64,000 nucleotides of DNA from a virus. The DNA lies in IMG/VR virus record IMGVR_UViG_3300049216_000035, positions 10,542 to 74,541 of that record, one strand, 5' to 3'. The notes beneath the pieces were generated by a model, which ran no database searches, was not told the DNA's origin, and was given only the letters and a program-made list of their open reading frames with translations. Below, piece by piece: positions 1 to 64,000 of this stretch. Each line of letters starts with the position of its first letter. Position 1 is the first letter of the stretch. The position numbers were made by a program, and so were the translations under genes.

Positions 1-474
1 CTTGCTAAGTGATTCAGCGACGGGAGACTTGCGTTCGATGACTTCGCGTCGTTCCGTAGGATCGCCGACAATCAGCCGTTCAATCTTGATAGCTTCGTTG
101 AAGTCCTTGAGGTCTGGGTCGATGGCGCGGGCGCGTTGTGCGTCGGTCAGATCGGGGTTGTTTGGATCAATGTTCAGGCGCTCGATAAAACGACGCTGCA
201 CCTTATGCAACGCCTCGATCTGCTCCTGAACCATGCTTTCGATCACGGGCTGCATGCGCTCCGTGACCTCTTCGACTACCTTATCGTTGACCTGCTCTGC
301 GAGCTTCGGCCAACCGAATTGGGCCGACCAGCGTTGAATCTGACGGATCGTGATGTGCTTGTACTTCTCGTCCTCTTGAAGCAAAGCATGGAGCGCGTTA
401 GCCGAACGGCCTTCTCCCATCGTCGCATACTGTTGGAAAACAGCCTGCTGTTCGGGAGTCATTTTCCCGGCCAC
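1..474 (-). CDS. Probable terminase small subunit (runs off left edge; absent from ORF track)
   Basis: Hand translation from GTG 474: MAGKMTPEQQAVFQQYATMGEGRSANAL...IRQIQRWSAQFGWPKL...KDFNEAIKIERLIVGDPTERREV. N-terminal HTH with W-x4-W plus a C-terminal 'ERL..G..TE' motif typical of TerS; open to base 1. Confidence 0.65.
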   Translation of the reverse strand, partial: MAGKMTPEQQAVFQQYATMGEGRSANALHALLQEDEKYKHITIRQIQRWSAQFGWPKLAEQVNDKVVEEVTERMQPVIESMVQEQIEALHKVQRRFIERLNIDPNNPDLTDAQRARAIDPDLKDFNEAIKIERLIVGDPTERREVIERKSPVAESLSK

Positions 475-797
475 TAGGTGTTGTTCGATCTACCAGCCAG
501 CCGCTGCTGCGCGAATGGTTTGACGGCGGGGTGCGTGACGTGCGGTAAACACTCTTGACCATACGAACCAAGGCCGCGATTCGGGTGCGCCTCAATGAAC
601 GCGATCATCTTGCGAATGTCTTCGGCGAAATCGGGCTCGACGTTCTCGGCAAGCGTATACAACGCAGCAAGATCAGCCGGATTCTTCGCCGGGCTGAGTA
701 CGATGGCGGGACCACATTCTACCGAATTAGAATCGTGATGATCCACGATACTGTACCGCTTCGTAAGGCGCTTAAAGCGTGGTTTGTCTGGGCTCAC
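474..797 (-). CDS. Hypothetical protein
   Basis: 107-aa ORF tightly coupled to its neighbours on the coding strand. Confidence 0.6.
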   Translation of the reverse strand: MSPDKPRFKRLTKRYSIVDHHDSNSVECGPAIVLSPAKNPADLAALYTLAENVEPDFAEDIRKMIAFIEAHPNRGLGSYGQECLPHVTHPAVKPFAQQRLAGRSNNT

Positions 798-902
798 AAT
801 GGCATCCTTTGTTGTCCCGGCAGTTCTTCGCGGGGCTTGTATTTCCGAAAGATTCGTTCGGCGTTCGAAATTATATCAATAGCCGCGTTACGCGACGCGA
901 CC

Positions 903-1109
903 TTAATTGTCACCGTGTATTCGGGATCGTCGCTGCCGTCTGTCAGTTCGAATAGTCTCAACAACTTGTGGCTCGAACGGAAACTCCCGCTCCCTCACTG
1001 TACGAAGCTGCCGTTGCGTTAGCACCGGATACTCTTGCGACTTCTCTTGCTCCGCGTTCGTGTCCAGATAGAGGTCGGCCACGCTTTGGAGTAGGTGAAA
1101 GTAGTCCAC
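903..1109 (-). CDS. Small hypothetical protein overlapping the 3' end of the sigma-like gene
   Basis: Motif 'LQSVADLYL...EYPVLTQRQLR..RERE' resembles small proteins that accompany phage sigma-like genes (from recall); GTG start. Confidence 0.45.
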   Translation of the reverse strand: MDYFHLLQSVADLYLDTNAEQEKSQEYPVLTQRQLRTVREREFPFEPQVVETIRTDRRQRRSRIHGDN

Positions 1110-1560
1110 GTTTCTTAAGTGCGCTCCGCATCTGGTAGACGGCTGGAACGGATCGCCCGAGCTTCTTGGCTACGTCGGTCGCCTTCTCGGCGTGACTGTC
1201 GATCAGCGTGTCTATCTCGGCGCGACTCCACGGCACGTTCGACGGAAGCTTTTGCGTCTGGAGATAGACGAGCAGACGACGTAGACCTGCCCGAAGTAAC
1301 TCGTACAGGGAGTTCGAGGTGATGCCCATCGCGATGGCCGTGTCGGCTGCGGAGCGTTCGTCCAGTAGGTTTAATCGGATTGCTTCTCTTTGGCGCGGAG
1401 TCAGTACCCGTTCATCATCGAGTATCTGTCCGAGGTCGAACAGCGTCACCGCCGCATCTACGTCATCCGCACTGGATGCGAGCAGGCTGCGGTAGTTGCG
1501 GAGTACCTTGCGAAGTGCGGCGGTACTCTCACGCCAAGTATAGCGCGGAACGTCTGTCAA
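958..1560 (-). CDS. Sigma-70 region-4-like transcription factor with a second HTH
   Basis: LTPRQREAIRLNLLDERSAADTAIAMGITSNSLYELLRAGLRRL is a region 4 HTH; second HTH 'WSRAEIDTL...VAKKLGRSVPAVYQMR'. Confidence 0.7.
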   Translation of the reverse strand: MTDVPRYTWRESTAALRKVLRNYRSLLASSADDVDAAVTLFDLGQILDDERVLTPRQREAIRLNLLDERSAADTAIAMGITSNSLYELLRAGLRRLLVYLQTQKLPSNVPWSRAEIDTLIDSHAEKATDVAKKLGRSVPAVYQMRSALKKRGLLSPTPKRGRPLSGHERGAREVARVSGANATAASYSEGAGVSVRATSC

Positions 1561-1913
1561 GTGTTAGTCCTCTCACGGTGCATGAGAGCGTACAAGTCGC
1601 GATCCTCGATCACATAGTAGACGCGGTTGGAGTTGTTGCCAAACCGTATCGAAAGAAGTGAACGCAATCCCCCGAGCATGGCTTCCGTTTGTACTTTACG
1701 GAGCCAACGATGCGGGATCGTGATCTGATCCTTGGCTGTGGTCTTGCACTCGACAAGCCATTCAGAACGAACGCGAACGTCGCCCGGTGATCCTGGCTGG
1801 TTGCCGGAGCCGGGTGTCATCGTCACCTCGTCCTCGCCGTATACTTGAGCCAGGGCTGCCTGAACGGAGGACTCGTGACTTCTGCTACTCTTCTGGTTTG
1901 GCGTCTTAGGCAA
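1557..1913 (-). CDS. Holliday-junction-resolvase-like PD-(D/E)XK nuclease
   Basis: HE...SG...GDV...VECK motif; likely TTG start at 1913 overlapping the HNH stop. Confidence 0.7.
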   Translation of the reverse strand: MPKTPNQKSSRSHESSVQAALAQVYGEDEVTMTPGSGNQPGSPGDVRVRSEWLVECKTTAKDQITIPHRWLRKVQTEAMLGGLRSLLSIRFGNNSNRVYYVIEDRDLYALMHRERTNT

Positions 1914-2388
1914 CAGCTTGCCCTCGAACGGCTGCGGGGTGTATGCGAGCGCCTTGCCGTGAATTGCACGATTTGCACTGACCGACAATGTTTGAAGCAT
2001 CGTGTTCACCGCCCCGCGACAGTGGTACAAGATGCCCAACAGTCAGGCGGCAGAACACCCCACAATCGAAGCAACGACTAGCCTGCGCCGCAACGATAGT
2101 CCGCCACTGGGTCGCCGTAAACGATCCAGATGCACCGTGTTCTCGCGCTCGGCGAGTTAAGGCATACTGCCGACGTTTAATCGGGTCTTTGACAACCGAT
2201 GCTTCGTACTTCCGAGTATGTGCGCGAATCCGGTCGGGGTGTTCCTTTTGCCACTTCTCGACAAGTGCCCCGCGGCAAGACTTACACTGTCTGCGGTGGT
2301 GGTAGTATGTCACGCCCGCTTTGATCGACTTGACGATTTGAAAGTCTGATAACGACCTTTCTACGCCGCACAGCTTACACTGCCTCAT
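1906..2388 (-). CDS. HNH homing endonuclease
   Basis: CxxC zinc motifs plus LTVGHLVPLSRGGEHDASNIVGQCKSCN. Confidence 0.85.
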   Translation of the reverse strand: MRQCKLCGVERSLSDFQIVKSIKAGVTYYHHRRQCKSCRGALVEKWQKEHPDRIRAHTRKYEASVVKDPIKRRQYALTRRAREHGASGSFTATQWRTIVAAQASRCFDCGVFCRLTVGHLVPLSRGGEHDASNIVGQCKSCNSRQGARIHPAAVRGQAVA

Positions 2389-3466
2389 CGGACTCTTCCT
2401 CATCGTCTTCACTTCGGTTTAAGTCCATCATGCGAGTCAGTTCAGCCCGCGTCTTCGCGTCGATCTCTTCGAACAGAGCCTCGTCCTCAAGCAAAGCGGC
2501 CTTGAGTTTCTCCTGACCCTGCCACTTCTGATCGCCGTAGACATACCATGCGCCCGTTCGTTCGACAACGCGAGCGTATGCGGACAACTGAGCTAGTTCG
2601 GCGTAGCGATCCAGTCCAACGATTTCACCAAGGTTGTAGACATCGAACTGAGCGGATCGACCTTGCGTCGCGTTCGCTTTGTTCTTCTTGACCGTGACCT
2701 TGGTGACGTGACCGACTTCGATGCCTTTCAATTCCAGTTCTTCGGCATCGCCCTTGTATAGCTCACCCTTACGAACTTCGACACGGGTCGTGGCGTAGTA
2801 AGCCAGAGCGCGGCCACCCGTCTGCTTATCCTGTGGCGGCATGCCGTTGAATACGCGAACGCCGATGTTGTCTCGACCCTGGCTGACGAAGAAGACGGTT
2901 GGCTGAACTTCGTTACGCGCGATCAAGCCGATGAGAATCCGCAGACCCTCTGACATGGCTTTCGCCGTCAGCATCGGTGCGCTTGCCTCTTGGCCTTTCT
3001 CCATCTTCTTGTCGAACTCGTCGCGCGTGACCATCGCGCCCGTCGAGTCGAAACACATGCAGGCATACTCGTCGCTCGACGTGAGGATCGCTTTCGCCAT
3101 GTCGAAGGCTGGATCGAGTAGCAGCATCGGCTTGAAGTTGTCGTGGGTGATAACGTCTAGCATCTCAAGGTTTCCCCCAAGAGCTTCGAATCGCTTCGTG
3201 TCGTAAGTCCCTTCGAAGTCGAAGATCAGAGAGCGTTTACCTTCGCGCTTCTGGGCTTCAACTGCGGCGAGGTCAAACAAGAGAGTCTTGCCGCTGCCCT
3301 CTTTTCCAAAGAGTTGCACAATGCCGCGCTTAGGCCAGCCGCCTCCAAGTGCAACGTCGAGTGCAATCGATCCTGAACTGCGGTACTCACGCGGCGCAAG
3401 AGTTGACGCGGGGACGAGAACACCTTTACCGAACTGCTTCTCAAAGTCTTTCTGCCAGTCACTCAT
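2375..3466 (-). CDS. recA: RecA-family recombinase
   Basis: SGSIALDVALGGG, Walker A GKEGSGKT, TGGRALAYYATTRVEVR, KKNK, GAWYVYG; likely start MSDWQK. Confidence 0.95.
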   Translation of the reverse strand: MSDWQKDFEKQFGKGVLVPASTLAPREYRSSGSIALDVALGGGWPKRGIVQLFGKEGSGKTLLFDLAAVEAQKREGKRSLIFDFEGTYDTKRFEALGGNLEMLDVITHDNFKPMLLLDPAFDMAKAILTSSDEYACMCFDSTGAMVTRDEFDKKMEKGQEASAPMLTAKAMSEGLRILIGLIARNEVQPTVFFVSQGRDNIGVRVFNGMPPQDKQTGGRALAYYATTRVEVRKGELYKGDAEELELKGIEVGHVTKVTVKKNKANATQGRSAQFDVYNLGEIVGLDRYAELAQLSAYARVVERTGAWYVYGDQKWQGQEKLKAALLEDEALFEEIDAKTRAELTRMMDLNRSEDDEEESDEAV

Positions 3467-3601
3467 CTTCCGCCTCGAAGCCATCGCAATCGCAAAAGCC
3501 AATAGAGTTAGAGACATTAGGATGCCCCCAGCCCATGCATGGCCATGCCTCGCAAATCAGATGATCGGCCCTAGTGTGAGCGCAGTGTTTGCATCGGTCG
3601 T

Positions 3602-4117
3602 TCATCGCTTTTTCTGTTCCATTCCGAAGATGTGTTTCTCAGTATCCCGCGCCGACATGATCTTCTTGACGCCTTCATACAGCGCGGTCGCATGTTCGGT
3701 CTTGGCTTTCAATTTCTGATACACAGACTTAGCGATGTTGACAACGGACGACTCAGCCGCAAGTTGTAGCTCTGCGCGAGCGCGGCGTTCTTGCGCGTTG
3801 CGACCGTCCGCTTCGAGCAGCTTCTCAGCGAACATGATGTCGAGCGCAGCCTTCGCGACCTCAGCCTCTAACGCACTTCGAGAGATGCCATCGCTAAGTC
3901 GGTAAAGAAGGACTGGTAGTCGTACCACCATCCGTTGAAGTTCAAAGTCCGACCAACTTTCACGACTCTCGTTGAGGTATTCATCCACGCGAGCCACGAA
4001 GTCATCAAGGTCTTTGGTGAACTGCCTCGCGACTCTATCGGCCAAGTCCGTCGCAACAGAAGCGGTCTTAACAATAGACTCGTAAGTAGACATAAGACGA
4101 ACGTCTTCATTCACCAC
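3602..4117 (-). CDS. Helical coiled-coil protein, possible recombination mediator
   Basis: 171-aa all-helical ORF directly upstream of recA; function inferred from position only. Confidence 0.5.
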   Translation of the reverse strand: MVNEDVRLMSTYESIVKTASVATDLADRVARQFTKDLDDFVARVDEYLNESRESWSDFELQRMVVRLPVLLYRLSDGISRSALEAEVAKAALDIMFAEKLLEADGRNAQERRARAELQLAAESSVVNIAKSVYQKLKAKTEHATALYEGVKKIMSARDTEKHIFGMEQKKR

Positions 4118-4481
4118 TTGGCACCTTCAGCGCGTCCATGACGCCTTCGATCTGGAGTAGCTTGTTCCACAGCCCGCCATCGACCGTGACAAGCCAGCCA
4201 TGATCGTGCTTCTTCTTGGTGTAGAGGATCGCGTGACGCTTCTTGTGCTTCACGGCGTCTGCGACGGCATCGGCGAACAGTGTGTGGTGCGCGAACGATG
4301 CGCGCAGTTTGCACTCGACCAGAACATCGAGCCCTTGAGGAATGATAACATCCCCACCACGCGGGGAGCCGTCGTCTTGCCGACTATTCGCACCGGACAG
4401 TGGGTTGCGCTTCGAAGCCCAATCCTGCGCTGCGACTCTGCGCTCGAAACCAGTCCAACAGCTTTTACTCGTCTTAGCCAT
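4107..4481 (-). CDS. Second resolvase-like PD-(D/E)XK nuclease
   Basis: FERRVA...PLSG...GDV...VECK motif. Confidence 0.7.
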   Translation of the reverse strand: MAKTSKSCWTGFERRVAAQDWASKRNPLSGANSRQDDGSPRGGDVIIPQGLDVLVECKLRASFAHHTLFADAVADAVKHKKRHAILYTKKKHDHGWLVTVDGGLWNKLLQIEGVMDALKVPSGE

Positions 4482-5274
4482 GAATCGCTTTACAGGCTTT
4501 CTGCCACGGGCAGTACATGCACCAATCAGTATTCAAAGGCAGCGTGGGTTCGATGCCGTCCCAAAGCTCCAGCCTGTCGTAGTTCTCACGAAGTTGGTGC
4601 AGCTTCGCGTCCTCGAACGGGCGGTCGTAAATCTTTAGCTCGTGGGTGTTCTTATTCTCGTACAGGATGCAGTAGCGAGTCGGCTGGGTGTACTCAGATA
4701 GCCCCGTCATCAAGAGTTTATAGGCATGCACCTGATCGATGTATGCCTGCTGTGGCCCGAGAAGCTGCTCCCAGTACCGCGCCTTGATGGTCTTGAAATC
4801 CAGAATGATCGGCGCGCGATCTAGGATCGGAACGCGGATGATGCGGTCTGGACTACCGCCAAGTTGCAGTTTCAGATTTGAGAACCGAACTTCGGCTGCG
4901 ATTGTCTCGACCAGCCCCAGATCGTGCAGCGCGTCGAAGACCATGTGCCACCGAACGCCAATGAACGTGCCCGTGGAAAGGGCGCGCTGCTGCGCGGGCT
5001 TACGGTTGACGACATCCGTCTCCGGCCAGTCACGGGCTTTGAACGCCTGCTGTTGCAAGCACTTCCCCGCCGAGCTTGCACGATACGGCTGACGTGTGAT
5101 CCCGTCCGGCTTTGTGAAGTACAGCTTGACCTTATCGAGATGGTCGGCAACGTAGTCGTCCAGTCGATCTGGGTCGGCCATGTAATCATCAATGACTTTG
5201 ACGAGATACGCGCTCACGTCTTCTTGCGCGCGATCCTGGCGTTTGAACTCTTTCGCGAAATCAGCTAATTTCAT
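4474..5274 (-). CDS. Cas4/RecB-like PD-(D/E)XK exonuclease
   Basis: N-terminal Cys (GKC), GSPD, ILDFKT, QVHAY, C-terminal CMYCPWQKAC. Confidence 0.85.
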   Translation of the reverse strand: MKLADFAKEFKRQDRAQEDVSAYLVKVIDDYMADPDRLDDYVADHLDKVKLYFTKPDGITRQPYRASSAGKCLQQQAFKARDWPETDVVNRKPAQQRALSTGTFIGVRWHMVFDALHDLGLVETIAAEVRFSNLKLQLGGSPDRIIRVPILDRAPIILDFKTIKARYWEQLLGPQQAYIDQVHAYKLLMTGLSEYTQPTRYCILYENKNTHELKIYDRPFEDAKLHQLRENYDRLELWDGIEPTLPLNTDWCMYCPWQKACKAIHG

Positions 5275-5518
5275 TGAACCCGCGTATGCCTAGATCGTGC
5301 GTCGCCTGGGCTGCGAGTATGGCTACGGCCACGCTCTCAAAGCCACTATCGATCCACTTTAGGAAGTTGACGTAGAATCGCCAAAAGAAGTACGGATACT
5401 CAGTCCCACAGAACACCTTGGGGATCGGTTCCCCCGCTTCAACACGCGCAAGCAGTCCACGAATACGCAGACAGGTTGGGTCGTTGTCGGGGGGATAGAG
5501 TATCGCCTCCAGTGCCAT
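5261..5518 (-). CDS. Hypothetical protein
   Basis: Operon-coupled ORF starting MALEAIL. Confidence 0.5.
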   Translation of the reverse strand: MALEAILYPPDNDPTCLRIRGLLARVEAGEPIPKVFCGTEYPYFFWRFYVNFLKWIDSGFESVAVAILAAQATHDLGIRGFNEIS

Positions 5519-5784
5519 TAGGACTGCTGAATCTCTTTCGCCACCTTCAGCATGTCGTAGGTGAACTGGAAAAAGCACTCCTGGCAGCAGTTAAGCTCCA
5601 CGCGCGCTTTGACAGGCACCTTGGCAATCGAGCCGCCGACATCAGCGTCGCCAATAGTCGTCTTCTCAAAGGTGATATGCACGAACTTCTCGCTCGCTTC
5701 GTGCGAGGGGTCTAGTTCGCAAGGGCGGACGAGTCCACCCGGAGTCTTAAAGGGCTCTGCCCGGAAGAGGTCACGCAGCTTCAT
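5518..5784 (-). CDS. Hypothetical protein
   Basis: Starts MKLRDL, overlapping the end of polA. Confidence 0.5.
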   Translation of the reverse strand: MKLRDLFRAEPFKTPGGLVRPCELDPSHEASEKFVHITFEKTTIGDADVGGSIAKVPVKARVELNCCQECFFQFTYDMLKVAKEIQQS

Positions 5785-8700
5785 CGTCTTCCCAATCGTC
5801 GTCAGTAATCTTGTCGCCCCATCGTGTGAGAACGTCCACCGACACCTTGATCGGTACGCGGAGGGGCACCGCATTTGACATTATACCAGCTAGAACATCC
5901 AAAGTGTGTCGGTTCTTTTGAAGCCACGCGAGCGGTACTTCAAATACGAGTTCGTCGTGGATTGATAGCAAGAACTGGAACGGCCAATGCTCGTCCTTGA
6001 TCTTGTTGTTGACCTTGATCGCCGCGACCTTAATCATGTCGGCGCTCGAATTGTGCGTTACAAAGCCATTTACGCAGAATTGACCCGTCTCGCTGTTTAC
6101 AACATCAAACATTTCAACATCGAAACCAGTGGTTTTAACCGAACGTACAATCTCAGAACGGCCGTAAATTGACGAGATGCGCGAAGGTACTACGGCTGCA
6201 AGTAATTCAGCTTTTCGCCGTGACTCGAACCCGATTATATCCTGAAACAAATGTGCATCTCCGGCCATGACGCTAACTTTGGTTGAATCAGTGTTAAACG
6301 CGAGCCGTGAACGTATTCCAAAGAATCTGAGCGCCCTCTGAACTTCACGCGCCCATGCTAGTTTCTCTCGCCCTTTACCGAAAGTTAAAGTCGGAGACTT
6401 GCCTTGCAGCCCACCGTCTCCATCAAATAAACCACGCAAATAGCTTCGAAGAAGCACACTGTCAGACCAAACCACGTCGGGGATTCTGTACTTCAAGTCC
6501 ATCTTTATGGCTTGTTCACCGAGAGTTTTAGAACTCAGGTGATAGCGAAAAAGTTTCTTGTAGGGTTTACCATGCTTCGTTAATCCGCGCCCAGAATGGC
6601 GTTCGTCCACACTAACCGAACCAAGTAGCGCAAGTCCCCTGTCGATAAGCCTGCCGGATATATCGGCCTCGTGCTCGGCCACAAGCACCGTAACACCGAC
6701 GCTAGAAACGCTACCATCACTCGCGATACGCCCCAGCAAAAAGCCAAGATCAGCACGATCTTCAATGTTGGCAAATGATGCTACATGGGCGTTGGCACAA
6801 TTAGATGTGAAAGTTCGTGGAAACTTTAGATCGTCCGCGCGCCAGATCGGCTGGGTGTCAGACGCGACGCAATACATTTGGCCGTTAAGGTCTTCAGCAC
6901 GAACCCAAGATTCGTTACCTTTCGTGTTGCGAACCAAAAATATATGATCGGGGCTGCACAATATCTCATGTCTCCCGCCGATATTTACACGAAGCTGACG
7001 TTTCTTACCACTTGGTAATACGCTTGCGCTTACGAACTTAGCACCGTCCCAAATTGAAACAGCTTGATTGACGACTGTCTCGATAGGTACAATGCCTCGA
7101 TCTTCAAGCAGCACAAGGCTATCGCCGCTTAAGCACCCTTGGATCGGCGAGTTCACGGCTTGGCGCTCGGCCATCGAGGCGAACTTGCGATCCGGGTTGT
7201 TAATCGGCTTATGCAGCCGACGCTTGCGGCCGAGGATCGTCTCGACATATCCCTGCTGGTGTGCGAGCAGCTTCGATCCGTCGATCCACGCCTTCACGCG
7301 AGGATAGGCTTTGAAATACGCTTTGACGGCGGCTTGCGAACTGACTTCGGTCAAGAAGCCTTCGGTTGCGCCTAGCTCCTGAAGCCGGATGTTCACGGTG
7401 TCCATCAGCTTCGGCGCACCGATGCCGTAAGGGATACCGAAGTTGACGTTCTTGGCCGTAATACGAGGTGGCATGTCCTTGTCAGCTTCGAGGGCTGCAA
7501 GCGATATGCCGAACATGTTGTGGGCGGTCATCGAATGAAAATCTTCACCCGACATAAAGCCCGCGATCATCGCCTCGTCACCCGATAGGTGCGCGAGGAT
7601 GCGTAGCTCGATCTGCGAGTAATCGAACGTCACGAGGACCATTCCCGGCGAAGGAACGAAACCACGCCGGATCACTGGACCGATGGCTTGCTTCGGCAAC
7701 TGTTGAAGATTAGGCTTACTGCACGATAGCCGCCCGCTCACTGCCCCGATTGGCTTCAATGAACAGTAGATGCGGCCGCCTTCTACGAACGTCGGTAACT
7801 TGTTCACGAATAGCTTGCGGATCGTATCGTACTTCCGCCAATTCGTGATAAGCGGAATGACCGGATGCTCGTCCTTGATCTTCGCCAGCGCCCGCTTGTC
7901 GGTGCTGCGGTTGCTAAGGTCTGGGAGGTGAAGCCCATCGAACAGCGCGGATGCGAGTTGTTGCGGCGATCCGGGGTTTATATCACCGAGAACGTCCGTG
8001 ACCTTCTTGAGAGCCTTTTGATACTCGTCCTCGATGGTCGGATACATTACGTCCCGATAGTAATCCCAGTCCCACTGAACGCCTTGCTTCTCGCCTTCGT
8101 AGAGAAGCTGGCTGTGCGGCATCTCCACGTCGTACATCAGCGACCACAGCTTCGGCTGCTGCTTCAGATGCTCGCGCTGAAACTCGGCCAGTGCGAACGT
8201 ACCTTCCACGTCTTTGCCGAGATATATCGTCGCCATCTTCAGGGGCCAGTTGCCGAACTTACCGTCTTGCTTGATCTTGTAGTCCGGCCAACCCAGATAC
8301 AGCGAAAGGTTATCTTCGAGGCCGTGATCGATCAGATTCTCGTCAAGCAACCAGGATGCAATCACGGCGTCATGCTCGATGCCGCCAATTTCAAGGCCAA
8401 AGGTGCGGCGAATCGCATGCTGGTCGAACTTGCCGTTTGCGACGTACTTCTTGATCGTCTCACTACTGAACACGTCGCCGAGTTCGTCTTGCATGACGCC
8501 ACGGTCGAAGTTCTGCTCTGCGTAGATCATACCGTTCGGAATGATGTACGCCTCGTTAGCGACGAATATACCAGTCGCCACCACGCGGAACTCTGGCTTG
8601 TACCAGTGAAGCCCTGTCGTTTCCGTGTCAAACGAGAATAGACCAGTATCGCGACACGCCTGGGCGCACTCGCGAATCTGGTCGATGCTCGTAACGAAAT

Positions 8701-8833
8701 GGAAGTTGTCCGGGACCACGGCTGTACGCTCGCGTTCGCGGAGAGACTTCAGGACCTTGATGTCGCCATCGTGACTCGGTAAGTCATCGAACAGTGCGAC
8801 TTGGCCCTCAGCGACTTTTGGTTTTCGCGGCAT
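5771..8833 (-). CDS. polA: Family A DNA polymerase (3'-5' exonuclease + polymerase) containing an intein
   Basis: Exo I FDTETTG; SGRLSCSKPNLQQLP; motif A DYSQIELR; motif B KNVNFGIPYG; motif C IHDEL. No 5'-3' exonuclease domain. Confidence 0.97.
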   Translation of the reverse strand: MPRKPKVAEGQVALFDDLPSHDGDIKVLKSLRERERTAVVPDNFHFVTSIDQIRECAQACRDTGLFSFDTETTGLHWYKPEFRVVATGIFVANEAYIIPNGMIYAEQNFDRGVMQDELGDVFSSETIKKYVANGKFDQHAIRRTFGLEIGGIEHDAVIASWLLDENLIDHGLEDNLSLYLGWPDYKIKQDGKFGNWPLKMATIYLGKDVEGTFALAEFQREHLKQQPKLWSLMYDVEMPHSQLLYEGEKQGVQWDWDYYRDVMYPTIEDEYQKALKKVTDVLGDINPGSPQQLASALFDGLHLPDLSNRSTDKRALAKIKDEHPVIPLITNWRKYDTIRKLFVNKLPTFVEGGRIYCSLKPIGAVSGRLSCSKPNLQQLPKQAIGPVIRRGFVPSPGMVLVTFDYSQIELRILAHLSGDEAMIAGFMSGEDFHSMTAHNMFGISLAALEADKDMPPRITAKNVNFGIPYGIGAPKLMDTVNIRLQELGATEGFLTEVSSQAAVKAYFKAYPRVKAWIDGSKLLAHQQGYVETILGRKRRLHKPINNPDRKFASMAERQAVNSPIQGCLSGDSLVLLEDRGIVPIETVVNQAVSIWDGAKFVSASVLPSGKKRQLRVNIGGRHEILCSPDHIFLVRNTKGNESWVRAEDLNGQMYCVASDTQPIWRADDLKFPRTFTSNCANAHVASFANIEDRADLGFLLGRIASDGSVSSVGVTVLVAEHEADISGRLIDRGLALLGSVSVDERHSGRGLTKHGKPYKKLFRYHLSSKTLGEQAIKMDLKYRIPDVVWSDSVLLRSYLRGLFDGDGGLQGKSPTLTFGKGREKLAWAREVQRALRFFGIRSRLAFNTDSTKVSVMAGDAHLFQDIIGFESRRKAELLAAVVPSRISSIYGRSEIVRSVKTTGFDVEMFDVVNSETGQFCVNGFVTHNSSADMIKVAAIKVNNKIKDEHWPFQFLLSIHDELVFEVPLAWLQKNRHTLDVLAGIMSNAVPLRVPIKVSVDVLTRWGDKITDDDWEDDEAA
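6050..7135 (-). mobile_element. Intein with LAGLIDADG endonuclease (362 aa)
   Basis: NSPIQG|CLSGDS ... VTHN|SSADMIK; block B CSPDHIF; LGRIASDGS and LRGLFDGDG motifs; segment is more AT-rich than the exteins. Confidence 0.95.
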
Positions 8834-8978
8834 TTTCGGCTACACGTTTGGCGTCACAAATCTTACAGGTGCCCTTAGCGCACTTGCGTCTGTGAACTGC
8901 TTTGAACAGGCGGACGAGCCCACCGAAGTCGTACCCCGGTAGGTCGTCCACGGCGACGATCTGAGCGTGTTTCAAGAC

Positions 8979-9614
8979 CTAGAAGCGCGAACGACTCGCA
9001 GCCCCTTTGTCCTCGTCTTCGTCCCGAGCAACTGGCGTCACCGTGCTTGAATTGATGTACGCCTTAACTCGCTGCGTAGCGAGCAGAAGATCGGCCGGAA
9101 GGAGTTCTTCCATGTCCGGGATTTCGAGCGCCTTTTCGGCTTCGCCAAGAGCGCCCTTCGTGTCGTTCTGCGCAATCCACTTGTAGGTCGTGTCGAGCTT
9201 GAGGCCCTTACGCTTGATCTTGAAATCAAAGTTCGTGATGTCGGTGCCTGCCGGAAGTTCCTCGATCTGCGAGACAACTTCTTCGAGAGCATTACGTCCG
9301 TACTCGATTACCTGGACACGCGATTCGTTCTGGTCGCCGCGCACTCGCACGGGGATGAACGTCTTGACGGAACGCTTCGCTTCGCAGAGGCAAAGTGGGC
9401 ACTTGTCCGGGTCTTTCTCCAGCGTTTCGGACAAGCAACGAGTGGACTTGAGCCCCTTGTTGAAGTCCTGGTGAATCGCCAGACACACCCATTCGTCTTG
9501 GGGCTGGAGGACGCGCACGACGGCACTCTCGCCGTCCTTTTCGAGCTTGAACGGCATGTAGCCGAGGCCCGTATTGTTCTTGTGATACTCTTGGGCTGCT
9601 TTGTATCCGCGCAT
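8979..9614 (-). CDS. Phage ssDNA-binding protein (gp32-like)
   Basis: FKLEKDGESAVVRVL, His/Cys zinc ligands (H...C...CPLC), KIKRKG..LDTTY, acidic tail; lies between primase and polymerase. Confidence 0.75.
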   Translation of the reverse strand: MRGYKAAQEYHKNNTGLGYMPFKLEKDGESAVVRVLQPQDEWVCLAIHQDFNKGLKSTRCLSETLEKDPDKCPLCLCEAKRSVKTFIPVRVRGDQNESRVQVIEYGRNALEEVVSQIEELPAGTDITNFDFKIKRKGLKLDTTYKWIAQNDTKGALGEAEKALEIPDMEELLPADLLLATQRVKAYINSSTVTPVARDEDEDKGAASRSRF

Positions 9615-9621
9615 TGTTGTT

Positions 9622-10563
9622 CTAGCCTTTTTGTTGTATGAGTTTTGCGGTTTGTACGATCTGTTCGTATGTCATCGCGTTTGGGTCTTTGGGTCCCACT
9701 GGGTACTCGGCCGCGACTGTCTTACAGCCGCCTTCGAGTAGCTTGGAACGAACGATAGCTTGGGCTGAGGTGCCCGCCTCGTCGTTATCAAGCATAAGCA
9801 CAACCAGTGAGGGTTGCTTGCGAACGAGTTCCGCTACTTGACCTGAGTGTATGTCTTTTCCGCCGAGCGCGCAGGCCGAGAACTTCTCGAAGTGTGCGAT
9901 CCGAAAAACTTGGTCGAGGGTCATCGCGTCTATCTCGCCCTCAGTCAACCATACCACATTCTGTGGCCTCACAAGGTTGAGTCCGAAGAGAGTCTTGCTA
10001 AGATCAGCACCGGGAGTGAACAAGTAACGTTTCTCATCCACGTTCCGCTTTTTGATCGCTACGAGATTTCCCGAACGGTCGAACCACGGGATCGTGATTG
10101 AGTTTGACTGCTTGTCGAATCCGATGTCAAATCTTCGCAGTGTGTCTTCGTTCAGTCCACGCTCGTAGAGATAGGGGTGTCTCCACGCATACTCTTCGAG
10201 GACAGACTTATCCGGCGGCGGACTCTTGGGAGCGCGCTCCGGGACTCCATCTTCTTCGACTCGAAGTCTAATTTTCCTGCAAAACTGGAGTATCTTCACT
10301 AGCGGCCAGCCAGTTAACTGGACTAGATACGTTGTGAAGTCTCCCTTCGCCCCGCACACGAAACAGCGAAACACACCGGGCTTGTCTTGCACATTCATCG
10401 AGAAGTTGGGCTTACCCGTGTCGTTGTGAAAGATGCACGGCATGACCGCTTCTTTCTCGGACGCCCAGTAGTCTACGTCAAGCGAATCGAGAGCTACGAG
10501 AACCATGTCCCCCGACAACATGCGCTCGATCTTCTCCTCCGCGCCAGCCGATGATGGTCGCAT
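9622..10563 (-). CDS. dnaG: DNA primase
   Basis: CHC2 zinc finger (CIFHND...CFVC) and TOPRIM motifs (TEGEIDA, LDND). Confidence 0.92.
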   Translation of the reverse strand: MRPSSAGAEEKIERMLSGDMVLVALDSLDVDYWASEKEAVMPCIFHNDTGKPNFSMNVQDKPGVFRCFVCGAKGDFTTYLVQLTGWPLVKILQFCRKIRLRVEEDGVPERAPKSPPPDKSVLEEYAWRHPYLYERGLNEDTLRRFDIGFDKQSNSITIPWFDRSGNLVAIKKRNVDEKRYLFTPGADLSKTLFGLNLVRPQNVVWLTEGEIDAMTLDQVFRIAHFEKFSACALGGKDIHSGQVAELVRKQPSLVVLMLDNDEAGTSAQAIVRSKLLEGGCKTVAAEYPVGPKDPNAMTYEQIVQTAKLIQQKG

Positions 10564-11876
10564 CAGAACACGCTCGACGGATCGCGTTCGATCAGTTGCT
10601 CTTGGACTTGATAAAGCACCGCTTGCACAACCTGATCGACTTCCTGATCGCCGTCGATCCGAACGTCCTCTTCGAAACGTCCACGGTCGATGTCGTGCCG
10701 CACGGAGATGAATCGCCCGCTCGGGCCGTTGCGGTTCTTGCGAACACCCATCAGCAGTTGCCCACCGACGCGCGCGAGTCCGATGGCGCGGTTCGCATAC
10801 TGCTCGACGGAGCCAGACTCAGCCATGTGGTGCAGCGACGGAATGATGTCTTCGACCACGACCGCATCGCGGCGACGTGGCTGCTCGCTCGAACGATTCG
10901 CTTGGTGCGCGAGCCGGATCGGAATACCCGTCTCGACCGAGATGTCTTTTAGCTCGGCCATGACATTGATAATCCGCTTGCGGATGTCTTTGTCTTGGCG
11001 AACTGGCTCGATCAGCATCAGACCGTCGATGCATACGACGCCCGGCTGCTCGTGGCGAATGATCTGCATTACGTCAGCCGTGGTGAACTGCCGACCAATA
11101 GTGGACGGCTCGTAGAACAAGATCGGTTCGCCTTCGCTCGCATGCTTCATCGCTCGTGATCGGAACGCCTCAATCTCTTCGGAGTCCATGTCACCGCTAA
11201 AGAGGTCCATCGAACTGACATGCGTGACGTAGCTCGCGTAACGAGTTCCGACTTCGAATCGATCCATCTCTGGGCTGATAAAGGCAACCTTGACGCCAGC
11301 GCGTGAAGCGGCCAGCGCACCCCACAGTAAAACAAAAGACTTACCGATACCCGGACGTGCGAAGTAAACCTCGATCTCTCCTGGCTGTGTTCCCTTGCAT
11401 ACATCGTCCAGTAGGTCAAAGCCAAGGGTAACGCCCGTAATGCCAGATGCTTTCCGGCGTCGTTCAATCTCGTCAATAATCGGTTGGGCATCGCGTAAGT
11501 CTCCACTACTGCTGATCGCGCCGCCCATGTACGCAAGCATGTCGCGCGTCGCGTCACTCAGCGAAAGAATCGCTTCGCGCGGGTTCGTATCGCACTGTGC
11601 CTTGATCGTTTCGAGATGCAGCGCGATCTTCGCTTCGATGAGGTCTTGCTCGACTTCATCGCGTAGCCAGTGCGCGGTGACACCCGTGTCTGAAAACTCG
11701 AAGCCGGGGAACTGCTCTACGAACGTCTCGCGGTTGGGGTACTGGCCGTTCTGTTGGTGATAGGTCTTGAGAAAGTCCCATTCATCTTCGAACGACTTGA
11801 AGTATTCGTCGCGCAGATCGCGTGGCGCAATCTCCTGCGCGATCACGAGACGAGAGAGAAGTTCGGCGACTCTCAA
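10563..11876 (-). CDS. dnaB: Replicative DNA helicase
   Basis: ARPGIGKS, SPEM, CIDG, HQANR, AESGSVEQYA, KNRNG. Confidence 0.93.
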   Translation of the reverse strand: MRVAELLSRLVIAQEIAPRDLRDEYFKSFEDEWDFLKTYHQQNGQYPNRETFVEQFPGFEFSDTGVTAHWLRDEVEQDLIEAKIALHLETIKAQCDTNPREAILSLSDATRDMLAYMGGAISSSGDLRDAQPIIDEIERRRKASGITGVTLGFDLLDDVCKGTQPGEIEVYFARPGIGKSFVLLWGALAASRAGVKVAFISPEMDRFEVGTRYASYVTHVSSMDLFSGDMDSEEIEAFRSRAMKHASEGEPILFYEPSTIGRQFTTADVMQIIRHEQPGVVCIDGLMLIEPVRQDKDIRKRIINVMAELKDISVETGIPIRLAHQANRSSEQPRRRDAVVVEDIIPSLHHMAESGSVEQYANRAIGLARVGGQLLMGVRKNRNGPSGRFISVRHDIDRGRFEEDVRIDGDQEVDQVVQAVLYQVQEQLIERDPSSVF

Positions 11877-12397
11877 AGTGAAATGTACTTTCCTGTCTTG
11901 AGGACTTCGGCAAGGTTGTCAGGGATCGTTGCCGTAGGCGAGAGCGTAACCACCGTCATCTTACGGTTATTGCGTCGCGTTCGAAGAAGGCTCGCGATGT
12001 TGTCCTCGGGCGGCAGGTCGCCAATCTCGGTGAGCGTGAGGTATCGACATGCCTCCATTACGATATTGAAGTCGTCGTCCTCATCGCTGCGCCGGATCGC
12101 GACCTTGTAGCGAGTCATCGCCAAGCCCGCTTCGCTCATGTAGAAATGCAGATCGTCGGGCAGCGCGAGTTGTACGGACTGGGCTAGGTGGTAGCGCGCG
12201 AGATACGCCGCCGCGCCTGTGCGCTCGATTTCCGAGCCACCCGAAATGGTGAGCAGTGTCGTCGGCGTCGTCAGCCACGCCTTATCAAGTGCGGGCTCGA
12301 CGGCCAACTTAGCGGACTGGGAAACGGGAAGCGTGGGGATTTGACACACACGATGCCAGTCTTCAAGTTCAGTGGGCGTGAGTCTAATGCTGTTCAC
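11873..12397 (-). CDS. Degenerate DnaC/IstB-like helicase loader
   Basis: Lies between initiator and dnaB; relic Walker A (ISGGSEIERT), relic Walker B (LTLTEIG), 'R.NNRKMTVVT'. Confidence 0.55.
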   Translation of the reverse strand: MNSIRLTPTELEDWHRVCQIPTLPVSQSAKLAVEPALDKAWLTTPTTLLTISGGSEIERTGAAAYLARYHLAQSVQLALPDDLHFYMSEAGLAMTRYKVAIRRSDEDDDFNIVMEACRYLTLTEIGDLPPEDNIASLLRTRRNNRKMTVVTLSPTATIPDNLAEVLKTGKYISL

Positions 12398-13187
12398 TGA
12401 AAATCTCGCTCACCGTCCGCCCCTTCGGTTTCTTGTTCTTGAACTTCCAAGTTGGAGCGAAATGCTCGACGCGGTATGAAGTGCAGGGCCCATCCCAACT
12501 GGGCCAAGGATGCTCCTGAAAGTTACGGAACGCGGCTTCAACAAGTTCGATGCCTTCAGCGCCGGGGAACTGTCTGGCTAGGAGGAGCCAGCGTTCGCGA
12601 TCCCTGGCTGTACGCCCGAGTGTAACACCATTCAAGGCATCAAGGCGGTCAGCCATAGCTTCCGCATCAGGAGTCAGTGCCGTGCGCTTCTCTTTCTGCT
12701 TTTCAAGTTTAGCCGCAATCCCGGTTGAAAGACCGTCACGTTTTACCGTAGCTTTTCCTGACACTCGTGGTTGAATATCGTCGTCTTCCGAGACTCGCTT
12801 TACTCCAGTAATCTTCAAATCGGCTGTTCCTGTATCTGTTCTTTCTCTGTTATATGTATAGGGGTCCGCCACGGCGGACTTTTCAGTCCGCGACGGCGGA
12901 CTTTCTGGTCCGTCTAGGCGGACTCCAGTCCGCGACGGCGGACTCCCGTCGAAGTCCGAAAAGATGAAGTATCGGCCTGGTCCGTTTCGCTCGATCCAGC
13001 TTTCCTCACGCAAGAACTTCAAAGCGTCGAAGATCGCGGTCTGCTTCAGTCCAGTGTATTCTTCCAGTGTCTCGATAGTGGGCCACGCCTCCCCATTTCC
13101 GTTCGCGCATGCAGAAAGAGCCGTGAACACCTTCAGTGGGGTGCCCGGCATCTTTGCGGCGGAGAGGGGAATCTTACCAAACCTCAT
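12384..13187 (-). CDS. Replication initiator (N-terminal winged HTH)
   Basis: AWPTIETLEEYTGLKQTAIFDALKFLREESWI; contains internal iterons. Confidence 0.8.
   Translation of the reverse strand: MRFGKIPLSAAKMPGTPLKVFTALSACANGNGEAWPTIETLEEYTGLKQTAIFDALKFLREESWIERNGPGRYFIFSDFDGSPPSRTGVRLDGPESPPSRTEKSAVADPYTYNRERTDTGTADLKITGVKRVSEDDDIQPRVSGKATVKRDGLSTGIAAKLEKQKEKRTALTPDAEAMADRLDALNGVTLGRTARDRERWLLLARQFPGAEGIELVEAAFRNFQEHPWPSWDGPCTSYRVEHFAPTWKFKNKKPKGRTVSEIFSEQH
12810..12944. promoter_or_regulatory. Probable replication origin: four iterons plus an AT-rich flank
   Basis: GTCCG-N7-CGGACT at 12864, 12886, 12908 and 12928; AT-rich tract at ~12810-12860. Confidence 0.8.
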
Positions 13188-13190
13188 CTA

Positions 13191-13230
13191 GTCTTATTTC
13201 GTCTTATCAAGTCTTATCTCGTCTTACTCC
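13191..13230. repeat. Four GTCTTA direct repeats at 10-bp period
   Basis: gtcttatttc gtcttatcaa gtcttatctc gtcttactcc, immediately upstream of the initiator ATG. Confidence 0.85.
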
Positions 13231-13417
13231 CTCAGATAGCACGAAAGGGGAGGCTTGTTTTTTCGCCTTCCCCCTTTCGCTACTGAGCGTCGATCACAAT
13301 CGCTACTTACCCGAAACCACAGCCCTTGACGTTTAGTTAGAGTGTGAAGTAAGTATTGTGGGAGTGATCCACGATAGCAGTATACACCCGCCGTCAAGAT
13401 AGAGTTGCACTAGACTT

Positions 13418-13675
13418 ATGTTCATCTCCGAAATTACGTTCTCTCTCGGAAACTCCATGCCACTGGAGGTTATCACACGGCACCCCGATGATCGGTACGC
13501 CAGTGTGAAACCCCACGCTAGCGCGAAGGTCTGCTTCGATCCCCACGAGTGCGATCCCGAAACCGAAGCTGGTCAAGCCCTCATCAATCAGGCTTTTGAC
13601 AATCTCTTCGGGATCGTATTGTCCAAGGTCGTCCAGTTCAAGCACGAGTTCGAAGAGTTCGCCAAACCCACCTAG
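13418..13675 (+). CDS. Hypothetical protein
   Basis: 85-aa ORF divergent from the replication module. Confidence 0.55.
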   Translation: MFISEITFSLGNSMPLEVITRHPDDRYASVKPHASAKVCFDPHECDPETEAGQALINQAFDNLFGIVLSKVVQFKHEFEEFAKPT

Positions 13676-14174
13676 TCTGCTATACTAGGGGAACCGCCCC
13701 AACTCGAACTATAGTTAGGATCATTAGAGTATGTCCGCAACAGGTGGAAGCATCAGTGGTGGCCCGTACCGGGTAGACGTTACGCCGCAGGTACCGACGT
13801 TCTATGCGCTGCCGGACGCCAAAGCCCCGGACGCCACCGCGTCTAGCGCCCCGTTCACCCTCGTCGGTGATACGTCCACGGCGCAGATCGAAGTGACTCA
13901 GGGCTGGCCGCACGTCCGCCCGAATGAGTCCCCGGCTCGCGTAGTTACCCCGGTCTAAACCCGGACCAAAGCGGTGGAACGACACCCTCAGTGGCGGCTG
14001 CTGGACATCGTTCTGGCATCCGTCGCTGTTGCATCCGCGATGACAATCATCCAGATCGAGCAGCGTCCGCACAACTGGCGGGAGATGAACTTTTGGGGCG
14101 TCCGTGATCGTGGTCGCTGCCGTCGGTGCGGGGTCGCCCCAAAGGATCACGACGGACTCCCACGGCCCTGTTTA

Positions 14175-14256
14175 GAACTTTCGGCAAAGGTCGAGCAAGA
14201 CTTGGACTAGATTCGGAACTTTTGGTGAGAGTCCGGCAGGACTTAGACCAGAGTCG
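14175..14256. repeat. Imperfect 41-bp tandem repeat
   Basis: gaactttcggcaaaggtcgagcaagacttggactagattcg / gaacttttggtgagagtccggcaggacttagaccagagtcg (30/41 identical). Confidence 0.7.
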
Positions 14257-14340
14257 GCGAATAGAGACACAGCGGGTCCCCGCCTGTTAAAAGGTCACGA
14301 CGTGAAAGCGTTCGTGGCCTTCTCTATTTTCTGAGGTTCA

Positions 14341-15987
14341 ATGGTCAGTATTCACCGAGAAGGCGACGTAGCCAGGATCGATACAGACGGTCTAAGCCCC
14401 GCCATGCGTACCGTGCTAGTTGGGCTTGCCCAGTTAGACTGGGAGCGTCGGCAGTTCATCATGCCCGCGACCCGACTGCCTCGGTTTGTACGCCAGTTCG
14501 GGCGCTCTGCGTTCGACTTGTCTGCGTTTCAGGACATCGAGGAGCTTCGACCGTACTGGGTCCCGCACATCGCTGAGGGCTTCGCGCCGTACCTCCCGAC
14601 CTACACCGCGATCAATGACCCCATCTACGCGGGAACGGATCGAGATTTCCAGGCGGTCGGCTCGACCTTTCTGATCGATCACGAAGCCTGCATCCTCGGG
14701 GACGAGCAAGGGCTCGGGAAGACCAAGCAATTCATCGACGCCGTTATGTACGTTGCCCCGCGCGAAGCCCATAGGCCCGGCTACGATCCCGTCTATCAGG
14801 TCTTGGTAATTACGCGCAAGAGCGTGGTAGATGTCTGGCTTGACGAAATCGCGCGCTTCGCGCCGTCCGCCTATATCGGAGACTTCTCCAGCGCCGCCAA
14901 GATCGCAGAAACTCCCACGACCGACGACCCGGTGCAGTTCTACGTCACGACGTTTGAAACGATGTCTGCCTACAGCGAGATGTTCGGGAACTTCGGCTTC
15001 GATTGGGTGTGCATCGACGAAGGCCACAAGATTAAGTCCAATCCGATGGTTAAGCAGGCTGCGGTCGCGATTAACGTCCACGACATCTGGGCACCTCGTC
15101 GCACGATCCTGACGGCTTCGCCCATGACGCTCGGGCCGGAAGATGCGTGGAACCTGTTCCACTGGTTGGAAATCGACACGCGCCCGTGGGAGCAGTTCAA
15201 GTCCGAGACGATCAAGATTGATCTTGAAAAGTCGAGCAAGAATCGATTCAGCGTAGACTACATCCCGGCCGGGCTCGACACGATCCGCGAGATGTTCGAG
15301 AAGTACATGCTCCGTCGCCTGAAAGCCGATGTAGTCAACCTACCGGGTAAGATTCCACGCACAGTCGATTACGTCTTAAACGCAGAAGAGACGGCGCGTT
15401 ATCTCCAGGCCGAGCAAGAACTTCTATACCTCGCGCATGAAAAGTACGGCGGCGACGTTCGTAAGATTCCGAACGATCACGTTCTGGTTTTGAGACTTAG
15501 GCAGATCACATCTGCGGCTAAAGTTTTAGTTGCTAAAGCAATCGCAGAAACTCACGCTCTCTCTGCGAAACTGATAATATATTCACAGTACCGCGACGTG
15601 ATCGATGACCTTGCTCGCGAACTGAAGCCGCTTAATCCCGTGGTCCTCACTGGGTCAACCACCAAGCGCCGCGAGGTCGTTAATACGTTTCAGTCCGAGG
15701 ACTGGTGTCGTGTCTTCATCGGATCGACTCCCGCATGTCGCGAGGGGATCACGTTGACTGCCGCTACGCACGTCGTCTTCGTGGAAAAAGAGTGGTCCCC
15801 TAAGTACACCGAGCAGGCCATCGACCGGGCTCACCGGATCGGGCAGACCGATCCCGTGACCGTCTGGACGATCAATACGCTGATCGAGGACGCGCAGGGA
15901 CACCGTAGACCCACCATTGACCTCGGCGTCGAGTTAAACGCCAAACGTAAACAGAGAAACATCCAGAGGGTTTTAGCTAGTGCCTAA
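14341..15987 (+). CDS. SNF2-family helicase/ATPase
   Basis: GDEQGLGKT, IDEGH, TASP, MLRRLK, EGITLTAA, QAIDRAHRIGQ. Confidence 0.93.
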   Translation: MVSIHREGDVARIDTDGLSPAMRTVLVGLAQLDWERRQFIMPATRLPRFVRQFGRSAFDLSAFQDIEELRPYWVPHIAEGFAPYLPTYTAINDPIYAGTDRDFQAVGSTFLIDHEACILGDEQGLGKTKQFIDAVMYVAPREAHRPGYDPVYQVLVITRKSVVDVWLDEIARFAPSAYIGDFSSAAKIAETPTTDDPVQFYVTTFETMSAYSEMFGNFGFDWVCIDEGHKIKSNPMVKQAAVAINVHDIWAPRRTILTASPMTLGPEDAWNLFHWLEIDTRPWEQFKSETIKIDLEKSSKNRFSVDYIPAGLDTIREMFEKYMLRRLKADVVNLPGKIPRTVDYVLNAEETARYLQAEQELLYLAHEKYGGDVRKIPNDHVLVLRLRQITSAAKVLVAKAIAETHALSAKLIIYSQYRDVIDDLARELKPLNPVVLTGSTTKRREVVNTFQSEDWCRVFIGSTPACREGITLTAATHVVFVEKEWSPKYTEQAIDRAHRIGQTDPVTVWTINTLIEDAQGHRRPTIDLGVELNAKRKQRNIQRVLASA

Positions 15988-16282
15988 CTTTGAAGAGTTG
16001 CAATCCCCGCTCATCAGCATGGAGCAGTTGGCGAAGTATGTAGGACGCCATGTCCAGCTACTTCGACGTTATTTTGCCGAAGGTGCCCTTCCAGAGCCCG
16101 AATATCGGGTCCAGCACAAGCGTAAGCTGATCCGACGTTTCACCCGCGCGGAGGCAGATCGCGTGAAGGCCGTGTTTGATAATGTCGGCTACGGCACCAT
16201 CGCCAAACGCAAGAAGAACGCCGCGCTGACCCGTCGCGAGCCGCTGATCGAGAGCAAGGCCGATGACGCCGGAACTCAGTAG
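15980..16282 (+). CDS. MerR-like HTH DNA-binding protein
   Basis: ISMEQLAKYVGRHVQLLRRYFAEGALPEP...RRFT. Confidence 0.65.
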   Translation: MPNFEELQSPLISMEQLAKYVGRHVQLLRRYFAEGALPEPEYRVQHKRKLIRRFTRAEADRVKAVFDNVGYGTIAKRKKNAALTRREPLIESKADDAGTQ

Positions 16283-16407
16283 CCTTCTGTTTATCGCGAC
16301 GCTCGTCGCGCTTCTCTGCTACAAGCTTGGCTTTTACCACGGTCGGGCTCACGCTACCCAGACTACCGCGCCCAAACGGGACTCCAACGGAAGGTTCACC
16401 AAGAAAA

Positions 16408-16617
16408 ATGTCCGCCGCTAACCCTACCGACAACGAAAAGGCCATCGGTGGCCTTGTAATCGCACTCTGGGCGCTGATCTTCGCGTTCGTCATCCGGCCG
16501 TATTGCTTCTGCCTGGTCATCGGCCACGTTCTCGGCGGGATTCACGTCTCGTACTGGGACGGATTATTGCTCGCGATCCTGGTCGGCGGACCTGTGTCTG
16601 TCTCGAACAAGAAGTGA
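16408..16617 (+). CDS. Small membrane protein
   Basis: Two hydrophobic segments. Confidence 0.5.
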   Translation: MSAANPTDNEKAIGGLVIALWALIFAFVIRPYCFCLVIGHVLGGIHVSYWDGLLLAILVGGPVSVSNKK

Positions 16618-17018
16618 CGGAGCCCGAACTCCGGGGGCTCGCCGCAGAGTGGCGAGAACTCAAAGCAGCCCAGGCCAGACTCTCCGAGAAGGAAGGCCGA
16701 CTCAAGAAAGAGTTAACCAAGGCCCTCGGCGATCAGGCCGCGATCCCCATCGCGATCAGTGATCGGGAGCGTTACGTCTTGAAGCGGGTCGAGCGTGATA
16801 ATCGAAAGCCAGACCTCGTGAGGCTGGCGCAGATCGCACTAAAGAAGGGCGTTCCAAAGGAACAGTTCAGCCTGACCCTTACGGAAGCGGACGCCGTGAC
16901 TCTACTGGAGGACGGAACCCTGGATCGGGCCGACTACGAGGCCGTACTCAAGGGCAACGTCACTTCGTATGTCGAGATGCGCTTGCAAGAAGTCGAATCG
17001 GATGATGGCACCGCGTAG
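16614..17018 (+). CDS. Hypothetical protein
   Basis: GTG start overlapping the previous stop; coiled-coil N-terminus. Confidence 0.6.
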   Translation: MTEPELRGLAAEWRELKAAQARLSEKEGRLKKELTKALGDQAAIPIAISDRERYVLKRVERDNRKPDLVRLAQIALKKGVPKEQFSLTLTEADAVTLLEDGTLDRADYEAVLKGNVTSYVEMRLQEVESDDGTA

Positions 17019-17384
17019 AGCTTACGCGCCCGGTAGCGGGACTCGATAGCGTTGAACGCCTGAGCCTCCGCGATGTCCACGAGCCGAGCCATGCACTCTA
17101 GCTCGACTAGCATGGGCGCGAACCTTCGCAGTGTTCGGATGGTTTTCCGGTAACGATGCGTTCCATACGCGAATTGTATCGAACACCCAAGGAACAACCG
17201 CAACGGTCGCACACAAGTTCGAAACTTCCGTCTGACTTTGGGTTCGTCGTGGCCTGGATGTGTGATTCGTACATTTTGAAAGCCTCCTTACGAGACTCAT
17301 AACAAGACTTGAAAGTCAGTGATTGCACTGAAACCTAGTCTTTAAAACTAGGATTATGAGGAACGTAAAGGAGATGCAACCAAA

Positions 17385-17628
17385 ATGGCTACATTCGTAA
17401 TCCAGGTCCTGGAGCCCGGCAAGAAGAACCGCAAGATGTATGCGGGCGGGGGGTCAATTAACGACCAAGTGGATTCACGCCAAGCAATATCGCGTGACCG
17501 ACCCGCAATCGCAGTTTGAGGTCGATTCCCTCGTCTCGTGGATGAACGATCACAATCCTGACTTCGAGTTTCGAACCAAAGACATCACCGGAACCGGGCA
17601 CGATATGTACCGCAACGAAGCGGCCTAG
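17385..17628 (+). pseudogene. Small gene frameshifted at a G6 tract (or a sequencing indel)
   Basis: MATFVIQVLEPGKKNRKMYAGG joins GQLTTKWIHAKQY...NEAA if one G is removed at 17448-17453; promoter-like motif upstream. Confidence 0.55.
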
Positions 17629-18395
17629 ATCGTCGGGTCGGGAGCGACTGCTTTACGCGGTCGCTTTGCCACTTTCTTTGGCTCAGGACGCACGGGAGAC
17701 TTGCCCAGGGTAGGAATACTCGTAATCTCGTCTACGAAGCCCTCAGCGAGAGCTTCTTCGGCTGAGACGTAGAAGTCTTTGCCGTCCACGAGCTTTTGAT
17801 AATACGAGATGGGGCGACCCGTTCGCGCCGACAGAACCTCGTAAATCTGCTTCTCCAGCTTCTTGGAGAACAACGCATCGCGGAGATGGTTGCTCGTCGC
17901 ATCCGCCGACTTACCGTACTGCGATTCGTGCATCATCATGCCGCCCTGCGGATCGATGGATCGGTGATCGCAGAACTGCACGATGTCGAAGGCGGCCGAC
18001 AGGGCAAACCCCGTGACGTGCGCGTTCACGACGCGGCCTTCTCGCCGCATCCGCGAGATAGCACCGATGACCGCGAGGCCGAGCCCAACGTCGCCGCCGA
18101 CCGACGAGATTTCAAGAGTAATGGGCTTGTCAGGCGGGAGTACGAGGTGAACCCGCTCTAACCGCGCCAGCAGTGAGGAGCCCATCGTTTGGCCGTCGTT
18201 GCTCGGGTCTTCTTCGTCCAGCATACCGACGAACGCGACGATGCCCTTGTCTTCGTTCGAGGGAGTAAACGCTTCTTCTGGTAGAAGCGCCACGAGCTTC
18301 GCCGCGAGCGAACGATCTATGTCGGCGCTCTCAGCCGTCATCGTCTGGATGAACAGGTCGATCAGCTTGGCGCGGGTCGAGAGTTCCTCAGCCAT
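17625..18395 (-). CDS. clpP: ClpP-family serine protease
   Basis: ISSVGGDV, catalytic Ser in GFALSAA, His in MMMHES, 'DFYVSAEEALAEGFVDEI'. Confidence 0.88.
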   Translation of the reverse strand: MAEELSTRAKLIDLFIQTMTAESADIDRSLAAKLVALLPEEAFTPSNEDKGIVAFVGMLDEEDPSNDGQTMGSSLLARLERVHLVLPPDKPITLEISSVGGDVGLGLAVIGAISRMRREGRVVNAHVTGFALSAAFDIVQFCDHRSIDPQGGMMMHESQYGKSADATSNHLRDALFSKKLEKQIYEVLSARTGRPISYYQKLVDGKDFYVSAEEALAEGFVDEITSIPTLGKSPVRPEPKKVAKRPRKAVAPDPTI

Positions 18396-18396
18396 T

Positions 18397-18945
18397 TTAT
18401 GCCGCCATCTCCGTTCTGTCAAAAAGGCTGAACTGCGTTCCGACCGCAATCGTGTGCCGCTTTGCGGAATTACAGCTTATGCACAAGCCTTGAATGTTGT
18501 GGATGAAATTATTGCCTCCGCGCGCAAGCGGAATTATGTGATCGCGTTGTAGCTTTGCTTTCACGCCGCACCGGGCGCAACAGCCATTCTGTGTTGCGAT
18601 GACGGCCTGCCATTCTTGCAACGAATGTGAACCAAAAGCGCCAAGTCGCGCAGCCCGGCGACGCGCACAAATCGCCCGCCATTCATCCGGGTGCGATCTG
18701 ATCCAGGCTTGGTTTCGGGCACGTTCTTTATCGCGATTAGTGGCGTATTCGGCTTTTCGTTTTATCTGATACCTTGACTTATGCTTACGATAGTGTCGGG
18801 CACACTTCGCGCGTGATTGTTCACGAAACGTATCAGTCTTACTGTAGATCGTTCTGCGTCTATGACTATCGCAAGTTTTGCAAAACGCTTCTCCCGCGAG
18901 TTTTATGTGCCCGCATTTTCGTGGATGACCTACGGGTATCATCAC
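18397..18945 (-). CDS. HNH homing endonuclease
   Basis: CARCG...RDHIIPLARGGNNFIHNIQGLCISCN; related to 1906-2388. Confidence 0.87.
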   Translation of the reverse strand: MMIPVGHPRKCGHIKLAGEAFCKTCDSHRRRTIYSKTDTFREQSRAKCARHYRKHKSRYQIKRKAEYATNRDKERARNQAWIRSHPDEWRAICARRRAARLGAFGSHSLQEWQAVIATQNGCCARCGVKAKLQRDHIIPLARGGNNFIHNIQGLCISCNSAKRHTIAVGTQFSLFDRTEMAA

Positions 18946-20273
18946 GATGCAGCGTCATAGCCGTAAGTAGAGACGATACCTTCCGTGAAATCTCGCACCT
19001 CGAAATGTTGTCCTTGATATAAAGCCGCGCCTTCGACTATATGAATGGGATGAATCTGGTGCTTAGATTCGCCACCGAAATCGATCCACTCGAAGTGGAT
19101 GATCCCCTGGAGCCAGTTCGTGCGCGCCTGATCGGACGGCACGGAGGTCTGCATGAGGCGACGCTTGCTCGTCGTGGCGTCTGTCCGGCAGAGGCAGCCA
19201 GTATCATAAGTCAAGTATTCTCGACGCCCCGCGCTTGAATGGACGACGTGGGTCGTAGCCTGTCCTAACTTATGCAAATGGCCGTGAATAACATTAGCCG
19301 CAAACTCTTTGGCCTTCGGCGGGGCGTGCATCAGCGCGAGGTCGTCCAGGACGTAGTACGCGCCGCCCGGATACTGACCTGAGAACTCGATCCCTAGCTC
19401 GTCGTAGCGGAGCAAGAACTGCTCGCTGAAGACAGGCCATTCGGTTGGGTCGCCCGGACGTTTTGCTCGCGTAAGGCCAAGCGATTCGCGGTTGTATTCG
19501 AGGAGGAAGACTTCCGGCCGGATCGCGTGGTTCGAGCCAATCTCGACCTTCTTCGCGCTCGACGGGGCAGCAGCGACAAAGCGCGCCTTCCACTCGTAGC
19601 CCGCTTGGATCGACGGTTGCGCGATCCCGAAGAATTCGGGGCGCTTCTGCCAGCGACTAATCCAAGAGAAGTCCACCCAGTCGCCGATGAAGCCCATGAA
19701 CTCCGGCTGGATGGAACCGATGATCTGCCGAGTCACTTCCATCGCCATCGGATCGTGGATCGGTTCGACCTCACCACTCTCAATGTCGCGTAGGTAGCCA
19801 ATCTGCGCGTCGCTAATGATAATGCCCTGATGGACCTTACGCATGATGCGCGGCGCGTCGTTGTATACAATCGTCGTCGGAGTAGCTGGCTGGACGAGCG
19901 GAAACTCGGGCGACGGGGGTATGATCCGCATCGCCTTCTTATAGAGGCCATGCTCCTCCCACTCACCGTCCTTGTTCTTGATACCGCCGCCCCACTCCGA
20001 AATATCGACGTGCTTGACGGTGCCGATGGACTCGACATCAATTGAGTTGTTGTCGATCAGTTCTTGAAGGCGGTTCGTCCGTTCGGGAATTGACCTTTCA
20101 AAAACAGTCGGGCGATTCGATGTGCCCGCGAGCCGGATGCGAGCGATGCGCTTCCGCACTTGAGACGCAGAAAGGCCCACGACCTTTGCGGTCTGGGCAG
20201 CATCTTGTTCCAATGCAGTGTATGTTTTAAGAAGCTCGGCATCGCTAACGATGTAGCTCGGAGTCAAGTCCAA
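18942..20273 (-). CDS. Calcineurin-like metallophosphoesterase with N-terminal HTH
   Basis: ISDAQIG, GDWVD, SNH, HGHLH. Confidence 0.75.
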   Translation of the reverse strand: MDLTPSYIVSDAELLKTYTALEQDAAQTAKVVGLSASQVRKRIARIRLAGTSNRPTVFERSIPERTNRLQELIDNNSIDVESIGTVKHVDISEWGGGIKNKDGEWEEHGLYKKAMRIIPPSPEFPLVQPATPTTIVYNDAPRIMRKVHQGIIISDAQIGYLRDIESGEVEPIHDPMAMEVTRQIIGSIQPEFMGFIGDWVDFSWISRWQKRPEFFGIAQPSIQAGYEWKARFVAAAPSSAKKVEIGSNHAIRPEVFLLEYNRESLGLTRAKRPGDPTEWPVFSEQFLLRYDELGIEFSGQYPGGAYYVLDDLALMHAPPKAKEFAANVIHGHLHKLGQATTHVVHSSAGRREYLTYDTGCLCRTDATTSKRRLMQTSVPSDQARTNWLQGIIHFEWIDFGGESKHQIHPIHIVEGAALYQGQHFEVRDFTEGIVSTYGYDAAS

Positions 20274-20287
20274 GGTATTTCTAGCCT

Positions 20288-20569
20288 TTACTTAGCGGGG
20301 TTAGTCGGCGCGGGGGGCGTGACCGGAGCGTTCGTTGAGGCCGAACGCGGATTCACGACCGACGAGACATAGTTGTGGAACAGGCCCACACCAATGACAT
20401 ACGCGACTGCAGCGACTGGGTGCGCCGTCAAGTACGCCTGAGTTCCGCCAGTCGGGTTCGTGAGAACCGTATCGACTGAATTAGCCGCCGCAGCCAAGGC
20501 TGCGCCAGCGATCTGCGAAAACAGAGTCTTGAGAAAAGGGTTACTGCCAATAGAGTTCCAGATAGACAC
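20288..20569 (-). CDS. Holin-like membrane protein
   Basis: Two hydrophobic helices, downstream of the endolysin. Confidence 0.5.
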   Translation of the reverse strand: MSIWNSIGSNPFLKTLFSQIAGAALAAAANSVDTVLTNPTGGTQAYLTAHPVAAVAYVIGVGLFHNYVSSVVNPRSASTNAPVTPPAPTNPAK

Positions 20570-20583
20570 GGAAAGTCCTTCCT

Positions 20584-20814
20584 TTACTCCCTTAGTGTAT
20601 CAGGAACCGTGGAGACAAGGGTAGTCTCGGCGGCGTCAAACCGGACTTGACTTAGCAGAAGACCAGAGAACAGTCCCGAAAAGTAGACTAGCGCCAGAGT
20701 CGTACCAATCTGGACCCACTCGTGACGGGTGAAGTGGTGGAACTGATCCACGATGATCGCTGCACCCACGAGCAGCAGAATGATAATCCCGAGGACCGCG
20801 CGCTGAATCCCTAC
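20584..20814 (-). CDS. Two-TM membrane protein (start uncertain)
   Basis: AVLGIIILLLVGAAII and IGTTLALVYFSGLFSGLLL in the C-terminal part of ORF 20584-21177. Confidence 0.4.
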   Translation of the reverse strand, partial: VGIQRAVLGIIILLLVGAAIIVDQFHHFTRHEWVQIGTTLALVYFSGLFSGLLLSQVRFDAAETTLVSTVPDTLRE

Positions 20815-21122
20815 CAGTCGTCGCTGGGCGATACGGGTGGGGGCGTCTCCGTAGGCGGTTTGGATGAAGACGGGTTCCGATTGTCCAGGTCGAATCGGAT
20901 CGGGAAGAGTCTGCTTTTGACTTCCAGACTGATGCGTAGGCCCTGGAGCAGCGAGAGCCAACTGCCGTTCCCGAGGACGCTGACCCCAATCATCAAACCG
21001 AAAAGTTTCAATAGCACTGGCCTGTCCGCGTGTTCCCATATCGTCTCGTAGAGAACGCCGCCGATTCCAACCACTTGAGCTAGAATCAGCACCCACTGAC
21101 GCACCAAAGTTATGAGTGCCAT
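20811..21122 (-). CDS. Holin-like membrane protein
   Basis: Two TM helices directly after the amidase. Confidence 0.5.
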   Translation of the reverse strand: MALITLVRQWVLILAQVVGIGGVLYETIWEHADRPVLLKLFGLMIGVSVLGNGSWLSLLQGLRISLEVKSRLFPIRFDLDNRNPSSSKPPTETPPPVSPSDDW

Positions 21123-21160
21123 TAGCCCATCCCAGGACGGTAGAAAGTGAAAGCATACAC

Positions 21161-21865
21161 TTATCCTTGAAGTGCAAGTTTGTAAGAGCGGATTAGAGTG
21201 CGGAGCGCGTTTCCGCAGATCGTCGCCGAGTCAGCCGTCACTGGTCCCGGTACGAACGCTGCGAGGTCCCAACGCTCTACATCGCCTATGGGAGACGGAC
21301 CATAGGGCGTATATGCGGCTGGCGTACCCGGAAGGTTCGCAGCCTCGGCGTGAGTCAGCACGTTGACTTCGCCGTAGAACGGGTCAGTATCTAATGATAA
21401 TCCCGAGATGTCGATGCCGTACTTCGTCGCGACCGCAGCCGCCGCAGCGCAAAGCCACGTCAGCCCTTCGACCGTTACGCCGTCCGGGCCAAAGTTGTCT
21501 GCCGTTGCGCCGTCCATGCCATCGAGCGCGATCCCGACACCGCCCGTATTGCGGTGATAGGTATGTTCGGCGTAGCCGTTAGAATCGAACGTGGATCGGG
21601 CGTTCTTGCGAACGTCCGTTGAATGATTGATCGCGTAGTGGCCGTTCGATTCCGTTATGACGAAGTTGTAGGCCGCATCGACGCAGCCCATCGCCTGGAC
21701 TGACCAGTGCAAGTAGATGCGCGTCAGATCGGGATCGGCGTAGTCTACGTTGGATCGATTCCCCATGTTCACATCGGGGAGCGTAGCCATGAACGCCTTC
21801 GCCGCTGCGAGGATCGCAGGATCGACGGGGGCTTTCGGATCGAACGCCCCTAATGGAAAACTCAT
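21161..21865 (-). CDS. Endolysin, N-acetylmuramoyl-L-alanine amidase-like
   Basis: IYLHWS, HTYHRNTGGVGIA, LTHAEAA: zinc-amidase pattern. Confidence 0.75.
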   Translation of the reverse strand: MSFPLGAFDPKAPVDPAILAAAKAFMATLPDVNMGNRSNVDYADPDLTRIYLHWSVQAMGCVDAAYNFVITESNGHYAINHSTDVRKNARSTFDSNGYAEHTYHRNTGGVGIALDGMDGATADNFGPDGVTVEGLTWLCAAAAAVATKYGIDISGLSLDTDPFYGEVNVLTHAEAANLPGTPAAYTPYGPSPIGDVERWDLAAFVPGPVTADSATICGNALRTLIRSYKLALQG

Positions 21866-22398
21866 GCCGCCAACCTCGCTTTGACGGATTCACTGATCCG
21901 CGCTCGCGTTACGTCTGAAACGGCATGACCTTTCAGAGTCGCTGCGATCCTGGCACGGTATTCTGGAGTGCTGCGTTTGCGAGCGGCTTCGGCCATTCTC
22001 TCACGGGTTTCCGCAGACTTAGGTCGGCGCGATGACGGCTTCGATACTCCGCGTTGGGCAAGTGCGATCTTCGCACGGCGCTCGGCGGGCATCGGGCCGT
22101 GCTTTACCCCGAGGCAATTTCCGGCTATCTTCGCCTCGTTGAACGCGGGCCGGAGTGTGTCCAAGAATAACTGCTCACGCGCCAGTAGGTCGGGACTTGC
22201 ACACGTCTCAAGAATGACAAAGCCGAACGCATCGGGACCATACTTGTCCCAGGCGCGTTGGAGGAACGCCGAGTGATGAAGCCCCTTACGCAGATCGCGC
22301 TTATGCCGCAGCCAGCGATCTTCGACGCTAACGCTCGATCCGACGTACTGCCGACCTGTTGCGAGATGCTGTATCGCGTAAATGCCGCTAGTTTTCAT
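21862..22398 (-). CDS. GIY-YIG homing endonuclease with NUMOD3-like repeats
   Basis: GIYAIQH...QYVGSS...RW..H; REQ; SAETRERM-type repeats. Confidence 0.9.
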   Translation of the reverse strand: MKTSGIYAIQHLATGRQYVGSSVSVEDRWLRHKRDLRKGLHHSAFLQRAWDKYGPDAFGFVILETCASPDLLAREQLFLDTLRPAFNEAKIAGNCLGVKHGPMPAERRAKIALAQRGVSKPSSRRPKSAETRERMAEAARKRSTPEYRARIAATLKGHAVSDVTRARISESVKARLAA

Positions 22399-22400
22399 AT

Positions 22401-22925
22401 CTAGGGCCACACAACGTCCAATTTGACGACTCCGCCCTGGGCCTGAACCCATTTAACGAAAGGTACAAAGATTTGTTCATTGTCGTGGTTTTGCAGGCGC
22501 AAGCAACCGAATGTGTACTCAAACCCTTGGTACATCGCGAACGGGTCGGGAAGATCGGAGCCGCCCCCGTGGATGCCGATACCGCCGCGTCCGTGGATCG
22601 CGAACGAGTGCTGATCGGAATCACCGAGCGGGGTGAACCAGCAGCCGTAGGCCGGATCGTCGCTGTTGTTGAGATGGACCTGCCCGTCCGTAAGGCGCGT
22701 AGCGCACGGTTCCGGGGCCATGACGGCGTAGTTCGTGCCCGGCGGGCACTTGCAGTCGTGGCCGTAGACATCCTCGCCCTGGGTGATCGTAGAGTCGTCT
22801 ACGCCCACGTCATGGCAAGGGACAGTATGAAGCAGACCGTCCGGCTTCCCGAGGGCGGCCGCTCCCTTGATGAACATCTTCAAGACGCGCGAAGCGCCGT
22901 TGAACACCAAGTGTCCTTCGATCAT
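22401..22925 (-). CDS. L,D-transpeptidase (YkuD-like) domain protein
   Basis: GIGIHGG...TFGCLRL His/Cys catalytic motif. Confidence 0.75.
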   Translation of the reverse strand: MIEGHLVFNGASRVLKMFIKGAAALGKPDGLLHTVPCHDVGVDDSTITQGEDVYGHDCKCPPGTNYAVMAPEPCATRLTDGQVHLNNSDDPAYGCWFTPLGDSDQHSFAIHGRGGIGIHGGGSDLPDPFAMYQGFEYTFGCLRLQNHDNEQIFVPFVKWVQAQGGVVKLDVVWP

Positions 22926-22997
22926 ACTATCTCTTGATTTGAAAACTAGAGTGAGGCGGTACTCTTAGTCTACCATCAAGAGAGAGTCAAGTGTTAG

Positions 22998-25900
22998 CTA
23001 AACACTCCACAGGCGGGGTGTTCCGTCTCCGGCGACTTTTCGATCAGTATCAATAGTATAGCGGAGGTCTTTGATCTGTACGATATTCGAATCGGTGAAT
23101 AGGCCAATGCCCATTCCCTCGGTAGTGAAATTGAGAGATAGTGGTCCGCATAGAGTAGAGTACCCGTTGTAACTTAGGTACATCAATACCGTCCCATCGC
23201 CGCAATCTGTCAAGGTGATGCGAAAGTAAACGTACTGATTTGAAGACGGCGGATACTGAGTATCGTCATTAACGGAGTTTGTGTATGTCGCGGTACCGCT
23301 CGTAGGGTCTCCGGTATATGTATAAAATACGTCGGCTCCGGTACCAGAATCGCTTCTACCAATTACGATAACGCCGCCAGTCGAGTTACCCATTAAAAGA
23401 CCAAAGGCACCCGTTCCGCTGTTGGACTTCATCCAGCCATCCATTACGACTGTTGCGCCGACGGCATATGCGGCGGTTTGATCTGCGAAGATGGCTCTTA
23501 TCCCGCCAGAAGTGGTTCCGGGCGTAACGATGTACGTTCCATCGCTTTGCAGTACAGAAGACGTAGCGTGGGTGTTGAACGTAAGCGGTGTTGAAGTTAT
23601 TCCGCCACCACCGCCCCCGCCCGCCGCTTTAAGGTCAATGTGACCAGCCGACGGAGTGATCGTTACCGAACTGTCTGACGATCCGAGTGTGATCGCACCC
23701 GTTTCGCCTGCAAGCGAAGTAACGCCCCCGCCCCCACCACCGCCTGCGACTTCGAGAGTGATATTGCTACCGCTGGACCCAATGGTAACGGAACTATCGG
23801 GCGACGTAATGGAAACCGCACCAGTCTTGGAGTTAATTGAGCTAACGCCGCCACCGCCACCTGCCGCTTCAAGGTGAATGACGCCGCCGGACTCAGAGAT
23901 CGTAACGCTAGAGTCGGGAGAATTGAATGTAACGGCTCCCGTCGCACCCTGTACGCTCTTGACGGCCGCTTCAAGGTGAATGTCCGAGCCGGACGGCGTG
24001 ACCGAAATCGAAGAGTCGGGCGAGTCAATAGTCAGCGCGCCCGCTTCACCGTTGACGGACTTGACGCCGTTGTTCTCGATGTTTATGTCGGTGCCGGAAG
24101 CCGTGACCGTAAGCGAGCCGTCCGTCGATTCAATCGTCAGATCGCCCGTAAGTCCATTAAGCTCACCAACGCCACCACCTACTGCTTCTAGATGGATCGT
24201 ATCCCCGGTCGAAGTGATCGCTATCGACGAGTCGGGCGAGTCGAGTACAACTGCACCAGTCTTCCCCTGGAGGCTAGAAACGCCCGCGCTCGCTCCCGTC
24301 ACGGACAAATTGATACTTTCGCCCGTCACGGTAATATCTACCGAAGAGTCAGTAGACTCAATCGTGACATCCCCTTTAAGGGTGTTGAGGCTCGTAACAG
24401 CGACGTCAGTCAACGCGCCACTTTGAAGGGCAGATGACGGGATGCTACCCGGTTGGTAATTATTCTTCCCGATACCGCCCTGAACGCGCAGGTCTTTGTT
24501 TCCGATGATGCTGCCGTTTTGAACACTGAAGCGCCAACCGGGAATGACGCCATTGTCATACGCCGGAGGCAGCCCCTTTACTACCTGGAGGCCAGGACCG
24601 CTCGGGCCCGTTCCAAACGATTCGTTTTGATTCTGGGCAAAGACGACGTGGTACGTCCCGTCGCCTGATTCTAAACTCGAACTGTCCTTCAACGGCAGCG
24701 TGATGTTACTGCCGCCCGTCGATACCGTCGTCGTGCCGCCGTAGAATACGCCCGTCGGGGGCGTAAAGGTAACGGTCGGGGGCGTCGTGCTACTGTCGTT
24801 AGATACATAATCTAAGCCAGCCTGGAGGTATGTTTGCGATACCTTGGTCGAGTTCGCCGCCGCCGCTTGTTGCGATTGTTGTGTCGTCGCTGCGGCACCG
24901 ATAGCTGCGTAATATGCCTGGTCAATGTATGGGCGCGGCGCGGTGAACGAAACCTCTTGTTCGATGCGGTCCCCGTCTTCGGACTGGCCGAAAGACGTTA
25001 CGACCTGAATTACGCGCACTTGCTTGACGTTTTGAGGGTGCGTCGTAGAGATTTCGTTTGTACCGATGATAAAGGTTTCGCCCGTATCTTGAATACCCGG
25101 TTCCATGATCTGGAGCCACTGACCGGATCGCATTTGATCGGTCGGCGCGAACTTCTTGAACGTCCCTTGCGGCTGAGGGTAGCCGTTCATAATCAGGTAC
25201 GCGGTCGCGTAGTTCGAAAGCGAAGCGGTTGAAATCAGGCTCGTGTCCGTAACCTGCTTTTGACGCAGCCCGTAAAGACTGATCGACGTCGAGTCCTTGA
25301 ACGGCCCGTAGACCGTCAGTCCAGTCGTTGGGTCTTGTCCGCCGTATAGCGCGATTTGATTTGCGAGGTCCGCCGCTGAGTTCTGGATCGAGTAGTCGTA
25401 CATCGTGGAGTTTTTGTACTCCGGGAAATACGCTGATGCGATCTTACGCGCGGGCGTATAATACGACTCCGTTACGAGTGCGGGGTCTTGTTGGGGCTGA
25501 ATGATAAGTTGCGGCAGTCCGTAACGGGTGCCACGCACCCACCATTCGTACAGGTTTCCACTTTCGTTCAGGACTTGCTTTACAACGGTATCAATACATT
25601 GATCTAACCCCGTACCGTCGAAACTGATCGCATCCAAACCGATAGGCATCGAAGCGACGAAGCTCGTCCCGAAATGTTCAGAGTCGAGATATGTCGTGAT
25701 GAGGTGAAGGAGATACTCGTCCGCGTATTCGATCCCGTTATCGACGCCATTTGACTGTACGCCAGGGGATAGCGTTTCCGTGACAATCGCACGGGACATG
25801 AACGTAGACCAGCCGTCCGTAATAACGGTAATCGAATCATGGTCGTACTCGTCATCGTCTTGGGTTTGATCGAACTCTGAAACGTAGCCGTCGTACCACG

Positions 25901-26285
25901 GATCAATAGAATCGTTCAAATAGAATTGAACACGGTAATCGTAGTTTATCCAGCCCACATCTACGAAGTTACGCGGAACCTGGAAGGTGCCAGAACTAGA
26001 GCCGCCGTTGACAATATCCGTGAACGACCCTTGCAGCGCATCCACGATAACGGTGATTAATTGTCCCGACGTGTTGAAGACGTAGATTGCGTAGGTTACA
26101 TAGTCACCCTGCACGCCGAGATTGTCCAGGACTTCTTTGACAATATCGAGTGTGGGGCGCGCTGGGCTCGTGCGGGTGAACTGCGACGCTTTTGCAGTAA
26201 AGACGGAGGTTGTCGTTTGGCTTCTTGAATACTGACCCGCAAGGACAATAACTTCGTCAGGTTGAGGCGTAATAGGCGTTGGCAA
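22998..26285 (-). CDS. Minor tail / fiber protein with internal repeats
   Basis: Downstream of the Dit-like gene; hub-like N-terminus, ~35-aa 'VxSLxGxTGAVxxxSxDSS' repeats, beta-rich C-terminus. Confidence 0.8.
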   Translation of the reverse strand: MPTPITPQPDEVIVLAGQYSRSQTTTSVFTAKASQFTRTSPARPTLDIVKEVLDNLGVQGDYVTYAIYVFNTSGQLITVIVDALQGSFTDIVNGGSSSGTFQVPRNFVDVGWINYDYRVQFYLNDSIDPWYDGYVSEFDQTQDDDEYDHDSITVITDGWSTFMSRAIVTETLSPGVQSNGVDNGIEYADEYLLHLITTYLDSEHFGTSFVASMPIGLDAISFDGTGLDQCIDTVVKQVLNESGNLYEWWVRGTRYGLPQLIIQPQQDPALVTESYYTPARKIASAYFPEYKNSTMYDYSIQNSAADLANQIALYGGQDPTTGLTVYGPFKDSTSISLYGLRQKQVTDTSLISTASLSNYATAYLIMNGYPQPQGTFKKFAPTDQMRSGQWLQIMEPGIQDTGETFIIGTNEISTTHPQNVKQVRVIQVVTSFGQSEDGDRIEQEVSFTAPRPYIDQAYYAAIGAAATTQQSQQAAAANSTKVSQTYLQAGLDYVSNDSSTTPPTVTFTPPTGVFYGGTTTVSTGGSNITLPLKDSSSLESGDGTYHVVFAQNQNESFGTGPSGPGLQVVKGLPPAYDNGVIPGWRFSVQNGSIIGNKDLRVQGGIGKNNYQPGSIPSSALQSGALTDVAVTSLNTLKGDVTIESTDSSVDITVTGESINLSVTGASAGVSSLQGKTGAVVLDSPDSSIAITSTGDTIHLEAVGGGVGELNGLTGDLTIESTDGSLTVTASGTDINIENNGVKSVNGEAGALTIDSPDSSISVTPSGSDIHLEAAVKSVQGATGAVTFNSPDSSVTISESGGVIHLEAAGGGGGVSSINSKTGAVSITSPDSSVTIGSSGSNITLEVAGGGGGGGVTSLAGETGAITLGSSDSSVTITPSAGHIDLKAAGGGGGGGITSTPLTFNTHATSSVLQSDGTYIVTPGTTSGGIRAIFADQTAAYAVGATVVMDGWMKSNSGTGAFGLLMGNSTGGVIVIGRSDSGTGADVFYTYTGDPTSGTATYTNSVNDDTQYPPSSNQYVYFRITLTDCGDGTVLMYLSYNGYSTLCGPLSLNFTTEGMGIGLFTDSNIVQIKDLRYTIDTDRKVAGDGTPRLWSV

Positions 26286-26294
26286 AATATGACT

Positions 26295-27188
26295 CTATTC
26301 GTAACGCATCAAAATATGAGCACCCGCCGGATTAGACGGGGACTGTGCCGGATTTGACGTTAAGACCATGTAGTTATGATTGACCCCATCGTACATCGGA
26401 AGCGTTTGCGCGACGTAGGATGTGAAATCGGTTCCGAGATAACACGCGAAGTTCAGGCCCGGTACGCATGGATAGGTATTAAAGTAACCAGGGATCGCGA
26501 CACCAATCTTTGACCCGGTTGCCATCGTCGGCAGCACGCGATTTAATGCAAGCGGCCAGTACGGCTGTGCAGTTGAAAATGGACCTCCAGCGCTTGTCGC
26601 TGGTAGCATGCCGATATTAACGGAGGCTGTGTTAGCGCCGTTACTGCAGAACGCAAATAACAAACCCGCTGAAGAATCAGACCCGTCAAGATTCTTCGTT
26701 CGCTCGAAGCCCCATACGGCCGAATTGAAGACGTTCGGTCCGTCATTGTAGGCCATGCAGAATCTATTCGTATCACCAGAGAAATACGAATTGAGGCTCA
26801 CACCGAGCGTACCGGAACTCATGTACGCGCCCCAATTGTAAGTGTCGGTTAGTTGTGTCCCAGTAAAATTACCAGCGCCGTCCGTTGCCGTTCCGAACGT
26901 CACTCCGAGATTAGTCTGAGAGTTGTTATAACTGAAGGAAGCTGCCTGGTATTCTATTTTTATGAAAAACGGTGCAGTAGCCTGGAGGGAGTCCCCAAAC
27001 TTCCACATCTGATAGCCATAGCTTGTGGCGTCGCTCCACGTTAAAGACGACGGCGTGCATTGACCCGTGTCGCTAGTTTGAACGAGCCCTGCCGCCGCAA
27101 GCTGGTTTGCGATTGTGCTATAGACTGACTGAAGCTGCGCCGTATTACCGACGTTTGTAGGCAGGCTGATTTTGTGTGCAATACTCAT
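26295..27188 (-). CDS. Tail-associated protein (paralog A)
   Basis: 297 aa; shares SGDTNR, ERTK, PGL and HIxMRxE with the next gene. Confidence 0.7.
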   Translation of the reverse strand: MSIAHKISLPTNVGNTAQLQSVYSTIANQLAAAGLVQTSDTGQCTPSSLTWSDATSYGYQMWKFGDSLQATAPFFIKIEYQAASFSYNNSQTNLGVTFGTATDGAGNFTGTQLTDTYNWGAYMSSGTLGVSLNSYFSGDTNRFCMAYNDGPNVFNSAVWGFERTKNLDGSDSSAGLLFAFCSNGANTASVNIGMLPATSAGGPFSTAQPYWPLALNRVLPTMATGSKIGVAIPGYFNTYPCVPGLNFACYLGTDFTSYVAQTLPMYDGVNHNYMVLTSNPAQSPSNPAGAHILMRYE

Positions 27189-27192
27189 ATGA

Positions 27193-28086
27193 CTATTCCC
27201 AACGCATCATGATATGGGTCGCCGAGTTACCGCAGGGTCCGCCTGCATATCCACCCGCAGCCCCAAAACCACTATAGCCATTCTGTAACGGCAAGTATGT
27301 ATGCGACGCACCGTAGAGTTCAAACGATGTCGGAGTGTAAACCGGATAATCCGACCCGTAATAAAGAAGAACTCCAAGGCCGGGGTTATACGGAATGAAA
27401 TTGAAAGGTACGCACTGTAACGTACCGATATTCGTTTCGTTGTTGAGTGTGGAGGAGTTGTAGTTGAACTGCGTATTCCACACGGGCTGATAACCCGCAA
27501 CTGGGCCAGAGAACGGAAGGACCGTGCTTACGAGTCCCCCGGCCGGGCGCGTAACGTCGGAACTACCATCACCATCTCCTACGCAGGCTTGAATGATAAT
27601 CCCGTCGCCCGTGTCGTTGCCGCTTGCATCCTTCGTGCGTTCAATGTTCAGGAAATAGTATGCAAAAATATTCGGGCCTTCGAACAATGCGAGGCTTAGT
27701 CTGTTCGTATCGCCCGAGACGTAACAGTTCGAAATCTCACTATTGTCGTGCGATCTCGTTCCGTTTGATATTGCTTGCGGTAGACCCATGACTTGCCCCG
27801 CAGCGTTTGGGGCCGTACTAATAGTGAACGTATAGCCGAGGACGAATCCGGTCCCGCCGACGGCACCATAATCTATGCGTAAGTGAACGGGGTACGTTGC
27901 TTGGAGACTGTCGGCGAATGAAAATAACTCATAGCCATTGACTTGACCACCTGTCCAGTCTATCTGTCCGGCGGTCCCGTCCTTGGTAATTCCCACGCTC
28001 GTGATATTGGTCCCAATGCGCGAGTTGGTTGCCCATCGCGACGTTAGTGAGCAGTCGGCCCAGACCTGAAATGCTGAAGTAGACAT
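27193..28086 (-). CDS. Tail-associated protein (paralog B)
   Basis: 297 aa; paralog of 26295-27188. Confidence 0.7.
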   Translation of the reverse strand: MSTSAFQVWADCSLTSRWATNSRIGTNITSVGITKDGTAGQIDWTGGQVNGYELFSFADSLQATYPVHLRIDYGAVGGTGFVLGYTFTISTAPNAAGQVMGLPQAISNGTRSHDNSEISNCYVSGDTNRLSLALFEGPNIFAYYFLNIERTKDASGNDTGDGIIIQACVGDGDGSSDVTRPAGGLVSTVLPFSGPVAGYQPVWNTQFNYNSSTLNNETNIGTLQCVPFNFIPYNPGLGVLLYYGSDYPVYTPTSFELYGASHTYLPLQNGYSGFGAAGGYAGGPCGNSATHIMMRWE

Positions 28087-28090
28087 AATC

Positions 28091-29041
28091 CTATAGCCAA
28101 GTATTCAAGTAAGAGATAGAGACGCTGAAGTTTACGTTCGGATCGCCACCAACGCACCCAGCTTGAAGCGTCGTTGGCTCTGCGCCGGGGGAGATGAACG
28201 GGAAGAAGTACCGGAAATCCAAGTTATTTTGGAAATCGGACGGTTGAATATAGATCATACCATTTTGGGGCAGTGCACCGGACGGGGTGTAAACTGCGCC
28301 ACGCGAACGATATTCTGGGCGGGGATCGCACGTTACGACGAGGGTATCGCCGCCCTTGAGTGAGAGTTGCGAGAACGTAACGATAATGTGTTCGCCGCCG
28401 TAAGTACACTCAACATAGGGGCCGATTCCGCACACGACATTGGGCGCGGAAAGCCCCGTGAAGGTAAAGACCGGGAACGATAGAGTGTTTCCCTGGTGGG
28501 TTGCCGTTACGATGTACGGATCGAGCGTGCTTTCAATGTTAACGGGGCCGTAGCTCGTTGCGGTGATTCCGTAATAGCGAGGATCATCGGCGATAAACTT
28601 TAGATCGTAATCCGCATAACGAAATGCACCACCGTCCTGCTGCGGGTTGAAAGAGAACTCCGTCAGATATGCGTTCTGGTAGCGATCATAGCGGGTGAAT
28701 AACGAAGAGCGTCCTTGATTCTGTAGGGCGGCCAGTGCGGCGCGCTCGGTTTCAAGATCGTCCGCAGTCTGAAGGACGGTACCGCTAATCCCAATCATGC
28801 CGGAACCTACTGTCCCGGTCAGATTTATCTCTCGTGCTTTAACATTCGTCGCGGGCGGGATGTGGTCACCAATAAGCATCGGCACGCGCTTCTGGTCAAC
28901 ACCGAGCTTGATGTCACGCGATTTTTCTTGGAAGGTTAATGGAAATAGGTACGTCCCGAACGCAAACTGACGATACCCAATGAGGGGTACGCCTGGCGTC
29001 CAGGTTGACGGATCGACGTATTCAGGATCGTAGAAAGGCAT
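28091..29041 (-). CDS. Distal tail protein (Dit-like)
   Basis: Follows the tape measure gene; REINLTG, FIADDPRYYG, terminal 'YLNTWL'. Confidence 0.75.
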   Translation of the reverse strand: MPFYDPEYVDPSTWTPGVPLIGYRQFAFGTYLFPLTFQEKSRDIKLGVDQKRVPMLIGDHIPPATNVKAREINLTGTVGSGMIGISGTVLQTADDLETERAALAALQNQGRSSLFTRYDRYQNAYLTEFSFNPQQDGGAFRYADYDLKFIADDPRYYGITATSYGPVNIESTLDPYIVTATHQGNTLSFPVFTFTGLSAPNVVCGIGPYVECTYGGEHIIVTFSQLSLKGGDTLVVTCDPRPEYRSRGAVYTPSGALPQNGMIYIQPSDFQNNLDFRYFFPFISPGAEPTTLQAGCVGGDPNVNFSVSISYLNTWL

Positions 29042-32000
29042 TAGCCCGGAACCCTACCCACTAAAGAACTCATGTTTCGTGTCGCGATCTTTTGCTGACG
29101 TGAAAGCTGCTGCTGAAACGCGGTGAGCGCGGGCTGCAGTGCTGCTGTAATTGTATCAGGATCGGTGCCGTGCACGTTCTCAATGTTGACATTAACCTGC
29201 GGCGTAGACGGGGCCCCATCCCCACCAGTTCCTCCCGGCGTAACAGAGTAGCCACCGTTGACCGTAGTCACGCCATTACCAAACATAGCCGCGAGATTCA
29301 TATCCCCGGCCTGATCGTTCAAGTTCTGAAGCGATCCGACACTGTTCTGCACGGCCTGTGCGAACTGGTTAAGAAGCGTCGCTAGGGTCGTATAGCTCTC
29401 TTCAACGCCGCCGCCCGTGGTTGCACCCGTAACGGTCTGCTCACCAATGTTCTTACCGTAAGAGAGGCCGCCGTTCGATCCGCTGTTCTCACCAAAGACT
29501 TGCTCCAGTTGGTTGAACATCGGCTGCAACCACGCCGGGGCGTTCTGCTCCGAGCCGTATTGCGCGAGCGTGTTCTGAACGGCCTGGATGCCGTTAAGGC
29601 CACCGAAGGTCTGAAGATCAGAAGCGGATTCGGTGAACGACTGACCGTTTGCCCCAGCCGTGCCGACGAGATTCGCGGTACCTTGGCCGTAGTTCTGAGT
29701 GTCGGTGATGTCGGGCTCGTCTTTGCCCGGCTTTTTACCAAACAACCCACCGAAGACCGTCATCGCAACAGTCAGCACCGCGATAGCTGCGCCGACAATG
29801 CCGAGGGCGGCGGTATTGGCCGATGTGGCTACCGTATTGCCCGTGACCGCAAGCGAGTTCCCGCCTGTAACGGCAGTATTTCCAGCCGTCCCAACAGTCT
29901 GACCAGTCGTCGCGGCTGTCTGTGCGGTGAGTGCGGTCGTTCCTGTCGTATGCGCGGTCGTGTTCGTTTGCGTGATCGCGTTATTCTGTTGCGTCGCCGC
30001 CGTGTTTTGGGTCGTCGCCGTCGTGCCTTGCGTATGGGCCGTCGAGTTTTGTTGAGTGGTCGTCGTATTTTGACGGAGGCTCGTGGAGTTGTGTTGGTGC
30101 GCTGACGTGTTTTGACGATTAGCCGCAGTTCCTTGCGTAACTGCCGAAGTGTTTTGTTGGTGCGCCGTATTGCTCTGTTGGGTGGTGGTGGTGTTCTGCT
30201 GCGTGGTGGTGCTGTTTTGCGTAGTAGAAGCCCGAGCTTGTTGGAGCGCCGCCGTGTTTTGGGTAACTGCTTGAGTTTCAGAAGTGACGGCTTGCGTGTT
30301 CTGCGTTTCAGCCGTACTCGCACCGCCGCCCGAAGCCGCCTTCTTCGCGCCGCCGAACGAGTTCTTGAACATGCCGAAGATGCCGCCGCCCTTGCCGAAT
30401 AGGCCCTGGCCCATGACAACGGACAGAACCATACGGATGCCGAGCAGCGTACCAGCGATCTCTCCGAGCTTCACTGCCTGCTGATTGAAGCCGTTGTTGA
30501 GGACGTTGGTCTGTTCTTCTTGCTTCGCGATTAGCGGCCCCCACTTGCCATCGTTGTACTCGTTCATCGTCGGCAAGTCGTGGGTGATCTGCAAGAGCGG
30601 CTGCGCCGTCTGATTCAGATCGTTGAGGTTTGCGTTCAACATGTTAATTCGCTGCACGTTAATACCGAGCATGCGAATCAGGTCCACGAGGACGTTATAC
30701 ATCGCGAGGAAGACATCGACGCAGCCCATGACGACACCGAGCAACAGATCGACGGCCGGGCGCAACATGTCGAACACCTGCGCGAGCGCTTGCGAGATTT
30801 CCGTCAGTGCACGCTGCACGTCGCGGAACGATCCGCTCTGCGATACAAGCGCCTGAAAGATCGCAACAAGCGGGTTCATGCCTGTTACAATGTTCTGGAT
30901 TGCACCATAAAGCGGACCCGCAACCTGCTGCGCGAGCTTATCGAAACCGGAACGAACCTGCAGCGTCTGCTGATACGTCGCCATCGTGTCTTGCTTGAGG
31001 GTACGCTGCGCGTCCTCCAGATCGTTCGTCGCGGTGATCGCAGCCGTCTCAGCGTCGGTTAGCTCTGCGCGAGCTTCTGAGATTGCATGGAAATCGTTCG
31101 GCGTCTGCTCGAGGACATTGTTCAGTTTCTCTTGAGCGGTGTTCTGATCGTTCTGTGCCTGGGTGAGCTTCAGCGTCGCTTCTTGGAGGAGAAGCTGATC
31201 GTCGGCCGTCTTCTTCTCGTTCTCGTAGTCGGGATCGCTCTTGTCGATTTGAGATTCTTGCGCCCCCTTACTCGATTTAAGGCTGGCGATCTGCTGGTCG
31301 ATCTTCGCGTTCGCGAGCTTGTTGCTATCCTCAATTTGCTGGTTCTTCAGCGCGAGGATCGCCTTCTCTACTTCGAGACGTTCCTTGGCCGCGTCGCTCA
31401 TACGCACGGCGACGGCCAGTTCTTTCTCTAGGATCGAGAGCGCCTTGGAATAGCTACCCGCGAGTTCTTCCTGACCCTTGAGGTAGTCCATCTGGGTCGT
31501 GAGGGCTTGTTTACGAATCTCTTGAATCTTCGATTCGTTCTCGTAGACCTTCGATTGAGCGCCCTGGCCTTCGCCCTTCATCTCGGTTGCGGCGGAAGTG
31601 TACTCGCGTTTGATCTTCGGGTCTTTTTGTTCCGAGGCGAGCTTGCTCAGACGCGCGGCGTCCGCGAAAGCCCTGGCCGCGAGTTCCTGCTCCAGTTGCT
31701 TCTCGCGGATCGTATTGGAAATCTGAGCGTTGTAGTACGCTTGGGCAGCCGCCAACTTCTGCGGTGTATTTATATCGCCCAGTTGTTTGATCGCAGCGTC
31801 GAGTTTGGTAGCTTCGAACTCGTTGTCTTTAAGCGCGCCCTTTAGCGGTTCGAGCCCCTGCTTAATGGCGTCAATGTTTTCACGCGCAGCTTCGCCCGCT
31901 TCACCTTTTGCGGGCGGGTTGGTGAGCATGGCGTCGCCATGATAATCGTCATCTTCGTCATCGGTCGGCTTCTTTTTCTTCGCGCCGCCTTTATGTTTGC

Positions 32001-33999
32001 CGCCGCCCTTGCCGAAATTGTCGTGCAGCTTCTGGAGGTTGTCGGCGAGGTCTTTCGTGCGATCTGCAGACCATTGGGCCGCTTCCCCAATACCCTTGAG
32101 TGCGATGCCGACCGCTTCCATGCCGGGGGCTTTGGAAATGACATCGCCGAGGTATTCTAAGAACTTCGCAAGGCCACCAAGAACCATCGAAATCCAGCGC
32201 ATGGTGTTTGCGCCCCACTGTTCGACGGTAGCGCCCCACTTACTCCAGTTCGCGATCACCACACCCACAGCGACCGCGATCAGCAGGAAGATGATCTGGA
32301 TTGCAGCGAGGATCGGATTCGAGAACATGAGTGCGATCAGCCCGAGTCGGAAGGCATTGATTGCCCCAATCGCAACCTGAACTGCAGTGAATACGGACAT
32401 GAATCCCCGTACGAGAAGACCGAGCCCGGCATAGGACGCCAGGATCGTGAGGTACGGGATAAGCGTCGTGCCAATGGCAATCGCAATCGCGTTAATCCAG
32501 GTGCGGTTCTGCTGGTACCAGTTGACGCACTTGGCGAGCCACGAGATTACAACGGCGAGTGCGCTCGCAAGCGCCTGGACGACGCCGAGTGCCGCGCTCC
32601 ATGCATCGTTGCTACTAAGGATCGAAGACGACGCATCAGCGAACTCTTGCAGAACAGGAGCGAGCGCCTTCGATAGTTCGGAGAGCGCGGGGCCGAGCGT
32701 GGAGTCGAAGATCGCCTTAGCTTGCGAGAAGAACTTCTCGGCATTCTGGGCAAGTTGCAGTAGCGCTTGACCGATTTCGGTAAGCGGGGCGCGGGCGTTT
32801 GCGAAGTTCGCCTGCCACGCTGCCGAGAACGTACCAACCAGCGCCACCAAGAGTCGAATGGTACCAAGGAATGGTAATAGACCCTCACCCAGCGTGGTGA
32901 AGATGCCGGGCGTAAGACGACTCTTGAAGAACTCCAGGGCCTTCTCAGCCGAGAAGAAGATCGCCGTAAGCCCCCCGAATACGATACCTAACTTAGACTG
33001 AGTGCTGAGACGTTCGAACGCCGCGTAGAGGTTCTGGACTCCCGTGATGACGCGATTAATTGCGTCCATGAACGGGGCCACGAAGTCCGCCATGAACGTA
33101 TCAGCCGTCTGGCTGAGTTGCATCATCTCGACGTGGAACTCGTGGAACTTCGCGAGGTTCATCTTGCCGATGACCGCGCCCGCGCCATCCGCCGAGGCTT
33201 CGAGTTTCTTCAGACCCGCCGAGCCCTGGTCGAGTAATGGTAATAGTTGTGGGCCGAGCAGTCGGCTAAAAAGGCTGCTGGCTGCTTGGGTCTGTTGCGA
33301 CGATTCCTTGAGGTTGCGAATCTTGTCCGCGACCATGTTCAAGTTCGTCATCACATCGTTCCCTTGCATCGCTTTGGGATCGAGGCCGAGTCGTTCGAAC
33401 TCGGACTTACCATTGTTTGCCGACGCCGCCTGCTCCAGCTTCGCCTGGAATTGGGCGAACATACGCTGCGCGCGATCTGACGAAACGCCGACGCTCGCGA
33501 ACGCATATTGGAGACGCTGAAGCTGTTCTTCAGAGTCTCCGGTTTCGAGGGAGAGGGTCTTCAGCTTAGTAGCCTTCTGGCCCAGTTCCTCGATCTTCTC
33601 TTTCATCGAGTCGAGAAACTTCAAACCCTCATAGGCGAATAGGGTGTTGAGTCCAGAGGCGAAGTTCTCAACAAACCCGCGACTGGACTCTTCACCCGCT
33701 TTAGAAGCCCCTTCGACCGCAGCCGTGTGGACTTTCTGCATACCGTCTTGGGTATGCCCTTCGAGTTTGTCGGTACCGTCCTTGAAGCCGGACGACAACT
33801 GCGACCCGGCTTCGGTTCCGGCAGCCTGGGCCTTGTCGGCCATGTCGGACTGGACGCCGGACATCGTGTCCGAGATGTTGTCACGCAGCGATTGCATAGC
33901 AGAGCCAACCGCCGAGGCCATGTTATTGATCGCCGAGATGGCGTCTTCAACTTTGGCCTGGAGTTCTACTACTACATTAATCTCTGCGTCGCCAGCCAC
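29041..33999 (-). CDS. Tape measure protein
   Basis: 1652 aa, Ala-rich and helical, hydrophobic middle; follows the tail assembly chaperones. Confidence 0.93.
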   Translation of the reverse strand: MAGDAEINVVVELQAKVEDAISAINNMASAVGSAMQSLRDNISDTMSGVQSDMADKAQAAGTEAGSQLSSGFKDGTDKLEGHTQDGMQKVHTAAVEGASKAGEESSRGFVENFASGLNTLFAYEGLKFLDSMKEKIEELGQKATKLKTLSLETGDSEEQLQRLQYAFASVGVSSDRAQRMFAQFQAKLEQAASANNGKSEFERLGLDPKAMQGNDVMTNLNMVADKIRNLKESSQQTQAASSLFSRLLGPQLLPLLDQGSAGLKKLEASADGAGAVIGKMNLAKFHEFHVEMMQLSQTADTFMADFVAPFMDAINRVITGVQNLYAAFERLSTQSKLGIVFGGLTAIFFSAEKALEFFKSRLTPGIFTTLGEGLLPFLGTIRLLVALVGTFSAAWQANFANARAPLTEIGQALLQLAQNAEKFFSQAKAIFDSTLGPALSELSKALAPVLQEFADASSSILSSNDAWSAALGVVQALASALAVVISWLAKCVNWYQQNRTWINAIAIAIGTTLIPYLTILASYAGLGLLVRGFMSVFTAVQVAIGAINAFRLGLIALMFSNPILAAIQIIFLLIAVAVGVVIANWSKWGATVEQWGANTMRWISMVLGGLAKFLEYLGDVISKAPGMEAVGIALKGIGEAAQWSADRTKDLADNLQKLHDNFGKGGGKHKGGAKKKKPTDDEDDDYHGDAMLTNPPAKGEAGEAARENIDAIKQGLEPLKGALKDNEFEATKLDAAIKQLGDINTPQKLAAAQAYYNAQISNTIREKQLEQELAARAFADAARLSKLASEQKDPKIKREYTSAATEMKGEGQGAQSKVYENESKIQEIRKQALTTQMDYLKGQEELAGSYSKALSILEKELAVAVRMSDAAKERLEVEKAILALKNQQIEDSNKLANAKIDQQIASLKSSKGAQESQIDKSDPDYENEKKTADDQLLLQEATLKLTQAQNDQNTAQEKLNNVLEQTPNDFHAISEARAELTDAETAAITATNDLEDAQRTLKQDTMATYQQTLQVRSGFDKLAQQVAGPLYGAIQNIVTGMNPLVAIFQALVSQSGSFRDVQRALTEISQALAQVFDMLRPAVDLLLGVVMGCVDVFLAMYNVLVDLIRMLGINVQRINMLNANLNDLNQTAQPLLQITHDLPTMNEYNDGKWGPLIAKQEEQTNVLNNGFNQQAVKLGEIAGTLLGIRMVLSVVMGQGLFGKGGGIFGMFKNSFGGAKKAASGGGASTAETQNTQAVTSETQAVTQNTAALQQARASTTQNSTTTQQNTTTTQQSNTAHQQNTSAVTQGTAANRQNTSAHQHNSTSLRQNTTTTQQNSTAHTQGTTATTQNTAATQQNNAITQTNTTAHTTGTTALTAQTAATTGQTVGTAGNTAVTGGNSLAVTGNTVATSANTAALGIVGAAIAVLTVAMTVFGGLFGKKPGKDEPDITDTQNYGQGTANLVGTAGANGQSFTESASDLQTFGGLNGIQAVQNTLAQYGSEQNAPAWLQPMFNQLEQVFGENSGSNGGLSYGKNIGEQTVTGATTGGGVEESYTTLATLLNQFAQAVQNSVGSLQNLNDQAGDMNLAAMFGNGVTTVNGGYSVTPGGTGGDGAPSTPQVNVNIENVHGTDPDTITAALQPALTAFQQQLSRQQKIATRNMSSLVGRVPG

Positions 34000-34002
34000 G
34001 CT

Positions 34003-34428
34003 CTATGCGTCCCTCGTCTTGAAGAGTTCACTCTTCAGTGTCTTTCCGGTTTTGAGACGGTGCTGTTCCGCGAGTAGCACGGATCGCACGTCTTCCGGTA
34101 GGTCTTCCATGTTCATCGCTCGCACTGGGCCAGCGTCGAACCCACCCACGACTTCCGAGACAGTCGGAAGCTCGGCGTTCTCTTCCGCCTCGTCTTCATG
34201 TCCGACGTAGCCGAGAATGACTTCTTTGATGCCTGCTTCCGCACGCTGTTGCATCTGCATCTGCTCACAGTAGAGAAGCAACTGGGCAAAGGTGAGGTCG
34301 TCCCAAACCGATGCTTCGCTCCATCCAAAGTGTTTCGAAACAAATGCAACAACGGGGATTATGCCGCCGTCAACGCGCTTTTCGGGCTTCCCGACTTGGA
34401 TGTCGGGCCGCCCGACTCGCCTTTTGGG
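34003..34428 (-). CDS. Tail assembly chaperone GT extension (via -1 frameshift)
   Basis: The -1 frame after C CCA AAA reads PKRRVG...FGWSEASVWDDLTFAQLLLY. Confidence 0.8.
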   Translation of the reverse strand, partial: PKRRVGRPDIQVGKPEKRVDGGIIPVVAFVSKHFGWSEASVWDDLTFAQLLLYCEQMQMQQRAEAGIKEVILGYVGHEDEAEENAELPTVSEVVGGFDAGPVRAMNMEDLPEDVRSVLLAEQHRLKTGKTLKSELFKTRDA

Positions 34429-34910
34429 CCGAACATCTTGTCCAGGGCGTTCTGCTTCAGGAAGATCGGAATGATAATCTGAAGGTCGAGTAGGATGTCG
34501 AGATTCTCTTCGATCCAATCCTTCGAGACGTTGTTACCGCGCTCTAGGATGATCCCGATTAGCTCCGGCACCTTTTCGATGTTCGGGCCGATAGCCGAGA
34601 TAAGATCAGCGAGTGAGATGTTCGTGTTCGCACGGAACAGCGAAGCGAGCGGGAGGACGATTTCCTGGATGAGCCCGTAAGCACGGATCATCTGGCGCGG
34701 GTTCAATGGCCGGATCACGACCTTGCGGCGCTCGTCGCCGGAGCCAATCCAGACTTCAGACGGGTCGGCTTTGATGACTTCGATTTCCTCGGCCGAGGTG
34801 AACAACTTGTAGACCCGTTCGGTCTTTTGACCTTGGCCGTTAGGGTTCACGGGTGCCCCCGGATACGCGGGGCGGGAGACTTCTTCGTCGTCGGGCATTG
34901 GTAATGACAA
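34359..34910 (-). CDS. Tail assembly chaperone G
   Basis: Upstream of the tape measure gene; slippery site near its 3' end. Confidence 0.8.
   Translation of the reverse strand: MSLPMPDDEEVSRPAYPGAPVNPNGQGQKTERVYKLFTSAEEIEVIKADPSEVWIGSGDERRKVVIRPLNPRQMIRAYGLIQEIVLPLASLFRANTNISLADLISAIGPNIEKVPELIGIILERGNNVSKDWIEENLDILLDLQIIIPIFLKQNALDKMFGPKGESGGPTSKSGSPKSALTAA
34382..34428 (-). promoter_or_regulatory. -1 programmed ribosomal frameshift signal
   Basis: In-frame C CCA AAA (34428-34422), 5-nt spacer, hairpin GTCGGG-CGG-CCCGAC, second hairpin TCGGG-AAG-CCCGA. Confidence 0.82.
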
Positions 34911-35109
34911 TCCTTGTTAGGGTGAGACGGTGTGCCATTGATGGCTAAATACAGTATAGTGAGAGTATCGACTGCCCAGACTCTATGGGCAGCATAAAGG
35001 ATTAGCATGAAATTACGCACAGTGGAAGACAACTTCCAACCCTACAGAGAGTCTGTTAAACTAGAGAAGTCCCCCGATGGGGAGACGACTTCTAAGGAGA
35101 AGACCCCTA

Positions 35110-35427
35110 GTGAACGTGATCGAGAAACAAGCGATCTCAATCGTACTTCAAGCGTTGCTTGATGCCGCTGCGGCCAATAAGGCCAAGGTACTCGCGTACC
35201 TCCAGTCTCAGAACACGACTGTTCTGGAACTCGTCCAGGCTGCGGCAAACAAGATCAGCCCCGTCGCGGGTGCGGTTGTTGCCACTCTCGGGCCGGAAAT
35301 TACCTCGTACCTGGGCAGCGAAGAGGATGCGATTTTCGCGATCCTCGTCGCGGACGTGGCCGCATACCAGGAAAGCCTGGGCGTGACGCTTCCGGCCCCG
35401 GTTACGGAAGCCGTTAAGGCCGCGTAA
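35110..35427 (+). CDS. Ala-rich helical hypothetical protein (inverted insert in tail module)
   Basis: AAGGAG RBS upstream of GTG 35110. Confidence 0.65.
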   Translation: MNVIEKQAISIVLQALLDAAAANKAKVLAYLQSQNTTVLELVQAAANKISPVAGAVVATLGPEITSYLGSEEDAIFAILVADVAAYQESLGVTLPAPVTEAVKAA

Positions 35428-35645
35428 TGAATATCGCCGCGCAGATCGCAGCAGCCGTGCTCGCCGCGATCTTTACCAAGTCCTTCTCGGTGAGGCTCGG
35501 CCCTGGTACGCTCACAGCCTCGGATGCGACTGGTGCGCCGCAAAAGCTGACGGTGGCGCTGATCCTCAAGGCTGCGAGTCTTGCATACGCTAAGCAAACG
35601 GCGTTCATCCAGTCCGGCAACGTCAAGCTGACGTATACCGTCTAA
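35427..35645 (+). CDS. Small hydrophobic protein (inverted insert)
   Basis: TAATG coupling to the previous ORF. Confidence 0.6.
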   Translation: MNIAAQIAAAVLAAIFTKSFSVRLGPGTLTASDATGAPQKLTVALILKAASLAYAKQTAFIQSGNVKLTYTV

Positions 35646-35658
35646 AAGACTCAAGGGT

Positions 35659-35702
35659 AAAAAGAAAGAAGCCCTCGGATCGCTCCGGGGGCTTCTTTCT
35701 TG
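35659..35702. terminator. Bidirectional intrinsic terminator
   Basis: aaaaagaaagaagccctcgga-tcgc-tccgggggcttctttctt between convergent genes. Confidence 0.85.
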
Positions 35703-35723
35703 TGCCAGGACGGCTGTCAGTTT

Positions 35724-36539
35724 TTACGCGGCTGCCGAAACGCCGCCCGGATTGACCAGGAACATCTCGCCGAGGTTGCCGTAAGCGTCGATGAACGCCA
35801 TGAAGTCGAGGTCGATGTACGTCCAGTCATCGAGTTTGAAGTCCATCTTGAGAGACGGAGCCAAGCAGGCATTGAAGCGAACGATGAACTGTTGCGCCTG
35901 ATTCGTGAAGCTGTTCTTCGCAGCCGTACCGATGAGGGTAAGCTGGAAGGTCGCTGCCGAGTTCATGCCGACCTGTTGGATGTTAATCGTGTTCGAATTG
36001 ACATCCATCGCCGGGGTGTAGAGGTAGCTCACGATCACCGTGAGGCCCGCATCCGCAGCCGCGAACGTCAGAACGCCCGTCGTGTTATTGATCGAGTATG
36101 CGCCGTTCGCTTGGCCCGCTGTCGAAGACGAGGCTTCGCTGGACGCCGCCACGCGATTGTAGTACACCGGGTCGCCCGTCGCGTCTACAACTGCAACGAT
36201 TTCCGAACCCGCAACGAACGTCGAAGCGTTCGCAAGCGTCACGGTATGCGCCGAAGAACCGACCGTCAACGTCTCGCCGATGGCTGCATGCTGTGCGCCA
36301 TTCGAAAGCGTTCCACCGAGGACCGAGGAAAGCGTCTCCGGCCAGAACGATGCGAAGGTCACCTTACCCGACGCAGTGCCCTTACCGTCCGCGACGGCAA
36401 TCGGGTAGCGATAGGGTCCGCGAAGTTCTTTCAGATCGACTTTGAGTTCAACCGAAGCCGACTGGACAACGCCAAGCTCGACGGGTTGACCACCACCCGC
36501 AGGAATCAAGCGGGCACGGCCCGCACCGAAATTAAACAC
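35724..36539 (-). CDS. Major tail (tube) protein
   Basis: FNFGAG..PVELGVVQSASVELKVDLKELRG..YPIAVADGKG; position in module; no sheath gene present. Confidence 0.8.
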   Translation of the reverse strand: MFNFGAGRARLIPAGGGQPVELGVVQSASVELKVDLKELRGPYRYPIAVADGKGTASGKVTFASFWPETLSSVLGGTLSNGAQHAAIGETLTVGSSAHTVTLANASTFVAGSEIVAVVDATGDPVYYNRVAASSEASSSTAGQANGAYSINNTTGVLTFAAADAGLTVIVSYLYTPAMDVNSNTINIQQVGMNSAATFQLTLIGTAAKNSFTNQAQQFIVRFNACLAPSLKMDFKLDDWTYIDLDFMAFIDAYGNLGEMFLVNPGGVSAAA

Positions 36540-36906
36540 TTAGTTCTTCTCCTACGACTGTAGTGTGACTCGACTCGGACTCGATCCATTCTCGCGCCAG
36601 CGCGTCGGCTTCTTTGGCCGTAGCTGGCTCGGGCTTGGGTGCCGTGCCGTCTGAAAGACGCAACAGACCATCCGTCTGGTGTGCGTCGAAGGTTAGGCGG
36701 TAAACTTCGTCATTGACTGTGACCGAAACGGACTTGGCGAAGTCGAAGTCAGATTCACCAGTCGCCACGCCATCTTCATTGGCTTTCAAGTTCAGGACTT
36801 TGGAACCGCCTCGGCTCGTGTCCTGGATAGCCAGAGTCGCCGTAGCTCCCGCAGGAACGCCACTTAGCGCAATCTTTTTAGTGCGTGTGTCGGCTGTTAA
36901 AACCAT
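36532..36906 (-). CDS. Hypothetical virion-module protein
   Basis: Synteny only. Confidence 0.55.
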   Translation of the reverse strand: MVLTADTRTKKIALSGVPAGATATLAIQDTSRGGSKVLNLKANEDGVATGESDFDFAKSVSVTVNDEVYRLTFDAHQTDGLLRLSDGTAPKPEPATAKEADALAREWIESESSHTTVVGEELSV

Positions 36907-36920
36907 AGTCTCTTCACCTA

Positions 36921-37403
36921 TTATGCCGGAATCGACACGGGATTGACAGGGTTATCATAGACCCAAGTGCTGTACTCGGAGTGAATATGATAGGCCGCGA
37001 GCGCGTCGTCCCACAGATCGTCGCGCAAGATTAGCCGCTTGAAGCGGTAATTCGTAATGTGGCGGCTCGGAAGGGCAACTGGGAGAGGTGAGCCGCGCAA
37101 GAGTTGGTCAATTCTTCGATATACGGCGTAGGCGCTATCGAGCGAAGCCTTGTCCCATACGCAGATTTCGATCTTCGGATTGTCCATACGCCCAGCGAAC
37201 AAAGCATCTTCATCGAACAGCCCGTCGCGCAGGCCGCTACCAACCCGCCCCATCGTGATTAATGGAAATACGGGATCGGCAACGTCCTGAAAGTGGTTCG
37301 TCGCAATCGAAAGTGAGTTGTCGGGCCGCTTACCAACGAGCGTCTGAAGAACAGAGTCGCCCTGGAACAGTATGTAGAGGCCGTTCAGAAGTGAATAGCT
37401 CAT
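36921..37403 (-). CDS. Tail terminator-like protein
   Basis: Size, position and 'FPLIT...IEICVWD' pattern. Confidence 0.65.
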   Translation of the reverse strand: MSYSLLNGLYILFQGDSVLQTLVGKRPDNSLSIATNHFQDVADPVFPLITMGRVGSGLRDGLFDEDALFAGRMDNPKIEICVWDKASLDSAYAVYRRIDQLLRGSPLPVALPSRHITNYRFKRLILRDDLWDDALAAYHIHSEYSTWVYDNPVNPVSIPA

Positions 37404-37810
37404 TAACCGTTCGGGACCTTGCCCTTAAGCGCGCGGCAACGGATGTACGACAGGTCTTGCGACGGTTCCAGTACCTCGGTAATGAGGTAGGTGTCGCCGA
37501 CGTTGCCGTAGTTGCCGGGCTGCGGTGCGTAGACGATCACGATTTCGGATCGATCCGCAATCGGAGTGCCGGGTTGAAAATGAATGATGTGCGTCAGCGT
37601 GGACTGCTGGCCGAGTTGGGCGAACACAAGCTGGTCCGACATCGGCGACACGTCGCACGGGAACACACCATCGAGCAACGTGAAGCCGGGGGTGCGCGAT
37701 CCGACCCCGGTGTAGGTCGTGATCGGCACCTTGATTCGGCACCCGTATTCCAGTTGCATGAACGGGATCGAGTCTGCGCCGACGATCCCCCCGCCGTTGA
37801 GAACCCCCAC
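37403..37810 (-). CDS. Head closure (stopper)-like protein
   Basis: Beta-rich, THIIHF motif, position in the neck cluster. Confidence 0.55.
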   Translation of the reverse strand: MGVLNGGGIVGADSIPFMQLEYGCRIKVPITTYTGVGSRTPGFTLLDGVFPCDVSPMSDQLVFAQLGQQSTLTHIIHFQPGTPIADRSEIVIVYAPQPGNYGNVGDTYLITEVLEPSQDLSYIRCRALKGKVPNG

Positions 37811-38491
37811 TTAGCGTCGGGGCGTCCAAGGGCGCGGGATCATCTGCTGGATCGCAAACTGCGGGGACTCCTTAGAGCCGCTGCCACGGTAAGCGTCGTC
37901 GCGCATGAGTAGAGCCGACTTGCGGAGTCGATCCGACAGGTCTGCCCACTTTTTAGAAATAGAGTCGCGGTCTTCCACGCGCTCTTGGAGTCGCTGGTTG
38001 TACCAGAGTCCGGTCTGCGAGGCCACGCGGCTGGCATACCAGGATCGCGTGAGTGCCTTCACCGCACCGAGGAACTGGTCCGGGATCACGGACACAGCTT
38101 GATCGAGCGACTGCGTGGTCGCGTCGTAGAAGTTGAGTTCTTCGAGCGCCGCCGTCACGAACTCTTGCCACGTCGCGTCCGGGAACAGATAGTAGTAGTA
38201 GTTCGCGAAGACGCTCGTAGTCGGGGCCGTCGCCAGCACAAACTGCCCGGTCGCCTCGTCTATCGACGTGACGCGAGCGTCAGTGTACGGATTGGCAATC
38301 AGCGCGTTGTCGATCCGAAGCTGGATCAGCCCGCCCACAGCGATAGGGGCCTTCTCGACGTAGAAGACCTCGTTCGTACCGTCGATAGGAGAGTCGTTGT
38401 TGAGACAGTTCTCCGACCGGGCGTAGTTGTCCATCGGACCATCCCCGCTGAGAACGCGAACGCTCGTCAGGAGTGTCGTCAGGTCAACCAC
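37811..38491 (-). CDS. Head-tail adaptor-like protein
   Basis: Position; helical C-terminal domain. Confidence 0.55.
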   Translation of the reverse strand: MVDLTTLLTSVRVLSGDGPMDNYARSENCLNNDSPIDGTNEVFYVEKAPIAVGGLIQLRIDNALIANPYTDARVTSIDEATGQFVLATAPTTSVFANYYYYLFPDATWQEFVTAALEELNFYDATTQSLDQAVSVIPDQFLGAVKALTRSWYASRVASQTGLWYNQRLQERVEDRDSISKKWADLSDRLRKSALLMRDDAYRGSGSKESPQFAIQQMIPRPWTPRR

Positions 38492-38493
38492 GA

Positions 38494-38916
38494 TTACGCC
38501 GCTATCGCTTCCGCGATTTCCTCATACGTTGCGGAGCCCAGGATCGCGAGGTACTGATAGCCCTCGGCCTTGGCGTACTCACGCTTGCGCGCGATGTCTT
38601 TCGCCGTCTCTTCCTTCTGCGCGTCCGTCATCGGGGGCGAGAAGAAGTCAACGAGCAAGTTCAGCCCGTTTGAAAAGTAGAAGCGGTCGTAGACAATCTC
38701 TTCCGGGAGGCTCGAATACTTCACCGGGATCGAGAACTGCTTCGCTTCGATGTGCCCGCCAGGGGACTTCTTGAGGATTTCCGCGAGCGCCATGTCCAGC
38801 ACGTCGGACGTGCGGAGGTTCAGGGGCTCTGCGAGTTCGGACGCTTCGCTATCGATCTTAGAGATACGATCCGAGCGGTCCAGGAGGTCGGTGCCCCCAA
38901 TCGTCTTAGCAGACAT
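38494..38916 (-). CDS. Hypothetical protein
   Basis: AAGGA RBS, preceded by a pseudoknot. Confidence 0.6.
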   Translation of the reverse strand: MSAKTIGGTDLLDRSDRISKIDSEASELAEPLNLRTSDVLDMALAEILKKSPGGHIEAKQFSIPVKYSSLPEEIVYDRFYFSNGLNLLVDFFSPPMTDAQKEETAKDIARKREYAKAEGYQYLAILGSATYEEIAEAIAA

Positions 38917-39013
38917 TTGATAATCCTTGTAGGCGGTAGTCGGCGCGCACCGCCTCTAACGCGCCGCCCACCTTGTATGCTCTCGTAGAGGCGATAGAGC
39001 GTATGGGGAAGTC

Positions 39014-39229
39014 TTAGCTCGGAGTCGTGACCGTAGCCGCGATAGCGACGAAGACCTTCTGATTCTGAGAAACAAGGTTGCCGCTAATGATAATCGCGTT
39101 GCCAGCAGCCGCAGCCGAGTTCATCGCCGTGGCGTCGGTCTGCGCCGCGCTCAGGGTCGAATACTCAGCTACCAGGTCTTCGCCGAACTGGGTCCGATAC
39201 TGGATGAAACCACCCGATGCGGTAGCCAT
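39014..39229 (-). CDS. Small probable virion protein
   Basis: Ala/Thr-rich 71 aa, downstream of the capsid gene. Confidence 0.55.
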   Translation of the reverse strand: MATASGGFIQYRTQFGEDLVAEYSTLSAAQTDATAMNSAAAAGNAIIISGNLVSQNQKVFVAIAATVTTPS

Positions 39230-39867
39230 TACGCTGCTTTCCTTACTGCCCAGCGCGTCAGTTGTGCGTCGCGCATCTTCTGACGAGTCTCTGGGCTGTG
39301 TTTCTTGCCTCGCAACGCGACGCTATTGGCGGCACCAATCTTCGCGCGATGTTCGGGCGTGAGTTTCGCACCCTTTCGCCCCTTCACCGCAGCCGCGACC
39401 ATGATCGCCTTCTGCTCGGGGGTGTACTGGTACGGATTAGCCAGCTTCGATGCCCTGATCTTCTCTTTTTTCTCTGTTGAACAAGGAATGCGTCGCTTAT
39501 CGCCAGCCTTCTTTTGTGCCGCTGCGGAGTTGACTTTACGCCGTGCTATCGTCTCCGGGGAGAGATGGAACAACGGCGAATCAGCCGACTTAGTAGCATT
39601 GTATACTGGCTCTAATTTGTTAATCCAGTATTGTTCAAGGGCTACACGCTTTTCCGGCTCGCACAGTTCGATCACAAAGAAGTCGAACTGATCTTCACCA
39701 TACTTTGCCCACGCGGCCCGCAGATGCGGGGTAACGTGCCCACCTGTTCTGAGTCGGTGCAAGTGCTGACGCCACCGGGAGTGGATGTCGATACTCGACC
39801 CTATGTACATGTTGCTGTTAATCTTGTTCTGGATTCCGTAGACTCCAGATAGTCTTTTTGACGCCAT
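39229..39867 (-). CDS. GIY-YIG homing endonuclease with NUMOD3 repeats
   Basis: GVYGIQN...MYIGSS..RW..H; HSPETRQKM; probable leaderless start 6 nt after TATACT. Confidence 0.9.
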   Translation of the reverse strand: MASKRLSGVYGIQNKINSNMYIGSSIDIHSRWRQHLHRLRTGGHVTPHLRAAWAKYGEDQFDFFVIELCEPEKRVALEQYWINKLEPVYNATKSADSPLFHLSPETIARRKVNSAAAQKKAGDKRRIPCSTEKKEKIRASKLANPYQYTPEQKAIMVAAAVKGRKGAKLTPEHRAKIGAANSVALRGKKHSPETRQKMRDAQLTRWAVRKAA

Positions 39868-39888
39868 ATACCTAGTATAACTCATACT

Positions 39889-39930
39889 AGAGTGTGACAG
39901 TTACCCTACATAAGCAGAGTGTGACAGTTA
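39889..39930. repeat. 15-bp direct repeat AGAGTGTGACAGTTA (two copies)
   Basis: Copies at 39889-39903 and 39916-39930. Confidence 0.85.
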
Positions 39931-41076
39931 TATGCCATTTCCGGCGTATAGGTAACGGTACTCGATGACCGCCGTCGCGTAGCGACGACGAACACGGTAG
40001 CGATACTCGTCCTTTTCGAAGGACGCGCCAGCGTTGCGGGCTTCCTGGAGCAGTTCGAGCGGATCGCGATCCTGCCACACGATGGACGTTTTCGGTTCCA
40101 TCAGGTACCAGTAACCGTTGCCCGAGCCGTCAACAGGCAGCCATCGGCTGATCTTCAGCGTGTAGAGGCCCTGAAGGGGATTGATCGTCCCAGACCAACC
40201 CGTCGCGCCACCGCTGAAGAAGGCCGTCTGCGTCGCGCCCGTACCATTGGTCGTGGTATTCGGAACGCTCGGTTGCAGCGTCGAGTTCAACAGCTTCGCA
40301 GCGTTGAACTTTTCAGCCGGAGCCGTGAGCAGAACGCCCGGCTTGACCATGATCTTGTTCCCGAGGGGATCGACCATGTTCATCAGAGCGATGTCGGCAG
40401 CTTCGAGGCCAGCCTGCGAGAGCTTCGCATACGAGGTCGGACGGTTGCCGATGGCAGTCGTGTACGACGTGTTCGCGACGCCCGTGATACCACGACCCTG
40501 GGTCGTGATCTTGAAGACATCGACGCCCATAACGTCCGCTTCTTCTTTGTAGCGGAGGCGCTGGCCGAGGCCCGTCGCGCGCTGTTCGATCTGGCCCGTC
40601 TGATCGTCATCAATCAGTTCGCGCTCGACCGTGAACATGCGACCGACCTTCTTGTTGACGACTTCCACGTCAAGGCCGGACACACGCGAGTCCTCGAACT
40701 TGCCGCCGAGCGGCACGTCACGCGGAATCTCGACGCCGAACATCGGGGCGTACCATTCTTGGCGATTGCTCGACGGACGCGCCGACACGAGGTCGGTATA
40801 CACGAAGTCGTCAACGCTCTTGTACGCATCGAACATGAAGTGCTGGACGCCGTAGCGCAGGAGTTGGCCGAAGGCCGTCTCCGACGTGGCTTCCGAGAGC
40901 TTCGCTTCAGCTTCCTGAAGGTTCTTGTTGAGACGGCCGAAGCTAAAGTTGTCGGACTCTAAGAGTTCCTCATACTTCTTCGGATCGACTTTCGCCGAGC
41001 GGCGGATCGATTCACCGAGGCGCGTTTGCTGCGCTTCGAGTGCGATTGCCTGACGCTCGATCAGAGACTTTCTCAT
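39928..41076 (-). CDS. Major capsid protein (Mu gpT/HK97-like)
   Basis: KKVGRMFTVERELIDDD..G, MVDPLG..IMVKPGVLLTAP, WYLM; position after scaffold and decoration genes. Confidence 0.88.
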   Translation of the reverse strand: MRKSLIERQAIALEAQQTRLGESIRRSAKVDPKKYEELLESDNFSFGRLNKNLQEAEAKLSEATSETAFGQLLRYGVQHFMFDAYKSVDDFVYTDLVSARPSSNRQEWYAPMFGVEIPRDVPLGGKFEDSRVSGLDVEVVNKKVGRMFTVERELIDDDQTGQIEQRATGLGQRLRYKEEADVMGVDVFKITTQGRGITGVANTSYTTAIGNRPTSYAKLSQAGLEAADIALMNMVDPLGNKIMVKPGVLLTAPAEKFNAAKLLNSTLQPSVPNTTTNGTGATQTAFFSGGATGWSGTINPLQGLYTLKISRWLPVDGSGNGYWYLMEPKTSIVWQDRDPLELLQEARNAGASFEKDEYRYRVRRRYATAVIEYRYLYAGNGI

Positions 41077-41093
41077 ATCTGTTCCTTAGCTCC

Positions 41094-41603
41094 TTACGCC
41101 AGCGTCGGGGTCGGATACGTTGCGACCACCGCAATCGGGATCGTTACGCCAGCCGCGCCCGTCACCGAGAGCGTACCGTTCATAATGAACTCGTTCGGAA
41201 GAATGACGTAGCCAATCTTCACCGTGCGAGCGCCGGAGTTCGTGCTGACCGTAACGGTCTGCGCGTCGGCAGTCTCGTTGAAGTAGACTGGCGCGAGGTG
41301 CGTGTAAACGTCACCCGCCGTCGTCTTGAAGTTGAAGACGTTCTTGAACGCCACTTCGAGCGTCAGAAGAATATCGTTCAACGAGTTGAGGATCGAGTTC
41401 TGAGTCGCGACGCCAATGTACTTGGCGAGGTCGGCCTGCGTGACCGCCGTGCGCGCTCCACCCGAGCCGCCGTTCAACGTCGTGTCAAAGACAACGATGT
41501 CGCCCTGATTCACAACGTCGGTACCCGACTGATCGGGCGCGTAGATCAGCGTCCCGTCATCGATGTCCTTGTTGTGCGTGTTTTGTGCCCCAGCAGTAGA
41601 CAT
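41094..41603 (-). CDS. Capsid decoration protein
   Basis: Thr/Gly-rich beta protein between scaffold and MCP. Confidence 0.65.
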   Translation of the reverse strand: MSTAGAQNTHNKDIDDGTLIYAPDQSGTDVVNQGDIVVFDTTLNGGSGGARTAVTQADLAKYIGVATQNSILNSLNDILLTLEVAFKNVFNFKTTAGDVYTHLAPVYFNETADAQTVTVSTNSGARTVKIGYVILPNEFIMNGTLSVTGAAGVTIPIAVVATYPTPTLA

Positions 41604-41607
41604 CTAC

Positions 41608-43305
41608 TTAGACTCCCATTCCCGCGAAGATGATCGATTCGTTGGCACGAGCATCGCTCTCGCGAATCTGGACCTGGCGACCGGGGTTGCCGACGATCTT
41701 CTTCGTGCCGATTTCGGCAACGTAGTTGACCTCAGTCTCGATCAGAGAGTCCATCTCCTCAGCCGTCTTGCCAACAAGCGACGGGAGAAGTTTGGTGGCC
41801 GCAGCCGCCGGGAGATTGCTCTCCTTCAGCTTGTTCTTGGCCGTCTCGATAGACTCGCGCATCTCATTTTTGGTGCGCTCTGCCTTGAGTTCTTTCTTGA
41901 GGCGCGCTACTTCGGCCGCAGCTTCCGCGCGAGCTTCCGTGAGCGCCGCTTGGAAAGCCGAACTATTGCGCGAGCGAACATCGCTCTCTTTAGTTTTAGA
42001 TTCCGAAGTCTGCTCGGACTCATCGTCCTCGTCATCATCGTCATCTTGCGGGGCTTGTTCGCCCTTCGCAACGAACGGCGGGGCTTTCTTCCCACCGAAA
42101 TTGGCCGTGCCAGCTTCCTTAGCTTTCGCCTCGGACATGCTCTCGGAACACTCGTCGCACTTGCAGTCGTCCTTGTGCGCTTCTTTCATGTCCGTGCCGC
42201 TGGTGAGAGCTTCAACGAGCGTTGCGAGGTCTTCCGGGTCAACCGAACCCTCTTTGCTCTGAGCCTTCAGCCGCTTGGCAGTCTCCACGAGTTTCTTGTC
42301 CATCGTAGCTCCCTTATCGCTTTCGACTAGTGCGAGGAATCTGCCGCCCCGCGCGGGTTTCGTGACCAGATCGGCGCTGAAGGCGTCCGTAATCGAGTTC
42401 ACATAGTTGACGGACATGCCGCCCACATCTTTAGGTGACACGTCGCCGTCTGCATTGATGCTGATACCAGCGTAGACTTTGTTTGGAAATTGCTTCGAAT
42501 ACGCAATCGCCTCTTTGATGAGGCCAACCGCCCAGTCTTGTCCGTCCTGAATCTTGAGCTTGGCAGCGATAGCCGTCTTGCCGTTGTTCTGGACGATGTG
42601 CGAATCGAAGTAGTAACCGAACAGATCGCGCACCGAGCGTTCGGGACGATCAGTCTCTTCGAACGCGCTCGGATGATCCGCATACGCTTGCGCGCCATCG
42701 AACACTTTGTTGGCGACCGCTTTGATGAGCGTGTCTGCCGCGTAATAGTGCTTGTCGCGCTTGTTGCCCAGACCTTCCTCAATGATAATCACGCTCGCGG
42801 TGCGAGTCGCATCATCGTAGGTGCCTTCGATCAGACGAGGATTGAAGACCAGCGTTTCACGGAGGTTCTGAACCGACTCTGTTATCGCCGACTCTTTACT
42901 CTTCGTGCCGAGCATCTTGTGCGCTCGTACTTTGATCTTCTTCTTATCTTCTGCCGAGAGGTTCTTGCCTCGCGATAGCATCTGGAGCGCCAGCCGTGCA
43001 TGCTTCTTGTCCGGCATCGGGAACCGACCACCGGGAAGAGTCTCAGTACGCTGACGTACCTTTTTGCCTACCGCCTCTTCGATGCTGTTGTCGGTCGGAT
43101 GAGTCGTCTCAGGAGAGATCGTATCCGTCCGGCGAGTCTTGGCATCGAAGGGTCCGGGCACTTTTTCAGTTTTCAAAGGCAGATAGGCCCTCGACTTACC
43201 AAGTCGGGGCTGTGCACCGTCCCGGAAGAGTTGTCCGGCCGCAGTTCCAGACTGCGCCTGACGCGAGGCGACCATCATTCTCACCCTTATCCGCCACGAA
43301 GTCAC
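41608..43305 (-). CDS. Prohead protease / scaffold fusion
   Basis: YADHP..ERSVRDL, GISINADG, SADLVTKPARGG protease core plus acidic coiled-coil scaffold. Confidence 0.8.
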   Translation of the reverse strand: MTSWRIRVRMMVASRQAQSGTAAGQLFRDGAQPRLGKSRAYLPLKTEKVPGPFDAKTRRTDTISPETTHPTDNSIEEAVGKKVRQRTETLPGGRFPMPDKKHARLALQMLSRGKNLSAEDKKKIKVRAHKMLGTKSKESAITESVQNLRETLVFNPRLIEGTYDDATRTASVIIIEEGLGNKRDKHYYAADTLIKAVANKVFDGAQAYADHPSAFEETDRPERSVRDLFGYYFDSHIVQNNGKTAIAAKLKIQDGQDWAVGLIKEAIAYSKQFPNKVYAGISINADGDVSPKDVGGMSVNYVNSITDAFSADLVTKPARGGRFLALVESDKGATMDKKLVETAKRLKAQSKEGSVDPEDLATLVEALTSGTDMKEAHKDDCKCDECSESMSEAKAKEAGTANFGGKKAPPFVAKGEQAPQDDDDDEDDESEQTSESKTKESDVRSRNSSAFQAALTEARAEAAAEVARLKKELKAERTKNEMRESIETAKNKLKESNLPAAAATKLLPSLVGKTAEEMDSLIETEVNYVAEIGTKKIVGNPGRQVQIRESDARANESIIFAGMGV

Positions 43306-43368
43306 ATTATTGTGGGGATAACGATAGAAACGGCAGGCTTAAATAAGAGTAGATAAGAAGATGGGCGC

Positions 43369-43899
43369 ATGAGTAAAGCACCAGTTCCTAGTCCTGGAAC
43401 CCGCTATCCAGGACTGCGCGGGAACCTCACCGACATGTTCAAGCGAAACGCGGGCAAATCGTTTGACATCACCCAACTTCGAAAGTCTTTCAAGGGCGTC
43501 TCCGAGTCGGCCCTGACCTACCACCTGAGCCAGATGAAGGCCGAGAAGCTGATCGACACCCCAAAGCGGGGGTTCTATATCCTAAACCCGGAACACAAAA
43601 CGGTCGAACAGATCAGGGAAGAGATTGCGAACCGCCCCAACCCCACTAGGATCGTTACCTCAGACGACGGCTTCGCTTATGGCAAGCAGAACGGGATCAC
43701 TGGCGTCGACACATATTGGAAGCGCCTCCTCCACCGCTCTATCGAGAGTCTAATAGTACGCACTGAGAGTGCTGCCCCCGCCAAGGAAGTTTTCACGTCC
43801 GAGGATCGGGACTTAGTTCGTGAACTGCTTCAGATCGCCACAGGCGAGCGTGAGGCTGGCAACGCCCGCATGAACGTAAAAGAAACAGCCCCCGCTTAA
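43369..43899 (+). CDS. Winged-helix DNA-binding protein
   Basis: VSESALTYHLSQMKAEKLIDTPKRGFY; divergent from the head operon. Confidence 0.65.
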   Translation: MSKAPVPSPGTRYPGLRGNLTDMFKRNAGKSFDITQLRKSFKGVSESALTYHLSQMKAEKLIDTPKRGFYILNPEHKTVEQIREEIANRPNPTRIVTSDDGFAYGKQNGITGVDTYWKRLLHRSIESLIVRTESAAPAKEVFTSEDRDLVRELLQIATGEREAGNARMNVKETAPA

Positions 43900-43910
43900 G
43901 GGGCTGTTTC
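43881..43910. terminator. Hairpin between convergent genes
   Basis: gaaacagcccc-cgcttaa-ggggctgtttc. Confidence 0.65.
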
Positions 43911-44232
43911 GATCCTGGACTTCGGTACTCGTGGTCTTCGGATAATGGCAATCATACTGAGAGGGGCTGGCCGCTCGGCATACTGTCTGTCGCTCAGGTA
44001 CCAGACGATCATCCCCCGCGTGGGGTGATCCTCCAGCCGCGTAACTGTACCGTTCTCGGCGCGGTAGAGTGAGTCGCCCTTGCGGTGGACTCTGACGCCG
44101 GGCACGAGGCCCTTGGTGGAAGTCCTCACGGACAGTGCGTCCCGCCGTAGTATTCCTCGCCACAGACCGGGCACGTTAGATAGCGCATGAATGATAATCC
44201 GGGGGCCGTTGCCGACCCCCGGTTCCTTTCTC

Positions 44233-45285
44233 TTAGTTGAGGGAGAGGGCCGTCGATGCGATCCGTTCGAGTGCCACCCGAGCGTCGGGCTGGAGTTCGC
44301 GGGCCGTCGCCGTGATCGCGTTGACCACATCGTACTGGGTCGCGGTGTTGTCCGGCGCGATGTCCGGTTGGAGTTCGGCGAAGATCGCCTTCTCTTCGCG
44401 CTTCGTCACGCGGTTGCGGGCCAGTAGGTTCCGCAGGTACTCGTCCACGTTGTCGATGGTCAGCCCTTGGCTGGCCGCGAACTGTTGGGCGAAGACTTGC
44501 GAGCCCCGGACGATCTCCTCGGCCTGCTCGACCACATACTTGGCGAGGTCCGAGGTGTCCCCGAAGTGGCGCTTCGAGAGTTGAACGTCGCCCTTACCGA
44601 AGGGCTTCACGAGGCCGTTCGCGCAGACCAACCGGTAGACTCCACCCTGAAGCCCGGTCGATCCGAGGCCGACTTCGCTGTTCGAGAGGTGGAGCATCGG
44701 GAAGAGGAAGTCTTCCGAGCCCTTCGGGAGGAAGCTGGTGTGCCCGGCGGCCGTCGCAGCATTGATCGCTTGGCTCTTGTCGCCGAAGCGGACGTGGAAG
44801 CTGCGATCCGTCTGCCAGAACTCCATGATTGAGAGGTCGGCCAGTCCGGCGTTCGCGAGGGCGTCGTGGGCGGCTTCGAGGACTTCGCGGTCATCGAGGA
44901 TGCCGTACTTGTCGGAGAGGAACGCGCGGGCTTCGAACCCGGTCGATCCGCCCTGAAGGGTGCGGACCAGGAGGTCTTTGTCCTGAGGCTGCACGTTCAG
45001 CCAGTAGTTGACGTGCGGGACGATCAGGTCGCCCTGGCCGCGCTTCAGCATCTCTGCGGTGTACGGGGCCGGGAGTCCAATGCGGCGAGCCATCTGGCTC
45101 AGGCCGAGGTCGTTCAGACCGTAGCTGACGCCGTTAGCCGCGTCATTGATGTAGAGTTCCTTGCCGTTCGTGTCGGCCGAGAGTGCGCCGAACTTAGTCG
45201 TAAAGTCCGCCGCCTTGGAGGCGCGGGCTTCGACCGCTTGGGTGATGGCTTCCCAGGTCTTGGGGAGCGTGAGGGTTGTCGTCAT
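44233..45285 (-). CDS. DUF932/DUF945-like phage protein
   Basis: RAFLSDKY, LSNSEVG, YRLVCANG, NAITATA. Confidence 0.75.
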   Translation of the reverse strand: MTTTLTLPKTWEAITQAVEARASKAADFTTKFGALSADTNGKELYINDAANGVSYGLNDLGLSQMARRIGLPAPYTAEMLKRGQGDLIVPHVNYWLNVQPQDKDLLVRTLQGGSTGFEARAFLSDKYGILDDREVLEAAHDALANAGLADLSIMEFWQTDRSFHVRFGDKSQAINAATAAGHTSFLPKGSEDFLFPMLHLSNSEVGLGSTGLQGGVYRLVCANGLVKPFGKGDVQLSKRHFGDTSDLAKYVVEQAEEIVRGSQVFAQQFAASQGLTIDNVDEYLRNLLARNRVTKREEKAIFAELQPDIAPDNTATQYDVVNAITATARELQPDARVALERIASTALSLN

Positions 45286-45602
45286 TGGTGGGTGTCTAGC
45301 CTTTCAGAAGTAGTGGTTACACCCCTTAGACCGCAGAACTAGAACGTGGGTTGCAAAACTAGTCCCGATAGCCGGAGTGTGATATGGAGGACAGTCTAGC
45401 TAGACTCCCTAGACTTGAAACCTAGACTTCGGGAGTCGGGTTATGAGGGATGTATGAAGACACTGAACACCGCCGAGTTAGAACTCGAACTCCAAAAGCA
45501 CAAGAAGCGTCCCCACAAAGGCATGGGCTTCGTGCAGTACGGCTGCTCGACTTGCCGGATGCTGGAGTACGCGCTCGCGAATCGTAAAGCGAAAGGGAAG
45601 CC

Positions 45603-45800
45603 GTGAACTTAGACTGCAAAGCCTGCGGGGGCGAGTCCCCCGCCGAACAGTTCGGATCGAACACCTACGGTACCACGAACGCTCGCGAACTTCTCGGTAA
45701 GTACAAGAGCGAACTGTCCGCGACTCAACGCAAGAACCTGGACGGGGCAGTCGCACACCTTAACGAGGCGCGCCGCCTGCTGAACGAGGTGAACCAATAG
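45603..45800 (+). CDS. Small hypothetical protein
   Basis: In a short + strand operon downstream of a promoter-like motif. Confidence 0.45.
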   Translation: MNLDCKACGGESPAEQFGSNTYGTTNARELLGKYKSELSATQRKNLDGAVAHLNEARRLLNEVNQ

Positions 45801-45936
45801 AAATGTACACGATCACCAAGCCAGACGGCTCACTTTACTTCGTCGGTGAACCGAAAGCATGCCTAGAGGTCTGGAAGCAGCACCCCACCTACCTCGTGCG
45901 TGAGGGGCTGCTGACGGAACGCAAGAGGCTAGAAGC

Positions 45937-46293
45937 ATGCGCCTAAATCTCAAACGTGCCGCCGTACTGGCGCTCTACCTACTCGCGGGCGCGGGGATCG
46001 GCGAGAAGATGCTCTTACAAGAACACGAGATGCACGCTGCCACCACCGTCTGCGGGCATCCGAAGTACGTTCGGGTCGTATGGTCACTCCCCGGCCAGCG
46101 CGATGACGACTATTCCGACGACGGGGCGTTTGTTCCCGACTGCGGGTCTATCGATCCGGGCAGGGAGTCAGCGATCCTACAAGGCATGGCTGACCCACCG
46201 CACCAACCGACACCTGACGAGGTGAATGATAATCTCCGTCAGATCACGGCGGACGACGCAGCATTTGCCGCTAGGCTCTCAAAATTGAAGTAG
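45937..46293 (+). CDS. Membrane-anchored or exported hypothetical protein
   Basis: N-terminal hydrophobic helix; GAGGCTAGA upstream. Confidence 0.55.
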   Translation: MRLNLKRAAVLALYLLAGAGIGEKMLLQEHEMHAATTVCGHPKYVRVVWSLPGQRDDDYSDDGAFVPDCGSIDPGRESAILQGMADPPHQPTPDEVNDNLRQITADDAAFAARLSKLK

Positions 46294-46973
46294 GGGCAGC
46301 GCGCCCCACCTCGCACTGCCCCCGTCCACACGCGAAAGCCACCCTGGAGGACTAGGGGGCTCTCAAGCTGCGGACTCTTACAAGTCTACCAGATACGGCT
46401 TGTAGGTGTGGCCGAGTTCCGGGCACTGGAAGTGGAAGTGGAAGTCAGCTATTGGGACACAGGCAAAGTCATGGAAATCGCACTGCTTCGCCTTGGTCAA
46501 GACATAGTGGCCTTCCGTGTCGGTCGCTCGTTGGATCGCCATTACGAAGTCCTCGAACTCTATCGGGCGAAGGTGAACGAGAGTCACGCCGGAACCTCAC
46601 GGTACCGGAGTACGGGCTGGCCGCCGTTGGACGTGTCGGTATACTGCTCGGCCCGAACGCCCCCAAACATCAGGGTGCGAACGCGGTCCTCAACCAGCTT
46701 GCCGAACGCATCTCGATCCTGGTAGTAGGCATTGTTGCCGTAAGTATCCCAGATACGCTGGCGTACAAGGCCGCGAAGTAGATCAATCTCCGCGAGGGTG
46801 TAGGAGAAGCGGGAGTCTACCAACTTAACGGTTCACTCGGCGCGCGATCCGCGCCGCCTTGTTGGCCTTGCGCCGGGCAGGCTTGCGGGCCTTAACCGCG
46901 TTCGCTTCGACTTTCTTGTGCATCCGCGCCATCATTACGCGGAACCAGGGTGGTACGAGTCTCGTAGACTTCA

Positions 46974-47639
46974 TCAGAATGTCTCCTCACCGTCGATGGC
47001 ATAGGGATCGTCTGCACTGCTATAGCTCCCCGCCGCTCCGTTCATAAAGCACTGCGGGCAACCGGGGACCGTGCGATTGAAAATGTAGCCGTGACCGTTA
47101 CGGCAGGCGTAGACTGGCTCGCCAGCCGCGTCGAGTCGCGCGCACTGATCGCCCCACTGATTCTTCTCGCCGGGCACGACCTTCGGTGCTTGCGGCGTGG
47201 CCGGGAGGTCTGGCTCCGCGAAGGCGGCGTTCAGGTTGCTCGCGTTCTTCTCGCCGACGATGGGGACGTAGTTAGCGCGGAGTCTGTTCTGCGCTTCAAG
47301 AGCAGCGTCGGCCGCTGCGTTAATGTTGTCGATGTCTTCCTGAGTGAAGCCCCTGGCTATCTCTTTGGGGCCGAGGACTGCCCGGCCAGTGCCGCCCTGC
47401 GTCAGCGACGCGCGAATATCCGCGATGTCTAGCTCGGGGGTGCCGGGCGGGAACTTCGCGGGCGGCTCTACGTCTGCCGGATCGCGAATGCTAATGGCGA
47501 CACCGGACTTGCGTGTCGGGATCGCGCCGGGCGGGGCACCCGTGATACCAGACTCCAGACGTAGACGGACTCCAGGATCGAGTCCTGGGCCGACGTTGGC
47601 TAAGATGTCCCGGACTTCAGGGCCAGAGAGCGTAACCAT
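46974..47639 (-). CDS. Pro-rich hypothetical protein with C-terminal Cys/His cluster
   Basis: CRNGH...CPQC. Confidence 0.55.
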   Translation of the reverse strand: MVTLSGPEVRDILANVGPGLDPGVRLRLESGITGAPPGAIPTRKSGVAISIRDPADVEPPAKFPPGTPELDIADIRASLTQGGTGRAVLGPKEIARGFTQEDIDNINAAADAALEAQNRLRANYVPIVGEKNASNLNAAFAEPDLPATPQAPKVVPGEKNQWGDQCARLDAAGEPVYACRNGHGYIFNRTVPGCPQCFMNGAAGSYSSADDPYAIDGEETF

Positions 47640-47938
47640 TACGCCTTAGCCCCGTGCCACTTGAACACGTCTAGCTCCGGCAGTTCGTTCAGCAGGTCTT
47701 CCGGTGCGCCGGAAGCCTCGGCTAAGTCAGCGTAGCGCCGAAGTTCTTCAGCGAACATCTTGCGCGTGAAATGCGGTGGGCTCGTGATCGTCAGGACGTG
47801 GTTCTCGTTCTTCACGCGGCGTATCCTCGCGGCTGCGCCGCACCAGTCCCACGGCACTTGCCGCAGGTGACTTCCTCGAAGCTCCCAATCTCACGGATCG
47901 AGCCCCAGCCCTTACAGCGATGGCAGTGAACCACCGGA

Positions 47939-48724
47939 TCATATTCCACGCAGAACGGCATCGATTACCTCATCAGGATTCCAGTCGGGGCGTTCTGGCC
48001 CGAGCGACCGGACTTGGATAGACTCCGGCTCGGCTACCCACGCTTCGGGGTAGATCACCGGGGAGAGTACAACGTGACGCTTCACCCCCACCACTTGGGC
48101 GAGTCGGCTAGGGCCGGAGTCTATGGAGAGAACTCCGAACTCTGCCTTACGCATCAGATAGCCGACATCGGATAGGGGTCGGCCATAGTAGTAGTCTACC
48201 TCATCCCAGGGTTGAGGATCACTGGCTGCGCCAACAACCGTGATCGGAACGTCCGCCCCAAGAAACGATTCGATGACATAGTTCCACTTCTCGACTGGCC
48301 ACATGCGGTCGCGATCCTGGGTGAAGGGCGCGATCACGAGCCCCGCTTGCGGGACATCCGGCTTGTCGAAGGTCCCCGTTTCCTTGTTGAAGACTTCGAG
48401 CAAGTCGATACGGGCCTTGGGGATCGGCACCCCCGGCAGTCCGGCTTCCTTGAGGTAGTGCTGCTCGGGGGTACCGAGTCCACGCCCCCACCTACGGAAG
48501 CAGTTCTGGATCGAGAAGTGCTTGACGTGATAGAGCCCCGACTCCGGTATCTCGGAAATAGACTTCGCGTTGCGGGGGCGCATGAGGAGTTCTACCTCCG
48601 CGTTCAGCGAATGGAGGTAGACCAGTTTACGATCCTTCGCAAGAACCTGGACGGCATGCATAGCGCAGATCGCGTCCCCAATGTTCGGATCGGAGACGAT
48701 AATGACGGTGGGTATCTCAGGCAT
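47939..48724 (-). CDS. Glycosyltransferase family 9 (heptosyltransferase-like)
   Basis: NIGDAIC, RMWPVEKW, LSIDSGPSRLA. Confidence 0.78.
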   Translation of the reverse strand: MPEIPTVIIVSDPNIGDAICAMHAVQVLAKDRKLVYLHSLNAEVELLMRPRNAKSISEIPESGLYHVKHFSIQNCFRRWGRGLGTPEQHYLKEAGLPGVPIPKARIDLLEVFNKETGTFDKPDVPQAGLVIAPFTQDRDRMWPVEKWNYVIESFLGADVPITVVGAASDPQPWDEVDYYYGRPLSDVGYLMRKAEFGVLSIDSGPSRLAQVVGVKRHVVLSPVIYPEAWVAEPESIQVRSLGPERPDWNPDEVIDAVLRGI

Positions 48725-48846
48725 CGTGCCACTTCACCAAGCAGAACGGCCCGAACCAATACCGCGAGAAGTTCGACGTTACGAAGCCGCCCATAAAACC
48801 GCCATCGTAATGGCGACGCCGGAACAAGAAGTAGCGGTTCCCAAAG

Positions 48847-49347
48847 TTAGGCACTCGTGAGCGCCTTTCGCGGCGTACCGCCCATCGGAATCGGGGGCTT
48901 CGGATCGCTGCGCGGGGGTGACTTCAGCAGCATGATAATCTTCACCACGTCGCTGGCTGGGTCGCCCGTGCCCTCGAAGATCATGCGGGTCTTACCCCCG
49001 GTCATACCGTTCAGCCAGATCGCCAGATCGACTTCCACGTTCGCGCCGACCGAGTTCTCCCAACCCGGTAAGCAGTAGATGATGTCCGCCTCGGCGACCC
49101 GTTCGAGGTCCCACTTCGCGAACGTCTCCCACGGATCGAGATTGAGATAGTCGGCACTCGTTGCCCCGGTCGTGGGGTCGAAGCCCATCTCACGATCATG
49201 GTCGGCTGGGCTAAAGACGGTGATCCCCGCAGCCGCGAACATATCGCGCGCCTCATCGAACGCGGGGAAGTTCCAGAGCGGAAACGACCTCATTGGACCT
49301 GAAAGATAGACAGAGTACCTACGCATGTTCACTCCAGATTCGGCCAC
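48847..49347 (-). CDS. Nucleoside 2-deoxyribosyltransferase-like (DUF4406)
   Basis: VYLSGPM..NFPAF, FSPAD, LPGWENSVGANVE. Confidence 0.8.
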   Translation of the reverse strand: MAESGVNMRRYSVYLSGPMRSFPLWNFPAFDEARDMFAAAGITVFSPADHDREMGFDPTTGATSADYLNLDPWETFAKWDLERVAEADIIYCLPGWENSVGANVEVDLAIWLNGMTGGKTRMIFEGTGDPASDVVKIIMLLKSPPRSDPKPPIPMGGTPRKALTSA

Positions 49348-49846
49348 GCTTGATAGCCGAGATTAGGGACTTCGAAACCCCGAACTCTTGGGCGAGCCGC
49401 TTAACGACTCCATGAATCCCTACTGCGAGTTCCGCTTTGATGGTGGCGACCTGGGTTGGGTTCAGCTTCAGATAGGCAGGCGGGCGATTCTCGTACTCGA
49501 TGGCCTTCAGGGCTTTTGCGGTATAACGATCTGAAAGCCAAGGCATCAAGCGATGCAGGATGATCGGAACTTTCCAACCAGACACACGCCACGCATAACG
49601 GGGCTGTTTACCTAACCCGGATGCCGGAAGCGGGCCAGCGATTTCGTTACCGAACAGTTCTGAAAAGCGAACTAACGGATCGATGTCACATAGGGCAAAT
49701 GACAATCGAGGCCGCTGATGCTCGTCAACGAAACCTATAGAGCCGTCCGCGCAAAGCCAGCCGGCGAACCACGCCATAGTGGGTTCGTCTATTGCGTCGA
49801 TCCGCGCTTGGTATTCGGACACATCTTTTTGCCGTACAGGGGTCAT
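49319..49846 (-). CDS. Single-motif LAGLIDADG endonuclease with C-terminal HTH
   Basis: WFAGWLCADGSI; LAQEFGVSKSLISAIKRGRIW. Confidence 0.75.
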   Translation of the reverse strand: MTPVRQKDVSEYQARIDAIDEPTMAWFAGWLCADGSIGFVDEHQRPRLSFALCDIDPLVRFSELFGNEIAGPLPASGLGKQPRYAWRVSGWKVPIILHRLMPWLSDRYTAKALKAIEYENRPPAYLKLNPTQVATIKAELAVGIHGVVKRLAQEFGVSKSLISAIKRGRIWSEHA

Positions 49847-50002
49847 CTTATCTAGCCTTATTTGCTCTTAGGGTTGCCCAAACCGTAGCCCGTGAGGATC
49901 GAACCACGTTTCGTGCGTGAATTGGGGGTGCGCTATGTTGTGGAAGGTATCTAATCTAACACAAGATAAGGGCTAATAAGGCCCGGTAATGTTCAGCACT
50001 GT

Positions 50003-50069
50003 GTCTTCAAAACCGTAGAGGAGGGTCTCAAAAACCCTTTGGTGAGTTCGATTCTCACACTCTCCCGCC
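50003..50069 (+). tRNA. selC: 3' half of tRNA-Sec (anticodon TCA), probable attP core
   Basis: gtCTTCAAAacc anticodon loop, long variable arm, T arm GTGAG-TTCGATT-CTCAC, acceptor 3' strand ACTCTCCC-GCC; no matching 5' half. Confidence 0.75.
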
Positions 50070-50267
50070 TCAAAGTAGCCCAAATCGTTGCCCATCAGCT
50101 TTTACGGTCGGTCAGATCGCTTATCGCGCCGCATAAGCACTCCGCGAATAGGAAGCGAAAGTCCGCGTCGCGGTCGGCAAGCTGCGCCTTTAGCTCCGCG
50201 ATCTGCGGATAGAAGATCGAGACTGCGTAGTCGTAGCCTTTCCAGAATCCGGCCTTCTCGTCGTCGT

Positions 50268-50648
50268 TCATTTCGCGGCAGGCTCGTCCGTGGATTCGAA
50301 CACCGCGCAGATATACTTGATGGCTTCCTCGGCGGCGATTCCAGGTGCTATATAATGGTGCATGTATTCATGTATCGCCTCGCGCTGCGCGTCCGTCACC
50401 TTGCGGGGCTGTGCGATGACGCACTTAAACCAAACCCGTTCACCCGTACTCACGTCTAGCTTATGTTGGTAACCGAACCCACTTAAAACCGCTTCTAGCC
50501 GCGCAATCTCTGCGTCTTTCTCCGCAACGACTTCACGAACTATGGCGGCGGCTACGTCAAAGCCGTTAAGCCAATGTGGATTTTGTCGTGTGTACGGATT
50601 CACAAGACGCTCGCGTTCCTCGGCGAGTTTGGTTTCGAGGTCAGTCAC
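50268..50648 (-). CDS. Hypothetical protein
   Basis: Coupled ORF in the accessory operon. Confidence 0.55.
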   Translation of the reverse strand: MTDLETKLAEERERLVNPYTRQNPHWLNGFDVAAAIVREVVAEKDAEIARLEAVLSGFGYQHKLDVSTGERVWFKCVIAQPRKVTDAQREAIHEYMHHYIAPGIAAEEAIKYICAVFESTDEPAAK

Positions 50649-50869
50649 GTTGACTCTCCTTCTCGCGCGGCGATGTACGCGGTCGTTTTTGCGAACGCGG
50701 CCATATACTCACGACTCGGTTTCTTATCGCGTTCTTGCCCTGGTCGGTACGTGCGCCATATCTCGTCGCGCAGCGACTTCGGAAGCATAAACCAATGTCG
50801 CTTGCACGTATGCATTTTAGGGGGAACCGGAACGGCACAGTTGGGTGCATGACAATGGTGCGCGCTCAT
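50645..50869 (-). CDS. Small Cys/His zinc-binding phage protein
   Basis: HCHAPNC...CKRHW. Confidence 0.6.
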   Translation of the reverse strand: MSAHHCHAPNCAVPVPPKMHTCKRHWFMLPKSLRDEIWRTYRPGQERDKKPSREYMAAFAKTTAYIAAREGEST

Positions 50870-50912
50870 TCGTGACGCCCGCGAGCCTCGGCGAGCCGAA
50901 TATCGAGGTCAC

Positions 50913-51269
50913 TCATTTCGTCACCTGAGCGTACCAGGGACACCCGAGCGTCCCCGAACACCTGAGCGCTCCCGTACACCCGAGCAGTAGGTTCGATGTA
51001 GGCCGTGTCCGCAACCGTCGCGGTATCGGCAACCCAGCCTCCGCCGTTGGGGTGTTTGTGAGCGGGTACGGGCCCGTTACCGTCGCCAAAGTCAAACGTC
51101 GTGACAGCGGGCTTTTCGGGTTTCTCTGCGGGGGGGGTGCGTTCTCTGCGAGCATCTCACGCACGACGGCGCGAACGTGCGCGTCGATTGCTTCGGCCTC
51201 CCTCGGACGCAAGCCGTTGACGGTCATCCGTGAGTAGGTTTCTGCGCTTGTGAGCAACGAATTGTCCAT
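50913..51269 (-). pseudogene. Hexapeptide-repeat (left-handed beta helix) protein hidden by a frameshift at a C8 tract
   Basis: The alternate frame after 51130-51137 reads FDFGDGNGPVPAHKHPNGGGWVADTATVADTAYIEPTARVYGSAQVFGDARV. Confidence 0.7.
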
Positions 51270-51954
51270 TTAGAATGGGCGTCCTTTCAGGGTGTCTTTA
51301 ATAGCTTGAATGTAGTAGGCGACCTTACGAAAGAACTTACCAATCACGATGCTGCCCCCGGCATTAAATAGAGTACGAAAACCCAGACCCAGAGAAAGCA
51401 CGCGAGGATCGTCAGTGCAGCGTTGAGGTCAATCTCTTCATCGTCTTTCACGGGCATGTTGCCCCCTCGAACGAGTGCCGCCCACGGTGGCCTAAGTTAA
51501 ACGCGCACGGCATCGTCGTGCGACCCTTGACGCCAATCTCGACGTACTTAACTGGGCACTGGTCGTCCAGGTGCCCCTCAACATCAAACACCAACTGAGG
51601 ATTCAAGTTACGGATCGCGTCTAAAGTCCGCTTCAGTCTAGCTATCTCAGCTTCACATTCTGCGTGAACTGGCCCACCCATAGTGTACTCAGACATCGCG
51701 CAGCCACTTGATGACCTTGCGCGCGTCGCGGCTCACGCGGCGCTCGGCAAAACCGACTGTCTCAGAGGCGAACACGAGCGCGAACAGATCGGATGTGAAT
51801 CTATCCATTTGCGCGAGTGTGTAGTCGTGGCGCTCACCCGGTTCGCAGTAGCCCCAACAGTTGAAGTGATTAACCAACTTCTGAACCGCAAGAAGCCAGT
51901 CGTTCGAAGTCCACAATTTAGGGTCTAAGCACCAAGGGCGCTCGTAGAACTTCT

Positions 51955-52602
51955 TTACTTTCGGCATGCGAACTCCGCGTTCGATCCGGCGGAGCATGGC
52001 GGAGGGGTCGTACCCCCACCACCGAGATGCGTCACGCCGTAAATGATTCCACCGATAATGGGAATCGCGTAGATACCGCTAGGCTGGGTCGCCGGAGCGG
52101 GGATCGAGTCGGGGTAACTCGGCGCTTCGCTCACCACGACGGGTGCGGGCTCGACCTGCGCGAGCGTCGGAACGTATGGCACCGTTGCCACATCGACCCG
52201 TGTCACGTTTTGATGCAGAATAACGTGACGAACCGGGATTGAAACGTAGGTCGGCTCGACCACGCTTAAGTTGCCGCACGTCTGCGGAACGTACACCGTC
52301 TTGCCGTCATGCAGCCGCACACGCCAGCCGAGGACCGAAGAGGTCATCTGCGCGTTGCGGATCGCGTAAACGTGGCCGTGGTGGTTCCCCGCCATCGCAT
52401 CGACGTGCCGGGGCAGGCGAACGTAGGCCGCATCCCCATCGAGCAGACGCTTCCGAAACTCCGCATACTCTGCGGAGGTTAGCCCGACTTTCTCCGCAGC
52501 CTGTGCATAGACTGTGGATTGGGCTTTCGTATCGAGCCAGACTTCCTCAGCAGACTGCGGGCGAGTCTGGGCTAGGTGATCTGCGAAAAGATTAACGATC
52601 AT
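51955..52602 (-). CDS. Hypothetical protein with Pro-rich linker and C-terminal hydrophobic segment
   Basis: VPQTCGNL; AIPIIGGIIYGV; PPPCSAGSN. Confidence 0.6.
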   Translation of the reverse strand: MIVNLFADHLAQTRPQSAEEVWLDTKAQSTVYAQAAEKVGLTSAEYAEFRKRLLDGDAAYVRLPRHVDAMAGNHHGHVYAIRNAQMTSSVLGWRVRLHDGKTVYVPQTCGNLSVVEPTYVSIPVRHVILHQNVTRVDVATVPYVPTLAQVEPAPVVVSEAPSYPDSIPAPATQPSGIYAIPIIGGIIYGVTHLGGGGTTPPPCSAGSNAEFACRK

Positions 52603-52922
52603 TTACGGCCAAAGGCTCCCAGTGGTAAGTGTCCATGTAGATGTCATCAATACGGGCGTGAACGCCACGAATCGTCCATTTTGAACCGCACCTATCATAC
52701 GTCCCCACCGCTGTCTCCGACGAAAGCTGGACTGCTGGGTTATCGGGGTGGCATCCCGGAATGTCTTTCAGATAGACACTCGCGGTCGCATGACACGGCG
52801 GCGCTAATTGGAAAAGGTACCCTTTAGACTGCTTCATACGATTCGAGACTTTCTGAGGGAGAACATGAGGAGGCCACCGACGAGACTAATCGCCAACGCG
52901 ATACAGAGTGCGACATGCGCGG

Positions 52923-53678
52923 CTACGCCCATTTCTTGCGAAGAGCTTCCGCGAAGTCAGCAACGGCTTTCGTGCCAAGCGTATTGTTTTTCAGAACTGA
53001 TCCGTCAGTCGGGATCAGTGGATAGTCGAGCGGCGTCAGACCAAGAACATTACAGAACGCATCGTAGCGACCTACGACTCCGGCCCCGTAAGCGAAGCTC
53101 GTGGCTTCGACGGACCCTAGTTGTCCAGTGTTGTACGCCTGACTCCCAACAGTAAGTTGGCCGACGAACGGAGTATCGTCATCGCCCACCGAGACGGGTA
53201 TCGTCTGAGCGAACGCGAGGTTCGCCGCGAGAACGCTCGTGACTTTGATGATAGAGAGATTGATCTGGCCGAGGTACTCGGGCTGACCATTGATCTGTCC
53301 CAGACCATAGTCGGTGCGCTTCGCGATCACGTCCGGCGGATCGTTCGCACTCCCGTTCTGGTTGTTGGGGTTCTTAGCGAACGGATCGAAGCAAGACTCA
53401 CCCGCAATCACGGCTGCGATGTACGGGTAGTGAACGGTGAACTTCTTACCGCCGACGATCTGGGTCGTGTTGCCTTCGCGGAGGATGAATCCCGTGATAA
53501 GGTGTGCGGTCGCGAGGTCGATCTTCGAGAGCGTACCGCCAGTCTTATCGGAATGGAAATCGCGCGTCGTGTGCATGATGATGTCCACAAGCGAGCTACC
53601 CTCGGGAGGTAGTTCCATGTTCTCGATAGTCTGTCCGGCTATCTGCGCGATCTGCTTGATTTCAGCTAAGAAGTCCAT
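52923..53678 (-). CDS. Lytic transglycosylase (SLT-like)
   Basis: IAGESCFDPFAKNPN, DYGLGQIN, AYNTG. Confidence 0.75.
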   Translation of the reverse strand: MDFLAEIKQIAQIAGQTIENMELPPEGSSLVDIIMHTTRDFHSDKTGGTLSKIDLATAHLITGFILREGNTTQIVGGKKFTVHYPYIAAVIAGESCFDPFAKNPNNQNGSANDPPDVIAKRTDYGLGQINGQPEYLGQINLSIIKVTSVLAANLAFAQTIPVSVGDDDTPFVGQLTVGSQAYNTGQLGSVEATSFAYGAGVVGRYDAFCNVLGLTPLDYPLIPTDGSVLKNNTLGTKAVADFAEALRKKWA

Positions 53679-54020
53679 CTATGCCTCGTAGATCGTTTCA
53701 AATGCGGTCACGCGTTCAACCTTGATGAGATTGCTTGCCCGCGCCTTTTCTGGGGTGAGTTTGTAATAGAAAGAAGCGTTGGTCGTGGTGCCGCCTTCAT
53801 ACGTCAAACGATCATCCTTATGAACTTCAAAGGGCTGAGGGATGAGTTCGAGGGCGTCGGGATGGGTTACCGTCCTCAAGGAACGCCGGGGTGAACGGGA
53901 ACCGAACGTAAGTCTCCGAAGCCACGATGGACACGCACACTGTACCTTCGATGTCAGTACCCTTGAGGCGAACCCTATCGCCCCTCTTAAACTTCTTCTT
54001 GAAGAGAGTCGCTTCTTTAC

Positions 54021-54413
54021 TCATAGGTGTTCTTCAATCCAATCAGCGATGTCGTCAAACGAATAGTCGTAGTCATCGTTCAGCGTTATCAGGTGGCCGA
54101 AAGCTTCTGATGTGATCGTGCCCAACTGCTTACGGAACTCGTATGGGACGGTGTGGTACTCGCCGTACTCGTCGTCGTATTCGTCCTTCCCAATCAAGAG
54201 CATCCAGTCACCGCCAGTATCCGCTTCAATGTCAGAGCGAACCCAGTAGGTATCGAGCACCACATCGGCGAGTACGCCAAGGCAACACATCGCACCATTA
54301 CCTGTGCAAAGGACGCTTTGAGCCTGCTTATACTCGCCGCCGCGCAGGGCTTTAAGCCATGCCTTCTTAACGCCGGGCTTGAGTTTTCCGTAAAGGGTGG
54401 CGTCTTCACTCAT
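54021..54413 (-). CDS. Phage hypothetical protein
   Basis: WLKALRGGEYKQ, CCLGVL, LNDD..SFDDIADWIE pattern common in phages (from recall). Confidence 0.7.
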   Translation of the reverse strand: MSEDATLYGKLKPGVKKAWLKALRGGEYKQAQSVLCTGNGAMCCLGVLADVVLDTYWVRSDIEADTGGDWMLLIGKDEYDDEYGEYHTVPYEFRKQLGTITSEAFGHLITLNDDYDYSFDDIADWIEEHL

Positions 54414-54717
54414 TAGCGTACTTATCGCAGTTCAGACGCTCTGCCCACGCTATCGCGCATGCTGCGACTTGAATCAATTCTTTGTAGAGTTCACTGGCGT
54501 CCATCGCCTCGTTAATCGCGTGGCCGACTTCGCCGACTTCCTCGATCAGTACCGAGAGTTTGTTCTTGAAGAAGAACATCTCGTTTCGACCGTGCTTGGC
54601 TTTCTGAAACGCAAGCTCGGCTTTCAAAGCTAGTATAGCTTCTTCGCGCGCGAGGTTACGTCGGCCGGGTGAGTAGGCTTCACCGTCTACGGTGGTGGTC
54701 TGTCCGCTCGTTACCAT
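54406..54717 (-). CDS. MazG-like NTP pyrophosphohydrolase
   Basis: LIEEVGEV...ELIQVAA. Confidence 0.7.
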   Translation of the reverse strand: MVTSGQTTTVDGEAYSPGRRNLAREEAILALKAELAFQKAKHGRNEMFFFKNKLSVLIEEVGEVGHAINEAMDASELYKELIQVAACAIAWAERLNCDKYANE

Positions 54718-54894
54718 GAGTCTGCCTCTGGGTCTTTGTAGTGAGGGTCGGCGTAAGGTCCGAGGAGTTCTCGGAAGTTCCCCGCGACGATGGCCGCGAG
54801 CCCTTTCTCGAATGAATCGGCCGCGCGAGCTTCGATCTTGTTGCAGTGTGCGTTAATCGCGTCGATCACTGCGGACATCGTGGCTGGATCGCGA

Positions 54895-55593
54895 TCAGGC
54901 ACTCTGTTCGCTCGTGCGGTTCGCCTTGTACTCTTTCGCGAGCGTCGTGTAGGCCGCGAGGTAGTTCAGCAGATCGTCGTAGGTGTCGTCCTTCCACGAT
55001 CCAAGCATGCGGCTCACTTTTACATCGCAGAGCGACGCGAGCATGAGGAGACGCTTCGCTTCCTTCGAGATGTCACCGAGCGCGTAGAGGTCTTCGGTAG
55101 CGTCGATCAGCCGAAGCGTCGCATCGAGGAAGTGTGCGGACTGGTTCTCCGTTGCCCACGAGTCTTGGTACTCGCCGCCACGCTGATTGGAAATCGCCTG
55201 GGATGCCGCGAACGCCTGATCGACCGCCCGATTGAACGTGTGCTTCGCAACGGGTTCGTCCGTCTCTTCGATGGGTTCGCGATCCGGGCGGCCATCAAGG
55301 GCATCAATCAATCGGTCGATATTCCGCAACGTCGTTAAAAGCTCGGAGGCATTTACCTTCACGTCAACCGTAATCGAATTATCGATCAGCGTAAGATTCT
55401 CGGATTTGACCCACCACGGCTCCCCGTGGTCGTTGTCTACTTGGACTCGGAAAGTCAATTCATCATCATCTTCGGCCACCTCGGTGACTGTACCATCGAA
55501 GGTATACTCCGGGGCGAAGTAGTAGGTGCCCTTGCCGTCATAGTGAACGCGATCCCCGACCCTGAACGTCTTGGGTTTATTAGAAGTATCCAT
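54895..55593 (-). CDS. SH3/KOW-like domain plus DUF6378/Nmad-like helical domain
   Basis: FRVGDRV N-terminus; QRGGEY...KVSR...DTYDDLLNY. Confidence 0.55.
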   Translation of the reverse strand: MDTSNKPKTFRVGDRVHYDGKGTYYFAPEYTFDGTVTEVAEDDDELTFRVQVDNDHGEPWWVKSENLTLIDNSITVDVKVNASELLTTLRNIDRLIDALDGRPDREPIEETDEPVAKHTFNRAVDQAFAASQAISNQRGGEYQDSWATENQSAHFLDATLRLIDATEDLYALGDISKEAKRLLMLASLCDVKVSRMLGSWKDDTYDDLLNYLAAYTTLAKEYKANRTSEQSA

Positions 55594-55608
55594 CGTACTT
55601 ATCCTAAC

Positions 55609-56271
55609 TCAGTCTTGTTTGCTAGAGATGCTTAAAGCGGAATATGTGATAGGGAAGACTTCGGCAAAGATAGACTCGACTTCGGTAGCGACCTGTCGAT
55701 GTTCAAACTGGGTGGCTTCGTCTAAGCGAGTCTTGAGATAGAACATCCACGAGCGGGCGTTGCCAGTCATGTAGAGTCTCGTCTGAGTGTTCATCGGGAG
55801 AATGAAGCGAGCCGACTCTTTGGCGATCCCCGCCTCGATCATCTCGTTGTAGAGTTTTTCAGTCTCAATCCAGAGTGTGCGAATCGACTCTTCAAACTCG
55901 TCTACTTCGCCAAGCTGACTGCGCGTCGGGTGGAGCGATGACTGCCTGTTCTTGTTGTCTTGATACCGGAGATGAACTGGCTCGAACGCTTGCGCCTTCG
56001 CGTACCGCTGCGAGAACTCTTGAAACGTGAAGCTGCGGTGACGGATGATCTGGGCTGCGATAGCGCGGCTCGTCTCTATCTGCACCGTCATCGACGCGGT
56101 TTCCCAGATCGACCAGTGGCCCTTCCGCATGCAGTACCGTAGCAGGCCCGCGTCGTCGGACAGTTGGTTTTCAGGATTAGAGGCGCGGGCGGCTCGCATG
56201 ATGACCTGCTCGGCCGTCGCACCCGCCCATTCGCCTTCGCCGCGCGTGACGGCTACGAGTTTGACCTTCAA
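55609..56271 (-). CDS. thyX: Flavin-dependent thymidylate synthase
   Basis: HWSIWE, RHRSFTFQEFSQRY, ESARFILP. Confidence 0.95.
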   Translation of the reverse strand: MKVKLVAVTRGEGEWAGATAEQVIMRAARASNPENQLSDDAGLLRYCMRKGHWSIWETASMTVQIETSRAIAAQIIRHRSFTFQEFSQRYAKAQAFEPVHLRYQDNKNRQSSLHPTRSQLGEVDEFEESIRTLWIETEKLYNEMIEAGIAKESARFILPMNTQTRLYMTGNARSWMFYLKTRLDEATQFEHRQVATEVESIFAEVFPITYSALSISSKQD

Positions 56272-56548
56272 TTTACCACCTGCACGACGCCCTTGCCGCC
56301 ACAACGATGACAAAGGCGGGCAAAATAACTCTGATCGTACCTGTACCCTGCGCCATGGCAAAGGCCACATAGTACCGACTGACCTAACTCGACCGCCATC
56401 TAGTGGCGGTGCCCCAGGCGTGGGCCATTTATCTCTCGGAAAAACATGTTGACGATGAAGGTCAAAACAGCTCCGACCACTGCGGAGATGACGTAATACG
56501 CGACGACGAAATGGACTAGGGTCACGAGCGCGTTAGATAAAGAAGCGG

Positions 56549-57667
56549 TCACTTGGACATCCGTTGTGCGAACTTCTCGGCCGCGTCGGCCTGCTGAAGT
56601 ATCGTAACGTGAGAGTAGAGATTCGCCGTCATCGTGATCGTGCTGTGCCCGAGACGATCCTTGATCGCGTTCAGGCTCACCCCCGCCTCGGCGAGCAGCG
56701 TCGCATGCGTATGGCGTAGATCGTGGAAGCGGATCGACGGCAGACCCGCACGTTTGAGAATTGCTTTGAACGCCTGGAACATCGAGTCGGGGTTGTAGAG
56801 GTCGCCTATCTCGTTCGCGAAGATGAAGTCTTTGTCGCGATAGTGAGGCCCCGCCTTGAGACGATCCGCGTTCTGTTTGGCTTTGCGTTCCTTGAGGGCC
56901 GCGATGACCACGCCGTCCACGATCACCGTGCGCCGGGACGTTTCGTTCTTCGGGGCCTTGACGACGTAGGCGGGCTTCTTGCCCTTTTCGTTCGGTTCGA
57001 GCGACTGGTTCACCGTGATCGCGTGGTCTTTGATGTCGGACCAACGCAGCGCCATGATTTCGCTGCGCCGAAAGCCTCCATATACAGCGAGGAGGATCGC
57101 GCTGTACCACGGGGACGACTTCGCCTCGGCCAGCAGCCGATGAATCTCCTCGGGGGTGAGTGTGACCAGTTGCTTGCGCGGGATGCGCGGGGGCTTGACC
57201 GATTCCGCGACGTTGCGGACCAAGAGCGGGGGTTCGTGCCGAATCGCGTCCTGGAGTGCTTTGTAGAGGACGCGGTGACGGTGGAGGATCGATTGGGGTG
57301 CCAGCGTCTCGCCCCACTTCGCGTATGCCGTCCGTAGATCGGTAGACGATAGCTGCGAGAGCCGCTTCTGGCCGAACGCCGGGATCAGATAGTCGTTGAC
57401 GATGGCCTCGTAGCCTGTGAAGGTGCGTCGTGCGACGGAGCCCTTGATACCTTCGAGCCATTTCGGTAGGTACTCGGAGAGACGTGGCCCCGCCGGATCG
57501 ACGTACACCTGACGGTCGATGTCGGCTTGAAGCTGCGCGAGCTTACGTTTTGCTTGCGCTTCCGTTCCGATGAACGTGGAGGTCCGGCGCTTCTGGCGGA
57601 CGCCATCAATACGTCGGGGTTCGACCGTAAGTTGCCACTTGTTGGGACCTTTGGCGACGAGTCTCAT
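56549..57667 (-). CDS. int: Tyrosine integrase
   Basis: R (GFRRSE), K (PKN), HDLRH, RLGH, LYSH. Confidence 0.96.
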   Translation of the reverse strand: MRLVAKGPNKWQLTVEPRRIDGVRQKRRTSTFIGTEAQAKRKLAQLQADIDRQVYVDPAGPRLSEYLPKWLEGIKGSVARRTFTGYEAIVNDYLIPAFGQKRLSQLSSTDLRTAYAKWGETLAPQSILHRHRVLYKALQDAIRHEPPLLVRNVAESVKPPRIPRKQLVTLTPEEIHRLLAEAKSSPWYSAILLAVYGGFRRSEIMALRWSDIKDHAITVNQSLEPNEKGKKPAYVVKAPKNETSRRTVIVDGVVIAALKERKAKQNADRLKAGPHYRDKDFIFANEIGDLYNPDSMFQAFKAILKRAGLPSIRFHDLRHTHATLLAEAGVSLNAIKDRLGHSTITMTANLYSHVTILQQADAAEKFAQRMSK

Positions 57668-57670
57668 AGT

Positions 57671-57901
57671 CTAGCCTTCAAGTCTAGGTTGGGTGTAGGA
57701 GTCAACATGCGCTTTGAGTACGTCGCGCGAAACGAGAATCTTCCTACCCACGCGGATCGAAGGGACAGTGTGATCTACGGAAATGAGTTTGTACGCTGTA
57801 GATACACCGACTCGAAGCAAGACTGCCGCCTCGGATGGCGTTAGCAGGTCGGGGGCCGTCTCCCAGGACAAGCCCCCGATCTTCGCTAGTTTCGCATCCA
57901 C
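57671..57901 (-). CDS. xis: Excisionase-like HTH protein
   Basis: LLTPSEAAVLLRVGVSTAYKLI..PSIRVGRKILV; immediately upstream of int. Confidence 0.8.
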   Translation of the reverse strand: MDAKLAKIGGLSWETAPDLLTPSEAAVLLRVGVSTAYKLISVDHTVPSIRVGRKILVSRDVLKAHVDSYTQPRLEG

Positions 57902-57902
57902 A

Positions 57903-58148
57903 CTAGGGTAGGATAACTCCGCCAGCTTGCTTCACAACCTGGGCTCCCGTCGCTTGTGCGAGCAGGCCCATCGTCTGATTCTGCATCATGTTGTTCACGA
58001 TCAGCATCTCGCGGATGTCAAGCAGCAGTCGCAGCACGGAGTGGAAGAAGAAGATCGTCATCGTTGCCTTCTTGTTGGCAAACGCCTGATCGATCATCGC
58101 ATCCCACTGCTCGCGAGGACCAGTGAGTTTCCCGACGCTGTTAGGCAC
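57903..58148 (-). CDS. Hypothetical protein
   Basis: Coupled ORF. Confidence 0.5.
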   Translation of the reverse strand: MPNSVGKLTGPREQWDAMIDQAFANKKATMTIFFFHSVLRLLLDIREMLIVNNMMQNQTMGLLAQATGAQVVKQAGGVILP

Positions 58149-58584
58149 GGACGTAGCCAGTCGTGTCTGCTGCCGCCTTCGAGCAGTCCGGGCACGTCGT
58201 GGCGTGTTCCGTATCGGCTTCTTGGAGAGCGGCGAACAGCGTCGAGCCTGCGAGCGACAACAGCGACGAGAACACGTCGATGACTGTGTAGTCCGTATCC
58301 TTGAGAACGCCGTTAATCACGTCGTTCAGTTTCAGCGCGAGTTCCTGCGAACGCTCCGCGTTGTCGTAGGTGCCGAGAGTGGCGCGAACCATCGCCATAA
58401 TGACGTTCGAGAAACGCTCCGCGCTAAACCCGGTCTGCGATTGACGTGCCTGATCCACGACGAAGCGACGGAAGTCATCTTCGGTCGCACCTGCGTTGAA
58501 CTTGAGGAAGTTCATTCGGGCGGCTTCAATGGCTTCCGAACCGACTTCGGATTCGACTTCTTCGAAAGAGGAAACGAGGTTCAT
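58141..58584 (-). CDS. Hypothetical protein
   Basis: Likely start MNLVSS after AAGCTAGGA. Confidence 0.55.
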   Translation of the reverse strand: MNLVSSFEEVESEVGSEAIEAARMNFLKFNAGATEDDFRRFVVDQARQSQTGFSAERFSNVIMAMVRATLGTYDNAERSQELALKLNDVINGVLKDTDYTVIDVFSSLLSLAGSTLFAALQEADTEHATTCPDCSKAAADTTGYVRA

Positions 58585-59458
58585 ATTTGTTCCTAGCTTA
58601 TTAGTGTACGCGGGCATCGGTGAGGCCCGATGCCCAGCGCAGTAGTTTAGTTCTAGCCTTTTTCCGCGGTGAGGTCTGATTGGAGCATCTGACCTACGCG
58701 AGCCGAATTGCTTTCGTAGGGCGCTCTTTGGTGATATTCGGTACGCCAGCTTCTTGTAAGTAGGTGATGGCTGGCGCACTCGCGGAGCCGCTACTTTCCT
58801 GAAAAAGTGAGCGCCGTTTCGTTTTTCCGTAGGAACTACGGAAGAGGTAATCGTTGAACGACGCCTTCTTATCGGCCACGAGCGCGCCGTTTCTTACGAA
58901 GGGCCAAAGCCGCTCCGTCGATGCCGTCGAGCCAGGTAAGGAAGCCGGAGGAATCCATGTTCCCGTTACGGTTGACACGTTGACGGAGGGCGAGAACTTT
59001 TGCGCTTGGCTTTACTGCAGGCATGCGAGCCCTCCAAGAAGGCGATCCACATGCGAGGCGACCCGAGCGCTATCGTGTAAACGACGAGCAGCCTCAAGGG
59101 CGCACCGAGAACAAACTGCGTCGGGGTTGCAGCCGAAACTAATGCCCCGCTCTATTGAGGTCGAACATCCGACACATACTGTGTCGTACTGGAGAGTCAT
59201 CTCTTGCATTGTCTAGCTCTTTCTCAGCAGGGTGGGATGAGGTGCCAACCTGCTGTTTCTTATCTTCTCTTACCGTGTCTAAAGTCCTGCTAAGAAAAGA
59301 TGTGAGTCTGCTTACACTGGCACTAAAGTTCCGCAACCTTTGTCGTAAGACTTCGGTCCCGTGGTTCAGACTAACATCGCAAGAGAGACTTTACCTATAC
59401 CCTGAAACTTAGTGTGATAAGACCCCGCCCTCATGGGGTCGCAAACGAAAGGCTAGAC

Positions 59459-59683
59459 ATGAAGCGGGAACCATTCGCTTGCGTTCGCGAGAACGGACAG
59501 CCGAAGAAGAACTACAAAACAAGAGAGATCGCGGAGAGAGACGCAAAGCTACTAGAGCGTCGAGTCCTCTACGCGATCAGTGTCTACCCGTGCAAGAACG
59601 GCCACGGCTTCCACATCGGCCACCACCCGTACCGACTCAGTGAGAGAGTACGGACCTGCTCCCCCGTCTTTAAGACTGGGTAA
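59459..59683 (+). CDS. Small Cys/His phage protein
   Basis: C..KKNY...VYPC..GHGFHIGH; AAGGCTAGA upstream. Confidence 0.6.
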   Translation: MKREPFACVRENGQPKKNYKTREIAERDAKLLERRVLYAISVYPCKNGHGFHIGHHPYRLSERVRTCSPVFKTG

Positions 59684-60122
59684 GCGAAACGGGGTGTCCT
59701 TCGATGATCGAGATTGCCTGAACTTGGAGCGGCATGTCGCCCGTCTTCCAGTTCTTGGCAATCGTCGCGATCTGTTCGACTTGATCGGAGTACGGCGACT
59801 CGCAATTCTGATCCACGAAGCCAAGTAGGCCCGCAGCTTCCTGCGCGTCCTTGTCAGCGGGCTTCCCGGCGTTCTCTTCGATACCGACAATCTCCATATA
59901 CGCGCCCGCGCCGTACATCATCGTCTGACACGCGGCGTCGGCGTCGTCAGCCTTCACCTCTGCAACGTAGTTGTGGTAGTAGTCGTCCACCACGTTGCGA
60001 CACTCCGCTACGTCTTGCGACTTCACGCAGTTGTCCAGTTGGGTCTGGGTAGACTTTGGCTCCGCGCTCGCGGGCGCAGCAGTAAGAAGAATCGCAACTG
60101 CGATCAGGGCGGCACGGATCAT
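59670..60122 (-). CDS. Secreted protein with signal peptide
   Basis: MIRAALIAVAILLTAAPASA signal peptide; four Cys. Confidence 0.65.
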   Translation of the reverse strand: MIRAALIAVAILLTAAPASAEPKSTQTQLDNCVKSQDVAECRNVVDDYYHNYVAEVKADDADAACQTMMYGAGAYMEIVGIEENAGKPADKDAQEAAGLLGFVDQNCESPYSDQVEQIATIAKNWKTGDMPLQVQAISIIEGHPVSLTQS

Positions 60123-60125
60123 GTT

Positions 60126-60404
60126 CTAGCCTTCTTTAGAGAGGTGTGCCCCGTAAGCCAGCGTGAGTCCGGTCGTAAAACCACGCTTGTACTCGGGGTC
60201 TGTTTTGATCTTGAAGTCCAGTTCGCCAAGTGTGAAAAAGCCCGCGACGAACAGTTCGATCACTGCGCGCAGGGTAAGGATGTCGTCCTTGTAGGCATCT
60301 GCCATCGTATCGAGGGCGGTGAGAACGTCCTCGGGTACGGCAAGACCAGCCGTGACTCCACGGCTGTATTCAGACTCAGGCATCTCCTGTGTGATTCGAC
60401 GCAC
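60126..60404 (-). CDS. Hypothetical protein
   Basis: Internal repeat EYxRGxTxGL (two copies). Confidence 0.5.
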   Translation of the reverse strand: MRRITQEMPESEYSRGVTAGLAVPEDVLTALDTMADAYKDDILTLRAVIELFVAGFFTLGELDFKIKTDPEYKRGFTTGLTLAYGAHLSKEG

Positions 60405-60758
60405 GATAGGAGAGTCCTGCTAACGAGAGTCGCAACTCTAGCCGAAGTCTATGATGTCAGCCTCACTGACAAGACTATCCAAGAGAAAGCTAGAACTCAT
60501 GGACCTCGACCCCTACGCAAACTACTGTAAAGGCTGCGGCTACCCGCTCGATGACGACGGGAAATGCCCCCACGCTGTCGCCGGAACCCTGCACGGAACC
60601 GTGCGCGCCCTATCTAAAGGGTTTCAAGCGACAGTGATCGGAGCCAGTACACTGCTCCTACTCTTGGGAGCCTGCCACTAACTAGACTTGAAGTGCAACC
60701 TATTTTTATACCGTTAGGGTTATGGGGTCCTGTAAAGACTATTCCTGAAAGGCTAGAT

Positions 60759-61019
60759 ATGACCTCAACCCTACTCGCGTCCTTACTTACTGTGGCGATC
60801 ATCTTCGCCGTGCTCTACATCTGCGAGCGAGCGCGCCGCGTCGATCTACGACGCCGACTCGACTGCATCATCCGCATGGATGACGAAGCGTTCGCTCGAC
60901 GCGACGCTACGATCAAGCAACTTCAAAACGATCTTCGGGAAGCCCGTAGTATCAAATCTTCTGCGCCTGCGCGTGATCGCCACCCAGCAACGACGCATGC
61001 CGGATCGGGGAACTACTAA
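60759..61019 (+). CDS. N-terminal TM plus coiled-coil protein
   Basis: AAGGCTAGA upstream; TM helix. Confidence 0.55.
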   Translation: MTSTLLASLLTVAIIFAVLYICERARRVDLRRRLDCIIRMDDEAFARRDATIKQLQNDLREARSIKSSAPARDRHPATTHAGSGNY

Positions 61020-61020
61020 C

Positions 61021-61752
61021 ATGACTACCTACGACGCGGAGCGTATCGCCTACACCACGCACGGTGCCTGCGGGCAAACTCGCGCGAACGGCACGACTCC
61101 CTACATCACTCACCCGCGCAAGATCGCGCTCTATACTCAAGAGTTCAGCGAGTATGGCGACCTTAAAGCCTTCGACGGCCCCGACCGGAACGACCGGATC
61201 GTCGCTGCCTTCTTGCACGACGTACTCGAAGACACGAAGCTGACCCGCTCGGACCTCCTGTTCCTCGGGATCAGCTACAAGCAGTTGGACATCGTGGAAC
61301 GGCTTACGAAGCCGGATGCTGGGCCAGCCCCGCGCTCGTACTATCAGAGGATCGCCGAGAACGACGACGCCTTGGTTGTGAAGTGTGCAGATCGCTGCGC
61401 GAACCTGGACGACGCCCTCGCTGAACTTGAAGTAGAGGAGCCGACCGAACCCCGACGTTGGGGGCGCTACGTCGAAAAAACGTACCGGGATGTACTCCCA
61501 ATGTACAAGACGCTGCCGTATCTGCGCCAGCAGTTGGTGACGAGGCTCGAAGCAATCGAAGCTGCGTTGCCCGCCTCACTGGGACGCCGCGCCGCTGTGG
61601 TTGCTCGCGAGCGTGATCCGTGGAAGTTCTACTTCGAGCGGACTGCTGGTGCGAACTCGCACTCGGCCGAGATAGCGGACCTAGACGCTGGCGAAGCCTT
61701 CGCGGACCCCGCGTGGGCGGTGCCGGGAATCAACGCCAGCAGCATCGATTGA
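61021..61752 (+). CDS. HD-domain (p)ppGpp hydrolase-like protein (small alarmone hydrolase/Mesh1 type)
   Basis: H..QTR...PYITHP, AFLHDVLEDT, VKCADRCANL. Confidence 0.82.
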   Translation: MTTYDAERIAYTTHGACGQTRANGTTPYITHPRKIALYTQEFSEYGDLKAFDGPDRNDRIVAAFLHDVLEDTKLTRSDLLFLGISYKQLDIVERLTKPDAGPAPRSYYQRIAENDDALVVKCADRCANLDDALAELEVEEPTEPRRWGRYVEKTYRDVLPMYKTLPYLRQQLVTRLEAIEAALPASLGRRAAVVARERDPWKFYFERTAGANSHSAEIADLDAGEAFADPAWAVPGINASSID

Positions 61753-61769
61753 CGCCTCACTAAGGCGAA

Positions 61770-61815
61770 CAGAAAGAAGACCGGGTAGCTACTCCCGGTC
61801 TTCTTTTCTTTTCTT
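61770..61815. terminator. Bidirectional intrinsic terminator
   Basis: agaaagaagaccgggtagctactcccggtcttcttttctttt. Confidence 0.85.
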
Positions 61816-61908
61816 GCGGGGCAGACCACTTATTACACGCCGCCTGCCCCAAGCGTGTTATCCCCGGCCAGCGTACCGTCACCGGGAAATCGAGTGCCTG
61901 TCAAGCGC

Positions 61909-62622
61909 CTACAAGTCTACCACGATTGGCGTGTTGAGCGGGACGTATTCGCGCGTCATTATGGCAGCGTTGACGAACGTCAGCTATCGGCTGGCTCGTC
62001 TGCGTTCCCCCCAGTCTTCGCGCCCGTAGGACTCGTGCAAGTGACCGAAGACGTGCAGCCGTAGATGATCCAGTGCTTCGATTCGTTTCCAGAGTTCTGG
62101 ACAGCCCGCGCGAGTGTCCTCGCCACCATACGTCAGATCGAGGATGCCTCGCGGCGGACTATGCGTCACGAGTATCTGGGTGTCGTCGGGTATCTTCGCC
62201 CACGTCGCCTTCGCCGTCTCGTGCCCCGGATCGTGACGCGGGAAGTTGAACGCCCAATCGTAGAACCAAGGTTGCCAGGGTGAACCGTAGACTTTGAAGC
62301 CTTCGATAGTCGCCGACTGATCGATCAGCGGCGTGATCGTCGGGAACCGCGACATGAGGTCATCGACCGAGACGCCTTGCGGAAGAAGCCAACCTCGGAA
62401 CGAGGCCGGGCGGTTCGGATCGAACAGCCAGTCGTGGTTGCCGGGCACGACCACCTTGTGCTTGTGCGGGAGCGAATCGATCCACGCAAGTTCGCGTTCG
62501 ACTTCACCCTGCGTACCGCGATAGGTCAGATCGCCCGCGTGGATCAGCAGGTCGCCGTCCGGGACTTCGATCTTACCTTCACTGCCAGCGCAGTGCGTGT
62601 CCGACAAACAGACGACTCGCAA
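61909..62622 (-). CDS. Metallophosphoesterase (MPPED2-like) with in-frame TAG at 61986-61984 before its conserved C-terminus
   Basis: LSDTH, HAGDLT, PGNHD, THSPP, GHLHE; after the TAG the same frame reads LTFVNAAIMTREYVPLNTPIVVDL*. Confidence 0.85.
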
Positions 62623-62644
62623 TATACTCTAATCTTCTAAGCGT

Positions 62645-62780
62645 GGGGGTTCGTAGTTAGAGAGAGAGCCGGGCTTTCACCCGACTCTCCGGTTGTGCGG
62701 CGCTTAGGCCGCGAGAGGCAGAGCCTCGTACTCGTTGCCAGTTGAATCTGGCGCGTACACTGCGCCAACTACTACGCCCA
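62645..62780 (-). ncRNA. Candidate tmRNA-like RNA lacking the tRNA-like domain (tag GNEYEALPLAA*)
   Basis: TATACT at 62789-62784; hairpin; UUCAACU|GGC resume-like context; 11-codon tag at 62739-62704; stop codon in a hairpin loop; 5'/3' pairing. Confidence 0.55.
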
Positions 62781-63051
62781 TCTAGTATACGACATCTGGG
62801 TCGGAACTCCTGCTAACCAGACTACTGCAAAGTATCCCGCCAAGGGATACTACCGCAACCTAGACTTGAAACGCAGTGTTATGAAGAGTGAGGAGACAAA
62901 GATGCCCACCACCGCCCTTCGATTCCAGTGCCGCTCGACCAACCCGGTCAACGGAGCCAAGTGCCTCCGACCCGCAGGCCACGAGGGTAAGTGCGCGGGA
63001 TGCCTCTGCTCCTGGTACAACACCACCCCACTGAAAGGCTAGATACTACTT

Positions 63052-63264
63052 ATGACCATCCGAACCTTCTACTGTGCCGATTGCGGCCAGCCGTTCCAGA
63101 CCACCCGCGACTCCCAATCCCGCTGCAACCCCTGCCGTGTTGAAGCTGGCGACAAGCCCCTCTACGACGACGAAGACCCGACCCCGACCGACCTCGCCCG
63201 GATCGACAACGACATCCGCAACCTCTCGTGCGACCCCGCCGACGAGTGCGTACACTGTCAGTAG
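63052..63264 (+). CDS. Small Cys-rich (zinc-ribbon) protein
   Basis: CADC, CNPC, CVHC; AAGGCTAGA upstream. Confidence 0.6.
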   Translation: MTIRTFYCADCGQPFQTTRDSQSRCNPCRVEAGDKPLYDDEDPTPTDLARIDNDIRNLSCDPADECVHCQ

Positions 63265-64000
63265 ATTAGACCACATCCTAAAATCCGCCACCACCAGTTG
63301 GTGAGCAGCGCGACCCGGCCCCCGTACCGCCCCGGAAAAAGCTCGCTGCCCGGTTGCCTGGACTCTCCGGGCGACGGTCTGGGCAACGCGATCAGCATGG
63401 TCGTACAGAACACTCCTAGAACAGACTCCACCCGTCCGGTCTACGAAACCGAGGAGGCTGGCTGCGCTGTGCGCCACGCCGCTTGACTTGGCTGGGCCTC
63501 GGGCTTATCGGTGAGTATGAGTTGTTGTCATATGTGTGCGATCATCATATGCATATACAATATGAATGATGTGTATGTCGCTATACGACCTATAGTGGTT
63601 ACTGGGGTCTAATGTGTACTAGTTCGGCTCGATCCCCCGGCCGTGACGATTTTTGTAGCTGAGCCATAGCCATAGTGCTGTTTAGCGCGACTTCATCTAA
63701 TGGCCTACTTTTGACGCCTGCATACAAGTGTTTGACCTCGACGCATTACATCGCACCCATTAGCTCATATTATCTACGACAAAAGCGGAGGAAGGTGTCA
63801 AATAATAAGTGGTAAAATGCAACGACTGAGGGAGCTATGAGGACCAGTTCGAGTGGGTTGCAAACTGCTTGAACTGGATGCGAACCAGTCATCGCGAGCA
63901 GTATGATGTGACGATATATGCAGGTTTGTTCTAGCCTTCCTGTATGTATCGTTCACATCATACTGTCGTTAGATCAAACCCCCGCCGAGATGCGTTTTTC

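What the first reader, a model, noticed from the sequence alone, without database searches (positions are those of the whole stretch)
62645..62790. tmRNA mRNA-like domain without a tRNA-like domain: mini-tmRNA or SsrA-tag decoy
Seen on the minus strand of an intergenic gap: -10 TATACT (62789-62784); GGGCGUAGUAGUUGG; hairpin UGGCGC/GCGCCA; then UUCAACU|GGC AAC GAG UAC GAG GCU CUG CCU CUC GCG GCC UAA = GNEYEALPLAA*. The stop sits in the loop of GCGGC-CUAAGC-GCCGC. A GAAA-containing hairpin follows (62689-62664), then a 3' CUAACUACG that pairs with the 5' end. Established: tmRNA tags start with a G-initial resume codon preceded by a conserved A at -4, end in LAA (the ClpX degron), have the stop in helix H5, and sit between pk1 and the closing P2 helix; analogues of all these are present. 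Absent: the GGGG..UUCGAC 5' end, the T-arm and a G3:U acceptor/CCA. Inference: either a truncated tmRNA that titrates or retargets trans-translation factors or works with a TLD in trans, or a 25-aa peptide (ATG 62781, MGVVVGAVYAPDSTGNEYEALPLAA) acting as a ClpXP decoy. That ATG lies only 2 nt after the -10 box, which favours the RNA model. The phage also encodes a non-capsid ClpP.
Basis: partly seen in the sequence, partly recalled or inferred. Interest (0 to 1): 0.9.

Follow-up and report, generated by a model that had tools for sequence, protein, structure and literature searches.

The report
Conserved structured phage leader RNA
The stretch is a real, conserved, hairpin-rich RNA element just upstream of a phosphoesterase gene in an uncultured moss-associated temperate phage, but no test ties it to the ribosome-rescue RNA (tmRNA), and its "LAA" ending is what chance gives.

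Summary
The minus strand folds far better than shuffles (z -4.4). Four phage lineages from moss metagenomes keep the promoter-to-hairpin block almost unchanged, while flanking genes differ by 9-19 %. All differences fall in loops, a hairpin tip or the 5' end.

The tmRNA reading is not supported:
- ARAGORN and all Rfam tmRNA and tRNA models give nothing, even at E<=10.
- The complete 74.5-kb genome has no tRNA-like alanine acceptor and no SmpB.
- No genome or viral contig encodes the tag.
- "LAA-stop" occurs 4 times in this window by chance-level counting.

The 25-aa peptide is also disfavoured:
- A 1-nt insertion breaks the ATG frame in one lineage.
- No ribosome-binding site is present.
- 0 of 12 fourfold sites vary, against 31-35 % in neighbouring genes, so the constraint is on nucleotides.

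Best reading: a non-coding structured 5' leader, possibly also a short stable RNA, of a phosphoesterase "moron" transcript. In relatives the element is followed by a tRNA-like module (variable-arm hairpin, T-arm, acceptor strand) that is not a tmRNA tRNA-like domain. No transcript data exist, and function is inferred.

The parts
62790..62823 (-). Conserved block upstream of the -10-like box; presumed promoter or regulator-binding region with no recognisable -35
   Evidence: Only single substitutions among four lineages (62800 in L079, 62802 in X10). No sigma-70 site was called by the scanner, so its promoter status is inferred.
62784..62789 (-). -10-like hexamer TATACT; implied transcript start near 62777
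   Evidence: Read from the sequence; invariant in L078/L079. Not called by the consensus scan because a -35 is lacking. Inferred.
62762..62777 (-). H0, a small 5' hairpin (GCGU / RCGC with an 8-nt loop)
Evidence: RNAalifold consensus.
62737..62752 (-). H1 hairpin GCCAG-AUUCAA-CUGGC; it contains the supposed resume codon GGC
   Evidence: In the MFE of all four variants; invariant.
62704..62739 (-). Tag-like frame GGC..UAA (GNEYEALPLAA*); open upstream to GTG 62760 in all lineages and to ATG 62781 in three of four
   Evidence: The 57 nt from the GTG to the stop are identical in window and L079; 0 of 12 fourfold sites changed. The stop is TAA, or TAG in X10.
62715..62727 (-). H2 hairpin GAGGC-UCU-GCCUC
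   Evidence: invariant.
62697..62712 (-). H3 hairpin GCGGC-CUAAGC-GCCGC with the stop codon in its loop
   Evidence: Stem invariant; three of the six loop positions (62702-62704) vary among lineages.
62663..62690 (-). H4, a 12-bp GAAA-capped hairpin (-21.4 kcal/mol); terminator-like but without a U-tract
   Evidence: In L078/L079 the tip is replaced by a roughly 20-nt extension with the stem kept (GGGU/GCCC becomes GGGUGA/UCACCC). Not called as a terminator. It contains three G.U pairs that exist only on the minus-strand RNA.
62652..62660 (-). CUAACUACG, which pairs with GUAGUUGG near the 5' end in this phage only
   Evidence: The partner segment is absent from L078/L079 and X10, where other sequence follows H4.
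61909..62622 (-). Downstream gene: calcineurin-like metallophosphoesterase, start TTG 62622, interrupted by an in-frame TAG at 61986-61984
   Evidence: Pfam PF00149, E = 2.8e-16. The N-terminus aligns with relatives. The in-frame stop is followed by a conserved 24-aa tail.

Best explanation
A non-coding, structured RNA module of about 115-135 nt, transcribed leftward from a promoter whose -10 is TATACT. It forms the 5' leader of the short phosphoesterase transcription unit of a temperate phage. The RNA folds into five local hairpins (H0-H4) and ends in a very stable GNRA-capped hairpin 38 nt before the start codon. Most likely it acts in cis: H4 pauses, partly terminates or protects the transcript, which sets how much RNA reaches the phosphoesterase gene, and the 5' fragment may also accumulate as a small stable RNA. 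The tag-like reading frame is a by-product of the GC-rich hairpin sequence and not a trans-translation template. Shown: the structure signal, strand bias, nucleotide-level conservation, position relative to the gene, and the absence of tmRNA features. Inferred: the transcript start, the role of H4 and the regulatory mechanism.
For: 1. Fold z = -4.39 on the minus strand against -2.05 on the plus strand. The G.U pairs and the GNRA loop exist only on the minus strand.
2. Four lineages (window = X3 = X5; X7; X10; L078/L079) keep H1-H4 in their MFE. All 5-6 independent changes lie in the H3 loop, the H4 tip, the 5' end or upstream of the -10.
3. Between window and L079, flanking genes are 79-85 % identical in nucleotides and differ at 31-35 % of fourfold sites. 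The 57-nt frame has 0 of 12 fourfold changes (P about 0.006-0.011), so selection acts on nucleotides.
4. No promoter is called between H4 and the gene in any form, and in the window the gap is only 38 nt. The phosphoesterase must therefore be transcribed through the element.
5. The unit ends at a canonical bidirectional terminator at 61772-61807, which has the U-rich tail that H4 lacks.
6. What follows H4 differs among lineages (38 nt, 226 extra letters, or about 340 nt), while promoter-to-H4 stays constant, so this block is a self-contained module.
7. No Rfam family matches.
Against: There is no transcript evidence of any kind. The promoter has no -35 and was not called by the scanner. H4 lacks a U-tract, so termination is conjecture. 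No alternative (antiterminator) pairing of convincing strength was found in nascent-transcript folds. There is zero covariation, because the stems never vary in the four close lineages. High identity could partly reflect recent exchange of the module between phages. The frame stays open, and its stop is kept (TAA or TAG) in all lineages, so translation is not excluded.
Confidence: 0.5

Rival explanations
1. A stand-alone trans-acting small RNA: promoter, about 117 nt, with its 3' end at H4. It would regulate host or phage mRNAs by base-pairing or by protein binding, as a prophage moron sRNA.
For: The promoter-to-H4 block is a constant module while downstream content varies among lineages. H4 is a very stable 3' hairpin. 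Single-stranded loops (AGUAGUUG, AUUCAA) are invariant. The phage is probably temperate, with an integrase, and such phages often carry sRNA morons (own knowledge).
Against: There is no U-tract after H4 and no terminator call, whereas this phage's real terminator has one. The downstream gene has no promoter of its own. No target or seed was identified. No transcript data exist.
Confidence: 0.2
2. A small protein of 18-25 aa (…VYAPDSTGNEYEALPLAA) with an ssrA-like C-terminal degron. It would be made by ordinary translation and would compete for ClpXP or another protease.
For: The frame from GTG 62760 is open in all four lineages, and the stop is kept as TAA or TAG. A C-terminal LAA is the core ClpX signal (established knowledge). 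The phage has a ClpP-family gene.
Against: The ATG frame is broken by a +1 insertion in two independent assemblies, L078 and L079. The ATG lies 2 nt after the -10-like box. No Shine-Dalgarno sequence and none of this phage's GAAAGGCTAGA-type initiation motif lies before the ATG or the GTG. 0 of 12 fourfold sites vary, against 31-35 % in neighbouring genes. About 80 % of the frame is base-paired. LAA-stop is at chance level.
Confidence: 0.08
3. A tmRNA-derived mRNA-like domain without its tRNA-like domain. It would be a decoy for trans-translation factors, or a tag template that works with a tRNA-like piece supplied in trans.
For: A G-initial first codon, an LAA end and a stop in a hairpin loop are present and conserved. 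In L078/L079 a module with a canonical T-arm and an acceptor-like stem lies about 150 nt downstream in the same orientation. Unchecked earlier scan notes describe split phage tmRNAs. A TLD-only phage tmRNA is known in DS6A (PMC4131195).
Against: No tmRNA model matches either the short or the long form at E<=10, and ARAGORN is negative. The relatives' T-arm module has C1-G72, A3-U70 and G4.U69, no G3:U70, no ACCA and no D-loop analogue. It is closed by a strand immediately upstream, not by the 5' end of the element, and it looks like the 3' part of a class-II tRNA. The window's complete genome has no alanine-type acceptor and no SmpB. The tag occurs in no representative bacterial genome. The frame is mostly base-paired and there is no pseudoknot. 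A template without a tRNA-like domain has no known route into the ribosome (established knowledge).
Confidence: 0.05
4. A DNA-level element, such as an operator cluster of the divergent promoter region or a recombination or attachment-site-related sequence, whose hairpin potential is incidental.
For: It lies in a divergent control region 1.3 kb from the contig end. The segment just downstream of H4 is an indel hot-spot flanked by CTCTCT repeats. In relatives a tRNA-3'-like module of the kind found in attP sites sits next to it.
Against: Strand-asymmetric fold significance, and G.U pairs that would be A.C mismatches on the other strand or in a DNA cruciform. Changes cluster in hairpin loops and tips rather than being spread over the block.
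Confidence: 0.07

Closest known systems
tmRNA / SsrA (Rfam RF00023; two-piece RF01849-RF01851)
   Same: A short frame with a G-initial first codon, ending in LAA, with its stop in a hairpin loop, flanked by structured RNA. Phages are known to carry tmRNAs (PMC4131195).
   Different: No tRNA-like domain, no pseudoknots and no model match at any threshold. The frame is about 80 % base-paired. The tag is unknown in any genome searched. There is no SmpB. It is not a member.
Mycobacteriophage DS6A 'TLD-only' tmRNA (PMC4131195)
   Same: A partial tmRNA carried by a phage and proposed to interfere with trans-translation.
   Different: DS6A keeps the recognisable tRNA-like domain and was found by tmRNA search tools. 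Here nothing recognisable as tmRNA remains, and no MLD-only form is listed in that survey.
Promoter-proximal short phage transcripts that end at a hairpin before downstream genes (lambda PR'-tR' 6S RNA, Stx-phage StxS; own knowledge, not checked here)
   Same: A promoter, a structured RNA of 100-200 nt, a strong hairpin and then cargo genes. The short RNA may itself be functional.
   Different: Those end at canonical U-tract terminators and depend on a Q antiterminator. Here there is no U-tract, no known antiterminator and no sequence similarity.
Leader-peptide transcription attenuators (trpL type; own knowledge)
   Same: A short ORF inside a hairpin-rich leader, with its stop about 15 nt before a terminator-like hairpin.
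   Different: No ribosome-binding site, no regulatory codon run, no convincing antiterminator alternative and no U-tract.
Class-II tRNA 3' portion / attP core (for the module that follows the element in L078/L079)
   Same: A variable-arm-like hairpin, a 5-7-bp arm with the perfect T-loop UUCGAGU, then a 7-nt acceptor strand, N and CC. The window's own genome has a comparable tRNA-Sec-like 3' fragment at 49985-50066 plus an integrase.
   Different: The L079 module is closed by an 11-nt complementary strand directly upstream. It has no D arm or anticodon arm, gives no tRNA model hit, and matches no representative genome exactly.

Membership tests
tmRNA (one-piece RF00023, two-piece RF01849/50/51) | tRNA-like domain: acceptor stem with G3:U70, T-arm, 3' (A)CCA | tested here: not met
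   ARAGORN finds none in the window, L160, L078 or L079. A custom T-arm scan of the whole 74.5-kb genome finds no T-arm followed by an alanine-type acceptor. The L079 module has A3-U70 and G4.U69 and no ACCA.
tmRNA (one-piece RF00023, two-piece RF01849/50/51) | Match to the covariance model | tested here: not met
   No tmRNA-family hit at E<=10 on 61500-64000 or on L079 100-460. No hit at gathering score in the window. No hit in the whole genome.
tmRNA (one-piece RF00023, two-piece RF01849/50/51) | Tag frame preceded by pseudoknot pk1 and followed by further pseudoknots inside a closing P2 helix | tested here: not met
   Only simple hairpins are predicted. The pk1-like hairpin is weakened by the G>A change in 3 of 4 lineages. 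The closing helix is absent from the long forms.
tmRNA (one-piece RF00023, two-piece RF01849/50/51) | Tag conserved as a peptide (synonymous change tolerated) and resembling the host tag | tested here: inconclusive
   The frame is identical at the nucleotide level in all lineages, so no synonymous test is possible. 0 of 12 fourfold changes points to RNA-level constraint. No genome encodes NEYEALPLAA*. The host is unknown.
tmRNA (one-piece RF00023, two-piece RF01849/50/51) | SmpB partner and delivery to stalled ribosomes | not testable with these tools
   No SmpB in the phage. Binding to host SmpB cannot be assessed.
Small protein with an ssrA-like degron | Conserved start codon with a ribosome-binding site | tested here: not met
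   The ATG frame is broken in L078/L079. No SD sequence or phage-type initiation motif lies before the ATG or the GTG.
Intrinsic terminator / attenuator leader | GC-rich hairpin followed by a U-tract | tested here: not met
   H4 is a 12-bp hairpin of -21.4 kcal/mol, but its tail is CUCUAACUACG and it is not called. The phage's own terminator at 61772-61807 is called.
Intrinsic terminator / attenuator leader | Located between a promoter and the regulated gene, on the same strand | tested here: met
   The element lies 38 nt upstream of the phosphoesterase start, on the same strand, with no intervening promoter call. The promoter itself is inferred.
Any curated RNA family (Rfam 15) | Score at or above a family's gathering threshold | tested here: not met
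   0 hits in the window at gathering score. Only chance-level miRNA or snoRNA hits at E<=10.

The most novel reading that the evidence does not exclude
The element is what remains of, or a deliberately reduced form of, a phage tmRNA: a separately promoted tag template (GNEYEALPLAA) that has lost covalent linkage to a tRNA-like domain. In relatives (L078/L079) it sits beside a non-canonical T-arm/acceptor module, and in this phage it stands alone. It would act as a decoy for trans-translation or ClpXP factors, or work with a tRNA-like partner in trans.
Probability: 0.05. Interest if true: 0.85.

Novelty: new member of a known kind. Interest (0 to 1): 0.3.

Why it matters
If the best reading holds, this is one more unclassified, conserved, structured leader or small RNA of a temperate phage. 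It is a candidate cis-regulator of a metallophosphoesterase "moron", a gene class that may degrade nucleotide signals. That makes it useful as a seed for a new RNA family, but not surprising. The case also shows that tmRNA-like tags (G-initial codon, LAA, stop in a hairpin loop) arise by chance in GC-rich hairpin sequence, so such calls need a tRNA-like domain or a model match. Only the low-probability tmRNA-derived reading would change ideas, namely about whether a tag template can work without a linked tRNA-like domain.

Tried and rejected
- Close phage relatives in INPHARED: no match in near or distant mode.
- IMG/VR relatives via the phosphoesterase are all at or below 46 % identity and lack the element. 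Relatives via the capsid (70 %) are fragments without this region. Searches via the HD protein and the 70-aa Zn-ribbon ORF found none.
- Exact and degenerate DNA patterns in viral contigs gave 0 hits. In genome contigs they also gave 0 hits.
The P0002 contig was reached through the metagenome scan instead.
- Sequencing runs: no RNA holder is listed and all holders are moss-metagenome DNA contigs, so nothing can be said about expression. Parts of the stretch without cover in single runs are not interpreted.
- Covariance model R1 found only its own sources.
- Covariation counting gave zero informative pairs.
- The peptide (25 aa) is too short for the search for homologous proteins, so the 'C-terminus of a decayed longer gene' test could only be addressed from the sequence. 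The frame is bracketed by stops, and the indels between lineages are not multiples of three.
- Leader-peptide attenuation: nascent folds show only a marginal alternative to H3/H4.
- Genome-wide TAG recoding, as an explanation for the in-frame TAG, is not supported.
- Considered and rejected: that the T-arm module of L078/L079 is the 3' end of a host ssrA carried as attP. Its 3' strand (..UUCG-G-CC) cannot form G1-C72 / G2-C71 / G3.U70.
- Structure prediction, complex prediction and the protein atlas were not used, because no protein question was open.

Full report
**Setting.** The window is bases 10542-74541 of a 74.5-kb IMG/VR virus record that CheckV rates as complete. It encodes a DNA polymerase, helicases, a capsid and protease module and a UvsX-like recombinase, a ClpP-family protein at 17625-18449 and a tyrosine integrase at about 56549-57667. 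It holds no tRNA, tmRNA or SmpB. The finding lies 1.3 kb from the right end, in a divergent gap. To its left is a calcineurin-like metallophosphoesterase gene (61984-62622, minus strand; PF00149, E = 2.8e-16). To its right are small Cys-rich ORFs on the plus strand. The phosphoesterase N-terminus aligns residue for residue with relatives, so the element lies upstream of that gene and is not part of it.

**Observation.** The 151-nt minus strand folds at -65.9 kcal/mol with z = -4.39. The plus strand gives z = -2.05. An LAA-stop ending occurs 4 times in the six frames of this window, against 2.2 +/- 1.4 in dinucleotide shuffles. The most eye-catching feature is therefore at chance level.

**tmRNA tests.**
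- ARAGORN finds nothing.
- Rfam finds nothing tmRNA- or tRNA-like at E<=10 in 61500-64000, nothing at gathering score in the window, and nothing in the remaining 10.6 kb.
- The tag, back-translated at the protein level (NEYEALPLAA*), occurs in none of about 185,000 species genomes and in no IMG/VR contig.
- A survey of tmRNAs lists full-length phage tmRNAs and one TLD-only case (DS6A), but no MLD-only form (PMC4131195).

**Relatives.**
- The phosphoesterase has an 83 %-identical relative (P0002).
- Its contigs L078 and L079 come from two samples, are 98.9 % identical to each other, and are syntenic with the window.
- They carry the same element. Coding flanks are 79-85 % identical in nucleotides, the 198-nt element block is 93 % identical, and promoter-to-H4 differs at about 5 positions.
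- Laying moss-metagenome contigs on the region adds two lineages. X7 is a short form. X10 has 226 extra letters after H4.
- Across the four lineages, the changes inside the element are:
  - 62765 G>A;
  - three positions of the H3 loop (62702-62704), including TAA>TAG in X10;
  - a +1 A insertion in L078/L079;
  - a roughly 20-nt extension of the H4 tip in L078/L079, with the stem preserved.
- All four variants keep H1-H4 in their MFE.
- The 5'/3' closing helix exists only in the short forms.
- There is no covariation, because the stems never vary.

**RNA or peptide?**
- The +1 insertion breaks the ATG-to-tag frame in L078/L079. Only a GTG at 62760 stays in frame everywhere.
- Neither start has a Shine-Dalgarno sequence or the GAAAGGCTAGA-type initiation motif seen at real genes nearby.
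- Between window and L079, 31-35 % of fourfold sites differ in the phosphoesterase and HD genes. In the frame, 0 of 12 differ (P about 0.006-0.011).
- The constraint is therefore on nucleotides, which fits a structured RNA.

**Mechanism.**
- No promoter is called between H4 and the gene in any form. The unit ends at a canonical bidirectional terminator at 61772-61807.
- H4 (-21.4 kcal/mol, GAAA loop) lacks a U-tract and is not called as a terminator.
- The simplest model is one leftward transcript in which the element is the 5' leader. A cis role in pausing, partial termination or stability is inferred. A trans-acting sRNA is the main rival.
- Nascent-transcript folds give no convincing antiterminator.

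**The long form in relatives.**
- In L078/L079 the element is followed by about 190 nt that the window lacks, and then by a 48-aa Zn-ribbon ORF.
- The extra RNA ends in a three-way junction (L079 365-430): an 11-bp stem, a 6-bp hairpin and a 7-bp arm with a perfect T-loop.
However, it has C1-G72, A3-U70 and G4.U69, no ACCA and no D-loop analogue. It is closed by a strand directly upstream, gives no tRNA or tmRNA model hit, and matches no genome exactly.
- Its layout is that of the 3' part of a class-II tRNA. The window's own genome has a comparable tRNA-Sec-like 3' fragment at 49985-50066 (25.6 bits, below threshold). It looks attP-like, which is plausible given the integrase.
- I therefore put the tmRNA-derived reading at about 5 %.

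**Verdict.** This is a genuine, conserved, strand-specific structured RNA element with no Rfam family. It is most likely a non-coding leader or small RNA of a phosphoesterase moron. It is not a tmRNA by any defining feature tested. The evidence rests on four closely related lineages and no expression data.

Noticed in passing
window 61984-61986 (minus strand), within 61909-62622: The phosphoesterase gene carries a single in-frame TAG. The 24 codons after it (LTFVNAAIMTREYVPLNTPIVVDL) continue in the same frame and differ from L079 almost only at synonymous sites. This suggests a very recent nonsense mutation, a sequencing error or stop read-through. There is no sign of genome-wide TAG recoding.
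   Followed up: partly
window 49985-50066 (+): A tRNA-Sec-like stretch (RF01852, 25.6 bits, below the gathering score; UCA in the anticodon-like loop). Only the long variable arm, a perfect T-arm (GTGAG TTCGATT CTCAC) and the 3' acceptor strand are well formed. This is typical of an attP core carrying the 3' part of a host tRNA gene. ARAGORN does not call it.
   Followed up: partly
window about 56549-57667 (minus strand): A tyrosine integrase (PF00589, 91.9 bits), so this replication-gene-rich phage is probably temperate. The integrase lies about 5 kb from the element and about 6.5 kb from the tRNA-like fragment.
   Followed up: no
L079 260-445 (also in L078): Relatives carry an extra structured RNA segment after the element. 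It contains the hairpin CCGCCUGCC..GGGCGG and a three-way junction with a canonical T-loop and an 18-bp coaxial stem ending ..G-CC. The whole 332 nt fold with z = -5.7. It gives no Rfam hit and has no exact match in genomes. It may be a tRNA-like module or an attP-type fragment.
   Followed up: partly
L079 454-600 compared with window 62623-62660: Relatives have a 48-aa Zn-ribbon ORF (CxxC…CxxC) between the RNA and the phosphoesterase. In the window the ORF is gone, and its translation-initiation region is fused to the phosphoesterase start. X10 shows a third arrangement with 226 extra letters. The segment after H4 is an indel hot-spot flanked by CTCTCT repeats.
   Followed up: partly
window 60880-61752 (+): A 290-aa protein with an HD domain of the RelA/SpoT-hydrolase type (weak Pfam HD hit; HDxxED-like motif), convergent with the phosphoesterase. 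It may be an alarmone or nucleotide hydrolase. It is conserved at about 79 % nucleotide identity in L079.
   Followed up: no
window 63894-63969 and 63400-64000: The last 600 nt of the contig drop to 47-50 % GC, hold no convincing ORF, and contain a near-perfect hairpin of about 30 bp (a chance mir-4536 hit, 27 bits). This may be related to the genome end or to an origin.
   Followed up: no
window 59447, 60747, 63033 (+); 57677-57691, 60680, 62856-62870: Recurrent motifs GAAAGGCTAGAnATG and CAACCTAGACTTGAA lie just before start codons of small genes in this region. They appear to be a phage-specific translation-initiation or regulatory signature.
   Followed up: no
   Followed up: partly
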